Below, in pieces: positions 1 through 64,000 of a DNA stretch of 64,000 bases. A model generated the notes under the pieces. That model was not told where the DNA came from, did no database searches, and was given only the letters and a program-made list of their open reading frames with translations. The first letter of the stretch is position 1; each line of letters begins with the position of its first letter. Source of the DNA: Oikopleura dioica (lineage: Eukaryota > Animalia > Chordata); NCBI GenBank assembly GCA_907165135.1, contig OU015566.1, positions 12,524,001 to 12,588,000 on the forward strand, read 5' to 3'. A program made the translations under genes and the position numbers.

Positions 1-2
1 CT

Positions 3-753
3 TTGCAGGATTCTAAGCCAAAGTTATCAGGAATGTTTTCAGAACTTGAGAAAATGGTCGACGGAGTGATTTCGTTCAAAAAAGTGCTCCAGAGCTCTGA
101 CTCAGAACCGATTCTTGAGATGCCGTCTGTTCTCGAAGCGGTAGAAGCTTCAGTGAGTCTTGAAGCAAGAGCAGTTGTGCTGAACCAGCTGTGCAACAAT
201 AAGGCCATTGAGGATGACATTGAAGGTAGTTTTTAGCGAGTTTCATGAAAAGATATTCATCTTTTAGAGCTCAAGAAAGAAAATGCGGAGACTCTTTCCA
301 ACATCACTGCGGCTGAGAAAGAATACTTGGAGACCGTCAATTCCGGCGCTTTCGTTGAGAAAATGGAGAAAGCTATCGTTGCGCTAGAAAGCCTCGACGT
401 CAAGGAGAAAAAAATTGATGAAAAGAAGATGAAGATCAAAACTCTTCAGGCGAGAAATGAAGATACCAAGAAGTCTTTGATTTCTTACGACTGTTAGTCT
501 GTTTTAAGGAGATATTCATTATAATAGCTTCTTTCTAGCCGACCTGGCGGAAGAGAAGATCGCCGAATTGACGAAAAAGCGCGACGAATTGAAGCAAAAA
601 CTGGCGAAACTCGTCGAATTGTCGAACAACCGCCAGTTCGAGTACCAACGGGAGCTGCAAGAAGCCAATTCCAACGGCACAAATTTCCAGCGCACCAACG
701 ATGATGGCTACGACTCAGCAGAAGCAGAGACAAATTCGATGGAGACGATCTAA
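3..753 (+). CDS. 3' part of a coiled-coil protein of unknown function (runs off the left edge)
   Basis: Three exons joined in phase by GT-AG introns 226-267 and 493-538 (IE|ELKKENA... YD|SDLAEEKIAELTKKRDELKQKL...). E/K/L-rich heptad character. Stop at 751-753. Confidence 0.7.
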
Positions 754-1173
754 ATTTGACCTTTTCCAATTCACTTTCACCATTCCACGTATTTTTCCCT
801 GCCCTCACTAAATTAGTTATTAAATGAACTCACTTTTTCAAAAAATTCGACACTGATTGAAAATTAACTCGTTTTGTCAAACTAGCCAATTGATTGGAAA
901 CGCATAAATCTTTATTGGGTGACGAATCTGAGGGCTAACCAATTATTTGGCTGGATTTGCATTTAGGGGTTAATTTTCATTTCAATTCTATCTTATTCTT
1001 TTCACCGATTTCTACTTCAAATCTGGGCGTTATAGATTTCCCGGCAGTGAATTAGGCAATAAATCCGCAAATGTTGATCTTACGAGGAGGGTGTGTCATT
1101 CGATCGAGCTTGAGATATAAAGTGCGTATTTCTAATTATTGAATTCATTTTTGATTATCAAAAAATCCAGAGA

Positions 1174-1467
1174 ATGGCAGCTGTAGCGTTAGATTCAACC
1201 GGGCGAGATCAACTCGAAGCTTCTGGCTGGGCAAAGGTCGAAAATCGCGACGCCGTCGAGAAAAAATTCGCGTTTTCTGATTTCAGCGAGGCTTTTGGCT
1301 TCATGACTCGAGTCGCTTTGAAGGCGGAAGTCATGTGCCACCATCCCGAGTGGTTCAACGTCTACAACAGGGTGGAAATAACGCTTTCGACGCATGATAT
1401 TGGAGGATTGTCGGATAGAGATTTAAAGCTTGCTAAGTTCATTGATGATGCTGCGAAAAAGGAATAA
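1174..1467 (+). CDS. PCBD: Pterin-4-alpha-carbinolamine dehydratase (PCD/DCoH), intronless
   Basis: 97 aa ORF with family motifs [16 protein letters not shown]...[31 protein letters not shown]. Confidence 0.97.
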
Positions 1468-1631
1468 ATAGTTTCTTTCTCCGGAGAGTTTTATGAAATA
1501 AAATTCTTGATACTGACATGAAAATCAATCGTCTGCATGAAAAATGCCTCGAAAAATGATGACAGTGGTCTATTTTCAATTTTATTCTCGACGATCTAAC
1601 TCGGAAAAAGCAGAAACAGGAAGAATCTCTT

Positions 1632-2084
1632 TCAGTAGAAGAGGCCAAAGTCCTTGATGAGAACAGCAACGTGGCCGCATTTCGGGCAGCTAGAAGTAAT
1701 CTTTTCGGCCTCAATATCGTGACATTCGAGCAGGAGGCAGTTGAAGCACCAGTTGTCGTGGCCGCACCAGAGAAGCTGCCGCGCGTACATTTCGTTTTCT
1801 TCAATTTTGTCGTGGTCTGGTGAGAAATATCGCTCGCAGGAGTGGCAGACGTTCTCTGAGTATCCTTCGATCTCGTCATCATCATCTTCAGCTTCATTCT
1901 CTTGCTTTTCCTCCTGCTCAGAGTTATTATTTCGCGTAACCAGCTTAGAAAGGAGAAAAGTACTGATTTGACTTCACCCTTGTTCTGCTGAAAAATCTGA
2001 AAAATTATAAATCTGCTCCTGGTTTTCTTCCTTCTTCGTCTCTTCCTGCTTCTCCTGGTTTTTCTTTTCTTCTTGAGTATCCAT
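1632..2084 (-). CDS. Small acidic RING-finger (C3HC4-like) protein
   Basis: Minus-strand translation not in the ORF track: ...EAEDDDDEIEGYSENVCHSCERYFSPDHDKIEENEMYARQLLWCGHDNWCFNCLLLECHDIEAEKITSSCPKCGHVAVLIKDFGLFY*. Spacing is CxxC...CxH.xx.CxxC...CxxC. An upstream exon MDTQEEKKNQ... starts at 2084 after a TTTTCCAG acceptor-like site. The intron junction is not resolved. Confidence 0.7.
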
Positions 2085-2725
2085 TTTTGAGCTCTGGAAA
2101 ACGATTTTCAACATGAAGGGATAGTTTTGAGGAAAATACCTTTTTTGAGAATCGGAGTTTCAAAAGTGACTCTTTTTTGAAGTAAAAAAAAAGACGAGTG
2201 AAAATGAAGCTTGAGAAAAATTTGTCGCGCGTCGGAATTTGGCTCGATCGGGTTTTATCGGTTGAGTCAAAAGCAGAGATGAGTTGTCTCATGTCAGTGG
2301 AAGATTCTCGAAGTCAATGAAAAGGATATCTTTCTCAGTTCATTGCAAGAACGCTAGAATCCTAACATTTCTAGATTTCGATGATTCAAATGACAATTTT
2401 CGTCTTCTAGAAATCAACCTAATAGCCGAAATGAGAAGTATGAATTTTCCCACTTCTATTGGCGACATTGATTATCATTTGGCGGAGAACTTGCGTAAAT
2501 ATGGAGAATTCTTCCCCTCATCCAGCTGAATTAATAGCGCTCCAAGCGGATCGCTTCCTGGGTCTCCTATTGGTTGTAATGGGAGATGACCTGAGGCCCC
2601 TCTGGAGGAGGGTCACTAGAGGACGCCTAAAGATCCTCTCGATCTCGTCAAAAGAGGAAAGTTCAACTGTAGTTATAGAGAAGAAACCAATGAATTGAAG
2701 AATAAATGAAGATTTTATAAGAAAA

Positions 2726-5700
2726 ATGGACAGCGCAAGGGTCACCAAATTGCTGCAGAATGAGCTTTTGACGATTGAAAATGCAATTAAATCAGGTAGA
2801 AAACAAAAACCATAAAGTATAAGACTACAGAAATAATAAGTACTTTATTGATTTTTAATTTCCCGATGAACTAATTACATGTAACCTCAACACGTGCTAG
2901 TGTGAAATTAACGGAATTTACAATTTGTAACATTTACATAAATAAATTTGATTGTTCAGACTCGGTCAATCATTCAACCGTCCAAGCTGCCAAAAACATC
3001 ATCGAACTCGTCGAAAGCCGAGCTGGAGCATCTGGAGAACAAGTTCAGTCCCTCATCAGAATCGTAGCCGCCTATTGCCATCTCCTCGCAAACGATGAGC
3101 CCGTCTTTGTCGCCGAAAATCCCAGGCAAAAGCTCAGAAAGCTCATGCTTGAAACCATCTCCCGGCTGCCCACTCAAGAATCAGTGATAAAACGAAATGA
3201 GCGTGAGATTTCTTCGATGTGTTTCCAGCTGATCAAAAAAGACAACGAAGACAACGCTTCGATCGCGCTGAAAATCCTCATCGATCTTTACAAGAATTGC
3301 CGGCCGCCGATTTCCAGCGATGTCCGAGACTTTCTCATTACTGTTCGAATGATGTACCAGTCCTTGCCCGGCTCAATGGAGCATTTCTTCGAAAACCCTC
3401 CAAAGTACGTCCCTGGACAAACGCCGGATGAAACCAAAATTGGCTTTCTGACCAAGATGACTTACCGGGTAAACGCTCACAATCAAATTGTCAATAGTGG
3501 TGGAACTCTGACGACAAGAACCTACATTCCCAAAGCTCTGAATTCATTGGTAGTTCTGATTGAAGCTCCAATAGGAAATGGTTCCTTTACTGAATTAGTT
3601 TTTCTTTCGATACTTTTGTGACCATGATAAAGCTGTGGTTTTGATGTATCAACTTTACCGCGAAAGACTTGATGATCTTTTCCAACTTATTTCAGCCGTC
3701 CTGGCTCTTTCTCCGTCTCCACAAGCCATAGCTCGGCCAGATTTCAGAAGAGAACTTTATGTTAATCTTATTGGCGTACAGGAACAGGTCAAACTCTTCA
3801 AATTTTATCACAAGGAAGTCAAATTTCTGGACCTTTTTACAAGATCAAAAGCTTATCCTTGGTTGCGTATTTCGTCAAGCTCTTCCCCCAAAACATCATG
3901 CCATACTCACGTGATCTGCTTCTGGGACTTTTGCGGACACTGAAATCTTGTCCTTCTGAAAAAGCTGCTTATCGTAAAGAGCTCATCATCGCAGTCCGTC
4001 ATATCTCAAATACAGAGCTGAAACAAGCGTTCATCCCCCACCTGAAAGAATTATTCGACGATCAGATTCTCTTTGGCCAAGGCTTGACCGTTCGCGAGCA
4101 TATTCGTCCGCTCGGATATCATGTCATTGCAGAGCTTGTTCATCAATTGAGGACGATGCTTCCCTATGAAATCATCTCAGCAGCGGTTTTTACTTACATG
4201 ACGAATTTACACGATGATACTCTGCAACTAGGCAAGGAGTTAATATTTTTGATTCAAAAATTTTGAAAATATTTCGTCTCAAATCAGAAAAATATAACTC
4301 TGAAAAGGCGCTCATGTATTTTCCGCAAAATTAGTGGTTACCCTTATCGACTGCATCCGTCAATCAAAAGATCCATCTTTGACACAAAAAGAAGCAAGAA
4401 AATTGTTGATGAAAATTATGAATGTTTTCACTGATCGCCTCGTCTCAATGGCAAACTATGATCTCATCTGCATCCGAAAATCGAAACCACCAAAAGACGA
4501 GGAAGAGCGTCGGCAAATGGAAGCGACTTTTCAGGAAAACAAGCAGCTTCTTAAACTGCTCGTCTGTGGGGCAAAAATGGTCACAATCTATTTATATAGT
4601 CATCGTATCAACGAAATGAACATACACAGTCGTCTACCAGACTTTGGTCCATCCGAACGTCAACTCTACAACAAATTCGGCGTCAATGTCTTGAAGTCAG
4701 TTGATATTTACACTTTGAGCAGCGTGGGTAAATCGGACAAGGATCTCAAAGACACTCTGGAGTACTTTGCCAATACTTTTCTGAACCTCCCACTACCGGC
4801 CTTCAAAATCGTTAGCAGTGATATCATGGAATTTCTGATCGATCGAATGCATGAAAATCCTCTTCTTCATCACGTGGCACATCCAATTCTCACAAGACAG
4901 CACTACTCGTTTGAGTTTTCGTCGATTCTCGTGAAGCATGCAATTGCAAAGATGCCAGAAATGGGCAATCCTGGAAAACGTTCAGGTCTCTACCTTCTTC
5001 TTTTCAAACAGCTGTTCGGAACAGTCATTCATTTGCGCGGCGAAAACGAAGAAATGCTCAGACCTCATCTCGAACAAATCGTCAGCGGAGCCTTGAAACA
5101 TGCTGTTCACGCCAAGGATCCTCAGAATTTTTTCATGCTGCTTCGATCCCTCTTTCGATCGATTTCCGGCGGTGTTCATGAAAAACTTTACCAAGAGTTT
5201 CTCCCGATTCTTCCGAAACTCCTTCGAGCAATGAATCATCTACAGGCTGAGCTGCATTGGCCAGACATGCACGATCTTTTCATCGAGCTCTGTTTGACCG
5301 TCCCTGTCCGTCTTTCTTACCTGCTTCCTTTGATGAATGAACTGATGGAGCCTCTGGTCGAGGCGCTCAAAGGCGGTCCAACATTGATCTCTCAGGGTCT
5401 CCGAACATTGGAGCTCTTCGTCGACAATCTCCAACCAGACTTCTTGCAAGAAAAGATTCGACCTGTTCGGCCTCAAATGATGCGAGCACTGTGGGACATC
5501 ATCAATCGCGATGATATCATTCGATCGAGCAAGGAGAGGGAAAACTGTTGCACAGCAGCATTCCGAATTCTGGGAAAATTCGGTGGCGAGAACAGGAGCT
5601 CGCTGAGAGAAGCCCCTCAATTGGAATGGGTTGACTTCAACAAGGCCTTTTCGCAAATCATGGTGATGGAATTCAGCGACGTGAAGATGGAAATTCCTCT

Positions 5701-8700
5701 TGAAAAATTAGCTGAAAGCGCGTTGGAGCTTCTTGGGTCAAAAGAATCAAACGATTTCACCCGTCGATCTTGTGTTCAATTACTTGTTCTTATCCTTACC
5801 TCTTTCATCGAAAAAGAACAGCGGGAAATCACGGACCAAGTCAAGTACAATCTTTTCTTCACCAAAGCGAATGATCTTTTCCGGCAAAAAGAGACAGCGA
5901 AGCTTTTCAAATGTGGCAAAAACATGGACATTCCCGAAAATCTAATCAGAAAGACCATCCAAGGGCTAATTTACAGTCTCCAGTTCGAAGATTCTTCGAT
6001 CTCCGATGTCGCTCGATTCCACATTGAAACGTTGATCCGCCACTTAGTCATTGCTGATTGCGGTTTTTACGTATCTCCAATGAGTGAGCTACCGTTGATG
6101 AATGATCAGAACAGCAAGATGGTCTACATTGTCGAAGCGATCGTGAATACATTTGAGCTACAGGAGTGCAACATCGATGTCATTTCCTCTGCTGTGTTCA
6201 GTTTGGTAAAAGTCGCTTATGAAACTGCTACTTTGCTGCTTGAAAATGGAGTCAAAGTCACCAAGCTCCCATTCTTCGTCGTCATCGCCCGCGAACTCCA
6301 ACAAGTCTGCTACGAGCGTAGCTGGTACATCAAGTCCGCCGCTAGAAACGTCATTGAAAAGCTTCTCGAGTACTTCCCCCTGACATGGGTCTACGAGCAC
6401 AGCTTACCGTTCTACAAGGCGCTTTTGTACATTCTCCGAGATTTGGAAAACGAAGTTTCTTTTTCAACCGTCGAGCTGACGCATGCTACTCTTTGGAAAC
6501 TCATCCAACGCGTCTTTCTTGACGATTCGAAAAACATCAACCCTCAAGATACGAATTTGGCCAGAGAATCGCTTCTGAAGGCGATGGTTGCTGATATCAT
6601 TTCTCCCTTCAAAATTGTCCGCGATTTCTCGCAGAAGACTCTTCAACGAATCGCTAAAGAAGCTGGAAAAGACACTTCTGAAATCATTCTTCAAATCGTC
6701 GGTAAATATGAAACTATTCTTGAAATTCCACCTTTCCAGCTTCCGTCAAAAGGAAAACTCGGAAACATGAACTACAAGGCAATTCCAATCCAGATTGGTA
6801 TTCTGAACGGCTCTGCGTTTTGCCTCGGCCTGGACCCTCCTGTATTTGCTTACAGTCCTGAGCCTACTGCTGAATGCCATACCTTCCTGGTCGAAACGTT
6901 CAAGATCATGTCCGCCGATGAAAATTATATAAACCGGGACTGTTACAAAAAGTGGATGATCAAGAACGAGCATGGCTATGAAAATTCCCTGACTCCGCTC
7001 AGAATTGAAGCTATGCGTGTCATGTCCCATTGCTGCAACATCAAAAAGCTCAGAGAAGACATCTTCTCCGCTCTTTACCAAAACATGACGCAGCTGAAAG
7101 AAAAGAAAAAGGACGAAGAGCTGATGAAAAGCGCTGAGGCTTGTTTGGAATTCTTTCTCGAAAAAACAATGGCGAAGAAAGAGACTGAGATTACGATGGA
7201 TTTCATTCACAGCGAATTGAAGCCGATTCTTGAGAAGATTACGCCAAGATCATGCCCTCGATTTGAAGATATGGATTGTTACGTGATTGAACGACTAGCA
7301 GTTCTTAGTCGATTGTTGCCGAAAACACTCAAGTTGTATGATCGATTTGCGACGCATTTCAGGAATGAGATCAAATTTGATAGAACACTAGTATTTGAAG
7401 CAAGTTCTTTTATGATCTTCTCTTAGGGAAACCCTAAAGCGCATTGTCGAAACAGTCCATCAAAGTCGCTCTCATACCGATCTGCTAAAAATGGCCGTAG
7501 CAACTGCGGAAGTCTTCCCACTTGGCCAAATCAGTGAGAACTCTGCAGCAAATCTAGAGGCACTGATGCAGCTTATCATTGATACAGAAGAAGAGCTTGG
7601 ATTTTATTTGGAAGAAGTGCACGCTCACCTTGCGATGTTCTTCTGCAAGGTGATCAAATTTGACTCACAGAAAGCGTATGAAAATCTTCTTTCGATGGAA
7701 AAACTTGCTCATCCTGGTTGGACCCGGCTCATTGGCCAGTTTCTAGCATTCGACAAAGAAAGGGTATTGCATGAAGCTCTTATTTTTACTACTTCAAACA
7801 TAATCGACAAGACCCTCCAGCATGGGAAGATCGATAGGCTAGACAAGAGCTCCATCATCCTCTATCATGTGATCCAGCTAATTGAGAAGATCAGTCAGTC
7901 GATTAAACTATCAGATGAAAAGCTCCAGCCTCTCATTAAAAAGCTCGTGAATGTGTGGAACACAACATGGCTGAATAACAAGATCCAGAATACGTGCCCA
8001 ACCGAAGATTACAGAGAAATTGTGTTGATCGCCGACATTTTTCTCCGCGCCGTCAAAGAATGTCATCGAGATACGATCATCCTTTTTGAGCTTCAGAAAG
8101 TGTTTCAAATTCGGAACATGTGTCAATTCAGTGAAGTGAAGTTTTGGCTCAAAAATGAAATGCCAAGAAGCTTTTCAGCGGAAGATCGACATTTTGTTCT
8201 CCGGCAGATCTTTGAAAACTGGAATAAGAATGATTTCTCAGAGCGTGTTAAAGCTGATATCATGGAAAACATTGCCATTCCACTGTTGGTACAGAGCCGG
8301 GATGATAAGTCGCTCGAGAGAGTGCTTGGTCAACCAGGGCGATACGATCTCGTAGGAATAGCGGTGGCTCAAGTTGTCGAGTGGAATCCTGATGCTAGTG
8401 ATCATGTTAAAGTCTCTGTTTTGCATCTTCTCCAATTCCTCGTCCAGAACTGCTACAGCTACATTCAGGACAGCAACGACCCTACCGAGAGATTCCGCAT
8501 CAGCAGAATCACCGAGTACAGTAGCCCATGCATTGCCTCTGACGCTACTTCAATGGAACCTTTTACCAAATTTAATGGACATCTTCTCCTTGCCATGATT
8601 GCTAAAAACTTCAACGTCGATCGAGCAGTAGTCCTTGATCTTTATGAAAGATTGCTCCGCGCTTTTGGAATGCATTCGAAAATTCTAGTCGACCAAGCGC

Positions 8701-11700
8701 TTGATATTCTTATTGGAAAATTGTCCAAAGACGGTCGAATGGATGACGTGGCAGCTGTGACGAGGAGAATTCTCGTCGAAGAATTTCAAATACTCCGTGC
8801 TTCTGCTCAACTCAGCCATGTTGTAGGTCTCATCGAGCGGCACTCAGACACGTTCTTTGAGTGCAAAGATAAATCTGGACTCGTCGGGGTGATGGTGCCG
8901 AATATGAGTCGCTTGTCGAGCAGCAATTTCAGCGAACAACGATGTCTTGCAGTAAAACTCGGAGCGATGCTTATCAACTGGCAGAAACGCTCACTAGAAT
9001 CTCCTAATCCAGTTTCAATCGTGGAAAAGAAACATGCCGAGACCATCATCAGTTTCCTCATAAGAATCATGAATCAGTACTTTAGTACCGTCGAGCAAAG
9101 CGGAGCTTCAGCAGAAATAATCAACAAATGCAAAGGCGTTTTCAAGACAATTTACGAAAATAATCTCTGGGAAAACATCCCTCTCCGCCTTCAAGTGATC
9201 GAAAAATGTTTCGAATCAATCGACGGCTCCGAGCAAAAGTCATCTGAAGCAGTTTCAGCAATGATGACCCTCAAAGAGCTCGTCCATATTGTTCCGAACT
9301 CGATAAATGAGGTCCTCGCTATGCAAGACACACTCATCAACTTAATTTGCAAGGCTGACCTTCGAATTTATGCTGGACTCAAGAATTTGCTAAAAGAAAT
9401 CGTATCGAAATACGGCTCTCATCCCAATCTTCAGCCAATGAGAGAAACAATTTCTCATCAACTGAATGAAGGGTTCAGTCAATGCGAGAACTCTGCAGAT
9501 CCCATTCCTGAAATGCGAAGATACCTTATCCTTGTTGATTCCTGCAAAGAGCTTCCAGGCCTTGTTGAAGACGTTTCTTACAACTTGGTCAGATTATTTC
9601 ATCGGGTTTCGAAAGAACACCTCTCCACCAATGTCATGTCTCCACAGAACCCGAGGAATGATGAGAGACAAAGTGGTCTCATTCAAGGCCAGATTCTGAC
9701 AATCTTCGAGATTTTGCAAGGGCGGCTAAGTTCCATCAATACCGAAGCTAGAAAAACGTTCTTGAGCCAGCAGTCTGTTACTTCAGTAATTCAACTGATT
9801 GAGAGGTCTGACTCCATTGCTTTAATTGAAGCAATTGTCGAATCTACTGCTTCGTGGGTCAAATCTGGAATTTTGACGGCAAAAGAACGAGGGTTGATCC
9901 TCCCGAAGCTATTTGTTAATTTATCCAGACGACTTGAGGATCTTTTCGACGAGAAGAAAATCGAGAAGGAAAGACTTATCAAGGTACAAGCTCGCTACTT
10001 GGACATCATTTTCAATGTCTACTACGATGAGCGGGGAACAGACGGTACTGGTAACCAGGGAGATCTGATACCAAAACTCGAAGGTGCATATCTCTGGGGA
10101 ATGAGCCATTCTGATCGAACGATGCGAATGAAATTCTTCGATCTCTACTCCGAATGGGTTCCAAATGACATTACTCAAGCCGTCCTCTTTATTTTCTCCA
10201 CCCAAATTTGGGATCAACTTTCGACTAACTTCCTTCCAATCGCCCTTGCTTTGCTTCTCAGAAGAGTCAACAAGCAAAAACCAAGTCTGCTCAGGCGAAT
10301 ACCAATTTTCCAAAGCCTCGCAACGCTCTTTGAAAGCGGAAAACTTCTCAACGACTACGACGAAGATGGAATTGGGCCAGATCGGCATCGCGAGCTGTTC
10401 AGTCGGCTGACTTCTTCGAACAATGAGATAAGCGAAAACTTCAATGCTGAAAACTTGCTGGGTTGCTTATCCGAACTGGGCTTTGCTTCTCCGAAATTGG
10501 CAAGATATGTTTGGAAATTCGTCTTTCCTTCAATTTGGAAGGCGATTCCAACTAAACAGCACCAGATTGTTGGGAAGCACCTGCGCCAATTCATGCTTCT
10601 GTCTCACCCATCTCATCGAACTGATGATATTGTGGCTTTCGTTGAGTCGATTGTCAGTTTATCTCCACCCGTCGATCTCAAACCTTACCATTTACGATAC
10701 CTTTCTGAGACGTATCCCCTCCAACCCCTTGCAGCCGTCACTTTGGAAGAAACAATCGCCAGGGAGCAGAGCCAGGGAAAAAGAGATGTTGTCGACTTGG
10801 AGCAACCACCAGGGCAAAACGCTGCCGTCGTTCTTGCGCAAATCTACGATCATCTTGGGGAGGCGACTTGGAAAACATCTGTTTGGGAGTCTCGCTGTCA
10901 ATTTGCTGAGACTTCAAAGGCTCTTCATTTTATGGAACAAGCAAAATACGATGATGCTCAAACATTGCTGGAAAAATTGATTCACTCTGAAAAACAAAAG
11001 CAAAATTTGTCACCAAAAGACTATTCTGAATACGATCTCTGGCGCGAAAGCTGGATCACGTGCTGCAAAGAGCTAAATTCATGGGAAAGTCTCTACTCGC
11101 ACGCTGCGCATCAGAAAGACACTGTACTTGCTGCCGAGTGTTGCTGGAAACTGCCGAATACTTGGAATATAATGAAAGATGCGGTTGTTACTCTAGAACA
11201 GTCTTCAAAGAGTCATCAAACTTGGCGAGTTCATCTTTACAAGGGATACCTGTCGATCAGAAAATGCATTGAAGATGTCAACAAAGAGGTCGACTTTGAT
11301 GTTGCTGTCGTCGATAAACACTCGCGAATGTCGGTCCTTGAAGCGATTCGAGCTTGGAGAAAGCTCCCAAAAATCGTCTCTTCCGCTCATGCTCCTCTTC
11401 TCAGGGCTGCACATCAAATTGTGGAGCTGAACGAAGCCGCTACGATTCATGAATGCCTCGGTGGAAGCCTTATTGGCACTGAAAAAGGAAAAGAGTCAAT
11501 AAAGGACATCGTCAAGCGCTGGAAAAATCGTTTGCCGCTAATTTCCGACCCCTTGTCTCACTGGTCGGATATTGTCACCTGGCATCATCATCAATACCAG
11601 TCGATCGTGACTCAGTACGAGCAGATTGGCACTGACCAGAGCAATGTTGGAATGCATGCATCAGCTACAGACTTTATTTACTACGCCCGAATCGCTAGAA

Positions 11701-14074
11701 TTCACGGACAGCTCACATCCGCTCTTGAAAGTCTTCAACAAATTAACCAGATTCCTTCCGTCTCCGTCTTCGATTGTTACATCCGAACCATTGAGCAGAT
11801 CAAGTGCTACTTGACGATGAACAATCAAGATGATCGCCACCTAAAAGTCATTCAAGAAACATCTCTTCGATTTTTCAAGCCGCCGGAGCAATCCGAGATT
11901 CTTGCACTCAAAGCCAAACTTCAAGGAAAAGTCAAGTCCCCACCCCAAGATCCTTCTTTGACATTCTGTCAAGCCGTCCAAGTTCACGATTCTGTCCAAG
12001 CTTGGGGTCACTGGGCCGAATGGCTGGTGGCGGAAAATCTTGAGAAAGCCGTGGCTAGTAATAAAGACTGTGCTCCACACGCAGCTACTGCTCTTACAGC
12101 GTTGCTTCAAGCAAGTAGGCAGCAAGCTAGCGGTACATTTATGCCAAATGTCATTTATTGCTTGACATGGGACTTCACTGAACCCGTGCTAGAAGTTCTC
12201 GATCAAATCGCTGATTCAGTTCCCGCCATTCAATGGCTGCCCTGGATTCCGCAGCTCATAAATTCGCTCTGCAGACCTTGTGGACATTCCGAACTTGCGC
12301 AAAGACGTGAAGATCGACTTCGAACTATTCTGTACAAAATCGCGAAGAAATATCCTTTAGCAGTGTATCTTCCAATTAGAACAAAATACTTGAGTGTCAA
12401 AATGGAGAACAAACAGAAAAACATCAACGTCGACTCTGCCACGGGCTGCTGCTGCTCAAGGCTCATGTATCTGCTACGGGATGAGTTCCCTCCTTTATTG
12501 GCGTCTACTGAAGCGATGATTGAAACGATCAAGGGCATTAGAGAAACCTGGGCGGAAAGTCTCATTCGCCAAATGAGAGGACTGCTCAAATGCTGCTTGC
12601 ACATTCAATACAGCAACACGAACTCTGTTAACGCAGCCAAAGAGCCTGCATATCTTGATTTCATCAAATCATTGCGCCACTCTGTAGCCGACTTCAGAAA
12701 GAACGTACAGGGAGAAGTAGCGGATGAACAGTCAATGAAAAAATTCTTGGAAGAATACCCACGTGATCTCGGACTCCAAGCAGTGTTGGAAGATGAATCG
12801 AAAATCAACATTTCTGAAATGGCAAATTTGATCCCACAATGTTCTACAAAATTGCGAAAGTGGATCAGAAAGTTGGAAAATGTCATCAAAAATGGAAAGA
12901 AGTACTTTTATCTCTCTAACTGGAGATATATCGACGGAGAAATCGAAGTTCCTGGGCAAAGTTTAGAGCCAAAAGAACCAAAAACCTTCATACGCGTTTC
13001 CAAAATCATTTCGAAAGGCGTCATTCTTGACCAATTTGATGCGATTGTGAAACAGATTTCTTTCTTGGGGAAAAATGGTCGTATTTACAAGTTCTTGTGC
13101 TTCGTCGATGATCAATTTCCGCCACAACATGCCTCTGAGCCTCGAAGAGAGGAACGATCGAGTCAGCTCAAGCGAGCTATAAATCCGATTCTATCAACCT
13201 CCAGGTAATCAAGATGCTTCGATTTTATTTATAGGTAATTCAGGTTAACTTCTCGACGCGGACTGACAATAGAATCACTCAAGATCATCCCCCTCGGTCC
13301 TTTACAAAAGCTAGTCGAGCACAAAGAAGATGGCGAAACTCTCTGGCAGATTTACCAAAAAAGCTGCATCAAGAAACAAGATCGCGATTCTCCCCTCAGC
13401 TCTTACTTTTCTCGAATTTCTTCGCCTCAGAAAGAAAATGCGCCAAGCGACAGTTTGCTGAAAGAAACCTTCTCGAACATCACTCACTCCTACGTCCCCA
13501 AGGACATTTTTTTCAACTGGGCGAAATCGACCTTCCCGAGTCATGTGGACTTCCTCGCTTTCAAGGGCCGATTCTTGCTCTCGATCGCGGTCCAAAGTGT
13601 TGTGTCTTACTGTTACAACCTCAACGCTGTTGCTCCTTCGCGATGGTTGATTGACAGAAAAACTGGATCGTTGTTCATCATTGGGCAAAAGATCGAAAGT
13701 TCAAGTCCCAAATCAATTCGACTAACGCCGAATCTGATGTCAATTCTCACTTTCTGCGGATCTCCTCATGCTCTGGTCGAAGCCATTCAATGTAAGTAAC
13801 ATAAAATATACTTTCCTCTTTGTAACAATTTCTAGCGACTTGTCAATCGATGCTTGCAGACTCGTTTGTCACCAACGGAGTCTCTAAAGCAATCATCAGA
13901 GACGAGGAACTCATTGCAGATACAAATGCCTGGGGAATCGCAACTCAAACCAAAGCAAATGCGGTTGCCTTGAACCTAGAAAAATTGAACAAGGATGCGA
14001 CAAAAATCGTCCTTCAAGCTTCCAATCCTGCCATGCTCGCAAGAGCAGATCCTTCATTCTACCCCTGGTTATGA
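2726..14074 (+). CDS. TRRAP: TRRAP/Tra1 PIKK-family pseudokinase scaffold of SAGA/NuA4-TIP60 complexes (~3600 aa, about 7 exons)
   Basis: N-terminal AENPRQKLRKLMLETISRLP, APIAVVLMYQLY, IKSLSLVAYF, FIELCLTVPVRLSYLLPLMNELMEPLV.ALKGGPTLISQGLRTLELFVDNLQPDFL. FAT region LPLISDPLSHWSDIVTWHHHQY and WLPWIPQL. C-terminal FATC ARADPSFYPWL*. Introns approx. 2796-2959, 3575-3632, ~3782-3843, 4232-4307, ~7360-7430, 13205-13243, 13792-13835. Confidence 0.97.
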
Positions 14075-14132
14075 TTTCTGTAAATTTAATATGCTAATAA
14101 ATCCTTATTGATCACACATAAAGTTGTTTTTT

Positions 14133-17100
14133 TCAAACACTATCATAGCTTCTGTATTTCGACCTTCTTCTTTCTTTACAAAATAATCTCGCAGAAATGA
14201 TTCCGATGTTAACGGCACAAATAAAGCAGGAAACTCCAATCATCAAAAGATTCTTCTCTATCGTAGGTATGGTAAACAACTGTTCATTATTTTTGACCAC
14301 TGTGGGTTGAGATAAATTTTCTAATTCCGGCTGAGTGGATTTCAATTTCGACTCAAGAGGGATTGCGGTGAACGCTCCTGAAGAGGGTTCAATTTTAGAA
14401 GAGGGCTGAAAATCATCATTTGATTGAACGAAAATACTGTTTTTACTTGTTTAATAGTCATTGTCCTGGCATTCGGTGTTGAAGTTTTTACTGAATAGTA
14501 GCCAGTAGATTCTCCAATCTGAGTGGTACTTCCGAAAGTTGCACTGACAGTGGAAGATCCTTGGGAAACAGATGACAATTCGTCGCCGACGGCCGCCCTT
14601 TTCATTTCATTTGACTTGTCTTCTTTTAGCTAAAGGTCGCTTTGTAACCTTTGAAATCAAGGAAGACCAACCTCTAATGCCAGTAAAAAACCTCTTCTGC
14701 TGAAAAACTCGTTTGTCTTGAACTCCAAATTCACGATCTGATGACTTGTTTCGTTGAAAAACAACGATTCGCCTTTCCAGGAGTTGCCGCAGAGTTTCAT
14801 CTCGCGAACATCTATTGAAGAAGTTGCTTCCGGAAGCGCTTCCGCCCTGATCGTGAGAACATCGTAGAGACAATCTGATCCATCTTCTACGTCGAAATCG
14901 ACGATGTCTGGACAGAAGAGGTTATAAAAACTAATCCGGTTAATTCGATAATTGCTTTTCAACATTCTTTCATTTATCGAATAGAAATTAAATTATAGGC
15001 TTTAAAATGCAGTATTGAAGATGATATCGTCTTTATATTTTCTGAAACATGGAATTTCTAAACAAAACGGCGCATGTTCGGCCGCATAACAATTTGTTGC
15101 TATCAATTGTCGCTCACCTATCCTAAACTCAGCTGGGGCAAGGACGCGCCAACTGCACGTGATCGAATTGCTGTATCTTCTTGGATAATCCGGACTGGCA
15201 ATCGAAACCGCCGGTTTCTCCCGGGATAACCTTGAATTTGGTACACAACGAAATCTAATCAATTTTTCGAAGGCTGTGTTTATTGCAAAAAAATATGAAA
15301 TTTTACAATTATGGATTTATTTGAAGCAGGTTGCTAGGTGGATACATATGGGGCTGGGGGGTTTAAAAACATGTGGCGGATGGGGGATGATATTTTAATC
15401 CAGGAGCGAGATGCTTGATCGGCGAAATTTGGATATTGATTATTGAGAATTAAATTTTCCTATCGTTTAGTTTTTTCCTAATTATTGCGTAAAAACCACA
15501 ATTCGATGGTACGTTCCTTATCTCTCCGCCACATTGAACCTGGCACCTGTATCCAGTCACTCCTTCCGGGCACAGGCAAATATACTCTGGATAGGTCATG
15601 TTTTGAGAGTAACTTTTTAAGGGTTATGCTTTATTTAATTGGACCCTTCCAGCTGAGCCCCTATTTTTGCTCGTAAAAACCCGTTTTCAAGTTCCACCGG
15701 CCTCGCACCTCGTTGCTTCGCAAGCGTCTAATTGCTTCTCACACTGAAATAAAGATATAATTAGAAGTGAGGTCCTTATCACGAATGACGCCCTACCCGT
15801 TCGCCGCTGAAACCTTCGCAAAAGTTGTCAACTCGTGGGAATTCGATGGAGCAGGGGACTTACCAGGGTCGCAGATGCAATTTGGGAAGGGGTCCGCGAC
15901 GCAGAAGCCGTGAAGGGAGCAGTCTGGGAATATGACGGTTATGGAGAAGATTTATACCTTTTTCTGTCACGTGTAAGCTTGTTTCTACTCGAGAAGGGTT
16001 AAATTCTTATCTCGCCCAACAGCCATAAGTGCTCCTTACCGAATCCATCGCAAGGGTCCTCATAGATTTCGCACACTTTCCCAGCGAAGCCCTTTTCGCA
16101 GGTGCACTAAACACCGTCCTGTAGTGAGTTTTTTCCTTTATCAGTGGCGATAACGCACCTCAAAGCCATTGTGGCGATCGCTGCATTGGCCACCGTTGCG
16201 GCACGGATTCAGGGCACACTCGTCCACGTCTATCTCGCACAAGCTTCCTATTTTTGGGCACACACGCGTTTTCTCGCTGATTTTCGTTATCAAAGAAAGC
16301 TGCAGCCAAATTTTTCTTTCTTGGCAAAGAAAACATCCGCTTTGCGATCTTGTGTGCCCAAAACCCATGAAGCTAGGAAAAGGAATCGCATTCAAGTTAA
16401 ATCGAGCAAGATTATATATTTATTGCACCTTGCCAAATACAGGGGCCAAGGGCGTGTGTGCCGCGCAAACAGGTTAAATCCTTCAAGTGGTCATTTTTGA
16501 CCACGATATTGAGTCCTACAGCGGTCAAGTGCCCCCCGATCGTGTGTTTTTTCAATTGTAAATTTTCAATTTTGACTCGAAAATGCGGTACTTTTTTTGA
16601 AGCTCGTGCTTTTTACCAATTAGCTTTCCCAGTGGCTCCGATCAGGGAAATTTCATGGGGAGTTAGGCACACGGGCCGAGGGCGAAATTTCACTTGTGAA
16701 AATCAATGGTTTTCCATTTCTTTTAAATTTACTCACCCCGGCGGACATTTGCACTCCCACCCAGGGCTTGTGTCGATACAGGTCGCGTTGTGCTATGTTT
16801 TCGGGCTAGGAGTGACATCATTTACTTGATCTGTAATTCACTGTAAAAACAAATCCCCGCTGGGCTAAATCTTGCGGGAGCAAATCTCAGATTGAAGCCC
16901 TGAAAGTTCTTTGGTGGGTTCAAAATTATAAGCCCGTTTCCTGGCAGCTGGCCGAAGAACAGGAATCAATGGTGACCTCGCAGCGAAGCCCGTCGAAAGC
17001 CGCCGCACAAAGACACACTGAAGAGAGGATTAGCTCTGATACTGCCCGCTCAGAAGATAATAGACCAAGCTCAGACGAAACTGGTGTTAAAAAATCCCCA

Positions 17101-18305
17101 AAATTAAGTCCCACTTTCTTCCCATGCTGTCCAGCTGTTTCAGTACTGCTTATTTCATGACTCTTCAAAATTACAATGCAAAAAGGTCTAAAAAGAAACC
17201 TCAAGGTCAAATAAAGCCCTCGAAAAAGTTCAAAACGCAGCGCAGATTTGGAATTTCCGGAATTTTTTTTTTTTTTCAAAAAACCGTGAAGAATTCCAGG
17301 GCGGAGCAAGAATATTGAGGAGCATCTTTGATTATAGAAACCATCAAAGAAGCCGGAATTAGGGCTACTAAAGACTTTGCGAGTTGATTAAGGGTGTCGG
17401 TAAAATTTTTGCATTTTCGCAGGGAACTTTGATTTACGATCGTTTGCGAAGGGGCAAGGGGCCTATAATCCTTAAGGGTCCTCTCAACACCTGACCTGAC
17501 AATGGCTACTTTTGGCCCTCGAGCGAGAAAACAAGGGTGTTCTTAAGGTTCTCCTCCGCTTTGTCCCACTCTCCTTATCAAAATAACCCACTCCAGCGCA
17601 CCATAAAGGGCCTATTTGTTGCTACTAGGTTAGGATCATCCCCATGCGAAAAATGGTGAATGGGAAACGAAAAAAATGGTTTTGATAAAAAGAAAAGGAA
17701 TCTGCTGTAATTCCATTGTATCCTCAGATCTGGCCAGCTGAGGCTTTTGATTCGGAATTTGAGCAGCGAGTGCCCATTAATCAGAGCTTACACACTTTGC
17801 TTGTCACTGTTAGGGGCAAATAAAGGAAGAGACTTGCGCCATTTGTCAAACTAATCGCTTTCCACTGGAACCGAGCCCGACCGCCGAACAACAAGTTAGG
17901 AACATTCTCACTTCTTTGATTGTTTTTATGCCTAATTAGGGCTGTGGAGGGTTTTCATCTGGGAAGCTTTTCTTGTTCAGAAAATATTCAATCAAAGACA
18001 GGGCCAACCCAGTCTCTTACTCTTAACCCTAACCCGAACCTAACCAAAAACTTGGTTTCCCTGGCAACTATTTTTTGGCATCGACGATTAATAATTTGAG
18101 TAAAAATATAAATGTAAATTTGGAAATTCTAATCCATTGGGAAATTTTCCAACTTCGGAGGATCAAAATTCACGACGTGGCAAGGCCTAATCTCTTACCA
18201 TATGGAGGCTCTAAGCCAGGAGCGAAAACGCAGGTGCCGCCGTTTTCGCATGGCTCAAGTCTGCAAGCATTTTCAACGCCGAAAAAGTCGAATTCTTGGT
18301 TTTCT
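14133..18305 (-). CDS. Type I membrane protein: at least 5 EGF repeats, one CUB domain, Ser/Thr-rich stalk, TM helix, short tail (5' end not resolved)
   Basis: Spliced EGF units: [28 protein letters not shown]; [20 protein letters not shown]; [26 protein letters not shown]; [26 protein letters not shown]; [29 protein letters not shown]: [60 protein letters not shown]: [23 protein letters not shown]. Confidence 0.85.
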
Positions 18306-21300
18306 ATGAAATCGTATCGATTCATTTTTTTGCTAGAAAGAGCTTTGAAGCCTTGGCTTACCTTTAAAAGGCCCAAAAGAAGGGCTCAAACGGCCAATTT
18401 CAGCGTAATAAGTCGGCTCAGCTGTCCTCAAGTACTTTTTGAGTGGCTGAAGACTTTCTCACTGAAGTAACGTTTTAACCCGGCGGCGTCTTTACTTATC
18501 GATCTATCGACACAGGCGAAGGGGATCAAAAGGAACCCAAAATTGTCAGATTAAAAGGGATCAAGTGATTCCTGTTTAGTCAAAACATCCTCGCGAAAAT
18601 TATTCAAGAAGAGGAAGATTATCGAAAATGGAAGCTGACCGGATCAATGGAAATTTTCATAAACCGGAAAATCTTAAATTTATCACAGTTTATGTTACAT
18701 TTTTCGAAGAGAGCGATAAGGGCGCGAAATAATTCGCTCGAAATAAGCCGCTAATTGGAGACGTTTTGGAGTAGGGATTGGAGAAAAACAGGTTCAACTC
18801 AAGTCTCGATTCCTAGAATTCAAAATTAACCCATCTGCGCATGAAGCAATCTTTTGAGGTCCAAAAAGGAAGTTGCATTGCATTTTCGGCTATTTACTCA
18901 GGCCAAGTGCATGGAATCGATATAAAAAGTAGAGGCGGAAGCTGGCAGTGGACGGAAGAGTGCTCGCCGCGTCTATCAGACAGGTGGACATGTCCAAACA
19001 GAACTCTTTACGACAAGTTTATGGGCGCGAAATGGTCCCGCTCGTCACGGCCAAGTGTCAATACCACTGACAGGTTTCAACCAACTAATTGCCTTTTCTT
19101 GTGACATCGGCTTCCGAAATTACCACTAGGCGTACTTTGGATGCCAAACTTGATCAACGGGTTAAAATATTTTCATTTTTAAAGTCTCAGCCTGAGACTC
19201 TCAGGAAGGAAGTATTGCCGTCCAAATGAATTTCTTTCAATGATGCAAGAATTTGAGTGTCGCACTTGATTTTGACTTTGCGCCAGTTTCAACTCATTGA
19301 GCGGGTGTTGTTTTGCCATCAGGGAATTTTCTAAGGGGTTATTTTTTGAACTTGACAGCACCGGTGAATGAGCGCGCGATCCACTTACGCAAAAGGGTTA
19401 AGATTAATTTTCATTAAAAAAAGTTGCCGCCGATTTTTCGCTCCTTTTAGGGAGCTGGGCTGAAGGATTAATTTTGACGGATCGGGCCGGATATTCGCCG
19501 ATTTTCAAAGCGCGCGGGCTGGTAATTTGCCATTTGAGAAAATTTTCTGAAATGCTCACGTGATGCTTTTGCGAAATCCAAAATTAGAAGAAAGGGTCTT
19601 TGAAGTAAAGCAGCTTGTTGAGAAAATTAATTCTTCAATAAATTCTTGTCTAGCCAATTTTCGAAAATTAGTCGAAAATATTCTATTTTCTACAATAAAA
19701 GTGGTCTCATTGACGATTTCGATTCAAAATGAAAATGACGGTAGAACGGCTTAAAAACTAGCTAAAACATCAAAGATTTAATTTTATGGCACTCAAAGTC
19801 ATAATTACGATTTTCTTGTCGATGACCACCTGGGTAGAACTCAGCTGGATAAAGAACGAGTTAAAGTTAATATCGCCATAAATAATTATTTTTCTTATCA
19901 CATGATCAGCCGCTTTTCCGACCAGCGTAAAAAGAACCTTTCGTCAAAGTTATTTTTGCGCCTTCGGAAGTGACCTTTGGGGACAGTGGATGATTTAGAC
20001 GAGCTTGTCAGTCGCCAGTTTTGGGATCAGAGAGAAGAAAGGCCTCAAAGTCCAATTGAAAAAATGACAAAATCGGCGAGACAACTTGTAAATCCAAAGA
20101 CGAGGGGTGGTCCGGTTCTGGAGCTGCTCCCGAAAAGATCGAATTCTGGAATCGAAATACCGTAGAAATTCTTCTTTACAAGTCGGATTTCTTCGACAGG
20201 TTAATTTGTCAAGCTATCAACAAGAAACTTATCTAAATCCAAATCAAAGCAGCCAGTGATCCGTGCTCGTAAGTAAGTGTGCTGCTAAATCGCCCGTGGA
20301 AAACGTTTAGGTTAGACAAGGACTTAGAGGCGACTCGGGCGCCATTATCGAGCCACAATCGGTTAAAAACACTTTTGCTGTACTTTTGATAAGGCGGATT
20401 GCGGAACTTGGTGATTCCGGAGTTGAGGTGAGAAAGTTTTTTTTTTTGTCGAAAAATAAGAAGTCTTCGGGGTCGTCACTTGTCGACAAATTACATCACT
20501 TTGGAAGGTGCTTGTTCCTAAAACCGCAAGTCAAACATACTCATCCCTTTTCCATGAAGCTCGGGCCCCAGCGTGATGTGCCAAGCTGTCTCGAAATTAG
20601 GGTGACCCAAGTATTAGCCACCCGCCAAGGTAGGGCCATGTTCTCGTTACAGTTTGCAAAACAGGTAGTTACAGTTGCTAATTTGTCAAGGGTGGGGCAT
20701 CATGTCTGCCGGCGATTCTGACGAATGTCACGGGCACAAAAGATGCACCTGAGGGACTGTATCAAACACGGACTTGTTCAGGGACAATGACAGAATGGCC
20801 GCAAGTTCCGAAGGAAGCAGCTGAGCCGGAGCTGGGGCCTGAATGGACGAACTGTAGAATGCCGCCAGGATGACGGTAAATCCTGCCAAAAAAGACACAG
20901 TAGCTTTAACTGAAGTCTCCCAGAACATGTATCGACTCCTAAATGAGGGATCAATTTGGCGCGAAATTTTTAATTCAGCAATTTTGAAATCGACTAGTTG
21001 ATGGGATCCGGAAGTTGGCCTCCTGTCTGTAGTGCGAGACTCTCTCTCATACAGTAATTGGAGCCGGAGGAGGAGGAGGAAAGGCACCTGGAAAAACTGG
21101 CGGAGTTACCGCATTAGAGGAGTTTGCGTTGCGTTTAATCCACTTTGAGACAATCAAATAAGCGGTATTTCTTGGCACGCGCCCCAGCAAGGAGCGAGAG
21201 ACCCCTTAGAAGAAAGTACAGCTGCTGCTATTGGTGTGTGAGTGTTGGGAGTAACAAACTAGCGTGAATTAAAGGGTGCACCTGCAGGGCCAGCACATAG

Positions 21301-21423
21301 CTAACAACGAGCGGGCGCTTGAAACGAAACGGCTAAACGACGGATTTGACGCTCAAAGGCACCTTCGACTGCCAATTTAAAAAGATTAACTGCGACCAGA
21401 GTTGCAAATTTTTGAAAATTTTT

Positions 21424-21690
21424 TGTGAGCTGAGCTAGCTGAGCTGAGGTCGAAATTGAGCTGAGCTGAGCTGAGCTGGCCCCTTATAAAAACAACTGAG
21501 CTGAGCTGAGCTGAGCTGGATTTTTTCAAAAAAATTGAGCTGAGCTGAGCTGAGCTGGGGCATAGTTGAAAATTTTTGAGCTGAGCTGAGCTGAGCTGAA
21601 GATTTCTGAAACTGAGCTAGCTGAGCTGAGCTGACCATTTTTTTATGCTGAGCTAGCTGAGCTGAGCTGAGCTAGCTGAGCTGAGCTGAA
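21424..21690 (+). repeat. (GAGCT)n pentamer array, left subterminal block of the hAT MITE
   Basis: Runs of CTGAG/GAGCT interrupted by short AT-rich spacers. Confidence 0.95.
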
Positions 21691-21743
21691 AAAGCTGATG
21701 TTTATTTACTACAAGGAATGCCAAAAAAGTGTGTTGAAGCGAA

Positions 21744-21993
21744 TTTCAACCTTCTAGAGTAGATGGACAGGGGAGCCCCTGCCCTCACACACCCCTAGAC
21801 CAGCATCTCACTCGCAACATCGCACTTTTTTGACATGAAAAAACTTATTCTGTCATTTAACAATAAGGAATCCTCTAAAATATTATACAGTGGTATCATT
21901 TATGTGGTTGAGCCAATGTTTCAACCTTCTAGCGTAGATGGACAGGGAGCCCCTGCCCTCGCACACCCCTAGACCAGTCTCTCACATTCGCAA
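21744..21993 (+). repeat. Two ~74-bp direct repeats (21744-21817 and 21919-21993) inside the MITE
   Basis: TTTCAACCTTCTAG(A/C)GTAGATGGACAGGG(G)AGCCCCTGCCCTC(A/G)CACACCCCTAGACCAG occurs twice. Confidence 0.9.
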
Positions 21994-22185
21994 TCACATA
22001 TTTACCATCTATACTTTATTATTTTTATATTGGAAGCGCTTTTTTATTTAAATTCTCTCTTGCTTCAAAGAAAACTCGAATTATTTCTATCTAAAATTGA
22101 CCAACAGGAAAGCATGAATAGAAAAAACGTCGAAGTTTTTGAAAAATAGACCAATCAAAAGTGGTTCGAACTTTGTCAGCTCAAT

Positions 22186-22398
22186 AGACTGAGCTGAGCT
22201 GAGCTAGCTGAGCTGAGGTTAAAATTGAGCTAGCTGAGCTGAGCTGGCTCTTTTCGAAGAACCATTGAGCTGAGCTAGCTGAGCTGAGGTCAAATTGAGC
22301 TGAGCTGAGCTGAGCTGACCCTCACCTCAAAATTACTGAGCTGAGCTGAGCTGAGCTGTAGCTCAGCTAGCTCAGATAGCTCAGCTCAGCTAGCTCAC
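22186..22398 (+). repeat. (GAGCT)n pentamer array, right subterminal block (direct orientation, flipping to inverted in the last ~40 bp)
   Basis: Same unit and similar spacers as the left block. Switches to AGCTC after ~22358. Confidence 0.95.
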
Positions 22399-25300
22399 AA
22401 AATTTGCAACTCTGACTGCGACCCCACTTCAGAAATTTACTCGCTTTATTTTGTTATATTTGGATAGTACTTAATTCAAAAAAGTCTTCTTTACGTTTCT
22501 TATTTCGAAGCTGTCAATTTTCTGACTCAAGCTCGCTTCTCACATTTATCATTTTCCGACATTCGGAGACATTCGTTGTTTCTTATCGAGTGTTGGGTTC
22601 GTAATTCGCGGTTCTGCTACGCTGAAATTTGCGTCAAGTGTGCCCGGCTTGGGTTTTCTTTTCGCACTTGTTCTGATTGACTTAACCTACTTCCGGATTC
22701 GCGTCCCTTTGCCAGCTGCGCTAGTTGAAATTGGATGCGATTGCACCGACGGTTAAGGCTCTCCTTCCCGATTTTGAGCTGCCAGAACCGTTAATTATCT
22801 TCGTGAATCTGCAAAATAAGCATAAAGAGACTACAATATGCAATAAACTCTGAGGATAAGATTCACATTCAACCCATTTTCGAGTCAAATTCAATCAGAT
22901 CTGCGGCGGATTCCCAGGCCTATCAGCAGATGATCCTTTCATCATTCCCATAGGAGCCGCCACTTTGGCTCTTCTCCCTTAGATTCTGCTGAGAGTTACA
23001 ATCCAAATTAACTGCAATAAATTCCAACACACTCAAAAATAACTTCCTTTTGCAATAAAAAACCCGCAAAGTAGAAAATTGTAGACCGAAAGAATTTCCG
23101 ACATTTTGGTATTTCTTTGTCACCTGATCGGTTTTTTACCGAATCGGGTTTAACTTGCCAACAACAAATTCTTCCTGGGCGGAGAATTTACATGAAAGGT
23201 CACATGTTCCCGGAAAAATTTCAAAAATTTTACCTAGATTGACGAGCCCCGCCGCGAAAAATCACCTGCCTTTTCTGTCAACCCCTATTTTTGATCGATT
23301 CCTTTTGTATTTTAGTAGCAACAATGCTTTAAAATGTTTAACCTGTTCTTCTGACGCGCGTAACTGGACAAACATCCGGCGGGTTTACGACCGGTTACGA
23401 GCCTGGTTATGGCGAAATCAAGAGCCAACATCAATTAATAAAGATCTATTAGCTCAAATCTTAAAACACTTCCTTGTTGTTTCGGAACTGAATCACGTGT
23501 TTCTGACCTTCAAAAGATCATCGTTGAGAATCTGAAGGACTGAAGATTCTAGTTCAAAGAATCGACCAATCAGAAAGTTGAAATGATGGATGAAAATGTT
23601 CGTTATCTTGAGAAGCAGTTGTAGCGTGAAAATCCCGAGGAAAACTGGTTTCATGATTTAATCCGTCTTTGAAGTGCGTTTTCCGAAGCAGCGAACTTGT
23701 TGGAGTTGTTAGGTGCGATAAGCTGCTGAACAAAGGAGCCATTGATCGGAGAAGTTCTCCGCGCTTGTCCGAAAATTGTCGGAAATGGGCGCAATTCAAA
23801 TTGAAAATTGTTTCACTGTCAAAACGAAACACACGTCGATTGACGCCCTCTGTACTTAAATTTTGTATATAAAGAGCTGGCTTTTAGAAAAGAAGGAGCT
23901 TTGAATTAGTAATTGGCTCGAGTGGAGTTGTAAGAATAATAATAAGGCGTAGTTTTTGCTCGGATTAAAAATGCAAAAGTTTTGATCAATCAGCCAGACC
24001 TTCAAAAGTAGACGCGCATCTTACTCTGTTTTCAGACTGTATGTCAGCAGTGGCGGGGAGACCCTTAATTTCGTGGCTTAGGAAATGAAGATGAGACTTT
24101 GGTTGAGCATTTATCATTAATTTCTTAAGGGTATCCCTTTAGTAATTCATTCTACAGCAGATTATCTTCGAAAACGGTCGATTTCATGAATTTCGCTCAG
24201 ATTAGAATGAGTGGTCACCTCAAAATAATGATAAAAAACACTCAATAGTCATTATTTTTCAACCGCGGTTCTTGAAACTGGATAATATAATGATATCAGC
24301 GTTTTGCCTTTTTCACTGTTTTTTGGCACCATTCCAGCCTGAAAAGGTCCTTGTCTGAAGAGCCGATTTAATCACCCGCTGAGAATCGCTGATAACGCCT
24401 GTCACATGTCCCAGGCGGCGGGTGATCACATCAAAGCGAACTTCGCACCGTTAGTTGTGCATTGAAAAACCGCGAAAAACAAATTTAGCGACATTTTTCC
24501 GCATTTTCCGGTTCTTCGTTAATCCCGCTGAAAATTCGAAAAACAAACTAAACGCCGCCATATCAACTTTTTGGTCGATTCCCACGAAAACACACAAAAA
24601 TAGAACTAATTGGCGATTCTGCGGTATTTTCATCAGAAAGAAAAATAAATCCAAGCGAGGATTTGGGCAATCAGCTGCGAAATTTATTGAAAGAGAGCGA
24701 AAAAAAGGTTGAAATTATACAGAAATACAGAAAATACTCATTATACAGAAAACTCTATAATTTGCATTTTTTCATATCAACGATTTCATCCAAGAATATC
24801 CTATTTTTCAGCCATTTTTATCTTAAATTATCTCAAAAATTGATGATTTAATCATCAAATTACGAGTAAATTCATAATTACTCAGTCAAAACTTTTGACT
24901 CAAAAGGATAGTTCATTGAGGAGTCTTCCATTCTTTTACCAATAAATTGGCAGATACGCTGCGGGGTGTTAATATTTCTTCATAGATCCCCATTCCCTAG
25001 AATTCTTAAATTTCCGGTCCTTCAATAGATCCCCTAACTCCCTGGTTGATCCCCTTATTCTTCACCCAACCCAAGCTCGATCCAGCTCGTCGAGGGCCTC
25101 TTCAGTCTGCAACTCTCGCCCGCCGCCGCAGAAAAAAAGCGCGGCGGTGGCGCCCTTAGCGCACTTTTAGCGCGTCCTCGCTCCTGCCGAGAAGCCGAGC
25201 GCTCCGCAATTTTCGCTAAATCAAGTTTGACACGGGTACCGTAACCAATAACTGAATCCCGATTTTTATTTCCAAGAGAGAGAAATTAATTAAAAAAAGC

Positions 25301-28300
25301 AAAACTGGAAAAAGAATAGAGATCTATGCGATAAGAAGAAAAACGAAGAAAATCATCATGAAATTGATTCAAATTTCAGCCCTTTTATCAGGTAAATTTC
25401 AATTTATTTGAAAAAATTACTGTTTCAAACAATTGCCAATAGCTTTAATAGAGCCTTATTTATCGTTAAAAAGTTTTTCCTATCCTTATTTAATGAAGAC
25501 TTTTTCAACAAAAATGCAAGAAAAAGCTTGGATAGACCCTTAATCTTCCGATAAAACGATAAAATTCGAACTTTACGAAACCCTTAACCCACCAGCGCAT
25601 CGGTCGATCCATCAGTGTTTTTACGCGCGGGGCAATTTCTTTGGCTGTCAGATGCGCCAAAAATTATCATGACAAATGTGCTGTCAGTGCGCCAAATCTT
25701 CTGAACCCCTATTTTTCGCCGCTTTTTCTTTCGCTCGGCCCTATTTTTGGACTTCGCGGAATATTTTCCTTTTTGGGGGTTGATCGATGGGAAATCTAAA
25801 ATGGGCGAAAATCGGAAGTGCTTTTCACGCCGTTCGGAAGTGAATAAAATGATAGCGCGGGCAAGTAGGGAGGGCCTCATTGAAAATCAAATTTTCCTCG
25901 ATGGAAAGAGAGTAATAAATAAGGGAGACAGGGGCGAGGAGGGAATTTTTGAGAAATGTGCAAACGCATGTAATTGAGATTTGATTTGAAAGGCGTTGGC
26001 ACATTATAAAATTATATTTGAATGCTGCTCCTTGACAAATTGGCTTATTGAGACTGAGCATAATCATATAACAAACGGATTTCGAAATTAGACGATTTCG
26101 GAAAGGGAAAAATTATGGGTATCTACCTCTTTCTTCCCATTTTCTTGTAAAAATGTAGATACCCTTATCGTAAGGGTCTATCCCTTTTGTCAAGAATTAA
26201 GGGTATCTTAGATACCGTATCTACTCCATTTCTACAAAAGAACATACTGGCAAAATGTCTCCAAAAGGCCTTGTATACCCTTAAATCTCCCTTGTTTTGT
26301 TAAAAGGTTATCGCTAACCTATTTTCAATGTTAGCTAAGAAACTTGAGTTTGGAATTTTTCGCGTGATTCGTGACCTTTTAGGGCGTGAAAAAAAGAACT
26401 AAAATTCCGGAATTTTTCGAAAAATATTTCGCGCCTCAACCGAAAAAAATAAGCTCTTCCCCGGAAAAGGTTAGCTAATTATAGGTACTCATTTTTTCAC
26501 ACTCGCCAGATGCGCGAGGTTTTGCTGAGCGAAGGTCCTTTAAAATTTGAAAAATCTGACAAAATTTCATTTGTTTCTCACAACGGGTCATTTCCATGTT
26601 TGCCGAAACCCTCGATGGAGGAAAAAATACGCTCGTGAAATTTCATTGCTACTCGGAAGGAGCTCGAGCACATCTGGATGTTGTAAGGGACCTCGTTTTG
26701 ATCACAACGAAAAACGATTGCACATTCTTGAATTTATATTTTGCAAGGGATACCCTTAAATTTGATGAGGAATTCTTTGAAAATGAAAAGGTAACGGCCT
26801 TATCTATCTATTTTTAAATTTATTGATGGACTAAAATTAAGGGATTCTCTTCGTTAAAAAGCGACAATACGGGTCGACATTTGTAGCACTAGAATTTCCA
26901 GCAAAACAACCGCAAAAAATTTCCGCGGGAGCATTTCTTTCAACCCATATTTTTTCGTAGAAAACAAGCGGCGCTGGAAATGTACTCAAGTGGCTCAACA
27001 AAATACCTTTTTTGCGTTTGCTTGTATTGTGAAATGTAAAAATTTGAAATTCAAACCCGTTTTCGCGACGAAATTCCGCCGCTTCTTAGTTTTCGGATGG
27101 TTCCTATTTTTTTTTTGGAAGTCGTTCAAGTCCGTCTTTTTCGCTTCCCGGGTTCTTTTAATTGCGCTAAATTTTTGATGAAGTTTTTTTGGCTCCGGAT
27201 GCATATTTAGCGGATAATTGAGGCGCAAGCCCGAGGCAATAGCTTCTCTTGCCTCCGGCGACGAATATAAATCGATGCGACCAACACCACCACTAATGTT
27301 TGCCAAATCGATGCACGACAGCTTTTTTGGAATCTATATTTTATTGTCTAACTGTTAATTATTGACGAGGTGAACCTATGCCCAGGCGTAGCCCGAGGCG
27401 AGGTAACACGGCGGAAGCGAATGAATTTTGACAGCTGCCGCGAGGAATAAATTTAGGCACACACGCTTTTGTAAACAGGAATTATTTCCAGAAGGAAATC
27501 GCCCAATCCTGGTGTTCCAAATGCTCGATTTTTGACGTTGTTGATTTCAAAGTCAAATTCGCGCTTTTGTCCCCCTTTTTTCGCGAAGAAAAGTGTTCTC
27601 ACAGGGTTGAAAGTCGCCGGAACCGTTTTTTCCGTCGCGGCAAATTGATCCTAAAAAGATGCTCGACTCGAGCAAGTCAAGATCAAGACCGTAATCCGCC
27701 TCAATTGATCCGTCAAAGTCGCCCAGCTGGAGGTGCTCATTTTTAGCCCCGAGGCTATTGCCCAAACGGCGGCTAAGGCTCTCTGGCAATTAATTATTTA
27801 TCAAGGCGAAATTCATCGGCATATGCGCCCTTTGAAGCTAAATATCAATATTTGGCTTGGAAGGGCAAACTCGGAGGATACTGTATTTAGATGCTCACCG
27901 TATGCTACAGTCAGAAGAGGCTGATAGGCGTGTCACTTTGGGCCGATTGTAAAAGTCTGTTAACAAATCTGACACGCATCAACCAAAGGTCGACTTGGAT
28001 AAGAATTAATTTACGATCATTTTATGGGTGTTTATTTCTAAAATTATCGATGGGTAGACCCTTAAAATCTTCTTTATTTCTGGCAAATCTATTGAGGATA
28101 ATGGCTGTAAGGAAATATACCTTCTTTTCCTATTTTCATAACAGAAATGTAAGATTTTCTTAAGGCTCTACCATTCACTATTTACTCAGCATTCCAAAAG
28201 AAAATAAGTCTCCCTGTCAGGCAATCAATCATTCTCCCGCTCAGACGAGTGGCTAAATGGCTTTTCAAAAGGCCATTTTCTTCATCTCCTTATTTTGTAA

Positions 28301-30189
28301 TTTATTTTCCCCCAGCTGATTGCGTTGGCCTTTTGCCCTGATACCATTCTTTAGCGGATTATAATTTTTAGCGTGATTTTGATCGATAGATTTTGATTTA
28401 GGGGTTTTAGCCCTTGATTTTCGAGCGTGATTTTTTGGCAATTTGCAATTTAAAATAGACAATTATGGGGCCCTTGAGGGTGCTTTTGGGATCCCCCGCT
28501 AGTTTTAATTTCTGGGTCATGAGAACTCGCACCTTCTACATAACTTCACAGCCCCCGGGGGACTTCCGCCCTGCCCTCCGGTTTGATTCAGTGTCTTCTC
28601 AGCCCGAATTTTTACGGCGGTGCCCTTATGGATCTGAGAATGTGCGAATTTCTGCTGGTTTGGCTAGAAACTGAAGGTGTATTTTTGCCCGTGTCAGATG
28701 TGGTTTGGCCTCGGGCGCGTGCGGTCGCGGCCCAGCCTCTTCAGAGAGTGCTTTTTCGAGATGGGTGATTCTTCTTTCTTTTTTGAATTCGTGCTTGAAC
28801 AAACCGGGTTTTTGAGTTTATCACAATGAAAAGAAATTTTAAAACAACAGGATTTGAGTTTGCTCGGATTAAACCAGCAGGAGACGCTCCTTCCGGCGCA
28901 GGGTTAAGTTTAACCTCCTCAGAGTTTATATTAATTCATCATCAAGCTTAAATTTTTTATTTGCCAATTATTTGTTTCTAGCGCGGCAATAAGTTAAATC
29001 CTTTTTAGATCAATGAAGAATCATTTTTCCTTATTCGGAAATAAGTTAATGAATATATTCTCAAGTTAACCTATTAGGAGCATCCGGCAATTAGCCCAGT
29101 CAGAAAAAGACGGATAATTCTGCCTTGACAGGTGGCTAATCCGACTCATAGGTCGGGAAGAAAACGATGATTTTTACGGTGCTCAATTATACGTTCATTG
29201 TCACGTTTTTCGATCAATTATCTCGGTAAAATATGAATAAGGGGGAAAATTAGGGACCAGGGTATCCATCAAGTGTGTGAAATTATCGAAGCAAAGAATG
29301 AGTGAAATGATTTTGAAATTGGAAACATTTTTAATGACCATCCAACTTGACATTTTCGCGAAGAAAGACGATTTTGATGGAGCCCGGAAATAGTTCTTGG
29401 CAATCGGGGCGGATCCTTTGAACTCGGATTTATAATTCAATAACCGCGCACTTTTCATTTGTGGTTGTTGCTAATCGAAGATTCAAGAGCGCACACACAT
29501 TTTTATATAAAATTAAATTCTTGGATTGTGGCGGCGTCATCCCTTTGAAGGATCCTAAGGGCGAGGACGCTGTTCAGGTGTTTTGGTAGCATTGTTTCGT
29601 AGGGACTTATCACTCGGTATTTTCCCACAAATAGAAATAGAAACCGTGAAATCCGTCTTGCCCAAAATAGAAACTTGAAAAGCCATAAGCAAATACCAGC
29701 CCTTTTTCGAGAAATTCCTGCTGTAGTTGCTTCTGTATTGAGCGTTTGTTACTGTTTGCAGAATAATGACAATCTGGCGGGCCTGACAATCTGTCTCCAC
29801 ACTTCCGAACTCGCCGTCAAATTCTGACCTCAGAGTAACCGGAAAAATGCTGATTGTGTTAAATTAGGATGACCCTAGGAAGACCTTTGCTCCCCAAAAC
29901 AAACCCCCAAATTACAGGATGAAGATACCCTCAATTTTTGAAAGTGACTCTCGAGGTGCGCTGCTGATAACATTTTTTCTCGCTACTTTGGTGGTCACAT
30001 ATGACTAGGCAACAATAGTAGCAATTTGGCACCTTTTATCAGTCCATTCTATCTCTCCCAATTTCGCTCATTTCCTGAGCTCTAATTGCGCAAAATCGCT
30101 TTTTTTACGCAAGGCATCTTGCCAAAACCCGAAAAAGAGGAACTACATTTCCTTCCTTATCAATTTTCCTTCCTGAATTTGTTGTTTAG

Positions 30190-33100
30190 GGATACATTCT
30201 CAACGCGTAAGCGTGGACAAAACTCAGCTGGACTTGCTCAACGCTGGGGATGAATTGCGATGCATTTGCGACGACGATGACTGTATGGAAGAAGTCACGT
30301 GGTTTCGCGATGGAAAACCTGTCTCGTACGATATTCAAACGATGGTGGACAAGATCATCTTCATGGGATACGAGGAGCCAGGCAAATACTCCTGCAAAGT
30401 CGGCGACAAGATGTCCCATCCTGCTGATGTCCGCGAACGATGTAAGTACTCTCGCGCCCCAGGGAATGTTATATTTGCCCTCTAACCGGAAGCCAATAGG
30501 TTCTATTTGAGTTTGAAAAAGAAAGAAGGAGGGCAGCTTATAAAATCAATTTGAAAAGGATTAAACTTTTTATGAAGCAACTTAAGCCTTTTTTATAACT
30601 GAGAAAATTTGCGAAACAAAATTCAAACCCGGGCCCCGCAGGTTGGTAAATATTGCAACGCGCTCGCTCCGAGGCGGATCCCTTTGAGAAAGGATCTGTC
30701 TTTTTGAGTAAGGGAGTGTTTGAACAGATTTGAGGCCGTAACCTTCCTTGTTTGTGCCCAAAACATGACTCTGTCAATGGATGAAACGGTGCGTGATGAA
30801 TCTCGCACCTCGCCTTTCCGGTATCGTTTCATGTTGGATTAGGCACGCGCTTCGGGGCATTTTTGACCTTGTTTACGAGAAATTAGCTTTAGTCTTCGTT
30901 GATTTCAATTTTTGAATAAAGCAGTAAATAGCTAGCAATAATAAATTCTCAAGACACCCTCGACAATCTCCGCTCGTTGTTTAGATGTTCGTTTATTGCC
31001 CAAGGCGAGTGGCTTTGCTGGAATGTTAGTCTTGCTCAAGTCTTTTGAGCAATCGGCTCGAGGGCTCTCGGCTTGTCGGGCTCGATGGCCTCGTTGAAAA
31101 AGTGATTTTTCAAGTCACTCTTTTTTTGTCTAATTAGGCTCCTTTTCTATGAGGGCCCTTCTGATTGTCACTCGCCTCGGGCCGCTAGTTTCTCGAGTGA
31201 TGATTTACATAAGAACCAGTTGGATTTTCCACTTCAAAAGGGAGTTACCTGTCGAAATTGTCGGTACCAACCTTTTTATGGCCTCTTTAGTTAATATTGA
31301 TATTTGCCATCCAGTTTTGATCACAAACACTTTCCCTCGGGCGTCATAAGAATCCTTCTCGCCCTCTCTCCGGTCACTCGCTCGAGGCAAAAACACTTGT
31401 ATCCGGTGGTTTTCCCCACTAATGAATAAAAACCGCTTCCGCTTTTTGCGCCTGTGAATTCAGATAAATTTACTTTCAATATCGTTGCCAGGCGTCTGGC
31501 TCCCAGAAAGGTCAGAGGCCGGACAATCTGACGACGCTTTAGCTTTGCTTATCCTTATAAGAATGAAATGTTCTTTTATGACGCGATCGGGCAATCACGC
31601 GATCGCTTATTTTTCTGGGTAAATCATCGTCGCGCAATTTTTTTTCAAATTCTGGAAGTTGTGATTTTTAGCTCACCGGAAAAGCGTCTTTGATCCTAGC
31701 TGAAGTAAACACTTGAGAATTTGTTCAGTTTGCGTCAAAGTCTGTTAATTCAGCTTTCTACAGTTGCTACGGGCCAGCAGCGCAAGTAATTACAGTTTCT
31801 TTTATCTGCCAAAAAGCAGGGACTTGTGGGTTCGGGAAGTGAATTCGCGTGAATTGCCTAATCCGGAGCTAGATCACCAGCCGGATATGTGATAAGCGCA
31901 CTGTGTTAGACTAAGTTTTTGGCTTTCCATATTTCCAGGATCAGGGTTTATTTGTTTTTCCTCCCTCTCGAGATTTGCATGGTCAAAATATTCAAATTGA
32001 ACCTGGCCTGATAGCATCTAACAGCAATCTTTTCTAGCGTTCGATTTCATCAACATCTCTCCAGCAGCCGATATGTCAAAGATTTCCGGGCAAAGGATAG
32101 ACCTGACCTGCGATGTGAAGATGTTTCCAAATCCAAGCGAGTATATTTGGCTAAAGAACGAGGAAGAAATCAGATCGACCGGAAGCAGGATTGGAATCAA
32201 GGACGACAGACTGACGATTTATTCTGCTACTGTTGAAGACTCTGGAAGATACAGGTAAAATTCAAGATGGAATGAAATATGCAGCTGGACGCGGGAAAAA
32301 TATTCAATGCAGCAAGTGCACTTTTCTGGCCGCAAACGTGTTCATATTATTCAGCGGGCCCTCTCACTAACACTTGATCATTTCAGCTGTTCGGTGCAGT
32401 ACAGCGACGAGTACCAAGTCTCGCCCCAGCTGCATATCGAAGTGCGATCATCCGGTTTCGAGGAGAATTTCCCGCCCGTCAGTTCTACCATCGAGGGCGA
32501 GTACTTCGATCTACCATGCTCGCCGGAGAATAAACAAGCCTCTCTCTACTGGATTGTCTTTGGCGAAAAAATGAAACCAGGAGAAAACAACGGAAGAATA
32601 TCAATCGACGATATCGATGGAACTTTAGTCATTTCCCGCGCTAGAATCGAAGACAACGGTTTGATCAAATGCGTCGCTGGAAACAAAAGCATCGAAACGA
32701 ACCTCCATGTCCTGAAAGACCGCTCTGTAACTAAGCAAGACTCGATCGACAACATCATCGAGTCAGAATCCGTCGAAATGGTCTGCGAGCTCGAGGGGAA
32801 ACGCGTTCAGTGGAGCCACAACGGAGAATTGAAGGAGCAAAACGCGAGGAAGCGAAAAGTTTTTACGCAGATACAGGTAATTTTTTAATCACTGAATAAG
32901 TGCAAAATAAAAGATGACTTTGACGCAAATATTAACTAATCGCTTCAGCTGGGCGACGGTGGTGAATGGATTTGCGAAGCTGAAAACGGCTCGCGCCACA
33001 AATTTGTCGTCAATGTCAATACAGGTTAGCTCTTTTGTGACAGTTTTCAGATGCATATCTTTCCTTATATTTATATGTTTCTGCCCCTGCTGGGCCCAAC

Positions 33101-34968
33101 GCCAATATTTTGCCAAATCAGCGTAACAAAAATTCTGCTAATAAATTTTCGACCCCAGTGGGTATTTTGCCAAATTTAGGCGCCAACCAAGCGGAGCAAA
33201 AACAATAACCAGAAACACTGTAAGCTTAGACAATAGCATGCAAGCCAAGTTAATGCTGTTTCCTCGACAAATAAGCGTGTCTGACTTTTACATAAATCTT
33301 TTAGCAAATCAAGCCGCCATGAATCCACCAGCAGTGCGAATTGTCGATTCAAAAGTAGAACTATCCTGGACGGAGACGCTTTCTGATGTTCAGATTCAAT
33401 ACAAAAGGTAAGAATTTTTGTTCTTTGTTTCTATTGAAAAGTTTCTCTTCATGAATATTTAAACACCGGATATCCTTCGTATTTTACTTTTAACGCCGGT
33501 TTAACACGTCCTTATTCTATGATGAACTTTTTAAATCACTACCGAGTATTTCAGACTCAAAACCCGAGAAGCGCTGCCACTAAGGCTTTCCAGAGCTTTG
33601 ATTGGCTGACCAGCAAATTGGATTTTCAAAAGTTATTAACATTAATCCTTTCAGTGTTTCCGAGGATATGTGGGGCGTGCTTAACCCACCCAAGCTGAAT
33701 GGTCCTTCTACCGCCACAGTCGACAATTTAGTCTCTTCTGGACAAGTGCACTTCCGAATCGCTCCCATGGATAACTTTGGCAGACTCCTCGCTCCTTTCT
33801 CCGCCGCTTCTGATGCTGTAACCGTCAAGTCGTCCAATGCAGCGGAAGAAATCAACCTGGTCGTCCTTGGTGTCATCGTTGGCGCCGCTGTTTTCACAAT
33901 CGTCCTTGTCTGCGTGCTGATTTTTATGCTGAAACGCTACAAGAGCACGAAGAAAACCACCAAAAACGGAAGCAAAGACTTCACCTACACGAAACCCGGC
34001 TTCTACGCCCAGCCCGACTACCCGATCACTCACTGCGGGCTTGTAAGGTAAAAGAACAGGCATTAATTTTTCACCAGCGGCGGATTAAAAACAAAATTGA
34101 GACCAAAGCACAGACAATTAATTCATTCACATTCCTGCAGATGGCAGAAAACGTAGAATAGAGCACACTATTAGATAGTATTTGAATATTTAATTTTTCG
34201 TTCTGAAAGAAGCCGTATCGGATCGATTTTCACGTGGCTTTTTACGAAATGCTTTTTCAAATATTTAATATTAAAGAATCGTCAGACTCAATCAATGTCC
34301 GTATATACTTAAAAGCAAGATCAATCAATGGCAAAGTAGTAGCGTGAGAATAATTATCACGCGCGATCCATGACATGTAAAATTGTTGTTTCAGGTCATC
34401 AGACCGTTTGTCTGGGCTTTTGGCAGTCAAAAGATAAATTACCAATCTTTCTTGGAAATAATGATTTTTCTTCAGAAACGGCTCCGACTCCGGCCACGGA
34501 ACGACTTCTTCCAACCGAGATGACCAGGCTGATCATTGGCTCGCCTTTTCTCGCCCGGACCAGTCTCCAATGCTCTATCACCACAGTGTAGCCGCACACA
34601 ACGGAGCTAGCACAAACAAGCCGCGCACCTACACCACCAACCGTCCGGAAACTCTTCTTTCTGGAACTCAATACTCGGATCATTCCTACCACTCCAGCGC
34701 TTCTGGCCGCTCGGGACGCTACCAAAACCCCTACACGATTGGCGCTCAGACTGTCTACGAGACGGCCACTCCCGCAAGCCAATTGCCATACGCCTCGCAA
34801 TATGCTGAAATCGAGATTATCCCGCGAAACCAGCCGAACCAGCAGACCGGGACTCGTGGCAGCTTCTCTCAGCAAAACATGGGACCTCCACCCTCTTACC
34901 TCTCTTCTTACCCATCTGGAGCCGCCCAGCCCGAGCCTATCTACGAAAGCCTCGATCACAAGTGCTAA
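30190..34968 (+). CDS. Immunoglobulin-superfamily type I receptor: at least 4 Ig domains, 1 FN3, TM, Tyr-motif cytoplasmic tail (5' end not resolved)
   Basis: Ig signatures LRCIC..VTWFRDG..GKYSC; IDLTCDV..YIWLKN..DSGRYRC; FDLPC..LYWIV..DNGLIKC; VEMVC..VQWSHNG..DGGEWICEAEN. FN3 VELSW..VHFRIAPMDNFG..FSAAS. TM LVVLGVIVGAAVFTIVLVCVLIFML. Tail ends QPEPIYESLDHKC*. Confidence 0.9.
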
Positions 34969-35186
34969 ATGCTCTTCTATCTTATCTAATGGAAACATAT
35001 TGTGCTCTGTAAATTATTATTTTTGCCACGATAAATTACTTATTATTCACTCATGTAAAAAGATATCACTTTTCTCGACTGCCTGCTACTTGAGTTCAAA
35101 AAAACAACACTACATAAAACAAATAAACTGCACTGTAAACTTCAAAATGAGTCTAATTTATATACAGTCATGATAGCAAAGCACTT

Positions 35187-38100
35187 TCAACCCTTCCTCT
35201 GCTTGTACTCGAGTAGGATATTATTTACTTCGGACATTTGATTTTCGAACGTCATCAGTTTCGCCTTCAGTTGTTGGACTGTCTTTTCCAGATTGCCATT
35301 TTTCGATCGTTCTTCCTGAAGTGCTAGTTCTACTGCTTGACTGATTTGAAAGCCGGTTGCTCCACTGACGGATGTGTTTTTCTTAGACTTTGATTTCGCA
35401 CGGATTTCGTTGATTAGTTCTTTTTGTTTCTCTGAATTTTTTATAAGCACGAGATTTTTGAATAAACAAAATTACCGAGTTTTTTCAATAATTTTTGATT
35501 GAGCTCCATCTGTTGTTGCATGAACAATTCCTGTTCTTTACTAGCAGCAGAGCTTTGAATTACTACTGGAGCTTCTGCAATAGGTTTTTTCTCGACTGCA
35601 GTTTTCCCGCTTCCTTCTTCTTCTGCACTGCCTTCTGTTTCTTCAGGAGTGGGGTGCGAAGATTTGTTTTTGGTGATTTCTTCCAAATGATTGAAGATTT
35701 TCATATTGTCCTCTTTCAAGAAACTGGTCACACTTCCGATCTAAATATTTTGTATCGAATAAGGTCTATTTTAGTTCAATAAAAAATGATGGCACAAAGT
35801 TCAGGCGTGTGTTATTTTAGGATTTGGATTTACCATTTTAAGCTCTCGATCCTGATTGTCCAGCTGGAGCAGTATTTTCGAAACTTTTGAGCTGTTCTCC
35901 GCAAGCTTTGCCTTTGTCGATTCCAAATCGTCGATCAGCTGTGGATCAAGGACGGGGTTATTCTTCGCTACTTCCGGCGTTGTCATAGTAGTCGTTGTTG
36001 TCTGCGCCCAGCTAGGTAACGTAGGATCAGCCGTAGTCGTCGTTGTTGGCAGTGGAATGCCGAGTTTTTTCATGACCTTGATTTTTTCATTGAATATTTT
36101 CAGACAGGGTGCCACATTTTACCTCAAGTTCGATTGCGCTTTTTGTTGGCGGCGGCGGTTTCGGCCCATCAAATCTGCACAGAACATGGACAGGCTGTGT
36201 CCACTCAGCGATTCCAGTAGTCGATTCGCAATCGCCATCAACAAACCGACCGCGTCCCCAAGGGCCCATCACAAGAATACCGCAGTGCTCAAGTCCGTTG
36301 CGATTATCGGGCTCGCTTGACGCCCAGCGGACGTACTCGGCCGGTTCGTTACGGACTGTCAGCCAGTTGCCTTCGTTTCCAAGATCACTGAAAGAAAAGA
36401 TCAGAGCGCTACTCCTTCAGGAGAGTTCAGGCCCTGTTCAGGGTATAAGACTTCCATGAAATTTTGTTTTCTCATAATCGCAGTCTAGGGGAGTCCCAAA
36501 CTGAGGGTCTCAGTAAGCTTGTTTGTCTGAAAGATACGATCAAATGACAATACAAATTGATCGAATGTCCTTGCTGAAAGACTAGAATGAACTCATCGCA
36601 AAAGTTAAGATGAGTGTCTATTTTTTAAACGGCAGAGTGAGTACATAATATAACTTGCCTCATGAGTATATCCTCATGATGTCATAATTTGGTCCGCGTG
36701 CGCACAATATACCGCTGTAAGCTTGATAGATATCGATCATTTCGTAGTAGGGATCAGGGCTGGTAAATTCGCGTCCTAAAATCTGTCGAAAATTTTTTGT
36801 GCACTAAAATTAGTGCGCGAATTTATTTTGTCGAGACTTTAGTGACTTTCGCGTCTCTTTCGCGTGTGTCTCGAAAAGTGTCGAAAATAAGGGCTGCTGA
36901 TTGGCCCGCCAATGAGCGCGGGCTCTTTAATTCTAAAGAATACGTAAGTTTGAGAATTTCAAACTTCGCTTATATTAGAAATTCAAAAAATTTGGTTTCA
37001 ATAAAGTTGAGTGGGTAATTGAGGGCGTGAATTTTAATATAAAGTCAAAAAAGACTTTGTCAATTCATTTGTTAATTTTCTTTATAAATATAAAGTAACA
37101 AATTTAGCCTTAATTATACAGGGAAAAATACAATTCAACCTTTGTTTGCAACTTTTCTTGTGCTGGATTTGAATGATAAGCTTAGACTTTTAGCCTAAGA
37201 TAAGCTTTCTTAGGGAGGTCTTCTCCCTTATTTTTTTTTATTGAAGGGCCATCCGCAGCTTGTTATTCCTGCTTTTTCCCTTTCTTGTCAATCTTCTTCT
37301 TGTCATTGTTCGACTAATTTCGGTGTCCTCAAAAGTCTACAGCTGGAGGAGCCTTGTGCGAATTGTTGATATAATTCTTTAAAATCAAATTTATTTTATA
37401 ATTCAGAAGGGAGATCTTCTCCCAAGTTCATGCTTACTTTGTAATTCAGAAAGCAGATTTCCTCCCAATACATTTTACTCAAAAAACTTACAATGCTCAC
37501 TGAATTCTGAGCACCCACGTGCTCACGCGTGCTCGTGCTCACGCAAAATTTTCAGATTTCAAACCCTGTCCCTAGCAAAGCTTATCTTACCTCATCATTT
37601 AACTCGACAAAAAGAATTTCCAACAAAAGTTGAGTTTTATTCTTTTCAACTTATTTGTTACTAAATAAGTAATTTTTTTAAAATTAAATTGTGTCATATT
37701 TACGATGCATTGATTTTTATATATCTAGCAGTTTCAGTTTGAAGAAATTCTTCCCTGATCAAAATCGTCTTCCATGAAACTATCATCCGGGAAGAGCCTA
37801 TTGGATGATGAAAAAGAGCCTCTTTTTTCGCGTCTTTAGTGCTGATCAGCTCTCGAAAAGTCACTAATTTCCCCAAGAGGAAAAATTAGTGTCATTTTAG
37901 TGCACTAAAGGCGCGCAAGACGCGAAAATGTCTCTAAAAAAAATAAGTGCGCTAATTTTTTTTTCTTCGAGAGAAAATAGTGCGCTAATTTACCAGCCCT
38001 GGTAGGGATATATGATATATCATCTATGATACCTAAGGTATATCCCTTGTCGCTTTCATTTCTTGTTAGGGGTTTCCAAGGGGGCTTACCCCCCTAAATT

Positions 38101-38392
38101 AGGCCTAAGATTTGGAAACTGCATACTCTTACATAAGGCCCTTAGGCTACGGGGGCTACAGTGCCTACCTGTATCCGATCCATACTTTCGCTGATGCAGG
38201 GATGCCCTTCATCGCATAAAGATGATCGTAAGGATCATCAAAATGAGCAAGCTCTCCACCTCTTTCATAGCACAATTTCGTTGCGTCAAACCAGTTGACC
38301 CCTGTATCTTCGTAAAACTCAAATGCCTTGTTTCGTGGTCCGAATTCTCTGGTTGCTAGTCCGTTTGAAAGAAAAAGTAAGACTGATTTCAT
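35187..38392 (-). CDS. Secreted C-type lectin-domain protein with Thr-rich linker and C-terminal coiled coil
   Basis: Exon 1: MKSVLLFLSNGLA..NWFDATKLCYERGGELAHF..VWIGY, spliced to SDLGNEGNW..YVRWASSEPDNRNGLEHC..FVDGDC..HVLCR. Then PPPPT/TTTTT, then heptad-rich LESTKAKLAENSSKVSKILLQL and LEKTVQQLKAKLMTFENQMSEV. Confidence 0.85.
36755..38001. mobile_element. Non-autonomous hAT-type element, ~1247 bp, in intron 1 of the C-type lectin gene
   Basis: 15-bp TIR CAGGGCTGGTAAATT. Perfect 8-bp TSD GTAGGGAT (36747-36754 and 38002-38009). Repeated subterminal TAGTGC(G/A)C motifs. Confidence 0.9.
37198..37587. mobile_element. Nested ~390-bp MITE with TA flanks (Tc1/mariner-like signature)
   Basis: AGATAAGCTTTCTTAGGGA ... 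TCCCTAGCAAAGCTTATCT is a 19-bp inverted repeat with 2 mismatches, flanked by TA on both sides. Confidence 0.6.
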
Positions 38393-38704
38393 GATTCTGT
38401 TTATTGGATTGATGCAGAATGCACGTTAGAGATTATGAAGTCGATCTAACCGATGCTCAGAAATAGATCAAGCAAAACATAATATTTAGATCACTGTTAC
38501 CGCAACTTTAAAGAGCCAGTCAGGGCAATGTGAAACTAAATTAATATTGACCGAGACTATTTTCCGGAAAAAGTAACGTAATCAATAGTCATAAAAATAA
38601 AAATAGAAAAGTTGGTTCCAGTGCTACATTTTAATGAATTGAGGAGAGTATATAACGCAAGTTAAAAATTGACACGGCCCCATCATTGTGGAGATTTCTC
38701 AGCG

Positions 38705-41700
38705 ATGACTTCACTAGAACTCTGGAGTTCTCTGACGTCTTGCATCGGCGAAATAAATGAAAGAGATATTGGCAAGCTTGCTGCGGGCAGATTGATCCTC
38801 TTTGACAAGATAATTTCACGAGCTTCCAAAGGTTTTGGTTTAAACTTCAAAGCACATTTGAATAACTAGCACCTGAGCAAGTCTTAAACTATGAAAAGCT
38901 GATATTCTCGAGGCAATTTCTATCTACAGAAAATTAAAGGATGTTTTTGGCAATAATGACGATGGTCTTGCTTTGTCAGAACCTTTTAATGAGGAATGGG
39001 GTAGCGAAAAAATCATAAACGAGTTTTAAAGACGAATAAAATTACCCTACTACAGATGGAAACGAACCTGTATCGAATCGATGGTCAGGAAGAGACGCTG
39101 TATCTCCCAGGAGGATACGCAGGTTAGTGATTCAACAAAAGATAAGTTTTCCGAGGCCTTCGGACATACTTTTCCGAAGAAAAAGATCAAGATTAAGTCG
39201 TAGCCTCAAACAAATAAAGTTTGAAATTTCTTGGAGAAACTTGTCGAGTAGGGCTGGAATATGAGCCCGAAGACCGACGTTTTTCGTCAATTATCGATCA
39301 AGATTTCTTACGGGAATGATTTCTCAAATTGCTTTCAGGACTGTATTTGGTTATGAATCAGAGTAACCGCGAACACGAGTTCAAATCGCGAAACACTGAT
39401 GCACACACTTTTGAAGAGCTCATGAAAGTGGATATGGAAAATGGCGCCAGTGCAAGTCATTTTCGAGTTGTAGCGAGTTTCACCTTCAACTTCGACATAT
39501 TGAAGAGTGAACTTTGGGATCGATGTAAGCTTCTTTTTCAGACAGTAAACAAACTTTGTCTCAAGACACGATAAACTGGAAATACAAAATCGGCGGATAC
39601 AGTGTCCTCACAGCGCCCAACGAGTTCATCGCACGAGTTTTGATAAATATCTGTCCATACTCGAAGGAAGAAATCTACGAGATGCTCCTGACAACCGACA
39701 ATACGATGGTTTTCTTGATGACTCAGATGCTCAAAGATTTAAGCGTCAAGGAAGCACAAGAAGTGGTCTCGATGCCAACTCAAGTTGCCCTGTCATTTCC
39801 TTATTATGCGACTCGGCGGTACTACCGCTCCACGATCTTTCTCCTCGACAATTTTCCCAATCTCGAGCTGAATTTCTGCAGCCTCTTTCACAACAGCCCT
39901 GGGTTGGTTTTCAAGCCGCTGATTGAGCGTCTTCTTGAAAGAGGCCTGAATCCCTTCATTGCTCCGAAGTACGGTGCGATCGATCCGACTTTCGTGAACT
40001 GGTATCTTTACGAATACGCCTTCGATGCGCACGAGGATTTGAAAGATTGCAGGCTGAAGAAGGAGATGTACTTCCGCGTAGATTCTTTCACCCAGTACAA
40101 GGAGGAAATCGAGCAACTTGAGATCTACGATAAGCTGGTTAAAAAATACGTCACAGGACACGGACCAGATGGAACTGCTCTGACAACTACGTATACTTCA
40201 TGGTACGACATTGAATGCAACGAAAGCTGCACTGTATGTTGCAATCAGGCAATTCCCTCGATGAGGCATTTCTTTGGTCAACTCATCAAGAAGAACAAGG
40301 TTCTCGGGCATGGAGGACAAGGATCTGTCTACGAATGCACCTGGCACGGTGAAAAAGCAGCGGCGAAATTCATCCCCAACCGAGGAGTTCACATAGCCAA
40401 GACTCTACAAAAAGCCCCTGAACAGCTCATGGATCCGATGCGAGAAAAGAAAATGAAGCAGTACTTCACAAGCCAGGCTTCTGAGTTTTACATCGGACGC
40501 AAGATCAAACATCCTCATGTCTTGCGAATGCTCGACTTTTTCTTGCAGCATAAAAACGGCGTGGACGAGTTCGTCATTGTCTCCGAACTTTGCGATGCAA
40601 CTTTGAGCCAGATCGAGTTCAATATGTCATCGTTTATGGAATACTTTCGTCAGGTTTTGTCTTTCGAGAGTTCTAAGATTGGGTAATAATTATAGGTCGC
40701 TGGCGCAATTAAATCGATCGGAGAAAAAGGGTTAACGCATGGTGACGTAAAGCCTGAAAACATACTGCTAAAAAAGATGACACAGGGCTTCTTTCCACTC
40801 GACTTGGGGACTTCGGAATGGCTGGGATTATCGGAGGAACTCCGCTCTTCGTGGCTCCGGAAGTATCAAGAAAATCCATCCCGTATCTATCGGATATCTA
40901 CTCCCTGGGCATCTCGATTCTATTTACAGTTTTTGAGATACAGTTGGCTTTCAAGCTCTATCTCGTCCCAGGTAGTCGTGCCAGTGCTTTCTCAATTCTT
41001 TTTACGGCTGTAGTTGACAACAAGATCCTCCAAGTTGCCAAGAAAAAAATACAGGAAAACGAGCTTGTGCGATTCATAGCACGAATGATCTCCGACGATC
41101 CGACAAAACGGCCGAGCATAGAAGAAGTTGAAGATTTCTTAGGAGGGCAGAAATACTCTGAAAAGAATTCAGAAAGAATAATAACAGCGAAAGATCTCGG
41201 AATCAACAAACACCTACAGGTGATTAGAAGGGACTCGTCTGACGATGTAAAGCGCAGAGCAGACAAATTCAAGCAAAATCCGTTTTCCAACGTAAAAATT
41301 ATGAATTCACTTCATCATTTGTCTTCGTACGCAGAATTATCAAAGGCCGGATGCAATTAAAAATAGCTTATTTCCTTATTCTTCCTTTCTTCCTTCAAAT
41401 TCATCCTTTCAAGACAACAAAAGCGATCAGCAAACGAGTTCACGACCAGGTTCAGTAAAAGCTCAAATCATTTATATGCAGTAATTAGGGTGACTCATTC
41501 AAATGCTGGGCTTTCTCAACTGCCAGCATGCTTCGATCTTCCCTTCGTGAAACAATCAAAGGATTGGTTTTCTTTTGATGCTTTCTTCTTTAGCAAAAAA
41601 AACCTTTTTAAATCAATCAAAAGCGCTTACGAATTTTTCCAAGGAAGAAAAAACTGAGCTTTTGGCTGTTATTGATGATCCATCGCACCACAAGGTTATC

Positions 41701-42382
41701 CTGTGATTAAACAATATATCAATATATTTGTAGACTTTACGATCGGAATTAATGATGAACGTAATTCCGACCAAAATGAATGCGAACGAGGATGAAATTC
41801 AAGCAGCAATGCTTCATCACGTGATGCAACGACTCTCACGGCCTACATTACTCCAGCGAGAAGGTTTGATACAATGAAATACGCAGATTGCTAAGCTACT
41901 GCTAGGGATTCACCTCCTTGGCAGCTTGAAACCGATCTTTGAACGAATCGGACAGGTTCAACCAGTTCTGGAAATCTACTCCCATCCAAGTGAATACGAC
42001 GAGCATGCAGCAGAACTGCGTCAATTTGGAATTATCGGCGATTTTTTCGACGCCCTAGATTACAAAAAAACCCTCGTTTGCCCAGTCAAGTATCATCTGC
42101 AGTGATTTTCATTGTTGCTTATTTGATATTTCAAGCACTGGATTGATGAACGTAAAACATGCAATGTGCCTCTACGAATTCAATGAAAACGATCATACAT
42201 TCGTCTTCAAAAACAGCTCGTCAGAAGTGACAACGATAACACTTCCGCTTGGAGCATCTGAGGAAAAGGTCAATTTTAATTTCATGCAGCATCTTTTGTG
42301 ATTAAATAAGATTGTACAAGTATTGACCTTTGCAAAGCCCAGAGTTGGATACCACATTTCATTTCTTCGAACATCGCTCTGA
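38705..42382 (+). CDS. Kinase-papain fusion, copy A (unknown N-terminal region + Ser/Thr kinase + papain-like cysteine protease); apparent 1-nt frameshift at ~40771-40775
   Basis: Kinase: LGHGGQGSVY, AAAKF, SEFYIGRKIKHPHV, VSELCD, HGDVKPENILL, DFGMAGIIGGTPLFVAPE, SDIYSLG, DPTKRPS. Protease: VHDQ|GDSFKCWAFST, KHAMCLYEF, FVFKNSS. About 13 short exons. Confidence 0.85.
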
Positions 42383-42835
42383 ATTTATTTTTAACTTGAG
42401 CAACTCTCTTTACTTGCTTCTCGTTTTGTTAAATGTTTTTAATAAATCTAAACTGCATTTTCATAATTATTTTTACTGTAAGAACATCCAGACCTTCACA
42501 TCGCCATTCTTGAAAAATTCCAGCAACTAGTTCCCGCTGAACACATTATTCTTCTTCCATTTCAAATTCTTCCACTAAGAAGGGTCCTCCAGGCAAAAAA
42601 AATTAATTGCTCGCTTGGTGTCGCTTATTCCGGCTTTTGTTCTCAAGGCAATCATCATAATCATCGGTAAGAAGTGGCAATACGACATTTATTATCGATC
42701 GCAGCACTCAGACCTGTTCATTTCAATATTGATTTTTATTCGTAAAAGTGTCCATTCCAGCGCATTTTTAAAACTTTTGTCTAGTGCTGAATTTATCTCT
42801 CCACTAGGTCGATAAAAGAGAGAAGTTTATGAGAA

Positions 42836-45800
42836 ATGAGAAGAGAGATCACTCGCCGAAAAAGAACGATGGGTACCTCCGAAATGAGTCGACTAGACTT
42901 CTGGAGTCTTAAAACTTCCAACGCGGACAAAATGCTTGATGAAAGAGATATCTCAGAACTGGCTGCAGGAACGATGATCCTATTTGACACCATTATACAG
43001 CGATCGAGCGAAGGATTCGGTTTGATTAGTAACGGTCGATAATACCATAAAATTGAAAATAAGCCGAAAAAAGATGATATTCTTGAGGCAATTTGTATTT
43101 ACAAAACACTCAAATATCTCATTGGCAAAGATGACAACGATTTTTACATGTCTGATTCTTTCAAAGAGGCAAGAGTTTTCAAGTATCAAAAACTAATTAA
43201 AGTCTTCTGAAGCTTGAAGAACAACTGTACCAAATCGATATCAAGGAAGAGACCCTTTATCTTCCTGGAGGCTATGCAGGTCTTTATTTGGTCATGAACC
43301 AAAGTAATCGAGAGAACGAGTACAAGTCACAAAACACTGACCCTCACACTTTTGAAGAACTCATGAAAATAGACTTGGAAAATGGCGCCAGTGCAAGTCA
43401 TTTTCGCGTGGTTGCCAGCTTTACGTACAACTTTGAAATTCTGAGAAATGAACTTTGGGATCGATGTAAGGGAGCTTTTAGATTTTTTTAGGTTAAATTT
43501 TTTTCAAAAGATCCAATTAATTGGAAGTACAAAATTGGTGGATACACAATTTTTACGGCGACAAATGAGTTCATTATTCGGATTTTGTTCGGGAAAAGCC
43601 CATATTCCAACGAAGAAATCTATGAAATGAACGTTTCGGCAGATGAGACCATGGTCTATTTGATGACCAAAATGCTGGAAGATCTCTCAGTCGATGAAGC
43701 CCAAGAAGTGATCTCAATGCCGACACAGGTCGCGCTCTCCTTTCCATACTACGCGAGCCGACATTATTATCGCTCAACAATTTTTCTGTTGGACAACTTT
43801 CCGAATCTCAACTTGAATTTCTGCGGCTTTTTTGCGAACAACGCCGGGATCATTTTCAAGCCGCTCATGCGAAGACTTCTGCAAAGGGGCTTGAATCCGT
43901 TCATCGCGCCGAAGCATGATAAAGTGGAGCCGAGTTTTGTCAACTGGTATTTGATGGAGTACGCTTTCGAAGCTCACGAGGAATTGAAAGATTGCAGGCT
44001 GGAGAAAGACGTCTACTTCGAAACCAGCTCATTTCAACAATACCAGAAGGAAATCGAGGAGCTAGATATTTACGACGAATTGATCAAAAAATACGTAACT
44101 GGATATGCGAGCGACGGTACAGCTCTAACAACCACTTACAACTCGTGGTACGACATAAAGTGCAATCCGGACTGCGCTGAAGATTGCAATCAGTCCATTC
44201 CATCCATGCGACACTTTTTCGGGCAGCTCATTGAGAAAAAGAACCTTCTCGGGAACGGAGGTCAAGGATCAGTCTACAAATGCTCCTGGCATGGCGAACA
44301 AGCAGCCGCCAAATTCATTTCTAATCGAGGAATCCATCTTCAAGAATTCCTACGAACGAAGCCTGAAAAACTGATGAACGCACTACGAGAGAAGAAAATG
44401 AGGCAGCTCTTCACAAGCCAGGCTTCTGAGTTTTACATTTGCAGGGAAATGCAGCATCCATTTGTTCTGAGAATGTTCGACTTTTTCTTGCAGCATCGAA
44501 ATGGTGTCGACGAGTTCGTCATTGTCTCCGAACTTTGTGATGCAACACTGAACCAGATTGAGTTTAATATGTCATCTTTCATGAACTATTTTCTACAGGT
44601 TTTATTTTTAAGATCTCAAAATATTCAAATGCGAAATTTTAGGTCGCGGATGCAATCAAATCCATTGGAGAAAAAGGACTTTCACATGGTGACGTAAAGC
44701 CCGAAAATATTCTTCTCAAACGAGATGAAGCTGGGGAACTTTCCGTCAGACTAGCTGATTTCGGGCTGGCCGGAATCGTTGGCGGAACTCCTCTATTCAT
44801 GGCGCCGGAAGTCCTGAAAAAATCGATACCACTTTTTTCCGACATCTACTCTTTGGGAATATCGATACTGTTCACTGTTTTTGAGATACAGTTGGCCTTC
44901 AAACTGTACCTCATTCCAGGTAGAAGGCCTTGAATTTTGAATTTAAAATTTTTTTAGTTGACAGCAACGTCCTCCGGACGGCAAAATTGATAGCGCACGA
45001 AAATGACTTGATAAGTTTCATTTCGAAAATGATCGCCGATGATCCACAAAAACGACCAAGCATTGAAGAAATCGAAGAATTTTTGACCATCCAGCGCGTC
45101 ACACAAAGCAGAGACAGAAAAATTACAGCGAAGGATCTCGGAATCAAGGAGGACTTGCAAATCATAGAAAGGAGTATTTCGAATGACGTGAAGCGGAGAG
45201 CCGAGAGATTCGAGCACTGTCCGTTTTCGAGAGTGAATATTATGAACTCATTGAATCATTTGACGTCTTATGAAGAATTATCGAAGGCCGGATATTTTTA
45301 ATAAAATTGGAATTTTTAGTTTTATTTCAAAATTGAATTATTATGGTTCTGAACGATAAAAAATTATATCTCCTGCAAAGACAACTAAAATGATCAGCAA
45401 AGTAGTTCACGACCAGGTTAAAATAATTAATTTTTTTTAACAAAAATGCGTTGTCTCTAGGGCGACTCATTCAAGTGCTGGGCTTTTTCTACAGCGAGCA
45501 TGTTACGATCTTCCCTTCGTGAGACAATAAAAGGACTCGTTTCTTATTAAATTTGGTAAAATTTTGCATGAAATCATCTTTGAACGAAGAAAAAGCATTG
45601 TCAACTTTCTCCGAAGACGACAAAAATCAACTTCTAGCTATTCTTGACGATTCCGCACACCATAAGGTTTGCAAATGTCGGATTTCCTGAAAGAAACAAT
45701 ATTAAGACGCTAAGATCCGAGCTGATGATGAACGTGATTCCAACAAAAATGAACGCAAATGAAGACCAAATCCAAGCAGCACTGGTTCATCACGTGATGC

Positions 45801-46346
45801 AACGACTCTCCCGACCAACTCTTCTCCAACGAGAAGGTGAGCATCAACGTTCATCTATTCTACCGGTAATATTGATTAGGTATTCATCTTCTGGGCAGCT
45901 TGAAACCAATCCTCGATCGAATCGGTCAAGTTCAACCTGTGCTTGAAATATACTCGCATCCTACAGAATACGACAAATACTCAGCGAATCTGCGTTCGCT
46001 CGGGATCATTGGAGATTTTCTCACTGCCATCGATCAAAGAAAGACTCTTGTTTGCCCAGTCAAGTAAGATCTGAAAAACCAGCATCTTCAATCTTTGATT
46101 TTCTTATCTAGTACCGGATTGGCAGATATGAAGCATGCCATGTGCCTCTACGGATTCGACGAAGAAGATAGTACATTCATCTTCAAGAACAGCTCGTCAG
46201 AAAACACAACGATCAAGGTTCCCCTTTCCTCTTCTCAGGTCGAGGTCATTGATTGCACACAACTAAAAGTCAAACTAAACGTTCTGATGACCTCGATTCA
46301 GCCAAAACTTGGCTACCACATTTCATTCGTTCGAATAGCGAATTAG
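42836..46346 (+). CDS. Kinase-papain fusion, copy B (tandem paralogue, frame intact)
   Basis: LGNGGQGSVY, AAAKF, HGDVKPENILL, LADFGLAGIVGGTPLFMAPE, SDIYSLG, DPQKRPS. Then VHDQ|GDSFKCWAFSTASMLRSSL, KHAMCLYGF, FIFKNSS. Colinear with copy A. Confidence 0.88.
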
Positions 46347-46720
46347 TTCAGAAAATCTAAATGTTTGCCCTCTAGGTTATAAAGTTCAAATAAATGATAA
46401 TTGTTCATGTCCCTATGTCAATCATGCTAAGATTCTTTCTTGAGTATTGATTTTAAAAGTAAATTACTGTAGTAAGTGCAGTGCCTCTACGTTGTGAGGA
46501 AATGAAACTTCGCCCAAAGAAATAAAACTAAAATTGAACGGAAATATTTTTTGGCAGATGATTATTGACGACAGCAACATCTGGGGAGCGAGAAATGGCA
46601 AAACTTATCGAGATTGATTTGTGGAAATTATTATAATGAATCTCCCTCGATATGAGAAACGCACAATTTGAAGCTTCGCATCCTTGATGAAGTTGAGCGT
46701 TGAAATATAAACGTAAGATT

Positions 46721-47993
46721 CTATAAGTTTTCGTAAATAAAATTGAGTACAGAAAATTTGCTCGCATTAAAATGCCATTTATCAGAAATCCAGACTTGAA
46801 GAGGACCAGTAAAGACATCTTCCTCTTTGAATGACCATGATTTGATAATGTTTCCATTGAAAAGCACTTTTTTATCAAATTTTCTCGTTTCGTCGTTAAA
46901 TCGTTGCTCAATCTAAGAAATCAAAAAAATCAGGGTGGTCATGTTTACCTCAAGACATTGAAACTGTCCAAGCAAAGCATCAATCAAAAACTCCTTGACA
47001 ATATTCCGAGGTCGATTGGAAACTGTTATCATCATTTTTGTTTGGTAACCCTTCGCATTGAAGACAGAGAAAAATCCATCACCGAAAGCAGTGAAATTGT
47101 TAGATCCTCGTGTGTGAATCTTTTGTGGGGTGAATTAATGCAATTATAAGCTAGTTTTTGACAAGTTCAGCCCATGAATGAATAGCATTAGCTCCGTTGT
47201 CCAAATTCGCTTCTTCTGGAAAATTAATTCCCACTCTTATACGGAACTCTTTTGTTGCATTTATTTCTCCCTTCTTTGTATTCTTGTTAGGCGTCCATGG
47301 TGTTTCGCCGATAATTTTGACACAGTTATCACGGCTCATGCAATTCGAGGGACATGGATTTGAAGGATCTTGCGATGTTGTAGTTGTAGTCATAATCGTA
47401 CTTGTTTTTGTCTTTGTGGAAGTTGTCGTGGAAGAAGTTGTAATTTTAGTAGTCGAACTCGTCGTAGTAGTCGAGGTCGTTGTAGTCGTTGTAGTCGTTG
47501 TTGTCGTGGTGGTCGTAGTGGTCGTTGTAATCGTAGTCGTTGTTGTCGAAGTGGTCGTAGTTGTTGTAGTCGTCGAGGTCGTTGTAGTCGTTCTTGTCGT
47601 TGTTGTTGTTGTGGTCGTAGTGGTCATAGTTGTGGACGCCGTTGTAGTCGAAGTGGTCGTCGTATTTGTTTTAGTTGTCGTTGTTATCGTTTTAGTTGTT
47701 GTTATTTTAGCTGTTTTAGTTGTAGTTTCTATCGTAGTCGTGAAAGTTATAGTCGATAGCGTTGTCGTTGCAATCATAGTTGCTGTTTTAGTATTAGTTT
47801 TAGTCGTTGCCATTAAAGTCGAAGTTAAAGTTTCGTTGAGAATAGCATTAGCGGTTGTCGTCTTTAATTGATTTTCCGTCGCTGTAGATATCGTATAATC
47901 TTTCTCAAAGGACTCTTTAGTATTCAAATAAGTTGGGGTGAGTAGAACGCAAATAAATAGTGCCAGCGGAATTATATAAAAAAGTTCTCTCAT
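46721..47993 (-). CDS. N-terminally anchored Thr-rich mucin-stalk protein with a C-terminal lectin/LamG-like domain, paralogue A
   Basis: Hydrophobic N-terminus LFYIIPLALFICVLL, poly-Thr (ACN)n tract, then DPSNPCPSNC..C..ATKEFRIRVGINFP..AIHSW|IHTRGSNNFTAFGDGFFSVFN..GQFQCLE|IEQRF..LFNGNIIKSW..FTGPLQVWISDKW..FIYENL*. Confidence 0.8.
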
Positions 47994-48167
47994 CTTTTCC
48001 TGATGAAAGAAAGTTCGTCTATATATTTAGAACTGTTGACAGTTGCCACTGGTTATCGACTCGAAGTTGGCATTGATAACTTATCAGTGGACAAAAAAAG
48101 ATAATAAAACGTCTTCAGCAGTCAAATAAAAAGAAGGACTGTTTATTTTAAATTTTAAAACATTTTA

Positions 48168-49929
48168 TTAAAAGGATTCATAAATAAAATTAAGAACAGA
48201 AAGTCTTCCCCCTTGTGGATGCCATTTATCAGATATCCAGACTTGAAGAGGACCAGTGAATACGTCATCTGGGGAAATGTTCCAGGATTCGATTCTATTA
48301 CCATTGAAAAGGACTTGTTGATGAAGCTTTCCTGTTTCCGCGTTAAGTCGCTGCTCGACCTAAAAAGGCAAATTTTGAGATAATGAGACCTTTTTATTTA
48401 CAGAAAGACATTGAAATTGACCAAGAACTGCGTCGATCATTAGCTCGTGGATGATTTTCCAAGGTCGATTTGAAATTGTTATCAGCAACTTTGTTTGATA
48501 TCCGACAGGATTGAAGACTGAGAAGAAACCATCACCAAAATCAGTAAAATTATTTGAATTTTTCGTGTGAATCTTTTTAAGGGGGTAGAAACAGCTTTCT
48601 CGATTTTGGACTGTAGCTACATAAAAGAAAACATAAGATTTATTAATGTTAACGGAAATTCCTCATAAATGTTCTTAGAAAAGGGGTTGAGGTTTACAAA
48701 ACTGTGAATGAAATTTATTTAACTATTAAGTGACTCGAGATATTCGTGTTTGAAAAGTGGCGAAAATCGAGAATTTCGGAGAGATGAGTTGCTTCTGAGC
48801 CCGTCTACTCAAAAATTTGATAACTAAAACAAATTTCGAGGGAGATGTTCCTAGATCTAAGATGTATCTATCTAAATCTGAAGAGAAAATTTGAAAATGA
48901 AACATGCTCTTGTCTGTAGCGCCGGTCAAAAATCGCCTTTTTCGGGAAAAAGCTGTTTCTACCCCCTTAAGGATTGAAAACGTTTTATTATTTAATGATT
49001 TTAGTATTTTGAATCCATAAATGAATGATATTAGCGCCATTATTCTCTGTCGCTAAATCAGGGAAATTTATTCCGACCGTCAGGCGAAATTCTTTTGTTG
49101 CAACTATATTTTTCCTCCTAGTGGCATGGGCTGGCTTGAGAGGTTCTTCCCCAACGATTATAACACAATTTTCAGGGTCAAGACAATTTGATGGACAAGG
49201 ATCTGAGGGATCTTGCATTGTTGTTGTTGTTGAAGTGGATGAAGAGGATGTTGATGTGGTGGATTTTGTTGTTGGTGATGTTTTCATGGTCGTTGTTGAT
49301 TCGATTGTTGATTTTGCAGCAGAGAACGTCGTTGACTTCACCGTTGTTGCTGTCTTTGTCGTTGATGTTTTTGTTGTTGTTGTTGCAGCCCGTGTTGTTA
49401 TTGTCGAAGTTGTCATCGTCGACGCAGTAGTTGGAGCTAATTTTGTTGAAAATGTACTTGTAAATATCAGATTTTTTGTTGAATAACTTATTGTAGCCAT
49501 GGTTGTTGGATAGTTTGTTGGCGTTGTTTTTCCTTCCGATACCATCGTTGTGGACGATTTTGCTGTAGTAAGATTATCTGTTTGGAGGCTCATAATGTTG
49601 GTCGTTGAGATAAAATTGAGATTGCTCTCTGTTTGTCCATCTTGAGTTGTTTGATAAATCTTTGTTGTCTTGATAAGCGTCGTTTGTTCTGTTGTATCCG
49701 CCGTTATTTCTTCTAGTGATGCTGATGAACTTATGCTGGTTCTTTCTGTTGTGAAGAAGAAATCATGATTTGACTCCCCTTCTGGTTCTGTTGTCGTCTG
49801 TAAAGATGTTTGAAAACTCTCTGTAACCGGAACTTGCTCTTTTTGAAGATAAAGGGGAGTTAAAACGACGGTAACTAACGCACTGAATGTAAAACTCAAG
49901 ATAAAAAAGGCTCGAATTATGGGACGCAT
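48168..49929 (-). CDS. Mucin-stalk/lectin-like protein, paralogue B
   Basis: MRPIIRAFFILSFTFSALVTVVLTPLYL, Thr/Ser-rich stalk, DPSDPCPSNC..ATKEFRLTVGINFP..IIHLW|IHTKNSNNFTDFGDGFFSVFN..GQFQCLS|VEQRL..FTGPLQVWISDKW..FIYESF*. Same exon structure as A. Confidence 0.8.
48581..48966. mobile_element. 386-bp MITE with TTAA target duplication and purine-start termini (Kolobok-like), in an intron of mucin-lectin B
   Basis: 18-bp TIR GGGGGTAGAAACAGCTTT, with TTAA at 48577-48580 and 48967-48970. Confidence 0.8.
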
Positions 49930-50138
49930 TTTATTCGAAAGAAAAAAGTAAGACAAGATCTTGTACGCGATCACACAGCTTTATTTGCATTGCTGTCGAT
50001 AAACAACATTTCCTGCGAATATGCGACGTTATCAGGAAGTTTTAAATCCGCCGAACTTGAATAGAAGATAACGAGCTATTTTGATATAGCATGATGGTTT
50101 ATTATCGAAGCAGTATAAGTTACTCTGTACTATAGAGT

Positions 50139-50326
50139 CTATAGAGACTCGTAGATGAAGTTGAGAACAGAAAATCTTCCCGCCTGTGCATTCCATCGAT
50201 CAAAAATCCAAACTACCAGGGGCCCAGTAAAAACTTCTTCTCGTTCAAAAGACTAGGATTTGATTATGTTGAGATTGAAAAATAAATTACTGTCAAACTT
50301 GAATTTTCGGTAGCAACTGTGCTCAC
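50139..50326 (-). pseudogene. Orphan remnant of the last exon of the mucin-lectin family
   Basis: NIIKS*SFEREEVFTGPLVVWIFDRWNAQAGRFSVLNFIYESL*. The conserved Trp codon is TAG. No upstream exons before the SLC38 stop. Confidence 0.75.
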
Positions 50327-50341
50327 TTCAAAAATATATTA

Positions 50342-51864
50342 TTATCGATACAGTAAGTTGTAAATAAATGAGAAGACAAAGAGAAAAGACCCAAAGGTGG
50401 CGAAAAATGCACCCATATAGGCTCTGTAGCATTTTCTTTTACTGTAAGCGACGATCATCATTACTCCCGGAATGACGAACATGATGAGTCCAGCGAAAGA
50501 ACCGATGATGCCGGAGACGATGTCATAACTTGGGCAATAGATGGCGCCAAGTAGACAGACTCCAAAGAAAGAGGAGGCGAAGATAAATCTAAAAGGCTAA
50601 AAAATGAATTCTTATTGGTCATCTTTTACCTGTAAAGGAAGCCTGTATTTTCCGAAAGAAGCTTTCTAGCAGTAAGGGCAAAAACTGGATAAGCTCCGGT
50701 GACAGATCCAAGCGTTCCGATTCGAGCAAAGGCGATGATAAATGAGTGATTAGGGTAGCTCATCAAGAAATCCGGGTTGACAGATGAGCCAAAGCAGAGG
50801 AGGACGAAAGTTCCAACAAAGTTGTAGCAGACGAAAGAAGTTAAAAAAGAACCAGCGCTGATCCAAGGGTAGTTTTTCGGGCGCTCGATGCGGCGGTAGA
50901 TTTTAACTGAAGCTAAATGACCTGAATTGGATGAGAAAAGAGATCTGGAGGTTGAATTTACCTTGATAAGCAAAGCAAAAAAGAGGAAGTGCAAGAAACA
51001 TCGATGATAAAGAAGGAGGCTTCAAATGCGTCGCGGTCGGAAGCATAAGCGCGTCAATAAGAGAGCGTTCTTCTGTCAAGACTTCAGACACAATGTCACT
51101 AGAATTGTTAATTCCTGTGAAATTCTCCGGAATGTTGAGGAAATAGTCCAGAGCTGTTATGACACACGTGACCAGCATGCAGACCATTGCAATTGTCCCT
51201 GTGTGCTTCAAAAAAGCAACATTCTTCGCGACGGAAAACGGAAAAGGCAAAAGACAAAGCAGCGGCGCAAAAGAAGGTTTGAAATCGAAGAAGGCTTTTC
51301 CTTGATCTATGATCACGACAAAATACGCCATGCTACTGCCAAGCGAGTAGATGAAGAAGATGACTTTGATGATTTTGTCGACCTTGCTTCCGAGAACAGC
51401 GGTGACGATGTCTTCGTACTCGTCGCAGTTGTGTTTTCTTGCTATCATACCTTTTATGCGGTCGAAAGATGAAATGAAAACTAACAAATGAAATAATCTT
51501 TTGACCGCTTTCCTAAAGCATTGATGGTAATCCAGCAAAAAGCAAGGAATGGAATTTGAATCAGAATTCCGTTCAGAATCCCTCCAGCGTAGACAAAGCC
51601 AAGTGGGAAGGAAAGCACCCCGATTCCGGCCATTGAGGAGACGAGTAGAGCCATCGCCGGAAAAGGCTTTAATTTGGTCTCTTCCGGCTCGTTGATAAGC
51701 GGCTCGGATTCGTGGTTGTACCAGGAAGAAACACGACTGTCTTTTAGGGAGTTGAGTTCGTCCTCGACATCTTCTATTTGTCCAATCTCGTCGTACTCTG
51801 GTTTGCTGGTGAAACTGATGTAACGGCCGACATAATCGGTTGTTTTCTCGATCAAGCTGTACAT
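50342..51864 (-). CDS. SLC38/SNAT-family amino acid transporter
   Basis: LLVSSMAGIGVLSFPLGFVYAGG, CDEYEDIVTAVLG, YSLGSSMAYFVVIIDQ, LKHTGTIAMVCML, LALPLFCFAYQG, YNFVGTFVLLCFGSSVNPDFLMSYP, IIGSFAGLIMFVIPG. About 11 TM segments across short introns. Confidence 0.93.
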
Positions 51865-52262
51865 TTCAACGCTTGTTTCTTTCCCTCTCTTCTATAAAAT
51901 CTTGTGAATCGATGACTTTTATGTTCAAATTCCGCGGGGAAGAAGCCTCTCATCCCCTGCTGCGCCATCTTGTAAAACAATCTTGTCCAATCACTTGCTT
52001 CCATGCTCACTCGAACGAGCCATTTTTGAGGCCTTCTGGCTTGTGTTCCGGCTCCGACTGGAAATTACCGGACTTACTTACTGATTACAATCAAAATGCC
52101 TTATCACACGACCTTATCGATTCTCGTATTTTGAAAATTCTAAGACTAAGCGATAAATAATTTTTTATTCGAAGACGACTCTGATTATTTACAAGCAAGA
52201 CGCATAAAAACATGGACACAGTACATTTTCTTCTTTGACAGTAATTAGTAATTTTCTCAAGC

Positions 52263-52967
52263 TCAAACAGGCATTCTTCCTCTGAAACGTCTCCTTCCTC
52301 CTTTTTGTCCTGGAAGACCAAAATGCAGCAGGTAGTATTGACTGGCTCCTCGTTTTTCAAGACGCTGAAGCTCAAATTGTAATCATCAGTTTTTGTTTTT
52401 CATGTACCTGTTGTTGGGCGGATCTTTTGGTATCAAAGGAGCCGTTCTGTCGCGGGAAAGCTTCCATAATCTGAAAGAAAAGATAATTTGAAAGGACGTC
52501 CTACGTTGATCTGACATTAATTTCTAATAATATGATGCAGACTTTTCTAACAAGCCAAAGTCTTGTCCGATAGTCTGTCTTTCCATAATAAAATAATGAT
52601 TGATTTCACTGTTAATCAAATTTAATTTCAAGAAGAAATGTTTTCTTTTCGAGGTCTAGGTAAAAATATGCAGTACTTACGTAGTTACTTTCTGTCGCCT
52701 TGAAAAACTCCCATAATTTTCGAAGATTGTTTACTAAAGAGAAGGTTTCTCTCTCAAAATCGTCATCAAAATCACCTGTTTCTGGTGATCTGTGCTCTTC
52801 TCTAGTTTCGTACAAGTCAAAAACATCTTCCATTTCCTGGAGAAATTGGTCTACATCACCATCTCTAGCGAACACATCTCAAAAAAGGTTAATTCTCTCT
52901 TCGTTGATTTTCAGTTACCTCCGACCAAAAATATATTCGACAGCAAAAACGTAAAGTCCAGTCTCAT
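52263..52967 (-). CDS. Small secreted prepropeptide (candidate neuropeptide/hormone precursor, ~150 aa, 5 exons)
   Basis: Canonical GT-AG, phase-consistent splicing gives MRLDFTFLLSNIFLVGDVFA-RDGDVDQFLQEMEDVFDLY..ATESNYTDYRTRLWLVRKIMEAFPRQNGSFDTKR-SAQQQLQRLEKR-GASQYYLLHFGLPGQKGG-RRR-FRGRMPV*. Confidence 0.65.
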
Positions 52968-53573
52968 TTTCTTCAAAAATCGCCTTGCGAAAAATGTCTT
53001 TTATAGACGGCGGCGGAGCGCGTTTCATCCGCTAGAGAGCGAAAGTAATGGTCTTATCCTATTAGATTAAATATAAATAGAAAATATCGTGGATCACAGC
53101 GGACATTGCTTATCCGCTTTGAGACCTAATTACTCTTCTTTGAAAGTGTTCCTTCTTGCCTGTAATTGATCATCAAGGCATATTAAATATGATGATGAAT
53201 GAAACTGAAAGAAAATCACATGCAACAAACTTATTTTGAAAAGGTCGCTTGAAAATCGCTTGAAGATCGCTTGAAGAAATTTTCCGATTAAATTTATATG
53301 ACATCCATATTTTTATTAATCTAATGTTAAAAATTGCTGACAGCAATTCAAAGTCAGACTTGAATCACATTATCATGGACCATGATTCATGGTCTTATCA
53401 AAAATCAACAAATGAGGATGTCTTAATATTATTTATTGCTGCAGAAATAAGGCCTTCCTTTTATTCAATCTTTTATCTTGTTTAATCATTTTAACTGGTT
53501 TAAATCTTGAGTTTTCAAGCTCAAGTTCATCTGTCAAATCTGAAATGGACAAAAATACTGCATTTTTGGACGT

Positions 53574-56500
53574 ATGTGTGTTCGATTTTGGAATTACCTC
53601 TGGGAATTCAAAAGCAGCTCGTGGCGGCAGCTTTCATTAACCCTGGCCAGCTCTTTCCGAGCTACGAAATCTGAGAAAAAAAAAGAGTTCTTCAAAATGT
53701 CTATTCCCTTTTTTGACGAGAAAACGCGCTCCAAGGCTGGTTCTTTTAAAGTTCAGTTTGATTTATTTATACCAGACGGTATTTAAAGACCCTTGAAAGG
53801 CTTCTGAAATCCTTGGGAAAGCCCTGAGATCCTTTTGGATTACTAGCTCGTGTTGCAGATGTGCTCATTCAGGGAACAGCTCGCTTCTTGGAAGTCCGGT
53901 TTCCACCATTCAAGATCAGGTTCGATTCTTATTTGCATATTTTGTCGATAACCGTATGTAGCCTCTTTTGTCCGAAGTGACGGATTTATGCCAAACATGC
54001 GGATCTCCTCAATCCACGTCACCAGCTCCGCCTCTAGCATCATTACTGACCGACGATGAAAAGATTAATCACCAGAAACTCTCAGGTAGATAAATAAGCA
54101 ATCATGTTATGCAAAATCTAACTTCAGAAAACCCCTCGGATTTGTCTGTTCTGGGAGACGCGCCAGATCATCTGCTACCAAGAAAGATCAGCGGCTTGCA
54201 GAGGCCAACAACGCTTCCAATTTTTCAATACACAGGTAAGTACCAATCAATGAATTTCTTTTTGACACTTTCAGAAATTGTCCCAAGATCTCCAAGACAA
54301 CAAGCCTTTGGGCTTCTTACACTCGAGCACTACACTTATCAAGAATCACTCATCATCGTCCAGTAATCTAATCAACCCTAAACTCGACTATAACACCATC
54401 TTTCTATAGCCACATGGCTTCGTTGATCCACACCCAGAATCTGGGAAAAAGTCAATTGGCGGCAGAATTGTCGCTGGCAATGCGCACGATGCGTAAAAAT
54501 CTTTCGCCGCCAGTTGCGATCGAAGCTGTCAATCTCGTCCAAAGGTATATCAACAAATTTCCCCTCCTCCCCATACAAATTCATTCAAGAGCGCTCTGCA
54601 GAGCGCAGAACAAAACGCTCTGCGAGGAGATCGTCAAGGATCAGGGATTCATTCGCGTTGTTGGAAGTCTTCACAAAAATCGAAACTTCTTGGAAAACAA
54701 ACAACTCTTGACTCTTGCTAAAAATCTTCTTCGCCTTCGCTGGAGTCTTCAATACTCGACGATCCCTGATTTCATCAATTCTTGTAAGATCTCCGACATG
54801 GAAGAAAACTTTGAAACTGATGAGGTCACCCTTTTCTGCCAATGCCTCCACAATGTTCATCTCATGAGCAGTCTGGACGAGAACTTGACGGAAAACATGG
54901 GTCAAAGTGCTGTTCGGATTTTGGACGGCTATGTTGCCAGTGAAATTGATGATGATGAGCTTTCCAGTACTCTTTATCGAGGTTAAACAAAGGTTGAATA
55001 ATAGAGATCGATTTTTTTAGTTACTTTGCTGTTCAAATGCTTTGGAAAAAAGATGAATTTTTGTCAAAAACGGCAAATTGGAGAGCTCTTCATAAAAATG
55101 ATTGGTAAGATTTGTATTTTTTAATGTGTATATTATTAATTGCTGCATTATTTAATCTAAAATATTCAATAATTCACCACATGATTATTCTGCATCGTAG
55201 ATAAAGGAACATTGACAAGCGACTTCACCTTCGACGACGGACGGCTGGCCGTTATTCACGTGCTAGACGCGTTCTACCGCGCTGAAGCCGAATTAAACGG
55301 CTTTCGCGCGATCTTCAACACGTGCTGCAACGAGCTTGCCGAGAGCCAGCATGCCAAGTTGACGTCGCAAGATGTCTCGGCATTATTGCGCTGCTTTCAG
55401 AAGTTCAAAGAGCAAGGTTAATCTTAAAAAGTTATATCAACCATTTTGATTGTTTTCTTTAAAGATAATGGCGCTGTGAACAAATGCTTGTCGAAAATTG
55501 CGGATGCGATGTATACTTCAATTATTTCAGGTAGAATTAAGGGTCTCTCTTGAACAAACGGAGTCTTCTAGACATGGAAACAGTCAAAGCCCGCGACTAC
55601 ACCAAAAACGTCAAAACCCTCACCGCGAAATACTTCTACTCCGACCGCCTTTTCTACGTCTTTTGCTCAATCGTCGAAAGAGACCTCGAAGCGAAATGCT
55701 CTCGCAAAGCGTCTGATAAGAACATTTGCGCGAAATCGTGTCGCTTTCTCGATTTCTGCGCCCTGGCAGATGCACTCGATGCTATTTCTCAAATCAACTT
55801 TATCTTCAAAAACGAAGTTTATCATCGTCAATTTTTGGAAAAGATCGAAAATCGACTCTGCGATTTGAAGACATGGAAGAGTCTCTTTAGCTCGCAAGTG
55901 AAGAATAAATCGTCCAAGATCGCTTTCGTTCTCCAACACTTTCAAACCTTCGGATACTTCCCGAAGAAATTCATCAGCGCAACGAATAGTGCCAATCAAA
56001 GTCGTTTGGCATTCATCCTCGCCAATAAGAACAAAAAAGTGCATTCTCAGTTGAAATCCTGGGCACTCTACCAGAATGCGGTCAGCTACAATGTTGCTCT
56101 GTAAGTCATTTCCACTGTAGTCCCCAATTTTGAACTTTTCTCAGGAAGAAGAGCATATTTTCGACAATGCTAAAAGCCGACTTTTCTGATCAACCCCGGT
56201 CATTGATGACCATGGAGACAAATATCCTTCAACTTTTAGGAACTCGGCTCCAGAATCCAAATTGAAGACCGCCTTTCCTTCAAGTTGTGAGCCGAGGGTT
56301 CAGTTATTTTCTTCAAGCCGCCGAACAAAATCACTCAAGAGTACAGCCCCGGACATAATATCCCCTATTTTGTCATCAATAACGACTTTGTGATTTTGCC
56401 CCTTCCTCGGTCTAGATTCTCACGCGATGCTAATGGAACGATCCCTTCTTTGGCGAGACTAAATGGACGAGTAGTACCGACGGTCAGAGTGGCTATTTTG

Positions 56501-59500
56501 GACAAAAAATAGGGGTCTATCCATCCAAATTCCATCCAAAAAATTTCTAACCGGGTCTATCCATCCAAAATCCAATCCAATCCAATTTTCGCCCAATTCC
56601 CAACTAAAATCGAATTCCAAGTTCTTCCAAAATTCCAACTTTTCCCAATTCCCAATATGCCCCGATTCCATTGGATTTCCAATATTTTCCAGCTAGCAAA
56701 TTCAAAAAAAACAAACAATTAATACTTATTCTTCAAAGTTTATTTCTGTAGATCCAAGGGCAATGTCTAGGATTGTGCTGGCAGCAAGTTTATGGCGTCG
56801 AATAGATCGCATCAATGTCGTGAAACTGAAGGCTCGCTCCAGGCTTGAACTTGAGACGGAAGAGTGATGAAGCTAAGAAATGCTTTATTTTTAAACTCAA
56901 AAAAACCGAACCATTAATCCGATTCTGCTCAATCTTGGCAAGGTTTCAGCGTATCGCCGCCAGAACTCTCCAACAATATCATCTTCCACAACCTTCTTCA
57001 TTGCGCAATACTTCTTGTCTAATTTCAAATTAAGTAGATTAATGATGAAAATTACTTACGCGCTTCTATATCAGTATCATTTACTTCGTCGTACTGAGCA
57101 ATCTCTTCTTCGATCTTGGAACGGATTTCTTTTGGCTTTCCTAGTCCGCGGCGGTGACTAAGTGGGCCAACAGCGTTATTTTGGCTGTCACATTGAACAT
57201 TATTAACGCCAGCTTCAAGGAGCTGTAACAACTGTTCATCTGTCAGCTCGTCGTCTTCCATTGTTCGATCAACCTCTGTGATCCAGTTCTTCGCTTTTTC
57301 GAGCCAATCCTTGGTTCCGTCGACGAGTACTTTCTGAATTATTTAATTTTTTTGGCATGAAGATAAATACATACCATTATTTTGGAGATGATTGGGACTC
57401 GGGAATCTTTCATTTTGGCGACGACTGGATGAAAATTCATCGCTATCGATGTAGAGTCGGGTGCCAGGTAAATGCTTGCCAAGTCTTTGTTGGTAAAACG
57501 AAGGGGTACTTGACATGGGACATCGTTTCCATTCATATCAATCCGCTTTTTTGTAACCTGTTCCACCACACTGATGAGCACAGCCTTCGCAAATCTGGAT
57601 TCCTCGGTCCGACTGATTGTGATTCGATTGACGCACTCAATCATTATTCGTTCGATTTGCTTGTTGTACGCTGATCCGCAGGCAAGCGAGTCAGACTCGA
57701 GAATATTGATACTGCGATGAATTTCGATAAGAAGAGGGTTGATCGATCGCGCAAACTGCAGATCTGGGACTGGACACTCAGCGAGAAGATGGCGTTGAGG
57801 GTGGTTGATAGAAAAGAGGTTGTTTAGGCTATCTTCGCTCAAAAGGAGACGCTGAACTCCATAGATTAATTTCCGGAAGCGCGTGGAGCCGGAAATTCGA
57901 TCGATGGCCTTCCCTTTCTCCTTTCTGTTGAGGAATGCATCCGTCTTTTCTTCAACAAGTCGTTTGACTTGATCGTCTTCAAGAATTTCAGTACTCGCTT
58001 TTATTTTTGCATTATAAAACTCTTTTATAAGCAAGCGATTAGTCACTTCTTGAGAAATCAAAAACGCATTGATTGACTTGTATCCGACACCAGCCGGAAG
58101 ATCACTCGCCGATACTGTAGCTTCACACTTGTCGATGAATTTTTCAAGTGATTCGTACTTCTTATCCTTCGGTCCACCTGGTCTGAGATTTTGTTCGCAC
58201 GCTCTCTTAAGGTTGCAACACATTGAATGACTTCCGCAAATGCTACGGTTGATCGTAAAATGCTCGGGCACGGACTCTGCTGCCTGATCGCTCACAATGC
58301 AGACCAAGTTTTCTCTATCGCATCGGTAAGGTTGTATTCTTCAAATATCTGCTTCAGTTTTTCTATGGTGTGATCCGCAGTTGAGTCCGGCATCGGAACA
58401 TAACCGATCAAACAGTTCCAAAATCCGTTTTTGCAGCGAATATTGACCTCAACCCCGAGTATCTTCCAGAGCGTATTTTCTTTAGTTTTCACGTATTTGT
58501 GGTCTTTAAAGGATATTAAATTGTTAATAAGACAAATTATTCAAAAATTTTTAAAGAAACTTTGAAATCCTTATCCTAGAGAAATTGACAGGCGGCCCTT
58601 TTTTGCCATTTCCGGAAGAATCTGTTGAAGGCGCTCCCGAATTTTCTTTGCCTCTTCTTTCATGTATATTTTGATGGCATCCTTCGAAAGGCAAAGTTGA
58701 TTGATGAGCATCTGGCTAAAGGATACATTTTTGAGAAGGCAGCGCATCAGGGCCTTGACAGAGTCATGTGACCAAAACCGGAAGCTTGTTCCGGTATCGC
58801 GCATGACTTGCAGAACTTTCTTCTGGACATCAACTCTGTGGTCCTTGGTGTTATTCAGAAGCGCGAGTACTCTCTGCTCATCTGGTGCTTGCGCGTGGCG
58901 ATCCACAATCGGTTCGAGAGTCTTTTTATAGACATCTGTATTTTGATCGTATGTATGGAATGGCTTAAGGTTTTTTAAGAATTTTTACAAAATGCAAATT
59001 TTACCTCTCCTCTGCATTTTTTGCACTTAGCTCCATCTATTCTTGCGCAGCGCAAGTAGCAAGTCGGAAATCCCTCGAAATAGTACTCTTCAAATTCAAG
59101 GTTGAGCTCTCGAATCTTGTCTTGTAGTTTTGTAGGGGTCCATTTCTTCCATTCACCAGTCGGTTGCTCACTTTTTTCATCAGCAGTAATTTCCGCTTTC
59201 TTTCTATCAACCTCTTCTTTTCGTTTATCCTTGTCTTTTTCGTCACTCGCCACATAAATGCATCTCTTGGAACGCTTGGCAGGTGGACTCATCCCTTCTG
59301 AAAAAAGGTTGACTAGTAAAAGAAAAGAAAATGCCATTTAAATCGCAGTAAAACTCTCTAATGATCAGTATTTATCCGTCTGAGAAAGGTAGACTGCGCG
59401 TGATGAGTGTAGGTTGAGAACAAACCTGATTGGTCGAGCATTTTTTCGCAATTTTTTCTCGGATCCAATCTTGCCAACAACTGCCAATTCCCCAAGAAGA

Positions 59501-59842
59501 TCCAATTTTCCAATGTCGCCAATCCCCAATTTCCCCCAATTACCCAATTTTACCCAATAAAATCCGATACCCTGGCCATCCAAATTCCATCCAAACCTTA
59601 TTGGATTGGATCCAATCCAATTCCAACTAACCCCCAAGTCCAAAATAGCCACCCTGCCGACGGTGAGACTGCTCAGGCTCAAATACAAGCACAGAATCAT
59701 CTTTATTCCGCATTATGAGTTTGACTCGCTTCAAGGAGGAAACAAAGGAATGGCTTCGAAACAATGGTTAATGAGTTACAGGGTGGCATTCTTCCATTAT
59801 GGACGTTCCATCATGGAGCCTTCATTAGTAATCAATTATTAA
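53574..59842 (+). CDS. Helical-repeat protein with a C-terminal RAP-like domain (FASTKD-like), last exon interrupted by a hAT transposon
   Basis: About 11 exons. Removing 56485-59664 restores an open frame ..NDFVILPLPRSRFSRDANGTIPSLARLNGRVVPT-VRLLRLKYKHRIIFIPHYEFDSLQGGNKGMASKQWL.., which resembles the RAP pattern (RLL..vi.IPyyEw..l). Family assignment is by motif recall only. Apparent 1-nt frameshift at ~55541-55543. Confidence 0.55.
56485..59656 (-). mobile_element. Full-length hAT DNA transposon, 3172 bp
   Basis: 19-bp TIR CAG(A/G)GTGGCTATTTTGGAC (1 mismatch). Perfect 8-bp TSD CCGACGGT (56477-56484 and 59657-59664). (T/A)TCCAA subterminal arrays at both ends. Internal transposase gene. Confidence 0.95.
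56726..59292 (-). CDS. hAT transposase, 6 exons, apparent 1-nt frameshift at ~58309-58312
   Basis: Basic N-terminus (MSPPAKRSKR), CKKC BED-like region, RLSISL-D-HKY (first catalytic D), VCIVS-D-QAA (second D), CxxH motif ICGSH, dimerisation domain EFWRRYAETLPRLSRIGLM..SSSSL-E-RAFS. Confidence 0.9.
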
Positions 59843-60181
59843 AACTTGGAAAAGTACTCTTGGTAGTTTAATAATTAACTAAAAAGCCAGATTCAGGACC
59901 AAGTGTAGCTCAGTTCGCCTATCTGTCCCAGAAGATACTTAGGAAGGTTGTGAAAGTTTAATGTTGTAAGTAAGAAGTTCTTACTAAGAACTGTTTGAAA
60001 TTGAATCTTTCACTCCTATCAAAGTTTGAATTCGGCCTTCCTTCAATAAAATTTTATCTCGTTCAATAAATAAAAATAAGTAAAACTACGAGTCTAGTTT
60101 TTAATGTTTTTCTGATTTTTATTGCGAAAAAGATGATAAAGGCAAGTGAAAAAGTTGAAAGAAGGCCTGCCACGTGAGCGC

Positions 60182-61388
60182 CTAATTCGTATCGCCGGCT
60201 CCTGTCGGAATGGTCAGTCGATTCTTGATTCGCAAGGTGATCATCTGAAGAGCAAGATCTTCGACGAACTTTTCTCTGGCGGACTTTTCCTTCGACTTTT
60301 CTAAAGAAGCATTTGATTCGCGCCATTTCGCGAAGGGGAATTTCAGGTCGATTTTCTCCGCTTTTTTCTTCTCGTTTTCTTCTACTGGCTTTTTCTTCGT
60401 CTTCTTCTTTTTGGATTTTTTCTTCTCCAAAGCAGCTGCGGGATGTTTTTCTTTCGAATCTTTTTCGGCTTCTTTGACGATCTCAGTCTTGTCGATTTTC
60501 TTGAGAACGTTGTCCTGACTTGGTTCTTCTTTACTCTTTGTCTTTGATTTTTTCTTTTTCGCCAGTTTGTTTTCTACTTTCTGTTTTGCTTTTTCGTCTG
60601 ATTCTTGTTTTGCCTTTTCTTCTTCGTGAATTCTAAGGAAGTTGTGAGAATGAAGTTGTGCGCTTTGAGGTTGATTTTACCTGATATTCATTTTGTGGAA
60701 CGCTTCAAAGTCGAGAATTCCGGCTCCTCGATGTTGTTGAGGATGATAATTTGGTTCATTATTTTTCGGCTTGATTTCTGGCTTTTTCTTCTTTTCGCCG
60801 AAAAGGCTCATTATTTTTGGATTGTGCTGCATGTACCCATTCTTTACTTTTGGCACTTCTTCTTTCTTCTGTTTGAGGTTCAGTTCTGCTTCTTCAAAAA
60901 AGCCTTGGCATCCGTGGAAGATTCCCTGGCTTCGTAGATCTTTGCAGACTTGGCAGAACTCTTGCCAGTGGGGCTTTGGTGGACCAGACATGCCCTTCTT
61001 TTCGTTCAGTTCGATGAGATGATAAGGCTCTACTTTCTGGAAGCAGCGAGCGCACTGCTGCCATCTGCCGCAAAATGCATAGGAGGAGTTCCAATGATTT
61101 CCGCAGCTTTTCTTTGTTCCTACGAAAAGTAAAGACCTCGCTTTTGAGATAATCATACCTCTGCATTTGAAATTGCCGAATAATCGTCCCGTACACTTGA
61201 TTTTGTAAGGCTCTGTCTCGATTTCGCAGCAGGGACAGTTCTGTACTTCCGCCTTATCAAAAAATTTTTCTTCATAAATTTCAACCTCGACTACTCGGTA
61301 CCTGATGGTCTGCATTTTTCCACTTTGGATTCTCAGCACAGTGGTAACTTTCGCATTTAAAATAGCGAGTAATTCTGCCTGCCGGCAT
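60182..61388 (-). CDS. Tandem 3CxxC zinc-finger protein (ZCCHC24/ZAR1/RTP-type domain) with Lys/Glu-rich tail, paralogue 2
   Basis: MPAGRITRYFKCESYHC..W..HQ|AEVQNCPCC..EPY, then GRLFGNFKC..SCGNHWNSS..WQQCARC..VEPY..PHWQEFCQVC. Confidence 0.8.
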
Positions 61389-61506
61389 TCTCTCTTCGTA
61401 AAAACCCACTCTGCGAGAAATGATAACAAGCGAGTTCGAGAAAAATGAGACGAAATTGTTATCTAGAAACACTTAAATTTATTTGAGTTGGAGGAGATTG
61501 AACAGT

Positions 61507-63407
61507 CTAGCCAAGCTTGGAGAGCACTCGTCGAGAACCAGTCGAAGTTCGTGTCGCTTGTTGAGAGGAGGAAATCGTCAAAGTCTTCATTTTTGCCTCG
61601 AGACCGGTTTCGCCTTTTTTCACTATAAAATAGGACTAGTTGGAGTTGTGATAGAATTATACGGTATAATTTATACCTTGATTTTTTGTCTTCCTCGCGT
61701 TCTCCTTGTTGTCATCAGTCGTTTTTGCAGCCTTCTTTCGGTTTCGCTTCCGTTTTTTCTTTTTGGCTTCGCCAGTATTTGATTGACCAGTTTTAGGCTC
61801 ATCCTTCTTCTTCGAGCTTTTCTTTTGCTTTTTGGGTTTTGCTTGATCCTTCTTTACGGCAGTTTTATCAGGAGCTACTTGTTTTGTTCCTGGATTCTGC
61901 TTCTAAGAATTTCTCCAGAAATTTTTAGAAGTATATAACGAATTTCGTTACCTTTGCATTTGTAACTGACTTTGTCTGGGCATTCTTCTGCATCTTGACG
62001 AATTTCGCGTGGTACCATTGCTTGTACATTTTTCGATAAGGATCGCACTCTGGGGACTCCTTCACCAATCCAGCTTCAAGTCTGAAAAATTTTTTTATGA
62101 ATCAATTATTTTATTTGAGAGCTTACTTTTCTTGATAATCGACAAGTCGAAAAGGTGCATCTTCATACACATCATTTGCAAAGTAAAACCAGTTATTACG
62201 ATCATACTCATCTTCAGAATCCCAGTACTCGTCATCATCATCCTTCTTCTTCGAGCTTTTCTTTTGCTCTTTTGGTTTTCCGTTGTCTTTCTTTGTGGCA
62301 GATTTATCAGAAGCTTTAGCTTGAGTCTAAATGATTTATCAGCAATTTTTTCCTAAATCTTATTTTACCGTAGTCTTTGGAACTATTAGCATCTTGACTG
62401 GATCCGCTTCGTGCCATTGTCGGTATTTTCGAGATTGTTGATAGGAAGCAAAGCCTGGGGAAAATTCAGTCCTTTGGTTGTGACCGATCAATCTCATGTT
62501 CTCAAAGTACATTTGACGATAAGGGTCATGAAGAGGACTCCTAGTCACTTGACCAGATTCAAGCCTAAACCAATTTTTAATAAAATCCTAGATTTCACAA
62601 AAACATACTTCATTTTATAATCGAGCATTCTGTAAGGTAAATTCGCAGTGTAGAACCAGTCATCGTCATAAGAATTTACTTGATTTTGAAAATCCGCTTC
62701 AGCCTTCATCTCGAATGGATTTTCGTTCTTGATCTTCATGTTTAGCCGTGATTCTTTGTTGCTAAAGTTGTATTGTAGCAAATGCGAAAGGCCTAGGGCA
62801 ACTGTTTTCTTTGGCTCATTCATCGGAGGTTTTGTGGCAGTTGTTTTTTCATTCTTCGCTGGGAGGACTTTTGGTTTTCGGGCGCTTCTTTTCGTGTTCT
62901 TGGACGTAGATTTTTTCCCATACTCGACGCCAACACATCTCGCATCCGGATCATCATAAAGTTCTTTTAACTCCTGACATCTCTGACAAAGGTGGTGCGG
63001 ATGAGGCCTTTCTACTTCCTCTTCAGATTCGAGTTCTTCATCAGAGTCCCTTATATCATGCTCACGAAGCATAACAGGAAAGCAGTGAGTACTACACTTT
63101 TGACATTGTTGCCATTTTTTATGAGAGGCATTTCCGGAAAACCAATGCTTTTTGCAGCGATCGCACCAAAATTTGCCAAAAAGCCTTCCTTCATAATCAT
63201 ATTGATACGGCTCAATTGTCGAATGACAATGATAACACTCCTGCTCTTCCGCCTTGTAATTTACATAAATAAATTGATAATAATTAATAATAATAATTGA
63301 CATAATTTTGAGAATTAATAATTTACTTGATGCTTGTCGTTTGACCACTTCGGTTTTATCTTGCAATTTTTATTCTCGCATCGGAAATATCTCGTTATTT
63401 TGCCCAT
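61507..63407 (-). CDS. Tandem 3CxxC zinc-finger protein with a duplicated C-terminal module, paralogue 1
   Basis: MGKITRYFRCENKNC..W..HQ|AEEQECYHC..EPY, GRLFGKFWCDRCKKHWFSGNA..WQQCQKC..FP..PHPHHLCQRC, then two WFY..P(Y/F)R..DY..K|LE.G.V..SP..DPYR.MY repeats. The 3' end is approximate. Confidence 0.8.
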
Positions 63408-63658
63408 GATTTGTTGCTCTGAGTTGGACAACAAGGAAAAATAAAAGAAAATTTTTGATTCATTGATGCTATCTAGAAAAAAGGGGAACGACGCAAGATG
63501 ACAAAGCTTTGATTTGATAATAATCATGCATGGTATTTATTGATGTTTGGCAAATTGCTGTATAAAATCAGTACTGAAATACAGAATAAAAAGTTAGGAC
63601 TAAGATTAAGACATTTATGTGTCGGGCGCATTTGTGCGCCGTCGTTTCACCGAATGGA

Positions 63659-63957
63659 TTAGAGCAATGGTAAAGTTGTTTGCAAATTGCTTGTTGGATG
63701 GTTTCGCTTTTTTGAATTGGTGTTGAACTTTGTTGGCGTGTTGTGGCTTTGCCGACTTCGGTCGGGTTCAGTCTCTCTGTGGGGAGCGACTGATGAGGTC
63801 AGGTGACTCGGCAAGTTGCTTGAAGGATCGCATGCTGAAGGTAACTAGAATTTATGTTAAATAAAGATGCTGGAGAAAATTTCGTACCGTGGCTCCTTGG
63901 TAAGAAAGATTGAAGAAATGATCAGGGCCTGGATCCAAATTGATCGCAGACCCGGGC
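63659..63957 (-). CDS. Probable 3' exons of an unidentified gene entering from the right edge
   Basis: Phase-consistent GT-AG join ..NLDPGPDHFFNLSYQGAT|LPSACDPSSNLPSH..TTLPLL*. No recognisable domain. Confidence 0.35.
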
Positions 63958-64000
63958 CTGAAAAACTCAAGGCCTTGAAAACTGGCAGTTTTGTATTACT

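Follow-up and report, generated by a model that had tools for sequence, protein, structure and literature searches.

Several described proteins contain parts of the architecture reported here. RNase L (ankyrin repeats, pseudokinase and KEN nuclease) and IRE1 (sensor, kinase and KEN nuclease) carry a sensor or repeat region, a kinase fold and a hydrolytic effector in one chain, and the animal proteins RIPK4 and ANKK1 combine ankyrin repeats with a Ser/Thr kinase. Bleomycin hydrolase and aminopeptidase C (C1B) are cytosolic papain-fold Cys peptidases that lack a propeptide and disulfides and carry CW-x-F after the catalytic Cys; C1B enzymes are self-compartmentalising hexamers and are not known to be fused to signalling domains. 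In the C39 bacteriocin-processing domains (PCAT1, ComA), a papain-fold domain is joined to another machine. A literature search yielded no published description of a kinase joined to a papain-fold peptidase in a single chain, in agreement with an earlier reading made from the letters of this DNA (the sequence-only reading), which knew of no characterised animal protein with this architecture.

The window analysed here is a 64,000-nt stretch of the Oikopleura dioica genome, and all positions below are positions within it. Its + strand holds two diverged tandem paralogues, copy 1 and copy 2, each encoding an N-terminal region, then a non-RD kinase with HGD, DFG and APE motifs, and then a C-terminal papain-like domain. 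The tandem pair had been proposed by the sequence-only reading and is borne out by a repeat spacing of ~3945-3976 nt, with conservation between the copies confined to exon-like blocks. The introns of both copies are 38-94 nt long, apart from an extra 216-nt intron in copy 1 (39123-39338) that is absent from copy 2. The features are as follows.

38705-42382, + strand: copy 1 gene, ~14 exons, from exon chaining guided by paralogue conservation
40270-41142, + strand: copy 1 kinase domain, approximate limits, with introns 40654-40695 and 40972-41013, from Pfam Pkinase on pieces and copy 2 homology
40770-40775, + strand: copy 1 A6 homopolymer where A7 is needed for the kinase frame, from the frame change and a spacing that shifts from 3947 to 3948
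41414-42382, + strand: copy 1 papain-like peptidase domain, from the C1 profile (22.7 bits)
41414-41449, 41489-41546, 41594-41694, 41734-41863, 41906-42089, 42136-42268 and 42338-42382, + strand: copy 1 peptidase exons
41447, 41504, 42158 and 42212, + strand: copy 1 peptidase Gln, Cys, His and Asn codons
42269-42337, + strand: probable final intron of copy 1, 69 nt, GT..AG, containing an in-frame TGA (42299-42301), from conservation and tail length
42884-46346, + strand: copy 2 gene, intact 946-aa exon model
42884-43019, 43074-43174, 43213-43465, 43511-44598, 44643-44919, 44958-45286 and 45381-45416, + strand: copy 2 exons 1-7
45461-45518, 45590-45666, 45707-45836, 45880-46063, 46112-46238 and 46302-46346, + strand: copy 2 exons 8-13
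43213-44214, + strand: copy 2 N-terminal ankyrin-like region, ~residues 80-400, from Atlas clusters and the structure matches of homologue P0010
44215-45086, + strand: copy 2 kinase domain, non-RD, 18-residue activation segment, from Pfam Pkinase and motifs
45287-45380, + strand: copy 2 intron between the kinase/linker exon and the protease micro-exon, inferred from sequence
45381-46346, + strand: copy 2 papain-like peptidase domain, from the C1 profile (24.0 bits) and hhalign (E 4.6e-5)

On balance, we consider the two copies to be probably tandem members of a large larvacean-restricted family, each encoding a ~950-aa cytosolic chain of ankyrin-like, kinase and papain-fold parts that would act by a switch mechanism. 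Copy 2 gives an intact gene model: its reading frame is complete, the splice sites are canonical in 11 of the 12 introns, and it looks functional as predicted from this model. The model length of ~946 aa replaces the ~990 aa given by the sequence-only reading. The intron at 45287-45380 has a predicted GC donor (GCCGGA), which is kept in copy 1 at 41346. Downstream of it, the peptidase domain starts in a 36-nt micro-exon with Gln as its final codon (41447-41449 and 45414-45416). For the next exon, which carries the Cys, a longer form ending in RETIKGL and showing only synonymous changes was set aside, copy 2 having no canonical in-phase acceptor for it; the shorter form (donor GTGAG/GTGAA) was used in both predicted models.

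The kinase motifs of copy 2 are GNGGQG (residue 411), AAAK (431, with Lys 431), HGDVKPEN (541), DFG (565) and APE (580), and the 18 residues from DFG to APE are as first counted. The Pfam profiles proposed by the sequence-only reading for the two domains gave a split result. Pkinase (PF00069) matched the kinase exon pieces at 27.7-30.7 bits, just below the cut-off of 31.7 bits, as a single piece covers only half of the domain, but Peptidase_C1 (PF00112) matched none of the single-exon pieces from the window, L002 or L003. Contiguous homologues scored 91.6 bits (P0010) and 80.8 bits (P0012) with Pkinase. Membership of the protein kinase superfamily is shown by the profile match together with the full catalytic residue set (Gly-rich loop, VAIK Lys, alphaC Glu, HxD...N, DFG and APE), while the PDB profile matches were generic (CDKs, Aurora and CTR1, ~E 1e-10) and pointed to no subfamily. 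The kinase part is a divergent, Ser/Thr-type, non-RD kinase with a full catalytic residue set and a very short activation segment.

The region upstream of the kinase had been described as matching nothing recognised, which did not hold up. The Atlas clusters nearest to it are ankyrin-repeat proteins, and homologue P0010 showed structural matches to ankyrin repeats; the N-terminus looks like ankyrin repeats, although this region of copy 2 had no Pfam match, and a search at E up to 1 gave no Ank family for P0003, P0010 or the exons of the window. RIPK4 clusters were among the Atlas structural neighbours, but in RIPK4 and ANKK1 the kinase comes first and no peptidase domain follows, and the Oikopleura kinase shows no particular affinity to RIPKs. 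When the N-terminal region and kinase of P0010 were compared together, RNase L ranked 23 among the structural matches. RNase L and IRE1 end in a KEN RNase, whereas here the effector role falls to a Cys peptidase, and the kinase has all its catalytic residues. The homology shown to those proteins is limited to generic ankyrin and kinase folds, ligand-driven dimerisation being an analogy only, and the ankyrin-like N-terminus would strengthen the idea of a sensor only via this likeness to RNase L.

The peptidase domain shares with enzymes of the papain family (MEROPS C1A: papain, cathepsins L/K/B, actinidin), in the same order, Gln-x5-Cys-Trp-Ala-Phe-Ser, His-Ala-hydrophobic-x-Leu-x-Gly/aromatic, Lys-Asn-Ser 18 residues past the His and a later Gly-Tyr-x-Ile strand. 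In copy 2, these residues are Gln740 (45414), Cys746 (45476), His898 (46134) and Asn916 (46188), and a GYHISF strand lies close to the end of the domain. The sequence-only reading had placed the catalytic Cys and His codons correctly (TGC for Cys, 41504 and 45476; CAT for His, 42158 and 46134), and the Asn lies 18 codons past the His in both copies (42212 and 46188). When a C1 HMM built in house from 107 viral C1 peptidases was applied to the spliced domains, copy 2 scored 24.0 and copy 1 22.7 bits, whereas 10,000 shuffles reached at most 8.4 bits; the test is partly circular, since one motif, that of the Cys, served both to choose the profile sequences and to flag the locus. The HMM aligned the Cys region and the His/Asn region collinearly, with QGDSFKCWAFS on the QGqCGSCWAFs columns and KHAMCLYGF..FIFKNS on the dHAvllvGY..wivKNSW columns. 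Furthermore, hhalign gave E 4.6e-5 for the peptidase domain. The C1 similarity was significant for the spliced domain only and not for single exons, and distant paralogues scored no better against the C1 profile than shuffles. A profile search of the PDB gave 17 subthreshold matches, of which 11 were C1 enzymes at Q19-C25; a search with the His/Asn half gave no C1 match and weak UBA matches only.

The domain differs from C1A enzymes in lacking a signal peptide, an I29 propeptide, the Cys22 partner, Trp177 and the Gly-rich WG motifs; its middle 130 residues are unalignable, and it is fused behind a kinase. Reading of the gene models agreed with the sequence-only reading that Ser stands at papain positions 22 and 177 and that signal peptide and propeptide are absent; the N-terminus contains no hydrophobic signal-like stretch. 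The features of a secretory or lysosomal zymogen are not found in this domain, which follows a kinase. Its likeness to C1B enzymes (cytosolic, no propeptide, CW-x-F) is drawn from known features of those enzymes. The structure models were of low confidence (pLDDT 63.6 and 47.8), and every fold match was below the usual significance. The model of the His/Asn half matched mostly clan CA enzymes (C39, cathepsin L/B, falcipain, staphopain and calpain; all subsignificant), with the C39 domains of PCAT1 and ComA as its top structural neighbours at low confidence. The tail found in some paralogues matched UBA domains, again below significance and at low confidence. Collectively, these results suggest a very divergent papain fold of clan CA, nearest to C1 and without the Cys22 disulfide partner.

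A different assignment would make this domain a pseudo-enzyme, or else a papain-fold enzyme that is non-proteolytic (a DUB-like isopeptidase, a transferase or a binding module), and not a C1 endopeptidase. C39-like peptidases, CcbD/CtaG-type condensation enzymes and viral DUBs matched structurally as much as cathepsins did; Trp177 and the C1 disulfides are absent, the stretch from the Cys helix to the His strand is unlike C1, and some paralogues carry a UBA-like tail. We nevertheless consider this assignment rather unlikely, since C1 was the sole family matched by sequence, and at both catalytic regions. In addition, Gln, Cys, His and Asn are all retained across deep paralogues of only ~25-40% identity, which argues for catalysis of some kind.

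Copy 1 carries the same kinase motifs as copy 2, but a −1 frameshift falls between HGDVKPEN and DFG. The homopolymer at this site has A6 instead of A7, which puts DFG and APE in another frame than HGDVKPEN, and the exon lengths of copy 1 sum to 2 modulo 3; its exon junctions are uncertain across the first ~100 codons. The sequence-only reading, in which the two paralogues conserve both catalytic sets, was therefore too strong, the kinase of copy 1 being frameshifted. A stop at 42299 was also considered as a lesion of copy 1 and was rejected: conservation between the copies ends at 42272 and returns at 42336, and the 69-nt GT..AG intron at 42269-42337, homologous to a 63-nt intron in copy 2, removes the TGA and restores a paralogue-like tail length. 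The apparent stop thus probably lies within a small intron. Locus L010 was likewise rejected as an allele of copy 1, its DNA identity of only ~70-82% marking it as another paralogue.

Selection was assessed by comparing the two copies. In every domain, dN/dS was 0.06-0.16 and pS was 0.6-0.8 (saturated synonymous sites), indicating that every domain is under strong purifying selection, as the sequence-only reading had proposed. Past the frameshift, the protein identity between copy 1, read in its downstream frame, and copy 2 remains at 84%, and pS is saturated. Either copy 1 was inactivated very recently or the base is missing through an assembly error, for which homopolymers are a typical place.

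These data bear on whether the locus is decaying, with the two copies as pseudogenes or as dispensable members, null in some individuals, of a family with fast turnover. Besides the copy 1 frameshift, the transcript data could be read in this way. In three bulk oligo-dT RNA runs that carry the label of this species, 0, 0 and 1 reads fell within 40500-46400, and the sole metatranscriptome contig matching copy 2, a 248-nt spliced plankton contig that confirms the kinase intron 44599-44642, carries a frameshifting 1-nt deletion at 44733. The absence of RNA reads is uninformative, however, because the runs may derive from a diverged Oikopleura lineage, the presence of the present lineage in them not being established. 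With dN/dS at ~0.1 and synonymous change saturated even downstream of the frameshift, a copy 2 model that is fully open and almost entirely canonical in its splicing, and a copy 1 lesion in a homopolymer, decay of the locus appears improbable.

The same arrangement recurs outside the window. A kinase and, after it on the same strand, a peptidase were found in L001 (two copies), L002, L003, L007, L008, L010 and L012; the order recurs in O. dioica (Okinawa) and in contigs of plankton metagenomes, some of which carry a UBA-like tail, and gene order and exon phases are conserved across 10 or more paralogous loci. The family appears to be confined to Oikopleura and related sequences from plankton. 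That kinase and protease are separate adjacent genes joined by a gene-model artefact is very improbable: although no read or contig spans the joins 45286/45381 or 41345/41414 and the predicted donor at the join is non-canonical (GC), order, strand and spacing are repeated in the diverged loci, the 36-nt micro-exon that starts the peptidase contains a single internal ATG in copy 2 and none in copy 1, the post-kinase linker of L001 and L012 runs without a stop into the peptidase Gln motif as one open exon, and a 936-aa annotated gene of O. dioica Okinawa (L001) covers both domains. Together with purifying selection, this recurrence supports the proposal that N-terminal region, kinase and papain-like domain belong to one gene. 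The first observation of tandem kinase-protease genes is partly confirmed as real, and its interpretation is partly supported.

Gene structure, domain identities, a domain order kept across paralogues and purifying selection are thus results of the present analysis. A sensor-kinase-protease switch, possibly serving immunity or cell death, was put forward by the sequence-only reading and stays a hypothesis. For the single-chain reading that we favour, RNase L and IRE1 offer an analogy for how a switch could work. The ankyrin-like part would bind a ligand or a protein partner, dimerisation or autophosphorylation of the kinase domain would act as the switch, and the peptidase would be the output, cutting cytosolic substrates. 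Given the UBA-like domain at the end of some paralogues, these substrates may be linked to ubiquitin. By the same analogy, the genes might represent a new sensor-effector class in which ligand-driven kinase dimerisation or autophosphorylation activates the fused peptidase, a proteolytic counterpart of RNase L expanded in larvacean tandem arrays as a system of innate defence or regulated cell death; we regard this extension as speculative and give it a low probability.

A kinase and a papain-fold peptidase in one chain would link irreversible proteolysis directly to signalling by phosphorylation or dimerisation. The Oikopleura genome is very reduced; tandem arrays, lineage restriction and purifying selection fit a lineage-specific regulatory or defence system. 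The genes would also offer a compact natural case of a cytosolic C1-like peptidase without a propeptide, for which the fused kinase and ankyrin-like parts are candidates for holding the enzyme inactive. The UBA-like tail, absent from the window copies, occurs only in the distant paralogues L003, L007 and L009.

The window DNA is eukaryotic and AT-rich (GC about 0.40), and its ORF track is fragmented over 38.7-46.4 kb. DNA alignment of 38600-42420 with 42700-46420 revealed two diverged tandem copies, whose similarity of 68-86% was confined to blocks with short unalignable stretches between them; at the DNA level this is the pattern of exons separated by tiny introns. Gene models were built by chaining exons across GT/GC..AG introns, using paralogue conservation as the guide, and each block was checked by tblastn. 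The models are as follows:

38705-42382, + strand, copy 1: homologous to the copy 2 model, with one additional 216-nt intron
42884-46346, + strand, copy 2: 13 exons encoding 946 aa, with no internal stops

The copy 2 introns are 38-94 nt long, with GT..AG borders in 11 of the 12 and GC..AG in the other. A previous, sequence-only reading had expected proteins of ~990 aa, which is longer than the roughly 946 aa of the model. The additional copy 1 intron (39123-39338, phase 1, GT..AG) falls within coding sequence that is continuous in copy 2, and the gain or loss of this intron postdates the duplication. In both copies, the 20 nt past the donor predicted for the Cys exon (41547-41566 and 45519-45538) read RETIKGL in frame and differ between the copies by synonymous changes only. 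The same stretch is ordinary intron-free coding sequence in other paralogues (the O. dioica Okinawa locus L001 and the plankton metagenome contig L012), which points either to a newly formed intron after the Cys exon or to an alternative donor there.

Since no read spans the kinase-peptidase joins, the case for a single gene is comparative. Using the copy 2 protein as the tblastn query, we found the kinase-then-peptidase order, with strand and spacing preserved, in a further two copies that lie in tandem in O. dioica Okinawa; one of these is annotated as a 936-aa gene across both domains. Chromosome OU015568.1 of assembly GCA_907165135.1, an assembly published as O. dioica from Okinawa, carries the closest annotated relatives, and the relatives recovered assign the locus to Oikopleura, a larvacean tunicate. 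The kinase-then-peptidase arrangement was also found in metagenome contigs L002, L003/L004, L007, L008, L010 and L012. In addition, no stop separates the post-kinase linker of L001 and L012 from the peptidase's Gln motif (...IHDQ). In the window, the peptidase domain begins in a conserved 36-nt micro-exon that is in phase with the exon before it and has the Gln as its final codon; the copy 1 micro-exon contains no ATG. Three bulk oligo-dT runs carrying the species label gave 0, 0 and 1 reads over 40500-46400, which is no test, as the lineage may differ. The predicted 44-nt intron 44599-44642 is precisely removed in a marine plankton metatranscriptome contig that is about 99% identical to copy 2. 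This contig has only three of the four G at 44733-44736; in the predicted frame the loss would truncate the kinase before DFG, and it could reflect a null allele, an error from low depth in the contig or a further, nearly identical copy.

The catalytic codons were exactly where they had been placed by eye (Cys at 41504 and 45476, His at 42158 and 46134), and the Asn follows 18 codons past the His in both copies. Also borne out were the non-RD kinase (HGD), the DFG-APE segment of 18 residues in copy 2, Ser at both papain positions 22 and 177, and an N-terminus without a signal-like hydrophobic stretch. The complete set of kinase motifs claimed for both copies stood for copy 2 (GNGGQG, AAAK, HGDVKPEN, DFG and APE) but does not lie in a single frame in copy 1, whose reading frame breaks at 40770-40775, where six A are present and seven are required. 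As a result, HGDVKPEN is in one frame and DFG/APE in another, and the exon lengths add up to 2 modulo 3. The 57 codons past the frameshift, read in the kinase frame, retain 84% protein identity to copy 2 with saturated pS, which argues that copy 1 was held in the kinase frame for nearly all its history. Either the A was lost very recently or the homopolymer was misassembled. We read the locus as one apparently intact copy (copy 2) and one frameshifted copy (copy 1) in tandem.

Between the copies, pS was 0.61-0.79 (saturated) and pN 0.07-0.25. The purifying selection proposed earlier was recovered, with dN/dS of about 0.06-0.16 in the kinase, linker and peptidase domain; the N-terminal region (pS 0.79, pN 0.18) yields no dS value because its synonymous sites are saturated.

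An apparent stop in copy 1 at 42299 was considered as a true stop and rejected, as it probably lies within a predicted intron, the 69-nt GT..AG interval 42269-42337. This interval is homologous to 46239-46301 (63 nt) in copy 2, and both lengths are multiples of three. Conservation between the copies ends and restarts at the borders of the two intervals, and excising them yields the tail length of all other paralogues. An in-frame stop was also seen at L001:13962-13964, inside the large N-terminal/kinase exon of the Okinawa paralogue annotated at 936 aa; the annotation must bridge it with a small intron, and this may be another stop hidden in a tiny in-frame intron.

Taken one exon at a time, neither the window copies nor the homologues gave a Pfam match to a peptidase domain. 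We therefore describe its affinities by profile and fold. A profile of the Cys segment from six homologues gave 17 subthreshold matches among PDB sequences, 11 of them to C1 peptidases (actinidin, rhodesain-like, cathepsins K and L, ervatamin and EP-B2), all aligned at Q19-C25. A C1 profile was then scored against the spliced domains, with 10,000 shuffled domains as the control; it was made from 107 of 109 C1 peptidase ORFs collected from giant-virus/baculovirus contigs with a degenerate DNA pattern. Copy 2 scored 24.0 bits and copy 1 22.7 bits, against 8.4 bits for the top shuffled domain, with the Cys region and the His/Asn region collinear. Three O. dioica-like paralogues scored 15-18 bits, and the deeply diverged L003, L007, L008 and L009 scored 3-7 bits, not above chance. 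The test is partly circular, in that the locus was flagged by its Cys motif and the profile sequences were picked by the same motif; the collinear His/Asn match and the fold matches are the evidence free of this circularity. Aligning the family with the C1 alignment by hhalign gave a probability of 69% (E 4.6e-5) over the Cys helix. A low-confidence AlphaFold2 model of the His/Asn half and tail of homologue L003 (17 alignment rows, pLDDT 63.6) gave matches, below the usual significance levels, mostly to papain-fold proteins, including C39 peptidase domains, CcbD/CtaG, cathepsins L and B, falcipain-3, xylellain, Der p 1, staphopain C, AvrRpt2, calpains and herpesvirus-type DUBs; its final 55 residues matched UBA domains. 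Furthermore, every paralogue, even at about 25-40% identity, retains the Gln, Cys-Trp, His and Asn as well as a later Gly-Tyr-x-Ile strand.

In our reading, the C-terminal domain belongs to clan CA, with C1 as its sole sequence affinity. The earlier assignment to papain family C1 is partly supported, by the profile scores of both copies and the Gln/Cys/His/Asn set. Unlike ordinary C1 members, the domain has no propeptide, disulfide partner or Trp177, and its middle third is unalignable; we therefore consider it too divergent and too atypical to file as an ordinary C1 member. A UBA-like three-helix tail with an MGF motif follows the peptidase in distant plankton-metagenome paralogues (L003:4380-4550, L007:3640-3800 and L009:760-845) and is missing from copies 1 and 2. 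Where present, it hints at ubiquitin-linked substrates or isopeptidase activity.

The N-terminal region had been said to match nothing recognisable, which held for Pfam but not for other comparisons. Among 1.84 billion representative proteins searched exhaustively, only 9 were related at E <= 1e-10; these were P0010 and P0012, which are contiguous homologues, and fragments no larger than exons, so the region is lineage-restricted at the sequence level. Protein-language-model neighbours of the copy 2 and P0010 regions were nearly all ankyrin-repeat clusters, at scores of 0.86-0.87 that count as a lead only, and the Atlas structure neighbours were ankyrin proteins (TM-scores 0.42-0.47). With moderate confidence, we interpret the region as divergent ankyrin-like repeats. 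The kinase gave only generic matches (CDKs, Aurora and CTR1, about E 1e-10), from which no subfamily could be assigned.

Our literature search found no paper on a kinase/papain-like fusion or on this Oikopleura kinase-peptidase family, which we regard as real and apparently undescribed. Its order of repeat region, kinase fold and hydrolytic effector parallels RNase L and IRE1, in which ligand binding drives back-to-back dimerisation of the kinase fold and switches on the C-terminal enzyme. By analogy, ligand-driven dimerisation of the kinase fold might activate the C-terminal peptidase here. A cytosolic C1-like peptidase would need some such control because it lacks a propeptide, and the fused kinase and ankyrin-like parts would be the obvious candidates. 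The only pointers to a role in immunity or cell death are the tandem expansion, the lineage restriction and the non-RD kinase.

A 280-aa ORF without a Pfam match lies directly downstream of copy 2 (47154-47993, - strand); its N-terminus is hydrophobic, and it contains a very long, mucin-like run rich in Thr. Directly upstream of copy 1, an ORF at 38168-38392 (- strand) weakly matches C-type lectins (Pfam Lectin_C, E 0.006, under the cut-off) and probably represents one exon of a lectin-like gene next to the pair.
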